DNA of 24,000 bases, taken from NCBI RefSeq assembly GCF_025397995.1, contig NZ_CP104550.1, positions 1,299,775 to 1,323,774 of the forward strand, in the 5' to 3' direction. The translations under genes were made by a program, and so were the position numbers. Positions 1 through 24,000 of this stretch are shown here, one piece after another; within the stretch, counting starts at the first letter, position 1, and every line of letters starts with the position of its first letter. The notes beneath the pieces were generated by a model that was given only the letters and a program-made list of their open reading frames with translations, made no database searches and was not told the origin of the DNA. This DNA comes from Methanothermobacter wolfeii (GTDB lineage Archaea > Methanobacteriota > Methanobacteria > Methanobacteriales > Methanothermobacteraceae).

Positions 1-126
1 CGGGTGCTTAAAACAGCCCTCCACAGGGCCATTGCAGAGGACAGTGAAACCGTGCGACCTGAACATATTAAATACTCACTCAAAGAGCGTAAAAAATCAG
101 ATGAACCCAGGCACATGTTCGCCTGA
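1..126 (+). CDS. 3' end of a CDS that starts upstream of the window; product not identifiable
   Basis: Frame 1 is open from the window edge to TGA at 124-126 (...RVLKTALHRAIAEDSETVRPEHIKYSLKERKKSDEPRHMFA*). The sequence looks helical and vaguely like an AAA+ lid domain. The gene is convergent with hemA. Confidence 0.4.
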   Translation, partial: RVLKTALHRAIAEDSETVRPEHIKYSLKERKKSDEPRHMFA

Positions 127-177
127 AGATCATGATGCCGATCAAAGAACACCTATATCAGCAGTCACACCAGGAGG

Positions 178-1371
178 CTAAACAGAATCACAGCCGAATA
201 TATCGGCACAGGCCCTCAGAAACTCAACATCATCCCTTTCAGCAGCCTCCCTGATGCTGATGGCGACATCATGGAAGATCTTATCAACTATTGACCTTGT
301 GAGGTCATCCATAACCCTGTCAGCATCAGAATTTTCCATCATTTTCACGGCCTTCTCAAGCTCCCTCCTGCGGAGCTCCTCCATCCGGCTTCTTATCTCA
401 GCAAGCAGGGGGTCTGCAACCATGCGTTTAAGGGACCTCAGGAGGAGTTCAAGTTCGTCCTCAACTATTCTCTCGGCCTCCCGGGCCTCGGCTTCCCTTC
501 TTCTTCTGTTCTCCTCTGCCACACCCCTGAGGTCATCTATACTGAAAACCCTTATCCCGAGTTCCCTTACAGAGTCCTCTATATCCCTTGGGTTTGCAAT
601 GTCAACCATGACAACCCTGGATCTGCGCTCAGGGGGTACAGCCTCCCTTACACGTTCAAGGGTGAGGATGTGGTGTGGTGAGCCGGTGGCGCTTATAACA
701 ACATCAGCATCCCTGAGGGACTCGTTAAGGCGGTCGAAGTGTATTGCCTCGCCTCCAAGTTCACATGCAAGGTTATATGCCCGGTCATAGGTCCTGTTTG
801 CAACCATTATGGCTTTCAGGTGCTTCTCTGCAAGTGCCCTTGCAACAAGGGTCCCCATTTTCCCGGCCCCGATAACAAGGACCTTCTTACACCTAAGGTC
901 TCCATGTATGGATTCTGCAAGTTCAACTGCTGCGGATCCTATGGACACAGAGCCCCTGTTTATCTCCGTCTTCCGCCTTACTGCCTGTCCAACATGAATG
1001 GCCTTGGTGAAGATCATGTCAAGGAGGGGGCCGCAGGTACCATCCCTGAGGGCCCTGATCCTGGCGGTCTTTATCTGGCCGAGTATCTGGTCCTCACCTA
1101 TTATCATGGATTCAAGGCCTGAAGACAATCTCAGGAGGTGTCTCAGGGCATCCTCATCGGTTTCAACGGTGAAGCCCCTGAAATCAAATCCCTCAGGGAT
1201 GTTATCGGCAGAGAGATAGTACTCCACACGGTTACAGGTCACCAGGGGGATCTTCTCCTTAACGACCCCTGCAGCCTCCAGTTCAGCCACAAGTTCCTGG
1301 ATATCCCCCGATGCATGTTCCATTTCCTCCACATCCGAGGTCTTATGATCCACCCTTATGTTGAGAATCAT
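178..1371 (-). CDS. hemA: Glutamyl-tRNA reductase
   Basis: 397-aa ORF with the TCNRVEYY catalytic-Cys motif near the N-terminus, a central GAGKMG Rossmann motif and a long helical C-terminal dimerisation region. Its start overlaps the upstream gene's stop (ATGA at 1368-1371). Confidence 0.93.
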   Translation of the reverse strand: MILNIRVDHKTSDVEEMEHASGDIQELVAELEAAGVVKEKIPLVTCNRVEYYLSADNIPEGFDFRGFTVETDEDALRHLLRLSSGLESMIIGEDQILGQIKTARIRALRDGTCGPLLDMIFTKAIHVGQAVRRKTEINRGSVSIGSAAVELAESIHGDLRCKKVLVIGAGKMGTLVARALAEKHLKAIMVANRTYDRAYNLACELGGEAIHFDRLNESLRDADVVISATGSPHHILTLERVREAVPPERRSRVVMVDIANPRDIEDSVRELGIRVFSIDDLRGVAEENRRRREAEAREAERIVEDELELLLRSLKRMVADPLLAEIRSRMEELRRRELEKAVKMMENSDADRVMDDLTRSIVDKIFHDVAISIREAAERDDVEFLRACADIFGCDSV

Positions 1372-2000
1372 CTTAAAACCCCCCTCCTGAATTCATCTAT
1401 CATGGTGTAAGCCCTTTCAAGGGCTGCTTCGGTGTCCTGCTTCTTCAGATACTCCTTTAACTCAGGGTCCTCTGATATCCTGTAGAGTATCCTCCTCCTG
1501 ACCCTGTGATCATCGAATTCTTCCCGGATCTTCCTCCTGACCCTATCCTGGACCTCTATCATCAGTAGATCCTCAGTTTGGATGGCATCCTGAATCCTCT
1601 CCCTGAGGTATCTTGCCATGAGGGGACTCCTTGTCCCCGTGAATATTGAAATGGAAACATCCCCCACCATGAAGGTTGACGGGACTATCACATCCCCCTC
1701 CAGTGGACTGTCTGCACGGTTCAGGAGCCTCTTACCTGCAAAGGATGCCACCCTATCATTCAGTTCCCTGTCAGGACTTGCAACCACCACCAGGTCCGCC
1801 CATTCAACCCAGTACTCAAGGTTATCCATTTCAACAAACCTTGCTCCTTCAAGTTCTGCCGGCGGGCCCGCCACAACCACCTCTGCACCTGCCTCAAGGA
1901 ACCTCCTGGCCCTCCTGATTCCAACCTCCCCTGAACCAAGGACGAAGACCCTCTTCCCGTCCATGTCCATGTATAGGGGAGTCCATGCCATTTTTACCAT
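1368..2000 (-). CDS. Precorrin-2 dehydrogenase / sirohydrochlorin ferrochelatase-like protein (CysG N-terminal domain / SirC / Met8 type)
   Basis: 210-aa ORF with an N-terminal Rossmann motif (KRVFVLGSGEVGIRRARRFLEAGAEVVVAG). Size and layout fit the siroheme synthase N-domain family. It is translationally coupled to hemA. Confidence 0.8.
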   Translation of the reverse strand: MVKMAWTPLYMDMDGKRVFVLGSGEVGIRRARRFLEAGAEVVVAGPPAELEGARFVEMDNLEYWVEWADLVVVASPDRELNDRVASFAGKRLLNRADSPLEGDVIVPSTFMVGDVSISIFTGTRSPLMARYLRERIQDAIQTEDLLMIEVQDRVRRKIREEFDDHRVRRRILYRISEDPELKEYLKKQDTEAALERAYTMIDEFRRGVLR

Positions 2001-2003
2001 CCA

Positions 2004-2471
2004 TCAGAGGGATTTCATCCGCAGTATCTTCATGGCTGTTCTGAGGTCGTTGTCAGCCTCCCTGATGGCATCCATTGCCTCATCCATGGATACATCAAAG
2101 GCCTCTGCAAGGGCCTTCACGCTTTCAGTGTCGGGTCCTGCTGTTCCAACAAGTGCCTCTGAAAGCTTCTTCTTTAGTTCCATGTACTCCTCAACCGTCA
2201 TGTTGATCCTCTTCATTGCCATGTCCCTGAGGGGGCATGGTTTTGACGGCTTGCAGCACCATACAAGGGACCCGAAACATGTGCCCTGACCTTCACCCAG
2301 CCTTGTCTTCCTGGCGAACTCCTCCTTTATTTCAATGTAATCCTGCGGTGTTAAATCAGCCTCCTCAAGGGCTATGGTTATTGGACATGGTTTTACTGGT
2401 GGGCAGCAGAATGTGAGCGCCCTTTTATCGCCACCCCTGCATACATGGGATGGTGCATCGCTCCATACCAA
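2004..2471 (-). CDS. Small Cys-motif protein resembling methanogen-specific 'methanogenesis marker protein 9', with a duplicated CC-x-P-x-KPCP module and a UBA-like C-terminus
   Basis: 155-aa ORF with a TTG start at 2471, 6 nt after AAGGAGGA. Two internal repeats are present ([10 protein letters not shown]...[10 protein letters not shown] and [10 protein letters not shown]...[10 protein letters not shown]). Its stop lies 3 nt before the next gene's ATG. The family name is from memory. Confidence 0.6.
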
Positions 2472-2577
2472 ACAAAATCCTCCTTTATTAATTATACCAA
2501 ATATGTTAATAACAGTTCATGAGAATCCTTTTAATCCATATAAGGATTGGCAATAAATAAATTGTGGTTCTGAATTT

Positions 2578-2583
2578 AAAAAA
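2578..2583 (-). terminator. Oligo-T (T6 on the minus strand) downstream of atwA
   Basis: A6 on the plus strand, about 10 nt beyond the atwA stop at 2593-2595. Archaeal terminators are typically oligo-T runs. Confidence 0.4.
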
Positions 2584-2592
2584 GAATAGGGT

Positions 2593-4185
2593 TTATTCCT
2601 TAAGCATCTTCATCTTCTCGTCGGGTGTGAGTTCACCGACAATTTCCTCAGGGTCGCCTGTCTTGAGGATCCTGCCACCCCTCATGAGGGATGCCCTGTC
2701 GCAGACGTCCAGGACAAAGTCCATGTCATGGGATATTATAAGGAAGGTCTGGTTAAGCTCCTCCCTGGCCCTAAGAATTGAGTCCGTGACCTGGACCCTT
2801 GTTATGGGGTCCATGGTACCTGTTGGTTCATCAAGGATTATGATCCGTGGCTCCTTTATAAGTACCTGGGCCAGTGCAACCCTGTGCCTCTCTCCGCCTG
2901 AAAGTTCATCAGGGTACTTGCCGAGGATGTTCTCAGCATACTCCTCATCAAATCCAACGGCCCTGAGTACATAGAGTGCCTTCATCCTGGCGAACTCTGC
3001 AGGGAGTTCAAGGCTTATGGCCTCTGTGAGGTTGCCCAGGACGTCCCTGTGGGGGTAAAGGCTGTACTCCTGGTGGAGTATTCCAAGGTAGGGTGTTACC
3101 CTGCCACGGCCAAGGGGTCCCTTCTCTGTCATGTCGATCCATTCATCACCGAGCCTGACGCAGACCTTTCCACTGCTTGGCTCAGTTATACCTATTATTA
3201 TCCTGGAGAGGGTTGTTTTGCCTGCGCCGCTCAGGCCCACCACTCCGAAGATTTCACCCTCATATACGGTGAGGTCCACACCATCAACGGCCTTCACAAC
3301 ACCCCTGTCAATGGAGTAGTAGTGCTTCTTAACATCAACCATCCTTATTATGGGGTTTTTCTGTTCAAATTCCTTTGATTTTTCAGGAGCCGGGACCTGC
3401 TCCATGAATCTGGCAACTACGGTTTCAGGATCCCCCTCCTCCACTATTTCGCCCTTATCAATCCATATGGCGTAATCAGAAAGGTCGCTCATGACCTCGG
3501 GCCAGTGGGAGGTTATTATCATGGTTATCCCCTTATCCTTAACACCCTCAATGAGGGCGTCGTGTATGAGCTCCGCTGTCCTGGGGTCAAGGGTACCTGT
3601 TGGTTCATCTGCAAGGAAAAGCATCGGTTCCTTGGCAAGCTGCCTTGCAAGGACAACCCTCTGTTTTTCACCACCACTGAGGTCCCTGGCAATGTGGGTT
3701 ATCCTGTGGCTCATCTGGGTCATCTCAAGTAGATCCAGTGCACGGTAGAGGGCCTCCTCGTATTCGAGTTCAGGCATTGACTTTATGACGTTATCGATTA
3801 CCGTGTCATCCTCATAGAGGGCGAAGGTCCTCTGGAGCATTATGGCTATTCTTCTCCTCACAGCCGCAAATGTCTTTTTATCGCAGTTCCAGAAGTCCAC
3901 TTCCTGGAGGGCGAAGTTTGCTCCGCACTGGCAGGGCCTTCCATCAAAGGATGGTGGCTCCACCCTGAGGCATTCAGGGCACACCGCCACCCTGTAGATT
4001 ACGCGTCCGCTGTCGGGCCGGTAGTCCTTCATACCACGGAGCATGTTTATGAGCACAGACTTTCCCGCACCGCTCCTGCCGAGTATACCGAGGACCTTGC
4101 CCTCCTCGATCTCAACGCTGATATCCCTGAGAACCTCAACATCCTTAAACTTCTTTGTGACGTTTTCCAGCTTTATAAAAAACAT
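2593..4185 (-). CDS. atwA: Methyl-coenzyme M reductase system component A2 (tandem ABC ATPase)
   Basis: Two ABC cassettes are present: Walker A GRSGAGKS and GLSGAGKT, and signatures LSGGEKQR and LSGGERHR. A Cys-rich insert ([20 protein letters not shown]) is typical of A2. The ORF extends to 4212, but ATG at 4185 (MFFIKLENV...) follows a GGGTGA ribosome-binding site, so that start is preferred. Confidence 0.9.
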
Positions 4186-4297
4186 TTGCTCACCCTCTGC
4201 TACCAGAATCAATATGATCCATTAAACATGAACTGTATATTCCTTTGATGGAAATCCCTATTAAAATTTTCCTAAATTTTTAGTCGAAATTAAATTT

Positions 4298-5047
4298 TCA
4301 GAGTTTGCTGAGGCTGAAGGATAGTCTCCCTGAGAGGGCTGCCCTTGCAACCGATACGCCGTCTGCCCCGGCATCAAGCATTGCCCTTGCAGATCTCAGG
4401 TCCCTTATTGAGTTGTTGCCTATAATCCTTGCCCTCCTGACCGCCCCTGAAACCCGCGATACCAGTTCAAGGTCGGCTCTATCAACACCGGGTTTCATGG
4501 CATCAAGGTGTATGTAGCTGCAGCCCTCCTGGTCAAGGATCTCAGATATCAGGACCGTATCTGCCTCTGGAACGTTTCCCCTTATCTTCACCGACACCTC
4601 TGAGGCCGCCTTCCTTACAACCTCACGGGTGAAGTCGCCCAGGAACTCGGGTTCAAGGAGCATTGCCTGACCCGCCCCGGTGCGGGTTATCTCGGGCTGC
4701 CTGCAGTGGGCATTGATCTCAACAACATCAACCGGATCCAGTCTGGATATCTCTATGATCCCCTCAGGTTCTGTGGCCCTGAGGTTCACGGAAACCCTGA
4801 CATCAAACCTGTCCTTTATCTTTGATGCTTCTTCAGCAACCACCGCGGGTAGTTCATTGAAGTCAAAATCAAATTCTGGTCTGCCCCTCCCAATTATGAG
4901 TCTACCTGCCCTGCAGGTCTCCATGTCTGCATTGTATCCTCCGAGGGTGACCATGTCAAAGCCATAGGGGATGAGTTTAAGGCAGAACTCTGCATCAGAG
5001 ATTCCTGCCATGGGTGCCAGTACCCTCAGACAGTTCTCACGGGTCAT
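4298..5047 (-). CDS. Dus/NifR3-like TIM-barrel flavoprotein, barrel-only archaeal type (MJ0144-like); function unknown
   Basis: 249-aa ORF with LAPMAGISD at the N-terminus and [11 protein letters not shown], which matches the Dus 'IN-x-GCP' Cys motif. It lacks the C-terminal helical tRNA-binding domain of true Dus enzymes. ATGA overlap with gch3 at 5044-5047. Confidence 0.7.
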
Positions 5048-5793
5048 TCCTTAATCACATGGACAAGGTCGTAGGTGAATCCACCCCTGATCTCCTCAAG
5101 GGCCAGATCAGCAAGGTTTGCTGCCTTCTCGGCGGTTGGGGCCTTACCGATCCCTGCTTTAAGCGCAACGTTTATCTCATCATCTATCTCATTGATTATC
5201 CTCAGTAGTCCCTGGGGCTCCAGACCATTACAGGGTGACATGAAGTTATCTCCACCTATAAAGAAGAGAAGAGCCCCCTCCTTGATGAGCTTCTTCATTA
5301 AGAAGTGCTGAACCCTGTTCACAATGAAGGAAGTGTCATAGGCAGGGACGATGTCAGTCATTGTCTCGGTTATACCGTTTATATCAAGGTGGGCGATCTG
5401 AACGTATCCCTCATCCACAAGACCGTCTATGGCGAGCACCTCTTTTCTCTCCTCTGACTGAGCCCCCCCATGACTCTGCAGGGCCCTTGAAGCGTTCTTC
5501 TGGGCATCGTAGGGTGTCTCAGCCGCACCCACACCCATACTTACGGTTATGGGGTAACGGTTGGCTATTGAATTCTGTATCCTCCTGTGGTCCTCAATAT
5601 CCATACCATTTGTGACTGCCAGCATGTTGTCAAACCTTGTGAAGAAAACAAGCCCCTGATGGGCTGCAAACTGCCGCTGGAGGTCAGCGTAAAGCTCTGC
5701 CTGGAGTATCTGGAGATCCGCCTCATTTCGTGGAGCTGGTGTGACCGTCCATGGCCCGTAGTTGTCTATCTGAATTAAGGTCATCTGTATCAT
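5044..5793 (-). CDS. gch3: GTP cyclohydrolase III (ArfA type; produces FAPy for riboflavin/F420 precursors)
   Basis: 249-aa ORF. The N-terminus [22 protein letters not shown] closely matches my recollection of the M. jannaschii MJ0145 enzyme. ATGA overlap with cofD at 5790-5793. Confidence 0.9.
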
Positions 5794-6695
5794 AATATTT
5801 CACCCAAAAGTATTCTGGCCAGCATTATTTTATCCCCTATGTTTTTCATGATGGTCTTTGTTATTTCCACATCTTTTATTAGTTTTTCTATTTCTCCCTT
5901 AAGGTGAGCGTCAACTTCATCTATTATGAGCCTGTCAAGGAAGTCCCTGTAGATTTCTGCAACACCCAGGCTTGACGCACTGTAACCCCATGCCCTCATG
6001 AACTTACCTGCAGGACCGCTGAAGGGCTTATCCCCTGCAAAGGGGGATACTGCATAAACAGGGGAATTTTTAAGGGCCTTCCTCACGCCTGAGGTACCTA
6101 TTATCGGTCCGATGGATGTGACGGGATTTGATGGTCCTATTATGACCAGGTCGGCAGATTCCACTGCATCAATAACACCCGGTGCCGGTTCAACCTCACT
6201 GAACCTCACATCAAGGACCCGGGGCTCCGAACCTCTTTCAATGAGGAAGGTGTGGAACCCCATTTCACCCTCATCCGTAACTATGGTTATATCCGAGTCC
6301 TGGTTGCTCATGGGGAGGACCCTTGACCTCACACCCAGGGCCCTGCACTGTACGTCAACTGCCCTGTGAAGTGGATGGTCCTCAAGGAGAAGTGTTTTCT
6401 GAATCTTGAATGCCCTGTCCCTGTCACCGATCCTCAGGAGTTCAGGGCATCCGAGTTCCGAGAGTGTCTCATGGGTTATGAATGTATCGTCCTTCACACC
6501 GTACCATGTATCCTCGTTTATGATGCCTGCAAGGGTGTAGATGACCGTGTCAACATCTGGTGCAACGTATACCCCTGAAAAATAACCGTTCTCAACCGTG
6601 TTTACAACAACAGTGATATCCTCAGGGTCAACGAGCCTTACAAGTCCCTGGAGGAGCTTGGGTGTTCCTGTTCCGCCCGACAGTACAGTTATCAT
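5790..6695 (-). CDS. cofD: 2-phospho-L-lactate transferase (F420 biosynthesis)
   Basis: 301-aa ORF with the N-terminal [15 protein letters not shown] motif characteristic of CofD. A GGGTG ribosome-binding site lies upstream. Confidence 0.92.
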
Positions 6696-6713
6696 GAATT
6701 CACACCCTGCAGA

Positions 6714-7469
6714 TCACCGGAAAACATCCATTTCCCTGGGTCTCAGGAGGTCCCTGATCCCCCCGTCAGCCTTGAGGTGGTCCCATCTGTAGCCCCTGAT
6801 AATAACTGCAGGCACACCCTCATCTGCCTGCCCCATCACCATTGATGCTGCCGCCGCCATTTCATCTGCCACTGCAATCTCCGTTGTCTGCAATCTCCGA
6901 CCATAGAGGTCCCTCTCACCCTTACGGTCCCAGAGGGGAGCCATGCCTGCAACCCCCACGGCAACCCCCACGGCTCCCACCCTGAAGGGCCTTCCCTGGG
7001 TGTCCGAGATTATCACAGCAATTTCCCTGCCTGACCTTTCAGTTAAACCCCTCAGTATCCGTTCTGCGCTAAGATCAGGGTCCGCTGGCAGTGGCGTTGC
7101 AAGTCCCTCACTAACATTTGATTCATCAATACCTGCATTTGCACATACAAAACCATGCCGGGTCTCTGATACTATGAAGTTATGGCCGACCCTTATCACG
7201 TCAGCGGACTCTGAGAGGATGGCCTCCACCAGATGCGGATCCTTCCCTGTCTTCTCAGCCATCTCAAGGGCCTTCTCTGATGGACTTATTTTATTCAGAT
7301 CAATGGTGTTGCCCTCTGCCTTTGACACTATGGTTTCTGCTATTACTATGATGTCGCCGTCCATGAGTTCCTGGCCGCTGAAATCAAGGGCCCTGACTAT
7401 GAGTTCAGGGATATCATCCCCGCGCTCTACAAGTGGCATGCCCTGAATACCGATTAATTTGATCTCCAT
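6714..7469 (-). CDS. cofE: Coenzyme F420:L-glutamate ligase (F420-0 gamma-glutamyl ligase)
   Basis: 251-aa ORF with CofE-type motifs (VSKAEG, GFVCANAGIDESNV, SDTQGRPFR). An AGGTG ribosome-binding site lies 5 nt upstream of the ATG. Confidence 0.92.
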   Translation of the reverse strand: MEIKLIGIQGMPLVERGDDIPELIVRALDFSGQELMDGDIIVIAETIVSKAEGNTIDLNKISPSEKALEMAEKTGKDPHLVEAILSESADVIRVGHNFIVSETRHGFVCANAGIDESNVSEGLATPLPADPDLSAERILRGLTERSGREIAVIISDTQGRPFRVGAVGVAVGVAGMAPLWDRKGERDLYGRRLQTTEIAVADEMAAAASMVMGQADEGVPAVIIRGYRWDHLKADGGIRDLLRPREMDVFR

Positions 7470-7499
7470 TCAAGCACCTGATTTTTTAGGGAGTAAAGT

Positions 7500-8102
7500 T
7501 CAGACCCTGCTCAGTTTCCATCCGTCTCCACTGTTAAATGCTGCCGCGGCTGTCACCGGGTGGGTGAAGCCTGCGAATTCACCCCCTTCGAGTATGAACT
7601 TTGCTGCTTCGTCTGCATCAGCAGCCTCGAATTGTGTGGGTGCCGGTTCTATCTGTTCATAGGTGGAGATGTACATTGATTCATTATCAGGGATCCTTTT
7701 AACGGTGATGCCGTCGGCCGTTACTATACCGATGAATGCCTCCCTTGCATCGATGGCCGCTGCTATCCTTGGTGTGTTGAGTTCATCCTTCTCATAGTCC
7801 ATTGCAAGGAGGGAGAATCCCATTGCATCCTTGAGGTTCATTCCAAGGGCTATCTTATCTGCAATGGTATCGGTGTGGGCTCCGTTTGAAACAACCGCCG
7901 TATCATCCACTATGCGGATGCAGTTGTATGCTATGTAGGGGTTCCTGAAGACATCACCCTCATGTCCCTCAACGGGTATCACGGACACCCTGTCCTCAAA
8001 GACCTTCGTGGTCCTGTTGGGGAAGGACCTGCTTGAAACCCTGTAGGCCACAAAGGCTCCTTCACTGTTCCTTCCAGCTGCAAGAATTCTTCCAAGATAC
8101 AT
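7500..8102 (-). CDS. purO: Archaeal IMP cyclohydrolase
   Basis: The ORF extends to 8129, but ATG at 8102 ([12 protein letters not shown]...) follows GGAGGT with 6-nt spacing. The sequence matches the PurO family, and the Methanothermobacter orthologue sits next to cofE in my recollection. Confidence 0.88.
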
Positions 8103-8213
8103 AAACCAACCTCCAGTTTTATTTGTCATTTGATGACCTTATGTGAACTATCCCTCCTGATGGAAGGGATTTCCCGCCGAAAGAGTTAAATCCCCTGAGC
8201 AATCCGTTGATGA

Positions 8214-8600
8214 TCATGATGGTGTTCTCACAGCCCTCTCAACAGGCAGGTCTGGAGGGGTCGTTATGATTATAGCTCCTTCCTTCGGCCTTATGATTAT
8301 CTCGCCCTCATCAATAACCCTTGTATGGACCGCCACGGCACTGTTTTTTATGTGCCCTGACATGTCAACCCCGTTTACGGTAACCTTACTTAAACCTGCA
8401 ACAGGTATGAGGTAATACTCTGATGGTCCTGTGTTCTCGGCTATCTCGGGTTTTCCTGAGGATCCCTGCCCTCCACCACCGAAGGTTGCGGTGACTACAA
8501 GGAAAATCAGTATTGTGAAGAGTATGTCGATGAATGGGACCATGTTAAAGCGGGGTTTCCCGTGGATTTTGCGCCTGTACCTGTCCGTGTCAAGGGGCAT
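8214..8600 (-). CDS. ExbD/TolR-family protein (single TM helix with conserved Asp)
   Basis: 128-aa ORF. The N-terminal segment PRFNMVPFIDILFTILIFLVV carries the family's membrane Asp, followed by an extracytoplasmic domain. It starts 4 nt after the ExbB-like stop. Confidence 0.8.
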   Translation of the reverse strand: MPLDTDRYRRKIHGKPRFNMVPFIDILFTILIFLVVTATFGGGGQGSSGKPEIAENTGPSEYYLIPVAGLSKVTVNGVDMSGHIKNSAVAVHTRVIDEGEIIIRPKEGAIIITTPPDLPVERAVRTPS

Positions 8601-8604
8601 CTGA

Positions 8605-9456
8605 TCACTGCCTCAGCTTGCTTTCAATTATCTCGGCGCTTCTACCGCACCTTTCAAGTATTATATTGTTTATGCTCTTCTCAAGCATGCTCGGCTTGAA
8701 TGCCACTGATAGGTTGGCATCATCATCATCCAGTTTCCTTACACTAACCACCCCATCAGACTCCATCAGGGCCTCGACGACCTCATCAACGTCTCCATCG
8801 ACCCTTATCCTCATGACGGCGTATCCCCAGTTTGTCATCTTCTTTATGAGTTCAATCTTATCGATCTCATCATCTATCCGTGATGTTATGTAGGAGTAGA
8901 GCGGCATGAGGATTATTGCAACTGCAAGTCCAAGTATTGTTGTTATGAGGGCCACGTAGATCCCCTCAGCCATTGCAGCGGGGTCAGCATTCACACCCAG
9001 GGCCCTGAAGGTGTACCAGATCCCTATCACGGTCCCGATGAGTCCCAGCATCGGGGCAACCTCTATGATGGTCCTGAGGGTTCCCAGGCCCTTTGTCATG
9101 TTGCTCATCTCAACGATGAAGACGCGTTCCATGGCATCCTCAACCTCTGACCGGTTCCTGTAACCTATCTTTAGGGCCTCGGAGATGATGCTGGAGACAG
9201 GGTTCTGGTACTGGCCGATCTCCCTGAGGGCCTCGAGGGCACCGCCCCTCTCCATTGAATCGTTGACTGTCCCTATTATCTGGGGTGTGCTTATCCGTGA
9301 AATCCTTCTGAGGTAGTTTATCTTCTCAACTGATGTTATGAAGCCGTAGATTCCCATGATGGCTATTATATATGTTATTGCACCGCCGCTCCTGAACATC
9401 TCAAGGATGGTGGCGAAGAAGTTGATGATCTGATCAGGGAACATGTTAAACATCAC
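8605..9456 (-). CDS. MotA/TolQ/ExbB-family proton-channel protein with an extra C-terminal domain of about 80 aa
   Basis: Signature sequence APMLGLIGTVIGIWYTF...AEGIYVALITTILGLAVAI is present. The start is ambiguous: GTG 9456, ATG 9453 or ATG 9444. ATG 9444 has AGGTGA 8 nt upstream. The C-terminal about 80 aa (AVMRIRVDGDVDEVVEAL...) lie outside the channel core. Confidence 0.85.
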   Translation of the reverse strand: MMFNMFPDQIINFFATILEMFRSGGAITYIIAIMGIYGFITSVEKINYLRRISRISTPQIIGTVNDSMERGGALEALREIGQYQNPVSSIISEALKIGYRNRSEVEDAMERVFIVEMSNMTKGLGTLRTIIEVAPMLGLIGTVIGIWYTFRALGVNADPAAMAEGIYVALITTILGLAVAIILMPLYSYITSRIDDEIDKIELIKKMTNWGYAVMRIRVDGDVDEVVEALMESDGVVSVRKLDDDDANLSVAFKPSMLEKSINNIILERCGRSAEIIESKLRQ

Positions 9457-9481
9457 CTGGAAGGGTATTTGCGAAACAGGG

Positions 9482-9494
9482 ATATTTAAAAATA
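9482..9494 (-). promoter_or_regulatory. Candidate TATA box for the exbB/exbD-like unit
   Basis: The minus strand reads TATTTTTAAATAT about 40 nt upstream of the start codons, in the 68-bp gap after rnhB. Confidence 0.35.
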
Positions 9495-9524
9495 GTGGTC
9501 TTCATCACATGTACCTGGAAAGTG

Positions 9525-10154
9525 TTAATCATGGCCTTCCTTCTTTTTCTTAACAGTTGCCCATGATTTCCTGACAAAGTCAGGCAGTTCATCGTAGCTG
9601 AATCCCTCAAGAAACCTCTTCGTCCTTGGATCGCTTGGGTAACCTGAACCTATATCCCCGAGTTTGCGGTTTTTCTTCCTTATCTTCTCTATCTCAAGGT
9701 CCCTTTCAACCTTGGCTATTATTGATGCTGCTGCAACAGGGTAATAGCGGGCGTCTGCACCATGCTCGGCCTTCACCTCCATATCCTTGAAGTGTGCCCT
9801 GATCTCATCCTCAAGCCTTGAGGGCTTCACATCAACCGAGTCTATTATGACACGGTCCGGCTGGGCCTCCATGATTATCCGCCTTATTGCTATCTTCTCT
9901 ATTTCATTGAGGTTGAATCCACGGGCACGCATCGCATCGATATCTGAGGCGCTGATTTTCACCGTGAAGACCCTTGCGATTCTCTGTATCTTCCTTGCAA
10001 GGAACCGTCTCCTCTCAGGGGTGAGTTTCTTCGAGTCTTTTATACCCATCTTCCTGAGTATCGAGAATTTCCTCTCAGGAACCATCACCCCGGCAACCAC
10101 AAGGGGTCCTATGACCGGGCCCCTGCCTGCTTCATCAATTCCAAGGACCTTCAT
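9525..10154 (-). CDS. rnhB: Ribonuclease HII
   Basis: 209-aa ORF with the N-terminal GIDEAGRGPVIGPLVVAG motif (catalytic DEAGRG) and a later DSK motif. Confidence 0.93.
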   Translation of the reverse strand: MKVLGIDEAGRGPVIGPLVVAGVMVPERKFSILRKMGIKDSKKLTPERRRFLARKIQRIARVFTVKISASDIDAMRARGFNLNEIEKIAIRRIIMEAQPDRVIIDSVDVKPSRLEDEIRAHFKDMEVKAEHGADARYYPVAAASIIAKVERDLEIEKIRKKNRKLGDIGSGYPSDPRTKRFLEGFSYDELPDFVRKSWATVKKKKEGHD

Positions 10155-10160
10155 GCAATC

Positions 10161-10167
10161 AAAAAAA
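10161..10167 (-). terminator. T7 run (minus strand) in the 18-nt gap between mreB and rnhB; possible partial terminator
   Basis: The minus strand reads TAA-aattaTTTTTTTgattg-ATG. No obvious Shine-Dalgarno sequence precedes rnhB. Confidence 0.3.
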
Positions 10168-10172
10168 TAATT

Positions 10173-11246
10173 TTATTTCATGGCCTTCAGCCTTACCTCC
10201 GGCTCAAGGGCCCTTGGTTCAGCTGCGACAATTGCGGCTCCCTTTGCAACCACGGTCATGGGGTCGTCGGATATCTCAACAGGGATGCCCACCTCTTCAA
10301 ATATCCTCTCCTTAATGCCTCTGAGCTGTGAGGTTCCACCCACAACCACGGTCTTATTGTAGACACCAGAGATCAGTTCAGGTGAGAGCCTTTCAAGCAC
10401 GGCGGCTATGGAGTTGACTATACCTTTAACAAGTGGTTCGGCGGCCTCAGCAACCATTTCAGAATCTATTTCAACCTTCTTGGGTTTGTTTGTTTCCATG
10501 CACTTCCCTATAACTACCGTCTTGAGATTCTCAAGGTCTTCGCTGCATTTGACCATTCCAACCTCTATCTTGGCCTTCTCTGCTTCATGTATGCCTATTT
10601 CCACGTTGAATTTTTCCTTTACAAGTTCAACTATGTTGCTGTCTATATCGTCACCGCCAATCCTTATGGTCTCGATGTCGGTGATTCCTCCAAGGGATAT
10701 TACAACAATGTCACTTGAACCCGCACCTATATCCACCACCATGGTACCTGAGGCCTCTGCTATTGGTAGACCCGCACCTATGGCGGCTGCCAGACCCTCA
10801 CTTATGACAAGAACATAATTTGCCCCTGCCTTTCTCCCTATCTCTTCCACAGCGTTCCTCTCAACCTCTGATGCATCCCCAGGTATGCCTATCACAATCC
10901 TATCTATGGATTCAGAGTCCCCTGCACCGAGCTCCATTGCATATACAAGCAGGGCCTCCGCCTGGGCCACACTCTCAATGACACCCTTCCTGAGGGGTCT
11001 TACTGCTATGATGTCTTCAGGGGTCCTTCCAAGCATCATCTTTGCCTCTTCACCCACTGCAAGGACATATGAGGGGTCCTCCTTCTTAACAGCCACGACT
11101 GAAGGAATCTTGTAAATATCAAATTTGTCCCCTGCTGGCTTGGCAACCACGGTATTGAGGGTACCGAGGTCTATGCCAAGGGTGTTGGCAATGGCCGCCC
11201 TTTTTTCATCTTTTTTTTCCTCGTTCTTCTTTCCAAATGAAAACAT
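10173..11246 (-). CDS. mreB: Actin-like rod-shape protein MreB
   Basis: Collinear with bacterial MreB by eye, using my recollection of the T. maritima protein: GIDLGTLNT, PLRKGVI, VVDIGAGSSD, IRIGGDDID, VVGGTSQLRG, AKGAAI. The ORF extends to 11285, but ATG at 11246 (MFSFGKKNEEKK...) follows GAGGAGGAG and lies 1 nt after the upstream gene's TAG. Confidence 0.9.
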   Translation of the reverse strand: MFSFGKKNEEKKDEKRAAIANTLGIDLGTLNTVVAKPAGDKFDIYKIPSVVAVKKEDPSYVLAVGEEAKMMLGRTPEDIIAVRPLRKGVIESVAQAEALLVYAMELGAGDSESIDRIVIGIPGDASEVERNAVEEIGRKAGANYVLVISEGLAAAIGAGLPIAEASGTMVVDIGAGSSDIVVISLGGITDIETIRIGGDDIDSNIVELVKEKFNVEIGIHEAEKAKIEVGMVKCSEDLENLKTVVIGKCMETNKPKKVEIDSEMVAEAAEPLVKGIVNSIAAVLERLSPELISGVYNKTVVVGGTSQLRGIKERIFEEVGIPVEISDDPMTVVAKGAAIVAAEPRALEPEVRLKAMK

Positions 11247-11247
11247 T

Positions 11248-11889
11248 CTACTCCTCCTCAACGATATCTTTAAAGTCAACTGCAAATATGTTATTTCTTG
11301 ATGCTATCTCACATATCCTCCTGACGTCATCCCTTTCATGAACCGAGATGAGAAGGGTTACAAGGACAACATCGGTGACCTTGAATAGGGGGTCTACTAT
11401 GTTCCTTATGAAGCCTGAGAGTTTCTCTGTCAGATAAACATCAGTTTCTATGAAACCCGTTGTCCTGTCTTCAAGGATGAATGAGAATCCTATGCTGTTT
11501 TTTTCAGCTTCACCTGCAAATTTCTTCATTGCATCCTCTGGTGCTACTAGAAGTACAAGGTTGGGTTCATTCTCCACATAATAGGGGGCTATCTTGATGA
11601 AGGCGCCCCCGTTATCCTTACATATAAGTGAAAGGTCCCTTATCTTGTTACTGTCACCATAGACCATTATAAAATCAAATCTTTTTCTTACAAAGGAATC
11701 CCTGATGGTAACGTGCTCTCTGAAAAGTATCTTCACAAGATCCTTTGAAGCAATCGACTCGTAGGCAACCGAGTTAACCATGTCCTCGTTACCTGCAATG
11801 ACCGCCCACAGCTTATCTGAACTCTGGGTCGTTGAAACCTTCGCGGCCTTCCTGAGGACCTTTATCTTGCTTTCTATCATCACCATCAC
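11248..11889 (-). CDS. Hypothetical soluble alpha/beta protein with an acidic C-terminal tail, translationally coupled to mreB
   Basis: 213-aa ORF with no TM segment and no motif I recognise. It ends ...DFKDIVEEE*. Its last codons (GAGGAGGAG) form the mreB ribosome-binding site. The start is ambiguous between 11880 and 11889. Confidence 0.6.
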   Translation of the reverse strand: MMVMIESKIKVLRKAAKVSTTQSSDKLWAVIAGNEDMVNSVAYESIASKDLVKILFREHVTIRDSFVRKRFDFIMVYGDSNKIRDLSLICKDNGGAFIKIAPYYVENEPNLVLLVAPEDAMKKFAGEAEKNSIGFSFILEDRTTGFIETDVYLTEKLSGFIRNIVDPLFKVTDVVLVTLLISVHERDDVRRICEIASRNNIFAVDFKDIVEEE

Positions 11890-11961
11890 GTCTTCAATAT
11901 GAAAGGAACTTTCTGGAGAAATCCAATGAAAAAATGTGTTTGGAGCTGATTAGAATAATCT

Positions 11962-11992
11962 TCAGTGAATCAGTATATATATATTTCACTGA
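11962..11992. promoter_or_regulatory. Perfect 8-bp inverted repeat (TCAGTGAA / TTCACTGA) flanking a (TA)n TATA-like core in the divergent intergenic region
   Basis: TCAGTGAA at 11962-11969 and TTCACTGA at 11985-11992, with the spacer tcagtatatatatat. It lies roughly midway between the divergent starts at about 11889 (minus) and 12073 (plus). Confidence 0.4.
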
Positions 11993-12072
11993 TAATTAAA
12001 GTCCATAGAACCCCTCTCACATGACCATGTTCCCATTCATGTTGAGTTTCGGGGGAGTCTGCAGGTGATGAT

Positions 12073-12738
12073 GTGTTCGTTAAGGGTGTTGCAAAGAGGG
12101 TCAGTTTTCTGATAAGCGTGGCAACCATCCCCTTCCTTCTGGGTTATCACGCGGTGAGTATACTTATGTTCACTATTATCGCATTCATGATGCAGTTTTT
12201 CAGGGATCCTGAGAGAAGGTCGCCTCCTGAAAGAGACCTGATCGTAGCCCCGGCAGATGGCAGACGATTCTCCGGGAAGATTGACCGTATAGAGGAGGTT
12301 GGACCTGACTATCCCCTCATCGACAGGATATTTTCTGATGGAAGCGGTGGTCTCCTCATAAGCACCTTCATGTCACCCTTCGATGTCCATGTTAACAGGT
12401 CCCCCGTAACCGGGAAGGTTGTATACACCGAGCACCTTGACGGTAAGTTCAGGGTTGCCAGGTCAAGTATACTGACTGAGAACGAGAAAAACTTAATTGT
12501 AATAGAAACAGATTACGGTAACGTTGGAGTTATACAGATAGCAGGTTTCGTTGCCAGGAGAATAGTCCAGTACGTTGAGGAAGGGGATCATGTTGAGAAG
12601 GGGTGCCGTATAGGTATGATAAGGTTCGGTTCAAGGGTGGACCTTATACTGCCAGGAAACTGTGAGGTCCTTGTTGATACAGGTTCAAGGCCAAAGGCCG
12701 GGGAGACCGTTGTTGCAAGGTTCAGAGAAAACATTTAA
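12073..12738 (+). CDS. psd: Archaetidylserine (phosphatidylserine) decarboxylase proenzyme
   Basis: 221-aa ORF with a GTG start after AGGTGA. It has an N-terminal hydrophobic segment and the FGS self-cleavage (pyruvoyl-forming) site, with the Gly-Ser codons at 12628-12633. Confidence 0.88.
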   Translation: MFVKGVAKRVSFLISVATIPFLLGYHAVSILMFTIIAFMMQFFRDPERRSPPERDLIVAPADGRRFSGKIDRIEEVGPDYPLIDRIFSDGSGGLLISTFMSPFDVHVNRSPVTGKVVYTEHLDGKFRVARSSILTENEKNLIVIETDYGNVGVIQIAGFVARRIVQYVEEGDHVEKGCRIGMIRFGSRVDLILPGNCEVLVDTGSRPKAGETVVARFRENI

Positions 12739-12903
12739 GTCCTTAATTATAAACTTAACTTGGACAGGAACAGGAATCAGATTCAGGATATGAAAACGTT
12801 TAAGGATGAAAACCGACTAATGTCATGGTTCAAAGAAAGATTCTCAATGGAAAATCACCTTAGATTTAGTAGTTTATTAATTGAAAAATGACGCGGGGTC
12901 ATT

Positions 12904-13614
12904 ATGAAGGATTCATTTAACAAGGAAGAAAGAAGGATAACATCGTTTATAGGAATCCCTGATATTATATCCATGCTCAACGCTTCTTCAGGATACTTAT
13001 CAATTATTTTATCCATTAACGGGTTCTTTGATGCTGCATGCATACTTATGCTCACAGCCATGATCTTTGATTCCATGGATGGCTGGTTTGCCAGGAGGAG
13101 TGGAAGGACCGGGACCGGATTCGGAAAGAACATCGACTCCCTTTCAGATATAGTTTCATTTGGTGTTGCCCCGGCCATCTTTATCTATTCAGCAGGCGCC
13201 AGCTTTAAATATATTAATATATCAGTAGGTCTCTTAATAGTATTATGTGGTATACTGAGACTTTCAAGGTTCAATGTCCTCACAGGGGGTGTGAAAAACT
13301 TCACGGGTCTGCCAATACCCGTAGCGGCACTGATGCTATCATCATTCTATCTCACAGGATTCTACAGTGAAACTGCTGCAGCCATTCTGATGCTGGCTGT
13401 TTCTATCCTCATGGTGAGCAGTGTTGAATATCCCAAGGTTAGTGGGAAAAGTGCCTTGATGGTGCTTTTGCTGATAATGGTGGCAATCATAACGGGTCTT
13501 ATGACAGGCGCCATTTCAGGCCCCGTTTCGACCATGCTTTTCATTGCCACGATTATCTACATTATAATACCCATAACATCAATGAGACGTGATCTAAATG
13601 CTGGACAAAATTAA
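12904..13614 (+). CDS. pssA: CDP-archaeol:L-serine O-archaetidyltransferase (archaetidylserine synthase; CDP-alcohol phosphotransferase family)
   Basis: 236-aa polytopic ORF. The CDP-alcohol phosphotransferase motif DGWFAR-x9-G-x3-D-x3-D is encoded at 13078-13149. Confidence 0.9.
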   Translation: MKDSFNKEERRITSFIGIPDIISMLNASSGYLSIILSINGFFDAACILMLTAMIFDSMDGWFARRSGRTGTGFGKNIDSLSDIVSFGVAPAIFIYSAGASFKYINISVGLLIVLCGILRLSRFNVLTGGVKNFTGLPIPVAALMLSSFYLTGFYSETAAAILMLAVSILMVSSVEYPKVSGKSALMVLLLIMVAIITGLMTGAISGPVSTMLFIATIIYIIIPITSMRRDLNAGQN

Positions 13615-14899
13615 AGGTGATGACCGGGATAAGAAAAATCCTCCAGATCTCCGTAAAAACATCAGAAAAGAAGGATCAGATGTTGGGGATAAGTTAAAGG
13701 GACTTGTAGGTAAATTTGGTGGTGGAGAAGACGGTTCAAAGAAAAAGAGGGAACCGCGTCCCATGCCAAGGCCCCGTTTAAAATCACGCGAAACCAGGAA
13801 ACCCGAAAAGGCGCCTTTAAAATCAGAATCAGGTGAGAAACCGAAACCTAGACTTACTCCACCCCCCAAGAGACCAGGAGGGTCATCTGGAGGTATAGGA
13901 AGACGCATCCCCGAGGAGGATCAGAAAACCATTGTGGGTGCGGTTGTTTTTGGCGTTATACTCATGATACTCGTAGGTGCCGGTTACTACTTCCTTGTGT
14001 ACCAGCCATACCAGGAGGTCCTCCAGAACGCCAAGGCAACGAAGATCGCCGAGGTGGATGCACTGTTCAAGGGGCCCCTTGCAACAGATCCACAGAAACA
14101 GGCCATCCTTGCCCAGATAGATGGTGCCACGACTCCAGAGGAAGTCCTTGCCGTGGACGTGGTTGGGCCGGCTACACAGTCCTGGAGAACCTATCAGAAC
14201 CAGCAGATAAACCTGAAGAAGGATCGTGTTAACAGGGTAATGGTGAACTACACCGACAATGGTCAGGAAAAGCGCGTTATAATGAAGGTTGATGATGCCA
14301 AGAAGTTCGTGAGCCAGGCAGATGCAACGGTTCTTGCCAATACCCAGATCCAGACCCCTGACACGGTGGCGGTGCCCATAATGATCACACGTCTTCAGGC
14401 TGCAGGAGGCCTGATAAGTGTCGGTAGCATGGTGGACGTCTACCTCAGGCAGAATAACACAAATAACACAGCACCATCATCATCGACACCAAAGATAAGC
14501 GGTGCCACCGTGCTTGCAATCCTGCGTTCAAAGGACAGTGGAACGGTGGATGCCAGGATACTGAACACCCAGCGCCTCACACTCAACTCAATAACGTCCC
14601 AGAGTGAAAATGAAAGGACATCATCAACTGACGTTGAACAGCTCCTTAGAGCAGCGGCATCAGGAGGCCTCAACGAGGCTGAAATCAATGCAATACTTCA
14701 GAATTATGGTATACGGCTTTCAGATTACGAGAGATCCTCAAACCTGGGTGAACTGGAAGCAAACTACCTCATAATCCTTGAGGTGCCCAGAGAGGACGTT
14801 CTGTTCCTCATACAGAACATGGACAGCGTAATCCTTACCGTGCCGACACAGAACGCGCCTGACTGGATGATAAGGGAGCTGCAGAGGATATACGGATAA
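13598..14899 (+). CDS. Single-pass membrane protein with a basic Pro/Lys-rich N-terminal region and a CpaB/RcpC-like (SAF/beta-clip-like) ectodomain
   Basis: 433-aa ORF whose start overlaps the pssA stop by 17 nt. The TM segment IVGAVVFGVILMILVGAGYYFLVY is encoded at about 13928-14002. The C-terminal half has CpaB-like strings (ISVGSMVDVYL..., ISGATVLAILRS, ANYLIILEVPREDVLFL). The family assignment is by eye only. Confidence 0.55.
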   Translation: MLDKIKGDDRDKKNPPDLRKNIRKEGSDVGDKLKGLVGKFGGGEDGSKKKREPRPMPRPRLKSRETRKPEKAPLKSESGEKPKPRLTPPPKRPGGSSGGIGRRIPEEDQKTIVGAVVFGVILMILVGAGYYFLVYQPYQEVLQNAKATKIAEVDALFKGPLATDPQKQAILAQIDGATTPEEVLAVDVVGPATQSWRTYQNQQINLKKDRVNRVMVNYTDNGQEKRVIMKVDDAKKFVSQADATVLANTQIQTPDTVAVPIMITRLQAAGGLISVGSMVDVYLRQNNTNNTAPSSSTPKISGATVLAILRSKDSGTVDARILNTQRLTLNSITSQSENERTSSTDVEQLLRAAASGGLNEAEINAILQNYGIRLSDYERSSNLGELEANYLIILEVPREDVLFLIQNMDSVILTVPTQNAPDWMIRELQRIYG

Positions 14900-14957
14900 A
14901 TGAACCTTTTTATTGGGGGGATAATTTAATTTATTATTGATAGGTGGGGAATGTCAT

Positions 14958-15887
14958 ATGCGAAGAAGGTTGTGTATTCTTATACTTGCTTTAATGCTGC
15001 TTTCTGCTGCGGTAGTCCCTGAGAGCGGATCAGCAGCAAAGGAAACATGGGTGAAGGAAAACCCTTCTGCAACAAGCTTCAGACTGAAGGACCTTACAGC
15101 CGTTATAACCGTTAAGATAAAAAACAACGACAAAAACGTCCAGTACTTCAAGATAGGCCATGTCTATCAGGGAAGCCTTCAGGAGAACAGCACGATAAAA
15201 TGGATAATCCAGTGGACGGATCCAGCAGCTATTAAGATGGTTAAGTCAAGGACCCCTGAACTTGGAGGTGACTATGGATGGAAGATCAAACCAGGGGAGA
15301 CAAAGACGGTATCCTTCGGTCTGCAGGCAACAGGGGAAATGGGTGAGATCCCGAGTTACATAGTAAATGTTGAGTCAGATGACAGTAACTACTGGCCGAT
15401 CCTAAATGAGCCGGGATTAATGTCATCATGGTTCATACCAAATGAGATAGAAGTCCTGAACCCATCCCTTGATCTTAAGTACTGGAAGGGAACCTTCGGC
15501 TTCACACTGATAAACATCGATGATGAGAGGGTTTCAGGTATCGTCAGGGCCCCCATTGCACCTGTAAATTCAAGGGTGATCTACAGCAGCCCCCAGGCAT
15601 TCTCCGATGACAACCTGTTTGTCAGCACACAGGTCGCTGCATGGGATGTTACCATGGATCCTGAAACATCCCAGAGGTTCATCTACACCTATGAATGGCC
15701 TGCAAAGATAACAGGGGGTATGCCTCAACAGGCAGCGGCGGTTACTACCCACCGGGAACCCTCTACGGGACCACAGGTTCATCATCAGGGTTTCCAGGTC
15801 AGAAAAACAGGGGCGCCCTACGGTCCGCTGGTCATAGGGGCCCTTGTAACAGCGGCAGCAGTGGCATACACGAGGCTAATGCGCTGA
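14958..15887 (+). CDS. Secreted beta-rich protein with an N-terminal signal peptide and a C-terminal hydrophobic, basic anchor (candidate sortase substrate)
   Basis: The ORF opens at 14937, but ATG at 14958 follows GGTGGGG and gives MRRRLCILILALMLLSAAVVPESGSA|AKE. The C-terminus is ...EPSTGPQVHHQGFQVRKTGAPYGPLVIGALVTAAAVAYTRLMR*. Confidence 0.8.
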   Translation: MRRRLCILILALMLLSAAVVPESGSAAKETWVKENPSATSFRLKDLTAVITVKIKNNDKNVQYFKIGHVYQGSLQENSTIKWIIQWTDPAAIKMVKSRTPELGGDYGWKIKPGETKTVSFGLQATGEMGEIPSYIVNVESDDSNYWPILNEPGLMSSWFIPNEIEVLNPSLDLKYWKGTFGFTLINIDDERVSGIVRAPIAPVNSRVIYSSPQAFSDDNLFVSTQVAAWDVTMDPETSQRFIYTYEWPAKITGGMPQQAAAVTTHREPSTGPQVHHQGFQVRKTGAPYGPLVIGALVTAAAVAYTRLMR

Positions 15888-15897
15888 CCCATTAACC

Positions 15898-15908
15898 TTT
15901 ATTTTTTT
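15898..15908 (+). terminator. Oligo-T tract (TTTATTTTTTT) between the candidate substrate gene and the sortase gene
   Basis: It starts 11 nt after the stop at 15885-15887 and lies immediately upstream of the sortase ribosome-binding site (AGGGGGGA). It may act as an intra-operon attenuator. Confidence 0.35.
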
Positions 15909-15922
15909 AAAGGGGGGACCTC

Positions 15923-16645
15923 TTGAGGCTTAGCACGGCTCTTGTAATCACTGGTATGTTTATAATCTCACTCTACGCCCTTATTGAGGTAAGCTTCTAC
16001 TCCTCCCAGATAACGGTCCATCAGAGGGATGTTGATTCACCGGTAGTTGAGATACCCTCCCTCAACCTTACAGAGAATATAAACAACAGATCAGTATTCT
16101 ACGGGGTCTACCATGAACCAAGATCCTACACCCCCGGGAACAGAACCGTGATACTCTTCGGTCACAGAACCCTCTATGGATCACCCTTCCTCAAACTTGA
16201 CAGGTTAAGGGCTGGGGATGAGGTTTACCTTAACTGGCCGGGTATAGGGCTTGCAGAGTACCGTGTAAACCGTTCATTCATTGTCCCTGAATCCTACCAG
16301 ATGTCAGTGGAACAGGGAGCCCGGCTTTTCCTCATCACATGCCACCCGCCGGGGTCAACAAGGGAACGGCTCATAGTTGAATGCAAACTTGTGAGGATAA
16401 CGCCCTACCAGAAGAGCCTTAAGGTGGAAAACCCCAGGAGGTACTATGCCCTCCTGATAATCACAGGTTTTCTAATCGGAGGGCTTTTTATCACCAAGAT
16501 ATACCCTGTTTCTGAGGATAAAAGGATTCTCCTTGCTGCTGTAATAGGACTTACACTATTTCTTATCCTGGGATACATCTTCCCTGTTCCACCGGAGTTC
16601 ATATCCGACAAACTCTCAGAAATCAACAGCATGATGGGGATCTGA
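15923..16645 (+). CDS. Sortase-family cysteine transpeptidase, membrane-anchored (N-terminal TM plus two C-terminal TM segments)
   Basis: 240-aa ORF with a TTG start after AGGGGGGA. It is collinear with my recollection of S. aureus SrtA: ILFGHRT (His81, codon 16163-16165), GDEVYL, YRV, LFLITCHP (Cys140, codon 16340-16342) and STRERLIV (Arg147/149). Confidence 0.88.
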   Translation: MRLSTALVITGMFIISLYALIEVSFYSSQITVHQRDVDSPVVEIPSLNLTENINNRSVFYGVYHEPRSYTPGNRTVILFGHRTLYGSPFLKLDRLRAGDEVYLNWPGIGLAEYRVNRSFIVPESYQMSVEQGARLFLITCHPPGSTRERLIVECKLVRITPYQKSLKVENPRRYYALLIITGFLIGGLFITKIYPVSEDKRILLAAVIGLTLFLILGYIFPVPPEFISDKLSEINSMMGI

Positions 16646-16743
16646 GCCTGTCTAAAAAGGTTCTGGAAGGATGGAATCTGACAGAAATAATATGAAAAAA
16701 TTCCAATGATGGAAAGTCATAATAACTGAAGGAGTAATCAGAA

Positions 16744-17112
16744 ATGAAGGATGCTGACAGTAAATACTTCTCCAACCTTACAGATAGAGAAAGGGCCATA
16801 TTTGAAGGCGGAATCAGCATGGGTGCTCTCTTCCATCAGTTTACCGGAACACCCGTGAATCTGAGAATCGCAGAGGACCTTGAAAGGGCCATCGCAGAAG
16901 CCATAAGCCTGCAGCCCGCCATCAGGGATGTTGAAGTCCATATAGACAGGGAACGCCTCATGGAGGCGTCAGGAGAATTTGGATACACATCACTCACAGG
17001 GGAAATGCTGGATGTCACCCTGACTGTGGAGTACGGCTCAGCAGTGATCAGGGTCCGCCTCGAGTACATTGAGGAACTCAAGTACCCCCTCATGTACGTC
17101 CATGATGAATAA
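16744..17112 (+). CDS. mptD: Archaeal dihydroneopterin aldolase (MptD family; methanopterin biosynthesis)
   Basis: 122-aa ORF with a GAAGGAG ribosome-binding site upstream. The string ERAIFEGGISMGALFHQFTGTPV matches my recollection of the MptD/DUF381 family. Confidence 0.7.
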   Translation: MKDADSKYFSNLTDRERAIFEGGISMGALFHQFTGTPVNLRIAEDLERAIAEAISLQPAIRDVEVHIDRERLMEASGEFGYTSLTGEMLDVTLTVEYGSAVIRVRLEYIEELKYPLMYVHDE

Positions 17113-17143
17113 ATACAGGGATAGTTATTATCCTCCCTGATTA

Positions 17144-17157
17144 ATTATTTATAATTC
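17144..17157 (+). promoter_or_regulatory. Candidate TATA box for the kor operon
   Basis: ATTATTTATAATTC lies about 45-55 nt upstream of the korD ATG at 17199. It is preceded by a small hairpin (GGATA-gttat-TATCC, about 17118-17132) just after the mptD stop. Confidence 0.4.
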
Positions 17158-17198
17158 AGAAACCAAACTCTGGATATAACACTCAATGGAAGATTACC

Positions 17199-17402
17199 AT
17201 GATAAGGATAGACTCGGAGCTCTGTAAGGGATGTGACATATGCAGAGAATTCTGCCCTGAAGGGGTTTACGCAAGATCAGAGAAGCTGAACCGGAAGGGT
17301 GTCCATGAACCCGTCCCAAAAAACCTTGAAAGGTGCACCAAGTGCAGGCTATGCATGATGATGTGTCCAGATCAGGCAATAGTGGTGTATGAAGATGAGT
17401 GA
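17199..17402 (+). CDS. korD: 2-oxoglutarate:ferredoxin oxidoreductase delta subunit (2x[4Fe-4S] ferredoxin)
   Basis: 67-aa ORF with two CxxCxxCxxxCP motifs (CKGCDICREFCP and CTKCRLCMMMCP). Confidence 0.9.
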   Translation: MIRIDSELCKGCDICREFCPEGVYARSEKLNRKGVHEPVPKNLERCTKCRLCMMMCPDQAIVVYEDE

Positions 17403-18525
17403 AGAATATTTTATACAGGGAAATGATGCCTGCGCCAGGGGAGCCCTCAAGGCAGGGTGCAGGTTCTTTGCAGGTTACCCCATCACACCCTCAACAGAGA
17501 TAGCGGAGGAAATGGCAGCCATCCTGCCACGCGAGGGCGGAGTCTTTGTCCAGATGGAAGACGAAATAGGAGCCCTTGGAGCTGTTATCGGGGCTGTCTG
17601 GAGTGGTGTTAAGGGGATGACAGCAACTTCAGGGCCAGGATTCTCCCTGATGCAGGAGCACATTGGATACGCTGCAATGACAGAGACACCCCTTGTTATC
17701 GTCAATGTCCAGAGGGGGTCGCCATCAACCGGCCAGCCAACCATGGCATCTCAGAGCGACATGATGCAGGCAAGGTGGGGGTCCCATGGCGACTATGAGA
17801 TAATAGCATTATCACCCTCATCGGTCCAGGAGTGCTTTGACTTCACGGTTAAGGCCTTCAACCTTGCAGAGGAGTACAGGGTGCCCGTAACCGTGCTCAG
17901 CGATGAGATCGTCGGGCACATGAGGGAGAAGATCACCATACCCGAAAGGGTCCCTGTAAGGAAAAGAAGGGCGCCTGAGCTTCCCCCGGAGGAATTCCTT
18001 CCATTCAAGGCCCCCGATGATGGTGTCCCTGAGATGCCGGCCTTTGGGGACGGCTACAAAATCCCTGTAACAGGACTCACACATGATGAACGGGGATACC
18101 CCGACGCCTCAAACCCCGAGGGACACCATAAACTTGTTAAAAGGCTCTGTGACAAGATACTGAAAAAAAGGGACCGGATAGTGGATGTGGATGAAAGGTA
18201 CACCGAAGACGCTGACATAACAGTCATATCCTACGGTGCACCATCACGTTCAGTTGCAACCGCAGTTAAAATGGCAAGGGAAAACGGCGTCAAGGCGGGT
18301 TACATGAAGATAAACACACCATGGCCATTCCCCGAAGCAGAAGTCATGGAGGCGGCTGAAAGGTCCGGAAAGTTACTTGTTGTTGAGATGAACCTTGGTC
18401 AGATGTTCTATGAGGTTCAGCGGGCTGCTGGTGGAATGGCTGACGTTGAACTGCTCCCGAAGATAGGTGGAGAGATCCACAGGCCAGGGGAGATCCTTGA
18501 AATGATACTGAAGATGAACAGATAG
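17389..18525 (+). CDS. korA: 2-oxoglutarate:ferredoxin oxidoreductase alpha subunit
   Basis: 378-aa ORF with the N-terminus ...FIQGNDACARGALKAGCRFFAGYPITPSTEI typical of the OFOR alpha subunit. It overlaps the korD stop. An alternative start at ATG 17395 is possible. Confidence 0.92.
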   Translation: MKMSEEYFIQGNDACARGALKAGCRFFAGYPITPSTEIAEEMAAILPREGGVFVQMEDEIGALGAVIGAVWSGVKGMTATSGPGFSLMQEHIGYAAMTETPLVIVNVQRGSPSTGQPTMASQSDMMQARWGSHGDYEIIALSPSSVQECFDFTVKAFNLAEEYRVPVTVLSDEIVGHMREKITIPERVPVRKRRAPELPPEEFLPFKAPDDGVPEMPAFGDGYKIPVTGLTHDERGYPDASNPEGHHKLVKRLCDKILKKRDRIVDVDERYTEDADITVISYGAPSRSVATAVKMARENGVKAGYMKINTPWPFPEAEVMEAAERSGKLLVVEMNLGQMFYEVQRAAGGMADVELLPKIGGEIHRPGEILEMILKMNR

Positions 18526-18535
18526 GAGTGTTAGT

Positions 18536-19396
18536 ATGGATGGAAAAGAAAACCCCTACCTTAAGTATCTGAGGAGGGAAAGGCTGCCACACATATTCTG
18601 TGCAGGGTGCGGTAACGGGATAGTGCTCAACACATTCTTCAAGGGCATGGAGATGGCGGGCCTTGACTTCGAAAACATTGCAATGGTCTCGGGTATAGGG
18701 TGTTCCTCAAGGATACCGGGTTATGTGAAGTGCGATTCCCTCCACACCACACATGGAAGGCCAATATCATTCGCAACAGGTTTAAAACTTGGAAACCCGT
18801 CTCTTGATGTGGTTGTATTCACCGGGGATGGTGACGCCGCCGCCATAGGCGGAAACCACCTGATACACGGTGCAAGACGGAACGTTGACCTGACGGTTAT
18901 CTGCATAAACAACAGCATATACGGGATGACCGGTGGACAGATAAGCCCGACATCACCCGAGGGGAGCTTCGGGACCACGGCACCCTACGGGGCGCTTGAA
19001 GAACCCTTTGACCTTGCAGAGCTTGTGAAGGCCGCGGGTGCAAGCTATGTTGCCAGGTGGACCACAGCACACCCCCTTCAGCTTGCAAACTCCATAAAAA
19101 AGGGACTTAAAAACAGGGGTTTCTCATTCATAGAGGCAGTCGCCCAGTGCCCGACATACTTTGGGAGGAAGAACAGGATGCGTTCACCCGTTGAAATGAT
19201 GAAGTTCATGAAGGAGAACAGTTTAAACCGGAGGAAGGCCCTTAAAATGGACCCTGAAGAGGTTGAGGGCAAGCTTATAGTCGGTGAGTTCTCAGATAAC
19301 CCCCGACCTGAACTCTGCGAAAGGATAAATGAGATGGTCCGTGAAAGGTCAGGATCGGATCTCAGGATAATCAGATCAGCCTACAGAGATGATTGA
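18536..19396 (+). CDS. korB: 2-oxoglutarate:ferredoxin oxidoreductase beta subunit (TPP-binding)
   Basis: 286-aa ORF with FCAGCGNGI, GIGCSSR and the TPP motif GDGDAAAIGGNH. A GGAGTG ribosome-binding site lies upstream. Confidence 0.92.
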   Translation: MDGKENPYLKYLRRERLPHIFCAGCGNGIVLNTFFKGMEMAGLDFENIAMVSGIGCSSRIPGYVKCDSLHTTHGRPISFATGLKLGNPSLDVVVFTGDGDAAAIGGNHLIHGARRNVDLTVICINNSIYGMTGGQISPTSPEGSFGTTAPYGALEEPFDLAELVKAAGASYVARWTTAHPLQLANSIKKGLKNRGFSFIEAVAQCPTYFGRKNRMRSPVEMMKFMKENSLNRRKALKMDPEEVEGKLIVGEFSDNPRPELCERINEMVRERSGSDLRIIRSAYRDD

Positions 19397-19958
19397 AGTG
19401 AGAAGAGAAATCAGAATAGCTGGATTTGGTGGTCAGGGAGTTATACTTGCAGGAATAGTTCTCGGGAAAGCTGCAAGCCTCTATGATGGTTTATACGCTG
19501 TTCAAACCCAGTCCTACGGGCCTGAGGCAAGGGGCGGGGCTTCAAGGGCCGAGGTGGTCATAAGTGATGAGGAGATAGACTACCCCAAGGTCCAGAGCCC
19601 CGACATCCTCGTTGCAATGTCCCACGAGGCCCTCATAACCTACATGCACGACCTTAAAAGGGGGGGTACGCTCATCGTGGACCCTGACATGGTCGTTGAG
19701 TCTGAAATAAAGGATTTCATAAGGGAAAGGAATGTAAGGTACTTCAGGGCCCCTGCAACAAGGACCGCCGAGGAGATGATAGGTCTAACCATAGTCGCCA
19801 ACATGGTCATGATGGGAGCCCTTACAGAGGCCACCGGTGTTGTGAGTGTTGAGGGCGCCGAGAACGCCATAAGGGACAGTGTACCCCCTGGTACGGATGA
19901 AAAAAACCTCATGGCATTCAGGGCTGGGCGTGAGGTAGTCAAGGAGGTGTCCCCATGA
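19389..19958 (+). CDS. korC: 2-oxoglutarate:ferredoxin oxidoreductase gamma subunit
   Basis: 189-aa ORF with IRIAGFGGQGVILAG...SYGPEARGG, the gamma-subunit signature. It overlaps korB by 8 nt. Confidence 0.9.
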   Translation: MIEVRREIRIAGFGGQGVILAGIVLGKAASLYDGLYAVQTQSYGPEARGGASRAEVVISDEEIDYPKVQSPDILVAMSHEALITYMHDLKRGGTLIVDPDMVVESEIKDFIRERNVRYFRAPATRTAEEMIGLTIVANMVMMGALTEATGVVSVEGAENAIRDSVPPGTDEKNLMAFRAGREVVKEVSP

Positions 19959-21049
19959 AACTATATGAGTACAGTGCCAAGGAACTCTTCAGAAGGGAGG
20001 GAATACCCACACCGAGGGGTGGTGTCGCAGAAACACCCGAGGAAGCTGCAGGTATTGCAGAAAAACTTGGATGTGACGTTGCAGTGAAATCCCAGGTGCT
20101 CACGGGTGGACGTGGAAAGGCCGGGGGAATACTTTTCGCATCACCATCAGATACTGCTGAAGTCGCCGGGAAGCTCCTTTCATCAGAGATTAAAGGGGAA
20201 ACCGTTGAACGGGTGCTCATTGAGGAGAAGATACCAATAGACAGGGAACTCTATGTTAGCGTTGTCCTTGACCGGGCAGAGAAGATGCCCCTTATAATTG
20301 CAAGCATTGAGGGCGGCGTTGATATAGAGGAATTGGCAGAGAAGTCTCCTGAGAAGATAGTGAGGTACCATGTAAACCCCCTTGATGAATTCCTGCCATA
20401 CGAGGCCAGGGAGATAGCAAGGAAGATGGGCCTTGAAAGTGAACTGATACCCGGGGTCGGGGGTGTTATATGGAAACTCTACAGCCTCTTCAGGAAGTAT
20501 GACGCCCGCCTTGCCGAGATAAACCCCCTTGTGATCTCGGATGGGGAAGTTGTTGCAGCCGACGCCAAGGTGGAGGTTGATGATGACTCCATCTACCGTC
20601 ACCCTGAGTTCAGGGAGATGGATGAATACGAGCCCGAGGAGTTCGCATTCGTTAAACTCGATGGTGATATCGCAGTGATAGGTAACGGTGCCGGGCTTAC
20701 ACTGACAGCCATGGACCTCATAAAACTTAAAGGCGGAGAACCTGCCACCTTCCTGGATATAGGTGGCGGTGCATCAGAAGAGGTTATAAGGAGGGCCCTT
20801 GAACTCGTTATTTCCTATCCAAGGGTAAGGGTCATCTTTCTGAATGTCCTTGGGGGTATAACAAGGGCCGATGATGTGGCCCGTGGAGTTGTGAATGCCC
20901 TGAAAGACGCAGGCAGGGAGGTCCCCCTGGTAATACGCCTTACAGGTACCAATGAAGAGGAGGGTCAGAGGATCCTTAAAGAAGCAGGCATCCCCTTTGA
21001 AACCTCCCTTGAAATGGCTGCTGAAAAGGCTGTTGAAATTTCAAAATAA
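19955..21049 (+). CDS. sucC: Succinyl-CoA synthetase beta subunit (ATP-grasp)
   Basis: 364-aa ORF with MKLYEYSAKELFRREGIPTP, AVKSQVLTGGRGKAGG and NGAGLTLTAMD. ATGA overlap with korC at 19955-19958. Confidence 0.92.
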   Translation: MKLYEYSAKELFRREGIPTPRGGVAETPEEAAGIAEKLGCDVAVKSQVLTGGRGKAGGILFASPSDTAEVAGKLLSSEIKGETVERVLIEEKIPIDRELYVSVVLDRAEKMPLIIASIEGGVDIEELAEKSPEKIVRYHVNPLDEFLPYEAREIARKMGLESELIPGVGGVIWKLYSLFRKYDARLAEINPLVISDGEVVAADAKVEVDDDSIYRHPEFREMDEYEPEEFAFVKLDGDIAVIGNGAGLTLTAMDLIKLKGGEPATFLDIGGGASEEVIRRALELVISYPRVRVIFLNVLGGITRADDVARGVVNALKDAGREVPLVIRLTGTNEEEGQRILKEAGIPFETSLEMAAEKAVEISK

Positions 21050-21053
21050 TTTA

Positions 21054-21065
21054 TTTTTTTTTTTT
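21054..21065 (+). terminator. T12 run immediately after the sucC stop
   Basis: TAA at 21047-21049 is followed by tttaTTTTTTTTTTTT. This is the strongest oligo-T signal in the window, and the neighbouring gene is convergent. Confidence 0.7.
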
Positions 21066-21155
21066 GAAAGAGTTGATTTCCTTATGATATCCTCCCTTTT
21101 CAAAGGTTATTCTCCTGGCCACATCACAAACCCAGAGAACTCCACAAGAAAGTGG

Positions 21156-21163
21156 AAAAAAAA
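21156..21163 (-). terminator. T8 run (minus strand) 3 nt after the stop of the 361-aa membrane-protein gene
   Basis: A8 on the plus strand at 21156-21163, with the TGA complement at 21167-21169. A short TCCAC/GTGGA hairpin is adjacent. Confidence 0.55.
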
Positions 21164-21166
21164 CAA

Positions 21167-22252
21167 TCACTGAATGCTCCTCTTAACGGTAACCGTGTGT
21201 GCCATGACCATGGCGGATATTATAATATACGTAAGGAGGGCTGATGAGTTAAAGGACCTGTTGAATATAAACAGTCCAATAAGGCTCTGGGAAAGAAAAG
21301 CCGCCAGAGAACCTATCAGGAGGGCCTCCCTTCCAAGGTACATTCTGCTTCCATTTAACCTCTGCTCCTGGTACCTCTTAAGAACCTTCAGACCCGAGAT
21401 GGTTACTATCATCACCCATGAGAGCAGGAAGATGAGGCCGAAGAATCCTGCATCAAATGCCACCGCAAATATCCCCGGGAGCATGTAGTCTATGTAATCC
21501 TTCTTAACAACAAGCACGCCATAGAATATGTGATAGGGGAGCCCGAGGTTCTGTATCATTGTAACCGGTAGCGTTATGTATCCATCGGCGCCTCCGAGGC
21601 ATGCCGATTTCCAGTAGCATGACCCCTGCACATGGCCCCAGAAGGTCGTGTTCTTGAGTACAAGGGACAGGCTTGGGATCGTGTTTTCTTCAAGCCTTGT
21701 TATCCTGAGCATGGGGCTCAGAACACTTTTATTCAGAACCTTTGATAGGAACTCCAGAAGGGCGAAGGCCCCTGCCCCTGCAAGGAAGAATGATGCAATG
21801 GACTTCGGGGTTATCTTTGTGCTTCTCCTGAAACTCCGGGACATGAGTATGTATCCGAAGGCCCATCCGGAAAGCCAGAGTATAAGGAATGATCTGTGCA
21901 TGATTCCCCCTGCAATTGCTATGATGAAGAAGAGGAGGAGTGATAGTTTCTTAATGGATGTTGACCTTATACCTGCCTCTGTCAGGAGGTTTAATGATGC
22001 CACCATGGTAACCCAGAATAACACTGCGAAGGGTCCGAAGGGGTGTGTGAACTCATGGTGTGAGAGAAGCGGAAGTAAGAGGAATGCTGCGTCGAGTGCG
22101 AAGACCAATGCAATTATAATCGTGATCAGTGTTCCAAGGAACATCACGAGGCTCAGTGGAACTGCCACCACGTTGAAGAGCAGAAGCACCCCAACATGGA
22201 TTATCACTGCAACTTTCAGTATGAACTGAAGGTTATTCTGAGCTATCAACAT
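21167..22252 (-). CDS. Polytopic integral membrane protein (about 9-10 TM) with a Cys-containing extracytoplasmic loop of about 75 aa; family uncertain
   Basis: 361-aa hydrophobic ORF with a large loop (ITRLEENT...GSCYWKSACLGGADGY...) between the TM clusters. Weak, collinear resemblance to SEDS (RodA/FtsW) motifs; see findings. Confidence 0.7.
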   Translation of the reverse strand: MLIAQNNLQFILKVAVIIHVGVLLLFNVVAVPLSLVMFLGTLITIIIALVFALDAAFLLLPLLSHHEFTHPFGPFAVLFWVTMVASLNLLTEAGIRSTSIKKLSLLLFFIIAIAGGIMHRSFLILWLSGWAFGYILMSRSFRRSTKITPKSIASFFLAGAGAFALLEFLSKVLNKSVLSPMLRITRLEENTIPSLSLVLKNTTFWGHVQGSCYWKSACLGGADGYITLPVTMIQNLGLPYHIFYGVLVVKKDYIDYMLPGIFAVAFDAGFFGLIFLLSWVMIVTISGLKVLKRYQEQRLNGSRMYLGREALLIGSLAAFLSQSLIGLFIFNRSFNSSALLTYIIISAMVMAHTVTVKRSIQ

Positions 22253-22315
22253 GTAGGAAATATTGTAGAGCTCTAAATATAAATATAATTGTAAGGCAGT
22301 CAGAAAAAATAAACC

Positions 22316-23176
22316 TTATGGGGAAGTCATCCCCACTATGTAGTTGTAGATACCCACAAGGAAATCGTAGATCTGCTGCAGTATATCTGCACCTCCAGCC
22401 TGCTGGCTCATACTTTCAAGTTTCTGTTTAAAGTCCGTGAGGTTTCCCTGAACCCTCTGGGATGCTGCAACCGAATCAGCAACCTGCTGGACCTGGTTAT
22501 CTGAAAGGTTGATGTTCATGTCCTGTGCAACATTAACAACGACGTTCTGTATATCAGCAGGGTCCTGAAGGTTCCTGTTCTCTGTCTGGTTTTTAACTTC
22601 CCCGAACAGCCGTGCTATCTGGTCCCCTGTTGCATTGGTATCATTTGCAAGCTGACTCTGGAGGTATATTTCCTCTATGGAAACCTTTTTAGCCTCCTCA
22701 GGGATCTCCTGACCCACAGCAATCTCATATGACCTGAGAACCCCTGCAAGGGCGGCCTCACCGGATGCAGGGACTGGTGATGTTACCACCACGTATCCAC
22801 GATCTATACCCGAGGACCTCAGGGCATTGGCGTACATTTCAGGTGTCACCACCCTTATCTTGCTTGCATCAACCGAGACCTTTATCCCCTCCGAGTAGGA
22901 GAGGTCCACCATTGCACAGGAGAGGATCTGGGATGGTGAATAGACAAGGCCCGTGATGCCCTTTGAGACCTCATTAACCTCAGATGCCCTTATAACCCTT
23001 ATGTCAGCACTGTTAATATCCCTGTCTGTCTTTGATTTGAAGTAATTCAGGACAGAGTTCCTGTAGGCAGGGTTGCTGTCTGTTGCCTCACCAAGTGTTA
23101 TTGAAAACCCGGAGGCAGCAAATACTGGTGCGGTCACCATGATGACGATGAGAAGTCCCAGAACTAGTTTTCTCAT
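22316..23176 (-). CDS. Secreted YpuA/DUF1002-like protein
   Basis: The ORF extends to 23191, but ATG at 23176 follows GGAGGTG with 6-nt spacing and gives the signal peptide MRKLVLGLLIVIMVTAPVFA|ASG. Strings such as VTPEMYANALRSSGI...VVVTSPVPASGEAALAGVLRSYE and the C-terminal IYDFLVGIYNYIVG match my recollection of B. subtilis YpuA. Confidence 0.75.
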   Translation of the reverse strand: MRKLVLGLLIVIMVTAPVFAASGFSITLGEATDSNPAYRNSVLNYFKSKTDRDINSADIRVIRASEVNEVSKGITGLVYSPSQILSCAMVDLSYSEGIKVSVDASKIRVVTPEMYANALRSSGIDRGYVVVTSPVPASGEAALAGVLRSYEIAVGQEIPEEAKKVSIEEIYLQSQLANDTNATGDQIARLFGEVKNQTENRNLQDPADIQNVVVNVAQDMNINLSDNQVQQVADSVAASQRVQGNLTDFKQKLESMSQQAGGADILQQIYDFLVGIYNYIVGMTSP

Positions 23177-23204
23177 AGATACCACCTCCATATTATTATG
23201 GTTC

Positions 23205-23222
23205 TCCGGGTATTTATACCGG
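23205..23222 (-). promoter_or_regulatory. Candidate TATA box (minus strand TATAAATA) embedded in a CCGG...CCGG near-palindrome, upstream of the YpuA-like gene
   Basis: The plus strand reads tCCGGGTATTTATACCGGt. It lies about 35-45 nt upstream of ATG 23176. Confidence 0.45.
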
Positions 23223-23423
23223 TATGGGTAACCTCAAAGGACGAATAGGGTCCTCCAGGCCGTTAACCATGAAAGAATAAGCAGACTTCCTCAATAGGGT
23301 CCCTATACCAATAACCATGAACATCCTGAAGCTTGATGCCCTAGATCCTGGTGGTTTTCAGTATCAACTATACCAATAACTTCTAGGTGCATGGGATATC
23401 AGATGAAAAGAAATGTATGCAGA

Positions 23424-24000
23424 TCATCCCAGAAGGACGACCCGGCTTTCCCTTGACTCATCAACTATATCCATGCCGGATTCGGCTGCGATTTTCTCTG
23501 CAAATTCGTAAACCTCATAGAAGAGGGGCATATTATCTACCTCAAGCCTCCTTCTTGAGTAACCTATGTACATGTAGGCCTTGATCTCAACAAAATCTGG
23601 GCGGGCCCTTTCTATCATATCCGCGAAGAGTTCCGGTCTTTTCATGTTAATGTTCCTCACCGCGGTGATCCGCAGAACCCTCCTGCACCTGAAGGAGGGC
23701 ATGAGTTCAAGGGACTGGTTCATGAGTTCCCATGCCCCCTGAATCTGAGGCCTGCACAGTTCTTCATATGTTTCCCTGTCAGGGGCGTCCAGGGATATGT
23801 AGAGCTGTGTTGGTTCTTCAGAAAGGGACTCGAGGTTTTCAGCTGCAAGGCCATTTGTGACAAGGAAGGTTGTGAAGTTTCTCCTGTGGAATTCCTCAAG
23901 GAGACCGTCCATGTCCGGGTAAAGGAGGGGTTCCCCTGCCAGTGATATTGCTGCGTTTGATGGTTCCTGTGCCTCAAGGGCCTTCCTTTTATCGGCTTTC
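23424..24000 (-). CDS. taw1: tRNA 4-demethylwyosine synthase (radical SAM, TYW1/Taw1), C-terminal part; the 5' end lies beyond the window
   Basis: The frame is open to the window edge (...KADKRKALEAQEPSNAAISLAGEPLLYPDMDGLLEEF...). SLAGEPLLYP, FLVTNG, YISLDAP and the C-terminal region are TYW1-like. Stop TGA at 23424-23426. Confidence 0.85.
   Translation of the reverse strand, partial: KADKRKALEAQEPSNAAISLAGEPLLYPDMDGLLEEFHRRNFTTFLVTNGLAAENLESLSEEPTQLYISLDAPDRETYEELCRPQIQGAWELMNQSLELMPSFRCRRVLRITAVRNINMKRPELFADMIERARPDFVEIKAYMYIGYSRRRLEVDNMPLFYEVYEFAEKIAAESGMDIVDESRESRVVLLG

Follow-up and report, generated by a model that had tools for sequence, protein, structure and literature searches.

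Gene content and conservation of the locus

The window, a stretch of 24,000 nucleotides from the methanogen Methanothermobacter wolfeii, whose proteins match its products at 99–100% identity, carries five consecutive open reading frames on the plus strand between positions 12073 and 16645: psd, pssA, a DUF515 gene, a gene for a secreted protein and a sortase gene. A sequence-only reading had proposed this arrangement, and all five frames were found at the positions that it gave, as were the 165-bp spacer between psd and pssA and the 17-nt overlap of pssA with the following gene; the identities that it assigned to PssA, Psd and the sortase are borne out by HMM family matches.

The psd gene (asd; 12073..12738, +) encodes an archaetidylserine decarboxylase proenzyme of 221 aa that matches TIGR00164 with 305 bits (cutoff 230) as well as PF02666, contains the self-cleavage motif FGSR at residue 185 and bears the name archaetidylserine decarboxylase in M. 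wolfeii. The pssA gene (ass; 12904..13614, +) encodes an archaetidylserine synthase of 236 aa (NF038087, 265 bits, cutoff 240) with the CDP-alcohol phosphotransferase motif DSMDGWFAR-x9-G-x3-D-x3-D at residue 56. Assignment of the two products to the archaeosortase-linked “protein sorting system” subfamilies was tried and rejected (NF038086, 95 versus 200, for pssA; NF038088, 135 versus 240). Both score as the general aminolipid enzymes of the cell. Across the Methanobacteriaceae, pssA is in its syntenic place in 55/55 loci and psd in 45/50, being missing there in the other five.

The third gene (13598..14899, +) encodes a DUF515 protein of 433 aa (PF04415, 94.9 bits). Its earlier label, “CpaB-like”, is justified in so far as residues 253–320 match the RcpC domain marginally (PF16976, 30.1 versus a cutoff of 28.8), but it was overstated, as the protein failed the CpaB model (TIGR03177, 20.7 versus 71) and was rejected as a CpaB orthologue. 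No Tad/Flp genes were found within the window. The basic, proline-rich N-terminal region is predicted to be cytoplasmic and is followed by a single membrane helix (residues ~111–135) and a strongly conserved outer part, the mean column identity of the family alignment (A3) being 58%. Its predicted structure is of low confidence (pLDDT 53), and a sequence-profile search of the PDB returned no relative. The gene is conserved in 59/59 Methanobacteriaceae loci with enough flank, and its start overlaps the pssA stop codon by 7–17 nt in 55 of 58 loci. This overlap is the sole specific tie of psd and pssA to the sortase module.

The five genes are co-oriented in all Methanobacteriaceae loci with enough flank, and the sortase and substrate genes are part of a longer conserved stretch that comprises envelope as well as housekeeping genes. 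A divergently transcribed gene (11248..11889, −), found at the same position in 46/46 loci, had no match in Pfam or NCBIfam searches; judging from its position, its product probably corresponds to OG0001176, listed as “coiled coil” in the published cluster C (Table 1 of Lupo et al, 2025). An MreB-like actin gene (10173..11285, −; PF06723, 348.6 bits), kept in 44/44 loci, belongs to the same cluster (Lupo et al, 2025). Directly 3′ of the sortase gene lies a dihydroneopterin aldolase family gene (16744..17112, +; PF04038, 147.6 bits), which is unrelated in function and was used as a synteny control; it holds this position in 68/68 Methanobacteriaceae loci, with a gap of 0–2 nt in about 20 of them. 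The synteny block includes an RNase HII gene in 43/43 loci.

A sortase and its probable dedicated substrate

The sortase gene (15923..16645, +, TTG start) encodes 240 aa that match PF04203 with 68.3 bits (cutoff 26.6); the sequence can be read as a catalytic domain of some 130 residues, preceded by one membrane helix and followed by two more. The claim of an intact His/Cys/Arg triad was upheld by alignment: His81 (16163–16165, +), Thr139-Cys140 (Cys140, 16340–16342, +) and Arg149 (16367–16369, +) are invariant in 120/120 sortase homologues. The class models were not reached (class E 36.5, class C 33.1, cutoff 160 each), and in a PDB profile search classes C, D and E are about equally distant, the best matches being class C enzymes (8t28 at 1.8e-9, 2w1k). 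According to Lupo et al (2025, PMC11915815, Table S2), the orthologous group is limited within archaea to pseudomurein-bearing Euryarchaeota, and it has relatives in Firmicutes and Actinobacteria.

The gene immediately upstream (14958..15887, +) encodes the putative cognate substrate, which runs from a signal peptide through two beta-sandwich domains and a stalk to a C-terminal sorting signal. Its 309 aa are counted from an ATG; a TTG at 14937 lies in the same stop-to-stop frame. The AlphaFold model (pLDDT 81) places strands at residues 30–135 and 155–247, disorder at 253–286 and a helix at 289–308. The disordered stalk is rich in serine (21%) and threonine (16%), and N-x-S/T sequons occur in 93/149. 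The protein matches no family in Pfam or NCBIfam. Its homologues, about 170, all come from Methanobacteriales and are all annotated as hypothetical, and a profile search of 1.84 billion proteins returned only 36 representatives of the family. Some of its lysines are nearly invariant, among them that of Y63-F64-K65.

The substrate gene lies immediately 5′ of the sortase gene in 60 of 65 Methanobacteriaceae loci, and the arrangement is the same in a Methanobrevibacter-like contig. The five exceptions lack an intact gene at this place: it is absent from L013 and L070, where DUF515 still adjoins the sortase gene, replaced by a transposase gene in L027, left without any ORF in L046 and reduced to a 93-aa remnant in L060. 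In Methanothermus fervidus, the two genes are unlinked and both retained, with the signal kept as TVPTKETGAPLAPLLLG... The sortase and the secreted protein probably form a dedicated enzyme/substrate pair.

A conserved, putative C-terminal sorting signal

That the secreted protein has a signal peptide and a hydrophobic, basic C-terminal tail had been noticed from the letters alone; the analysis confirms it and shows that a tripartite sorting signal is conserved across the family; by the consensus of 146 tails, it spans residues 279–309 here (15792..15887, +; FQVRK-TG-APYGPLVIGALVTAAAVAYTRLMR). In the family, the signal reads [S/T]-V-P-[T/S]-x-x-T-G-x-P-[Y/F/W]-G-L, followed by a membrane helix that gives way to a basic end. 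Among the 146 distinct tails, valine occupies position −6 in 119, proline −5 in 134 and threonine or serine −4 in 126, after which come x-x-T-G-[VLAI]-P-[YFW]-G-L. In 128 of the tails, the stretch behind TG is exactly 24 residues long, the terminus being Y-A-[K/R]-F-x-R, and TG stands directly at the start of the helix, flush with the membrane. By analogy with LPXTG systems, cleavage would fall between Thr284 (15807–15809) and Gly285 (15810–15812). The motif differs from both LPXTG and LAXTG.

The sorting tag is new and previously undescribed. Neither Pfam nor NCBIfam has a model that matches it, each locus has one signal-bearing ORF, adjoining the sortase gene, and among 1.84 billion representatives a profile search found the signal nearly restricted to the substrate family: beyond the family and its fragments, it occurs in one unrelated protein of 118 aa (P0385), and P0387, an ORF of 53 aa, may be either a remnant or another carrier.

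Within M. wolfeii, the region next to the signal is affected by frameshifts. DNA alignment to L001 showed that the linker just 5′ of the signal is read in another frame than in relatives, and an alternative-frame ORF at 15695–15895 matches the relatives' GGYYP..TTGSSS.P..K. Two shifts that compensate each other, one at a G5 run and one at an A5 run, put a stalk segment (about 15719..15806, +) off the ancestral frame, and in the allele of the window this removed the conserved Val-Pro of the motif. Four frame variants are known within the species, one of which (P0438) lacks the anchor. Two different compensating frameshifts restore the frame of the signal, which argues for selection on the tail.

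Proposed pseudomurein attachment and its alternatives

The idea of a surface-anchoring module has support as regards a sortase that adjoins a C-terminally tagged secreted protein, but not as regards the tie to the aminolipid genes that was part of it. Because the lipid link is weaker and the sortase is limited to pseudomurein-bearing archaea, our leading reading, towards which the balance tips slightly, is that the dedicated pair of these pseudomurein-walled methanogens attaches the protein to pseudomurein. A pseudomurein link, which the sequence-only reading had listed as its alternative, fits the phyletic pattern better, and we infer pseudomurein as the acceptor from this distribution only. 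Going by its architecture, the substrate would be exported by Sec and stay in the membrane through its C-terminal helix and the basic residues behind it. The catalytic domain of the sortase would lie outside the cell, with membrane tethers on either side, a single helix N-terminally and two C-terminally. The sortase would recognise VP[T/S]xxTG at the membrane surface, and Cys140, as sortase chemistry suggests, would cut after the threonine to form a thioacyl intermediate. The acceptor amine would most likely be an amino group of the pseudomurein stem peptide or of a lipid-linked precursor, and the beta-sandwich domains would then stand in or on the wall, atop a probably glycosylated Ser/Thr-rich stalk.

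A TG flush with the membrane and a doubly tethered catalytic domain suit a membrane-lipid head group no less than a lipid-linked precursor of the wall as acceptor. Lipid anchoring, a minority possibility that we consider unlikely, would have the thioacyl resolved by the amine of archaetidylethanolamine or archaetidylserine supplied by Psd and PssA, giving a C-terminal lipid anchor convergent with those of archaeosortase A and rhombosortase; in this scheme, DUF515 might be the link between PssA and the sortase. The co-orientation of the module genes, the pssA/DUF515 overlap and the persistence of DUF515 beside the sortase without a substrate gene count in its favour, and with the overlap and this adjacency a genuine lipid connection is conceivable. 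The claim that the sortase is wired to the aminolipid supply nevertheless found no specific support. The synteny is not specific, since the RNase HII and dihydroneopterin aldolase genes are equally linked; PssA and Psd match general models, and the Methanothermobacter PssA family is that of the characterised bulk-lipid enzyme MTH_1027. The expected proximity of sortase to psd and pssA holds in the Methanobacteriaceae, albeit with psd missing from some loci, but in M. fervidus the sortase and the substrate genes each lie apart from psd, pssA and DUF515. Aminolipids are widespread, yet the sortase is confined to pseudomurein lineages, and no sortase-fold enzyme is known to use a lipid amine in vivo. 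Precedent comes from archaeosortase A, whose substrate processing in Haloferax volcanii needs HvPssA and HvPssD, essentially as the sequence-only reading had stated; the artA-pssA-pssD synteny is in Methanosarcina, not in Haloferax, where the genes are unclustered (PMC7157517).

It is rather improbable that no transpeptidation takes place, the C-terminal helix being a permanent anchor or the sortase only clipping and releasing the protein by hydrolysis, and gene adjacency reflecting co-expression of envelope proteins. Some strains do tolerate loss of the substrate gene, and P0438 dispenses with the anchor entirely, but a plain anchor needs neither an invariant T-G-x-P core nor a tail of fixed length nor a conserved VP[T/S], and the invariant triad and the signal restored by compensating frameshifts likewise speak against it.

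Very unlikely is a covalent fibre, in which a class C pilus-like sortase would join the two-domain protein head to tail via a conserved lysine: the best PDB matches are class C enzymes, which likewise bear a C-terminal membrane helix, the two Ig-like domains recall Gram-positive pilins and Y63-F64-K65 loosely resembles the YPK pilin motif, but the class C model (NF033745) is far from reached, classes D and E score nearly alike, the lysines lie within predicted strands, neither minor pilin genes nor a canonical pilin motif were found and the known Methanothermobacter fimbriae consist of another protein. The two sortases said to be present in the genomes (PMC3087415) would also fit a fibre.

Comparison with known sorting systems

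Pseudomurein attachment, the reading we prefer, has its closest parallel in the bacterial housekeeping sortases SrtA (class A, LPXTG) and SrtE (class E, LAXTG), which anchor proteins to peptidoglycan via lipid II. Common to both sides are the PF04203 fold, the His-Cys-Arg triad, an LITC motif resembling TLxTC, the N-terminal membrane anchor and, in the substrates, a Sec signal peptide and a motif ending in TG before a hydrophobic helix and a basic tail; the globular domains, Ser/Thr stalk and signal mirror the wall-spanning regions of Gram-positive surface proteins, and the wall of M. wolfeii is itself peptidoglycan-like. In contrast, the present system belongs to an archaeon with a pseudomurein wall, VP[T/S]xxTG has its proline two residues more distant from TG than LPXTG does and TG abuts the helix directly, and the archaeal enzyme carries a conserved additional pair of membrane helices at its C-terminus, falls short of the class models and serves essentially one substrate family instead of many. 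A single cognate protein encoded beside the sortase, with a non-standard signal, is also found with SrtB-IsdC and the class GN “marine” sortase, although substrate and signal are non-homologous there and the TIGR03784 model is not reached (27 versus 158).

Archaeosortase A with its PGF-CTERM substrates resembles the present system in archaeal C-terminal processing near genes for archaetidylserine synthase and decarboxylase, and in the Cys-based transpeptidase logic proposed for it. Its fold, however, is unrelated, ArtA being a polytopic membrane protein that acts on a PGF motif, and PssA and Psd here are of the general subfamily, not “anchor_synt”, with the linkage lost in M. fervidus.

The locus itself corresponds to the published cluster C, which comprises an aminotransferase, the MreB-like and coiled-coil proteins, RcpC/CpaB-like OG0001177 and sortase E OG0001178; both the synteny of the DUF515/RcpC-like gene with the sortase gene in pseudomurein archaea and the restriction of the sortase to these among archaea were reported there (Lupo et al, 2025, PMC11915815), and the authors considered a connection between the cluster and pseudomurein improbable. 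That description is without the intervening substrate gene, the sorting signal, the psd/pssA neighbours and the pssA-DUF515 overlap. With these, a methanogen with a bacteria-like wall is seen to encode a sortase beside the one secreted protein that it probably anchors.

The five genes of the locus

ORF calling returned the five plus-strand genes where the sequence-only reading had placed them, and both the 165-bp spacer between the first two and the 17-nt overlap between the second and the third are real. Profile searches bore out the first two identities, archaetidylserine decarboxylase (psd, 12073–12738, +; TIGR00164, 305.2 bits against a cutoff of 230) and archaetidylserine synthase (pssA, 12904–13614, +; NF038087, 265.2 bits against 240); Psd has its FGSR self-cleavage site and PssA its CDP-alcohol motif. 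The third gene (13598–14899, +) had been called CpaB-like. It does contain a marginal RcpC-type domain (PF16976, 30.1 bits against 28.8 over 68 residues), but it is not a CpaB orthologue (TIGR03177, 20.7 against 71) and encodes a DUF515 protein (PF04415, 94.9 against 29), its homologues being publicly named "DUF515 domain-containing protein". No Tad/Flp genes were found in the 24-kb window. The fourth gene (14958–15887, +), that of the putative sortase substrate, gave no family match in profile searches, and the fifth (15923–16645, +) matches the sortase profile over positions 1–125 of 125 (PF04203, 68.3 bits against 26.6). Compared with M. wolfeii entries, the window sortase is 99% identical, and its DUF515, PssA and Psd proteins are each 100% identical.

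By profile and catalytic residues, the fifth product is a sortase (PF04203/MEROPS C60). The intact triad claimed for it is present in full (His81, Cys140 and Arg149), and His81, Thr139-Cys140 (LITC, resembling TLxTC) and Arg149 are invariant in all 120 sortase homologues listed. Its class is less distinct: the class E profile NF033747 and the class C (pilus) profile NF033745 score 36.5 and 33.1 bits, each below a cutoff of 160, and in a profile search of the PDB classes C, D and E are about equidistant from it, SrtE structures ranking below C and D. The LAXTG motif of class E substrates is absent from the adjoining substrate family, which has VP[T/S]xxTG instead. The public label "class E sortase" (also CDD cd05830) was rejected as a statement of membership because it rests on weaker criteria and NF033747 stays below its cutoff. 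On these comparisons classes C, D and E are not separable for this enzyme, which does not demonstrably belong to class E.

A putative substrate family with a fixed-length sorting signal

Across the fetched loci, the ORF directly upstream of the sortase gene repeatedly ends in a common tail, for example ...SVPTKETGVPYGLFVVGALVTVAGVAYAKFMR. Counting from the glycine of the TG pair as position 0, 146 distinct tails have Val at position −6 (119), Pro at −5 (134), and Thr or Ser at −4 (126); of the two variable residues that come next, the one at −3 is K/Q/S/R, and they lead into T-G-[VLAI]-P-[YFW]-G-L, of which T, G and the next P were set by the search pattern, a pattern that nearly every intact orthologue matched. 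Exactly 24 residues follow the TG in 128 of the 146 tails, about 18 of them hydrophobic, and the end reads Y-A-[K/R]-F-x-R, with [K/R]-x-x-[R/K] as the basic terminus. The hydrophobic, basic C-terminal tail noticed earlier in the window protein thus belongs to a conserved tripartite sorting-signal layout. Its peptide forms include SVPTKETGVPYG, the Methanothermobacter form VPGAKTGAPYG and a frameshifted M. wolfeii form, FQVRKTGAPYG. Neither five members of the family nor the isolated tail matched any Pfam or NCBIfam model, even at E-values up to 10.

In the AlphaFold model of the substrate (pLDDT 81), the signal peptide precedes a pair of beta-sandwich domains (about residues 30–135 and 155–247), which are followed by a disordered stalk (253–286) and a terminal helix (289–308). 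Ser and Thr abound in the stalk, and N-x-S/T sequons occur in 93 of 149 family members; the architecture is that of a wall-spanning region. About 170 homologues were collected, all without a protein name, and a profile search of 1.84 billion proteins returned 36 representatives, mostly fragments. As the family is narrow and hardly any carriers of the signal lie outside it, the system consists essentially of one enzyme and one substrate family, and from sequence the sortase and its adjoining substrate are predicted to form a cognate pair.

Just one other clear type of substrate came to light: P0385, a small secreted protein of 118 aa on a 1.1-kb JGI metagenome contig, which has three EPTLSSPSDI repeats and the same signal (SVPVQNTGVPYGLFAVG...) and is without beta-sandwich domains. 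P0387, an ORF of 53 aa, could be one more carrier or else a relic. Two distant beta-sandwich homologues, P0386 (522 aa, E = 3e-9) and P0388 (622 aa, from a Methanobacteriota MAG, E = 2e-6), are without the sorting signal; their C-terminal regions are instead long and either acidic or coiled. Furthermore, 75 of the 149 family members (L003–L067 among the surveyed loci and P0126–P0240 among the homologues) contain a second, LPXTA-like motif, [I/V/F/L]-P-x-[T/S]-[S/A/T/N]-A (e.g. IPKTSAA), at a fixed distance of 16–17 residues before the Thr in the TG pair. Since these genomes have been reported with two sortases (PMC3087415), a second processing site in the substrate is conceivable.

Reading-frame versions of the M. 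wolfeii stalk

The window stalk is read out of its ancestral frame at about 15719–15806. In a DNA alignment with the sister Methanothermobacter locus (L001), one base has been lost after a G5 run (near 15713) and one gained in an A5 run (near 15803), and an alternative-frame ORF (15695–15895) encodes the stalk sequence of the relatives. Among M. wolfeii assemblies the stalk occurs in four versions. One keeps the ancestral frame (...SSSGFPGQKTGAPYG), two carry distinct compensated frameshifts with a common downstream junction, and in the uncompensated fourth the helix and the sorting signal are gone. Sequencing error was rejected as the cause, the window protein being present on 58 contigs and the other compensated variant on 38.

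Two independent restorations of the frame argue for the importance of the K-TG-APYG...R tail and for selection acting on the substrate tail, as far as its sequence can tell. By the same alleles, either the Val-Pro part of the signal would be dispensable or the window allele would be impaired. The homopolymer indels resemble either an anchor switch driven by slippage or relaxed selection on the stalk.

Gene neighbourhood across Methanobacteriales

We surveyed 67 loci around sortase orthologues in species-representative genomes, mostly of Methanobacterium, together with further contigs; counts for each neighbour refer to Methanobacteriaceae loci with enough flanking sequence. The sortase stays near pssA (55 of 55 loci), psd (45 of 50), the DUF515 gene (59 of 59) and the adjoining substrate gene (60 of 65), the first three always co-oriented, and a Methanobrevibacter-like contig has the same gene order. 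The linkage proposed from the window sequence therefore holds within this family, but it is lost in Methanothermus fervidus. Five Methanobacterium genomes are missing psd from a locus that is otherwise intact. On one side of the block, genes for RNase HII (43/43), MreB (44/44) and a divergent product of no known family (46/46) are retained throughout; on the other, all 68 Methanobacteriaceae loci (68/68) have a dihydroneopterin aldolase family gene behind the sortase. The latter gene is separated from the sortase by 16645–16744 in the window and by 0–2 nt in about 20 related loci; the two are probably transcribed together, though no functional relation is evident.

In Methanothermus fervidus, a sortase orthologue of the same length and 57% identity lies between glycosyltransferase genes and nrdD, while the substrate gene, with its signal retained (TVPTKETGAPLAPLLLG...), is found unlinked to it beside the mcr operon and hisG; psd, pssA and DUF515 are near neither of the two. 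The relocated sortase (L068, 8303–9301) is divergent from a glycosyltransferase operon that includes LPG_synthase_TM (PF03706), an envelope-glycan context. The genome also encodes a second, shorter sortase paralogue of 192 aa (L071, 13912–14490), which shares 34% identity with the window enzyme and is situated 5 kb downstream of that unlinked substrate gene; the main sortase is about 290 kb distant.

Elsewhere, the substrate gene is absent from two loci (L013, L070) and split in two others (L022, L043), and in L027 its place between DUF515 and the sortase is taken by a transposase-like ORF of 526 aa (8096–9676) that runs on the opposite strand. For Methanopyrus the evidence is indirect: the accession numbers listed by Lupo et al (PMC11915815) end in ..246 (sortase), ..250 (DUF515), ..262 (coiled-coil) and ..264 (MreB). 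Two genes beyond MreB, the window encodes a MotA/TolQ/ExbB-family protein with a C-terminal extension (8605–9456, −), a group that is among the candidates retained in the same study (PMC11915815).

Candidate acceptors of the sortase

Lupo et al (2025; PMC11915815) defined the locus as cluster C, with MreB-like, coiled-coil, RcpC/CpaB-like and "sortase E" members, and judged it probably unrelated to pseudomurein; the substrate, its signal and the lipid genes are not described there. In the same study, the sortase orthologous group occurs, among archaea, only in pseudomurein-bearing Euryarchaeota and has relatives in Firmicutes and Actinobacteria (PMC11915815). A Gram-positive-type transpeptidase that, among archaea, is limited to lineages with a peptidoglycan-like wall is most simply interpreted as a wall-anchoring enzyme, and we consider attachment of the substrate to pseudomurein moderately probable: the sortase would join it to the wall polymer, and a stalk of the wall-spanning type would carry it. 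Pseudomurein stem peptides have Lys and Glu amino groups that are used in cross-linking. The TG abuts the membrane helix and the catalytic domain of the sortase is tethered by helices at both sides, a geometry that does not discriminate between a lipid head group and a lipid-linked wall precursor, being compatible with either.

The sequence-only reading had suggested that the sortase may be wired to the aminolipid supply of psd and pssA, so that the enzyme would use the amine of archaetidylethanolamine or archaetidylserine. The co-orientation is constant, and the close attachment of DUF515 to both pssA and the sortase speaks for such a link: in 55 of 58 loci the pssA stop overlaps the DUF515 start by 7–17 nt, with a mode of 11 (13598–13614 in the window), and DUF515 keeps its place directly upstream of the sortase even in the two loci that have no substrate gene (L013, L070). 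Four results nevertheless weaken it. First, the conserved block is wider than the lipid genes, and as RNase HII, MreB and the aldolase gene are equally tight, synteny and spacing do not single the lipid genes out. Second, psd is gone from the locus in the five Methanobacterium genomes, and third, sortase and substrate are away from psd, pssA and DUF515 in Methanothermus fervidus. Fourth, PssA and Psd do not reach the archaeosortase-linked "protein sorting system" models (NF038086, 95.4 bits against 200; NF038088, 134.9 against 240) and are by profile the general archaetidylserine synthase and decarboxylase. On this balance, aminolipid anchoring is unlikely.

In Methanothermobacter, MTH_1027 has been characterised biochemically as the bulk archaetidylserine synthase (PMC7157517, PMC8305020). 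The predicted orthology of the window pssA to MTH_1027 rests on its NCBIfam match and on where the gene lies; AAB85525, the entry by similarity to which the M. wolfeii substrate has been annotated, falls two genes past the expected place of MTH_1027. The dependence of ArtA on PssA and PssD to which the sequence-only reading referred (Abdul-Halim et al, 2020) is sound, but the synteny with artA belongs to Methanosarcina and not to Haloferax; the PssA, PssD and artA genes of Haloferax and of over 70 haloarchaea are unclustered (PMC7157517).

No coupling in the locus is tighter or less well explained than the pssA/DUF515 overlap, which, alone among the junctions, argues from its layout for obligatory co-transcription; AT-rich, TATA-like stretches are present in each of the remaining spacers (165, 58 and 35 bp). 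DUF515 has a mean column identity of 58%, more than either neighbour. Its basic N-terminal region carries conserved motifs and probably lies in the cytoplasm; a single membrane helix comes next, and the large remainder is on the outside. The AlphaFold model of DUF515 is poor (pLDDT 53), residues 110–255 alone being confident, and a profile search of PDB sequences found no relative. As part of the lipid reading, DUF515, coupled to PssA in translation and always beside the sortase in Methanobacteriaceae, might link lipid synthesis physically to sorting, which we likewise hold to be doubtful. DUF515 homologues also occur in Euryarchaeota without pseudomurein, in which the sortase was not found (Lupo et al, Table S2; PMC11915815), and DUF515 is thus not simply a sortase accessory.

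That the enzyme performs no transpeptidation is improbable; loss of Cys or His among orthologues, named beforehand as grounds for abandoning the proposal, was looked for, and Cys140 and His81 are both retained in the 120 of 120 homologues listed. Fibre assembly is very improbable. The locus holds one substrate gene, whose product has conserved lysines and is without the canonical YPKN motif of pilus sortase substrates. A role of the sortase itself as the pseudomurein cross-linking transpeptidase is conceivable and would fit its pseudomurein-restricted distribution, but was set aside given the classical protein substrate with a sorting signal encoded next door.

Comparison with known systems

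The DUF515–sortase synteny and the restriction of the sortase to pseudomurein archaea are already published (PMC11915815). As far as the literature consulted shows, the dedicated substrate family, the fixed-length VP[T/S]xxTG signal, the frame-restoring variants and the pssA–DUF515 overlap are new, and our literature search found no functional study of MTH1026–1030, of mru1830–1833 or of a sortase in pseudomurein archaea or Methanobacteriales. We know of no archaeal sortase that has been characterised and of no protein covalently bound to pseudomurein.

The locus provides a candidate enzyme, the one substrate predicted to be cognate to it and a defined tag for recognition. Each of these is conserved in Methanobacterium, Methanothermobacter and Methanobrevibacter, gut and rumen methanogens among them, and with these in hand the acceptor of an archaeal sortase becomes directly testable. 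The strongly conserved pssA–DUF515 overlap, in turn, suggests that archaeal aminolipid synthesis has a partner yet to be studied. Were pseudomurein the acceptor, archaeal walls would parallel bacterial ones in protein display too, and the system would offer a starting point for engineering the cell surface or for targeting methanogens. An aminolipid acceptor would be new chemistry for the sortase fold; it would make this enzyme the first lipid-directed sortase and add a third independent origin of C-terminal anchoring by aminolipids to those of archaeosortase and rhombosortase. With the LPXTG-type signal (TIGR01167/PF00746), the tail described here has the tripartite layout in common, whereas its motif is VP[T/S]xxTG and not LPXTG or LAXTG.

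Follow-up and report, generated by a model that had tools for sequence, protein, structure and literature searches.

We analyzed a 24,000-nucleotide stretch of the Methanothermobacter wolfeii genome (contig NZ_CP104550.1, positions 1,299,775 to 1,323,774; hereafter the window) around two adjacent genes, one encoding a sortase and the other a candidate sortase substrate, here called SUB (Table 1). The two genes belong to a series, pssD-pssA-DUF515-SUB-sortase, whose order is conserved across loci, with the pssD-like gene kept upstream in 48 loci. The pssA-like gene is, by position, the counterpart of MTH_1027, an archaetidylserine synthase described in PMC7157517. Its stop and the start of the DUF515 gene overlap by 17 nt in the window. 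At the same junction, 56 of 56 loci have between –17 and +13 nt, an indication that the genes are co-transcribed. The DUF515 protein has a basic, proline-rich N terminus, a single transmembrane (TM) helix, and an extracellular part that includes a beta-clip domain. That RcpC beta-clip domain alone passes its cutoff, and marginally, while the CpaB equivalog model TIGR03177 stays below threshold (20.7 bits; cutoff 71); a search of solved structures found no relative. On the minus strand, the pair formed by the MreB-like and coiled-coil genes (10173–11889) is conserved in the compared loci. The dihydroneopterin aldolase gene lies downstream in 67 of 67 loci and is probably unrelated to the sortase–SUB pair; since even this adjacency is constant and the gene order generally frozen in the family, synteny alone is weak evidence.

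Table 1. Features of the window, in window coordinates
Feature	Position	Strand	Basis or remark
Divergent MreB-like gene	10173–11285	–	PF06723, E = 3.5e-104
Coiled-coil protein gene	11248–11889	–	With the MreB-like gene, the other arm of the published "cluster C" (PMC11915815)
pssD-like phosphatidyl/archaetidylserine decarboxylase	12073–12738	+	Pfam PF02666, E = 1e-46; opens the conserved same-strand block
pssA-like CDP-alcohol phosphatidyltransferase	12904–13614	+	Pfam PF01066
DUF515/RcpC(CpaB)-like bitopic membrane protein	13598–14899	+	PF04415, E = 5e-27; PF16976, 30.1 bits (cutoff 28.8)
SUB, candidate sortase substrate, 309 aa	14958–15887	+	C terminus ...HREPSTGPQVHHQGFQVRKTGAPYGPLVIGALVTAAAVAYTRLMR, then stop
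Predicted Sec signal peptide of SUB	14958–15038	+	MRRRLCILILALMLLSAAVVPESGSAA, followed by K; sequence reading and AF2 N-terminal helix
Linker read out of ancestral frame, contains EPSTG	15720–15807	+	DNA alignments A2 and A7; protein alleles
Sorting motif region of SUB, residues 279–289, FQVRK-T284-G285-APYG	15792–15824	+	Counts over 114 distinct tails
Length-polymorphic poly-A tract	15803–15807	+	A4 ancestral, A5 here, A6 in another allele
Hydrophobic helix (P290–Y304) and basic tail (TRLMR) of SUB	15825–15884	+	Sequence and AF2 model
Sortase, 240 aa	15923–16645	+	TTG start; Pfam PF04203
Archaeal dihydroneopterin aldolase (DHNA/MptD-type)	16744–17112	+	PF04038, E = 2e-43

In a pangenome study, Lupo et al. 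(2025, PMC11915815) have described the same locus as "cluster C," a set of pseudomurein-specific genes. The cluster comprises the MreB-like, coiled-coil, and RcpC/CpaB-like genes and a "Sortase E," the latter two as orthogroups OG0001177 and OG0001178, to which the DUF515 and sortase genes of the window correspond. The authors class the sortase and the CpaB-like protein only as "pilus assembly and/or surface proteins" that probably have nothing to do with the wall; in the text and tables, we found no mention of the 309-aa protein encoded between them, its sorting signal, or the link to pssD and pssA.

The 240-aa product is a genuine sortase. It covers the Pfam profile from end to end (positions 1–125 of 125), scores 68.3 bits (E = 7e-19; cutoff 26.6), and is 99% identical to M. 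wolfeii sortase P0121. Its catalytic triad consists of His81 in FGHRT (16163–16165), Cys140 in LITCHP (16340–16342), and Arg149 (16367–16369), nine residues past the cysteine, and the three residues are invariant in alignments of 14 and of 51 orthologues; the original prediction had called the gene a sortase from these same motifs, and rightly so. As a sortase, the enzyme would be expected to act as a transpeptidase on a C-terminal sorting signal. The AF2 model (mean pLDDT 87.6) predicts a first TM helix at residues 3–27, a catalytic barrel at 29–169, two further TM helices at 174–193 and 197–219, and a C-terminal helix at 224–238. In the model, the first helix passes straight into the strand 29–33, and linkers of one to four residues are predicted to join the barrel to the membrane helices at both ends.

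The model has the eight-stranded beta-barrel fold of sortases, and a Foldseek search with it gave 103 PDB hits at E ≤ 1e-3, with a probability of 1.0 to SrtA, SrtC, SrtD, SrtE, and SrtF structures; the highest identities among the top matches were those of Thermobifida fusca SrtE (24–26%) and Actinomyces oris SrtC-1 (25–28%). We dropped a class assignment, since the structural matches to classes A, C, D, E, and F are about equally good, and likewise by sequence, every NCBIfam class model scoring far under its cutoff (class E NF033747, 36.5 bits, and class C NF033745, 33.1 bits, both against 160; TIGR03784, 27.3 against 158; SrtD, 26.7 against 140). The orthologues carry a class E label (CDD cd05830, NCBI). 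With the class E enzymes Streptomyces coelicolor SrtE1 and T. fusca SrtE, whose substrates bear LAXTG, the sortase has the fold and the His-Cys-Arg triad in common, and both are membrane-anchored and of housekeeping type. Class C and class D structures, however, match its sequence better than SrtE1 does, the motif of SUB is not LAXTG, the host is an archaeon with pseudomurein, and the enzyme has two additional C-terminal TM helices as well as a conserved terminal helix. Class E sortases read the Ala of LAXTG with a conserved Tyr in the beta3/beta4 loop. Two extra C-terminal helices had been named as a difference from SrtA: they are indeed predicted, but C-terminal TM helices are not unique to this enzyme, and class C sortases have one.

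The neighboring protein, SUB, is identical to WP_074359319.1 of M. wolfeii, and in M. thermautotrophicus its equivalent by gene order is MTH_1029 (record note AAB85525); a search of the literature on MTH1028–1030, on archaeal sortases, and on sortases in connection with pseudomurein found nothing on it. Its signal peptide has an n-region with RRR, a hydrophobic core, and small residues ahead of K28, the putative cleavage site. The AF2 model (pLDDT 84.5) places a signal-peptide helix at residues 2–18, beta-sandwich domains at about 40–125 and 157–247, a disordered segment at 254–285, and a TM helix at 289–308. Weak Fn3-like Pfam matches occur in 5 of 55 family members; a match to DUF2213 (E = 0.012, 1 of 55 members) was discarded as noise.

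The sortase might instead polymerise SUB into a covalent pilus or fibre, a SUB lysine serving as the nucleophile and the CpaB-like protein as the assembly factor. SUB does consist of two beta-sandwich domains, and its lysines K55, K65, and K116 are near-invariant. Class C sortases are the solved structures closest to the enzyme by sequence (8t28, E = 1.8e-9), C-terminal TM helices are present in the sortase, and the neighboring gene encodes an RcpC/CpaB "pilus assembly" domain. We nonetheless hold a pilus to be very improbable: Foldseek found no pilin-like fold for SUB (zero PDB hits at E ≤ 1e-3), reading the sequences by eye we noticed neither a YPK-type pilin motif in SUB nor a DP[FWY] lid between the first TM helix and the barrel of the sortase (residues 25–60), and both the class C model and the CpaB equivalog fall far short of their cutoffs.

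Homologues of both proteins are numerous, more than 160 for each at E ≤ 1e-3, the best 120 of each reaching E ≤ 1e-65. The gene directly upstream of the sortase gene is SUB, or a remnant that keeps its tail, in 63 of the 66 loci of the Methanobacteriaceae that are informative (from Methanothermobacter, Methanobacterium, and one Methanobrevibacter MAG); the median distance is 46 nt. These numbers and the conservation of the pair are far beyond chance, and the adjacency, on which the original prediction had made the pairing depend, is conserved. Where gene order is generally frozen, though, such adjacency weighs less than the counts suggest. Outside the Methanobacteriaceae, it is not conserved in Methanothermus fervidus, which retains SUB, DUF515, and the sortase in unlinked positions: the orthologue of the 240-aa sortase is elsewhere, whereas some 5 kb separate SUB from another sortase gene, of 192 aa. 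A second sortase paralogue is present in these genomes. In four loci (L013, L046, L027, and L060), SUB is absent or truncated beside an intact sortase gene, so the sortase is not there only for SUB.

Within the window, SUB is the only real gene that ends in a motif, a TM helix, and a basic tail. No ORF of the window has an LPXTG-like pentapeptide in a C-terminal context, and none has LAxTG. The LPXTG model TIGR01167 matched neither the full SUB (E ≤ 0.1) nor its tail alone (E ≤ 10), and none of the NCBIfam sorting-signal models matched the tail even at E ≤ 10. The statement that SUB has no LPXTG is thus upheld in that no curated signal model recognises its tail. A substrate of this kind is to be expected, M. 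thermautotrophicus having been tabulated with two sortases and zero LPxTG proteins.

Aligning the C termini of the orthologues revealed a conserved motif upstream of the TM helix. The consensus of 114 distinct tails is 11 residues long, [VI]-P-[TS]-x-x-T-G-x-P-[YFW]-G, with [VI]P[TS]xxTG and never LAxTG in its first part. Its Gly is found in 114 tails, the Thr in 109, the Pro at +3 in 113, and the aromatic residue at +4 in 112; in the upstream half, Pro(–4) is found in 96 and V/I(–5) in 98. Correspondingly, T284, G285, and P287 are invariant or nearly so in alignment A3. The TG lies four residues from the helix, and in 114 of 114 tails it is followed by 23–28 residues made up of the helix and an end of the type Y[AST][RK]x(1-2)[RK], which confirms the predicted motif-helix-tail architecture. 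The linker beside the motif varies in length, sequence, and even reading frame; as judged from the alignments, strong constraint on the SUB tail contrasts with none on the linker.

Two pentapeptides had been put forward as the motif. The TG of VRKTG (15798–15812) aligns with the near-invariant TG of the family, and this position is therefore the right one, but the real motif extends over the 11 residues. EPSTG (15756–15770), in contrast, is absent from all other species and belongs to a linker read out of its ancestral frame. By analogy with all known sortases, the scissile bond would be the one that joins T284 to G285. In effect the motif reads [VI]-P-x3-T-G; it is most likely a variant of the LPXTG type and may define the "new sortase specificity class" suggested by the original prediction. 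With the canonical signal described by TIGR01167, the SUB tail shares the tripartite layout, a TG spaced from the helix as expected, and, further upstream, a stalk of low complexity, but it is without L-P-x-T-G. Dedicated sortase–target pairs with noncanonical motifs include the class GN ("marine") sortases with their adjacent target, SrtB with IsdC (NPQTN), and SrtD (LPNTA). As in those pairs, one sortase stands here beside one main substrate with a private, rare signal variant. The motif of SUB differs in having its Pro four residues before the Thr instead of two, and in that conservation is as high on the primed side (x-P-aromatic-G) as on the unprimed one.

The history of the linker was traced by comparing frames in DNA alignments A2 and A7 against loci L070, L073, L075, L077, and L001 and among the protein alleles P0302, P0001, P0304, and P0305. 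The window allele has lost one nucleotide between 15719 and 15720 (–1) and gained one in the A-tract at 15803–15807 (+1). Within M. wolfeii, the insertion is compensated by two different upstream –1 deletions, and the two resulting alleles, one present on 58 contigs and the other on 38, each restore the TG, the helix, and the basic tail while leaving 19–29 linker codons scrambled. The A6 allele loses the entire sorting signal. Because of its compensated frameshift, the window allele is without the upstream V-P half of the motif; Pro(–4) is missing from both the window allele and the P0001 allele, and one subclade has Ser in its place. Either the upstream half is dispensable or these proteins are poor substrates.

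The conserved adjacency and a juxtamembrane motif preserved beside a hypervariable linker make SUB a credible dedicated substrate. An alternative explanation is that SUB is never processed, its C terminus being a permanent tail anchor and the real substrates of the sortase being encoded elsewhere; the TG-xPYG next to the membrane would then have a structural role or mediate an interaction, such as docking to DUF515 or to the TM helices of the sortase. Compensated frameshifts prove selection only for the whole tail, and the TM anchor could be all that is selected; Pro(–4) can be lost, the sortase persists in the four loci without SUB, and certain Methanobrevibacter species with the same sortase orthogroup possess canonical LPxTG proteins. 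In M. thermautotrophicus, however, no LPxTG protein is available for the sortases to act on, and an invariant Gly, a near-invariant Thr, and a Pro-aromatic-Gly just outside the helix look like a recognition site and unlike a generic anchor.

That pattern is found again on an unrelated passenger. When the last 34 residues of SUB were used as a profile, they retrieved only 22 proteins among 1.84 billion representatives, and one family among them, P0260, is encoded at an unlinked locus and has an unrelated passenger domain followed by [IV]PMQTTG-xPxG, a TM helix, and a basic tail. In an hhalign comparison of the two families, only the last 35 residues align (probability 94%), and distant homologues of the P0260 passenger bear a different tail without TG. 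The sorting signal is, by this sequence comparison, modular, and we regard the permanent tail anchor as unlikely. One hit of the profile search, P0257, a bacterial repeat protein with an internal GAPWGLF match, was rejected as spurious. The tails of the distant P0260 homologues contain V-P-x-x-x-P but reach only 9.7 bits with the VPXXXP-CTERM model TIGR04143 (cutoff 30), and we assigned them to no class.

If SUB is processed, the enzyme might be another one, either the second, shorter sortase paralogue or an exosortase/archaeosortase-like protease that reads "P-Y-G + helix" as an analogue of PGF-CTERM. The layout of the SUB tail, with a Ser/Thr-rich linker, P-aromatic-G at the start of the helix, and a basic end, resembles that of PGF-CTERM proteins (in part PMC6098224), two sortases per Methanothermobacter genome have been reported, and the sortase near SUB in M. 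fervidus is the 192-aa one. Yet the CTERM models, among them PGF-CTERM, PEF-CTERM, and VPXXXP-CTERM, matched neither the SUB nor the P0260 tails, PGF-CTERM and the other exosortase-type models missing SUB even at E ≤ 10, and no exosortase-family domain was found among the scanned ORFs of the window. The strict adjacency is with the 240-aa sortase, and T-G is the universal scissile context of sortases. Processing by another enzyme therefore seems improbable to us.

We consider it probable, on balance, that the pair constitutes a sortase and its neighboring substrate in a pseudomurein-walled archaeon, with a new LPXTG-type variant as the sorting signal. In favor of this reading, a sortase is also detected in proteomes of M. 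thermautotrophicus. SUB would be exported by Sec and stay in the membrane through its C-terminal helix and basic end, so that the juxtamembrane motif, here FQVRK-TG-APYG, is offered to a sortase whose barrel is pinned to the membrane by TM helices at both ends. Cys140 would attack the Thr284–Gly285 bond, so that the TM tail leaves and SUB is held as a thioacyl enzyme, which an envelope amine would resolve to leave SUB covalently attached to the envelope, its two beta-sandwich domains borne on a Ser/Thr/Asn-rich stalk. The sortase would be expected to cleave the peptides SVPTKETGVPYG, FPGQKTGAPYG, and FQVRKTGAPYG. Cleavage itself, its position, and the identity of the acceptor are what we infer from these data.

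As the acceptor, we tentatively favor a pseudomurein precursor peptide. In a 10-genome comparison, the sortase and DUF515 orthogroups were recovered as specific to the sampled pseudomurein archaea, including Methanopyrus (PMC11915815); this specificity supports a wall acceptor, as does the retention of SUB, DUF515, and the sortase in M. fervidus in spite of their being unlinked.

A serious, if rather unlikely, alternative is that Thr284 is moved onto the amine of archaetidylethanolamine (or archaetidylserine) made by the products of the co-transcribed pssD and pssA genes, giving SUB a C-terminal lipid anchor. The archaeal ArtA/PGF-CTERM system of Haloferax and Methanosarcina offers a precedent, with a tripartite C-terminal signal after a Ser/Thr-rich linker, a Cys enzyme with a proposed thioacyl intermediate, and a linkage to pssA and pssD as here: the Methanosarcina artA gene adjoins pssA and pssD, ArtA-dependent cleavage and lipidation in Haloferax require PssA and PssD, and the authors propose aminolysis of the thioacyl enzyme by an ethanolamine lipid "similar to sortase A" (PMC7157517). 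ArtA is nonhomologous, however, being a polytopic exosortase-family protein in place of a true sortase barrel, its motif is different, and lipidation has been demonstrated there and is only hypothesised for SUB.

Besides the conserved gene order and the indicated co-transcription of pssA with DUF515, a lipid acceptor is consistent with the geometry of the system, since a TG four residues from the helix and barrel tethers of one to four residues should place the active site at the membrane surface. Sortase and PTDSS, moreover, both appear in a list of M. thermautotrophicus proteins whose abundance rises after cold shock. On the other hand, pssA and pssD are here probably housekeeping lipid genes, MTH_1027 being a characterised synthase, and synteny in the family is rigid in general. 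Ethanolamine lipids are widespread in archaea whereas the sortase orthogroup turned up only in the sampled pseudomurein lineages, and the sortase of M. fervidus is not near pssA or pssD. We know of no natural sortase that uses a lipid headgroup.

Sortase genes of pseudomurein-containing methanogens have been noted since the first genomes, with their substrates undefined. SUB and its motif provide the first concrete candidate substrate and motif for the sortases of pseudomurein-walled archaea, and a candidate substrate with an 11-residue motif makes the question of archaeal sortases directly testable. A thermostable sortase with non-LPXTG recognition would be useful for protein ligation, and vaccines or inhibitors for methane mitigation might be directed at the orthologues in Methanobrevibacter. 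Lipidation of SUB, which we rate as unlikely, would leave the protein membrane-anchored beneath the pseudomurein wall; it would be a convergent counterpart of the ArtA/PssA/PssD pathway and could join the divergent MreB-like and coiled-coil genes in an envelope-growth module. In that case, slippage in the A-tract (A4/A5/A6) could in addition switch the anchoring of SUB on and off. The answer would show either the attachment of proteins to pseudomurein or a true sortase performing archaeosortase-like lipid anchoring, and either outcome would inform the evolution of wall anchoring across the two domains.

The sortase gene and the gene of its candidate substrate (SUB) lie side by side in a same-strand block, the coordinates of which are collected in the table below. 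The sortase was 99% identical to a Methanothermobacter wolfeii sortase, and SUB was identical to WP_074359319.1 of M. wolfeii, present on 58 contigs; MTH_1029 is its M. thermautotrophicus counterpart. The motifs that the original prediction had read from the DNA proved correct, both those of the sortase (FGHRT, LITCHP and an arginine after the cysteine, at a distance of nine residues) and those of SUB (EPSTG and VRKTG, positions included, the helix and the TRLMR tail).

Positions of features at the sortase locus (window nucleotides) and within the two proteins (residues)
Feature	Position	Remark
MotA/TolQ/ExbB-like gene paired with ExbD-like gene	8214-9456 (-)	in an archaeon
MreB-like gene and coiled-coil protein gene	10173-11889 (-)	upstream of block, divergent
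Phosphatidylserine-decarboxylase homologue (pssD)	12073-12738	same-strand block
CDP-alcohol phosphatidyltransferase (pssA)	12904-13614	same-strand block
DUF515 protein	13598-14899 (+)	same-strand block; marginal RcpC/CpaB beta-clip domain
SUB, 309 aa	14958-15887 (+)	same-strand block
SUB disordered linker	residues 254-285	AF2
SUB TM helix	residues 289-308	AF2
Overlapping-frame ORF	15695-15895	
EPSTG	15756-15770	
VRKTG	15798-15812	
Sortase, 240 aa	15923-16645 (+)	Pfam Sortase match, E=7e-19
Sortase TM1	residues 3-27	AF2; leads straight into barrel
Sortase barrel	residues 29-169	AF2
Sortase TM2	residues 174-193	AF2
Sortase TM3	residues 197-219	AF2
Sortase terminal helix	residues 224-238	AF2; conserved
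Archaeal dihydroneopterin aldolase (DHNA)	16744-17112	same-strand block
2-Oxoacid:ferredoxin oxidoreductase genes		same-strand block
361-aa ORF	21167-22252 (-)	no Pfam match; hydrophobic C-terminal stretch; adjoins next gene
DUF1002 protein	22316-23191 (-)	

Scanning one genome per species, we found 67 loci with this sortase, and the upstream DNA was usable in 66. SUB was matched by tblastn directly upstream of the sortase in 61 of the 66, and two more loci (L019 and L060) had an upstream ORF with a SUB-type tail; the gap between the two genes had a median of 46 nt. SUB was missing upstream of the sortase in three loci, two of which (L013 and L046) had an AT-rich spacer only in the place of its gene, while the third, from a Methanobacteriaceae MAG (L027), carried a gene for a 526-aa IS transposase (4096-5676, minus strand) in that place, flanked by DUF515 and by a sortase gene that is itself intact. 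The order from the divergent MreB/coiled-coil genes through pssD-pssA-DUF515-SUB-sortase-DHNA was kept in Methanothermobacter, Methanobacterium and a Methanobrevibacter MAG (L014). In Methanothermus fervidus, the SUB, DUF515 and sortase genes are scattered, yet all three are kept. In Methanopyrus sp. KOL6, three genes (WP_088335247 to WP_088335249) separate the sortase gene from DUF515. Since DHNA, an unrelated gene, keeps its place just as faithfully, synteny alone carries limited weight in this family.

Within the block, the stop codon of pssA overlaps or adjoins the start of DUF515 in each of the 56 loci examined (-17 to +13 nt; 13598-13614 in the window), which suggests that translation of a lipid-headgroup enzyme is coupled to that of an envelope protein. 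Read by eye, the DNA before SUB (14900-14957) contains an AT-rich TATA-like stretch and a GGTG ribosome-binding site, and that after its stop (15888-15922) an oligo-T run, T7 in the window and T6 in the related locus L073; the pattern is compatible with a separate promoter for SUB and with leaky termination ahead of the sortase gene. The DUF515 product is a bitopic membrane protein with a basic, Pro-rich cytoplasmic N-terminus, and the idea that this protein, the MreB-like and coiled-coil proteins and the sortase might form an "elongasome-like" module for envelope growth in rod-shaped pseudomurein archaea is pure speculation.

We identified 170 SUB homologues at E<=1e-3, and those with a source name were all from Methanobacteriaceae or labelled just "Euryarchaeota archaeon." Aligning 114 distinct C-termini on T-G, with the threonine as position 0, we found T in 109 and, directly after it, G in all 114. 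Upstream, the alignment showed V (87) or I (11) at -5, P (96) or S (15) at -4 and T (80) or S (18) at -3, followed by two variable positions, often K/R and then E/T/Q; downstream, V/L/A/I at +2 was followed by P (113) at +3, Y (95), F (12) or W (5) at +4 and G (92) at +5. On these counts, the signal of the family is [VI]-P-[TS]-x-x-T-G-x-P-[YFW]-G (consensus peptide SVPTKETGVPYG; window allele GFQVRKTGAPYG). TG is followed by 23-28 residues, which form a helix and then an end of the type Y-[AST]-[RK]-x(1-2)-[RK]. Of the two pentapeptides originally proposed, VRKTG aligns with the core of this signal, whereas nothing that corresponds to EPSTG occurs in other species.

The NCBIfam signal models (LPXTG anchor, LAETG, NPXTG, PGF-CTERM and other CTERM families) gave no match to the SUB tail even at E<=10, and the same was true of the tail of P0260, an unlinked protein described below. 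This bears on the possibility that SUB is processed by a different enzyme: although its P-Y-G before the helix recalls PGF-CTERM, no CTERM model matches the tail and no exosortase gene was found in the DNA scanned for one, which was that of the window. A second, shorter sortase is present in these genomes and could be that enzyme, but we consider such processing quite improbable. In M. fervidus (CP002278.1, at ~723 kb; L078 10912-10963), a gene of this kind (192 aa, PF04203) starts ~5 kb downstream of the SUB orthologue; the window sortase has its own orthologue ~290 kb off, amid glycosyltransferase genes (L068).

The linker before the motif is rich in Ser/Thr/Asn/Gly and varies in length and sequence among orthologues. 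The overlapping-frame ORF of the window encodes ...ASTGSGGYYPPGTLYGTTGSSSGFPGQK, the linker of orthologues P0002-P0005, and DNA alignments of M. wolfeii-type alleles resolved four states.

Allele states of SUB among M. wolfeii-type sequences
Allele	Contigs	Upstream site	C-run	A-tract	C-terminus
Ancestral (P0304)	4	GGT-AAT site GGTAATGCC	CCC	A4	...GFPGQKTGAPYG
P0001	38	GGT-AAT site GGTAATGCC	CC	A5	tail restored
Window (P0302)	58	A lost after 15719	CCC	A5 (15803-15807)	tail restored
P0305	3-4	A lost at GGT-AAT site	CCC	A6	tail out of frame, helix lost

The slip of +1 in the A-tract was compensated on two independent occasions, each time by a different -1 deletion farther upstream. Although 19-29 linker codons are scrambled in either case, TG, the helix and the basic tail are brought back, which shows that the linker sequence is nearly free and that the C-terminal signal is under selection. 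EPSTG was rejected as a motif on the same alignments, being a by-product of the shifted linker frame. Pro(-4) is gone from the window allele, which reads FQVRK-TG against the ancestral FPGQK-TG, and this weakens any case for an essential role of the upstream half of the motif. An unprocessed SUB, held permanently in the membrane by its C-terminus, would agree with this dispensability of Pro(-4) in nature and with the sortase being kept without SUB in four genomes, and the selection proven by the compensated frameshifts is for the entire tail only; we nevertheless judge a permanent tail anchor unlikely.

The A-tract lies directly before the T-G codons, and its A4/A5/A6 length polymorphism in M. 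wolfeii-type assemblies is accompanied by variation at 15719/15720 and 15748-15750 (L070, L073, L075 and L077). The A6 allele, in which the whole sorting signal is frameshifted away, comes from at least two independent samples. The polymorphism could reflect slipped-strand phase variation acting as an on/off switch for anchoring, or errors left over from assembly.

Whether the signal can be separated from its passenger was examined with a profile of the 34 C-terminal residues of SUB, which, within the limited sensitivity of so short a profile, retrieved 22 proteins at E<=1e-3 among 1.84 billion representatives. The matches inspected were mostly SUB-family members or their fragments; one, a bacterial repeat protein, was spurious. 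Another, P0260, is a 351-aa Methanobacterium protein from a locus unlinked to SUB. Its close relatives end in [IV]-P-M-Q-T-T-G-x-P-x-G (motif peptide TIPMQTTGAPIG), a helix and a basic tail, while distant homologues carry another tail, with a proline run and without TG; hhalign restricted the alignment of P0260 with the SUB profile to the last 35 residues (probability 94%). The signal thus occurs on two passengers that are unrelated to each other, and one family of passengers bears two different tails; this is the classic mark of a sorting signal that is paired with a local sorting enzyme. A further match, the 118-aa metagenomic protein P0248 (JGI), is made up entirely of a signal peptide, EPTLSSPSDI three times over, a stretch rich in Asn/Thr and a SUB-type signal (SVPVQNTGVPYGLF...). 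L060 and P0242 likewise retain no more of SUB than its end and the signal, and P0278, a 460-aa homologue of the P0260 passenger, ends in ...PPPKVPGITGWGILAAVVTLGGLMLVARRR, a V-P-x-x-T-G variant between LPXTG and [VI]-P-x3-T-G.

The catalytic residues His81, Cys140 and Arg149 were invariant across 51 sortase orthologues. In the AF2 model of the enzyme (pLDDT 87.6), TM1 and TM2/TM3 flank the barrel and so tether it to the membrane on either side; such an arrangement may fit a motif just four residues from the substrate helix. Foldseek matched SrtA, SrtC, SrtD, SrtE and SrtF structures about equally, all with probability 1.0 and identity of at most 28%, and a sequence search of solved structures returned class C (1.8e-9), class D (~5e-8) and SrtE1 (5e-4). 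The NCBIfam sortase class models scored 27-37 bits against cutoffs of 140-160; the sortase fell outside classes C, D, E and GN, and the signal outside the LPXTG family. The "class E" label on orthologues is CDD/NCBI naming without support from class-specific models. The SUB model (pLDDT 84.5) comprises a signal-peptide helix and two beta-sandwich domains before the linker and TM helix. It gave no significant match in a PDB fold search, and Pfam assigned 55 SUB members to no family beyond weak Fn3-like matches in five. Polymerization of SUB into a pilus by the sortase, to which the class C resemblance, conserved lysines and the "CpaB" label would point, is very improbable; no pilin fold was found for SUB, and no pilin motif or lid was seen on reading the sequences.

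The sortase is genuine, the tripartite signal with its T-G is constrained, the adjacency is conserved and the signal is modular. By analogy with every characterised sortase, Cys140 would cut SUB between Thr284 and Gly285, and an amine would resolve the thioacyl enzyme. The pseudomurein stem peptide has free Lys amines, and we tentatively propose pseudomurein as a possible acceptor. Archaetidylethanolamine, suggested by the two upstream genes for a serine-lipid synthase and a decarboxylase, is a plausible but less likely one; the wall was weighted above the lipid because the taxonomic restriction fits a wall and pssA and pssD are probably housekeeping genes here. In a ten-genome pangenome screen, OG0001178 (sortase) and OG0001177 (DUF515) came out as specific to those archaea in the sample that contain pseudomurein, five in number and with Methanopyrus among them (PMC11915815). 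In Methanosarcina, the nonhomologous archaeosortase gene artA adjoins pssA and pssD, and in Haloferax both genes are needed for ArtA-dependent cleavage and lipidation, with ethanolamine-lipid aminolysis as the proposed mechanism (PMC7157517).

The locus has been published as "cluster C" (PMC11915815), and we found no description there of the SUB gene, its signal or the pssD/pssA link. Among the papers searched, none was found on MTH1028-1030 or on a SUB-type motif. The pair would resemble known systems in working as a sortase with a neighbouring target; it is immediately testable and of solid interest for research on the archaeal envelope and on sortases.
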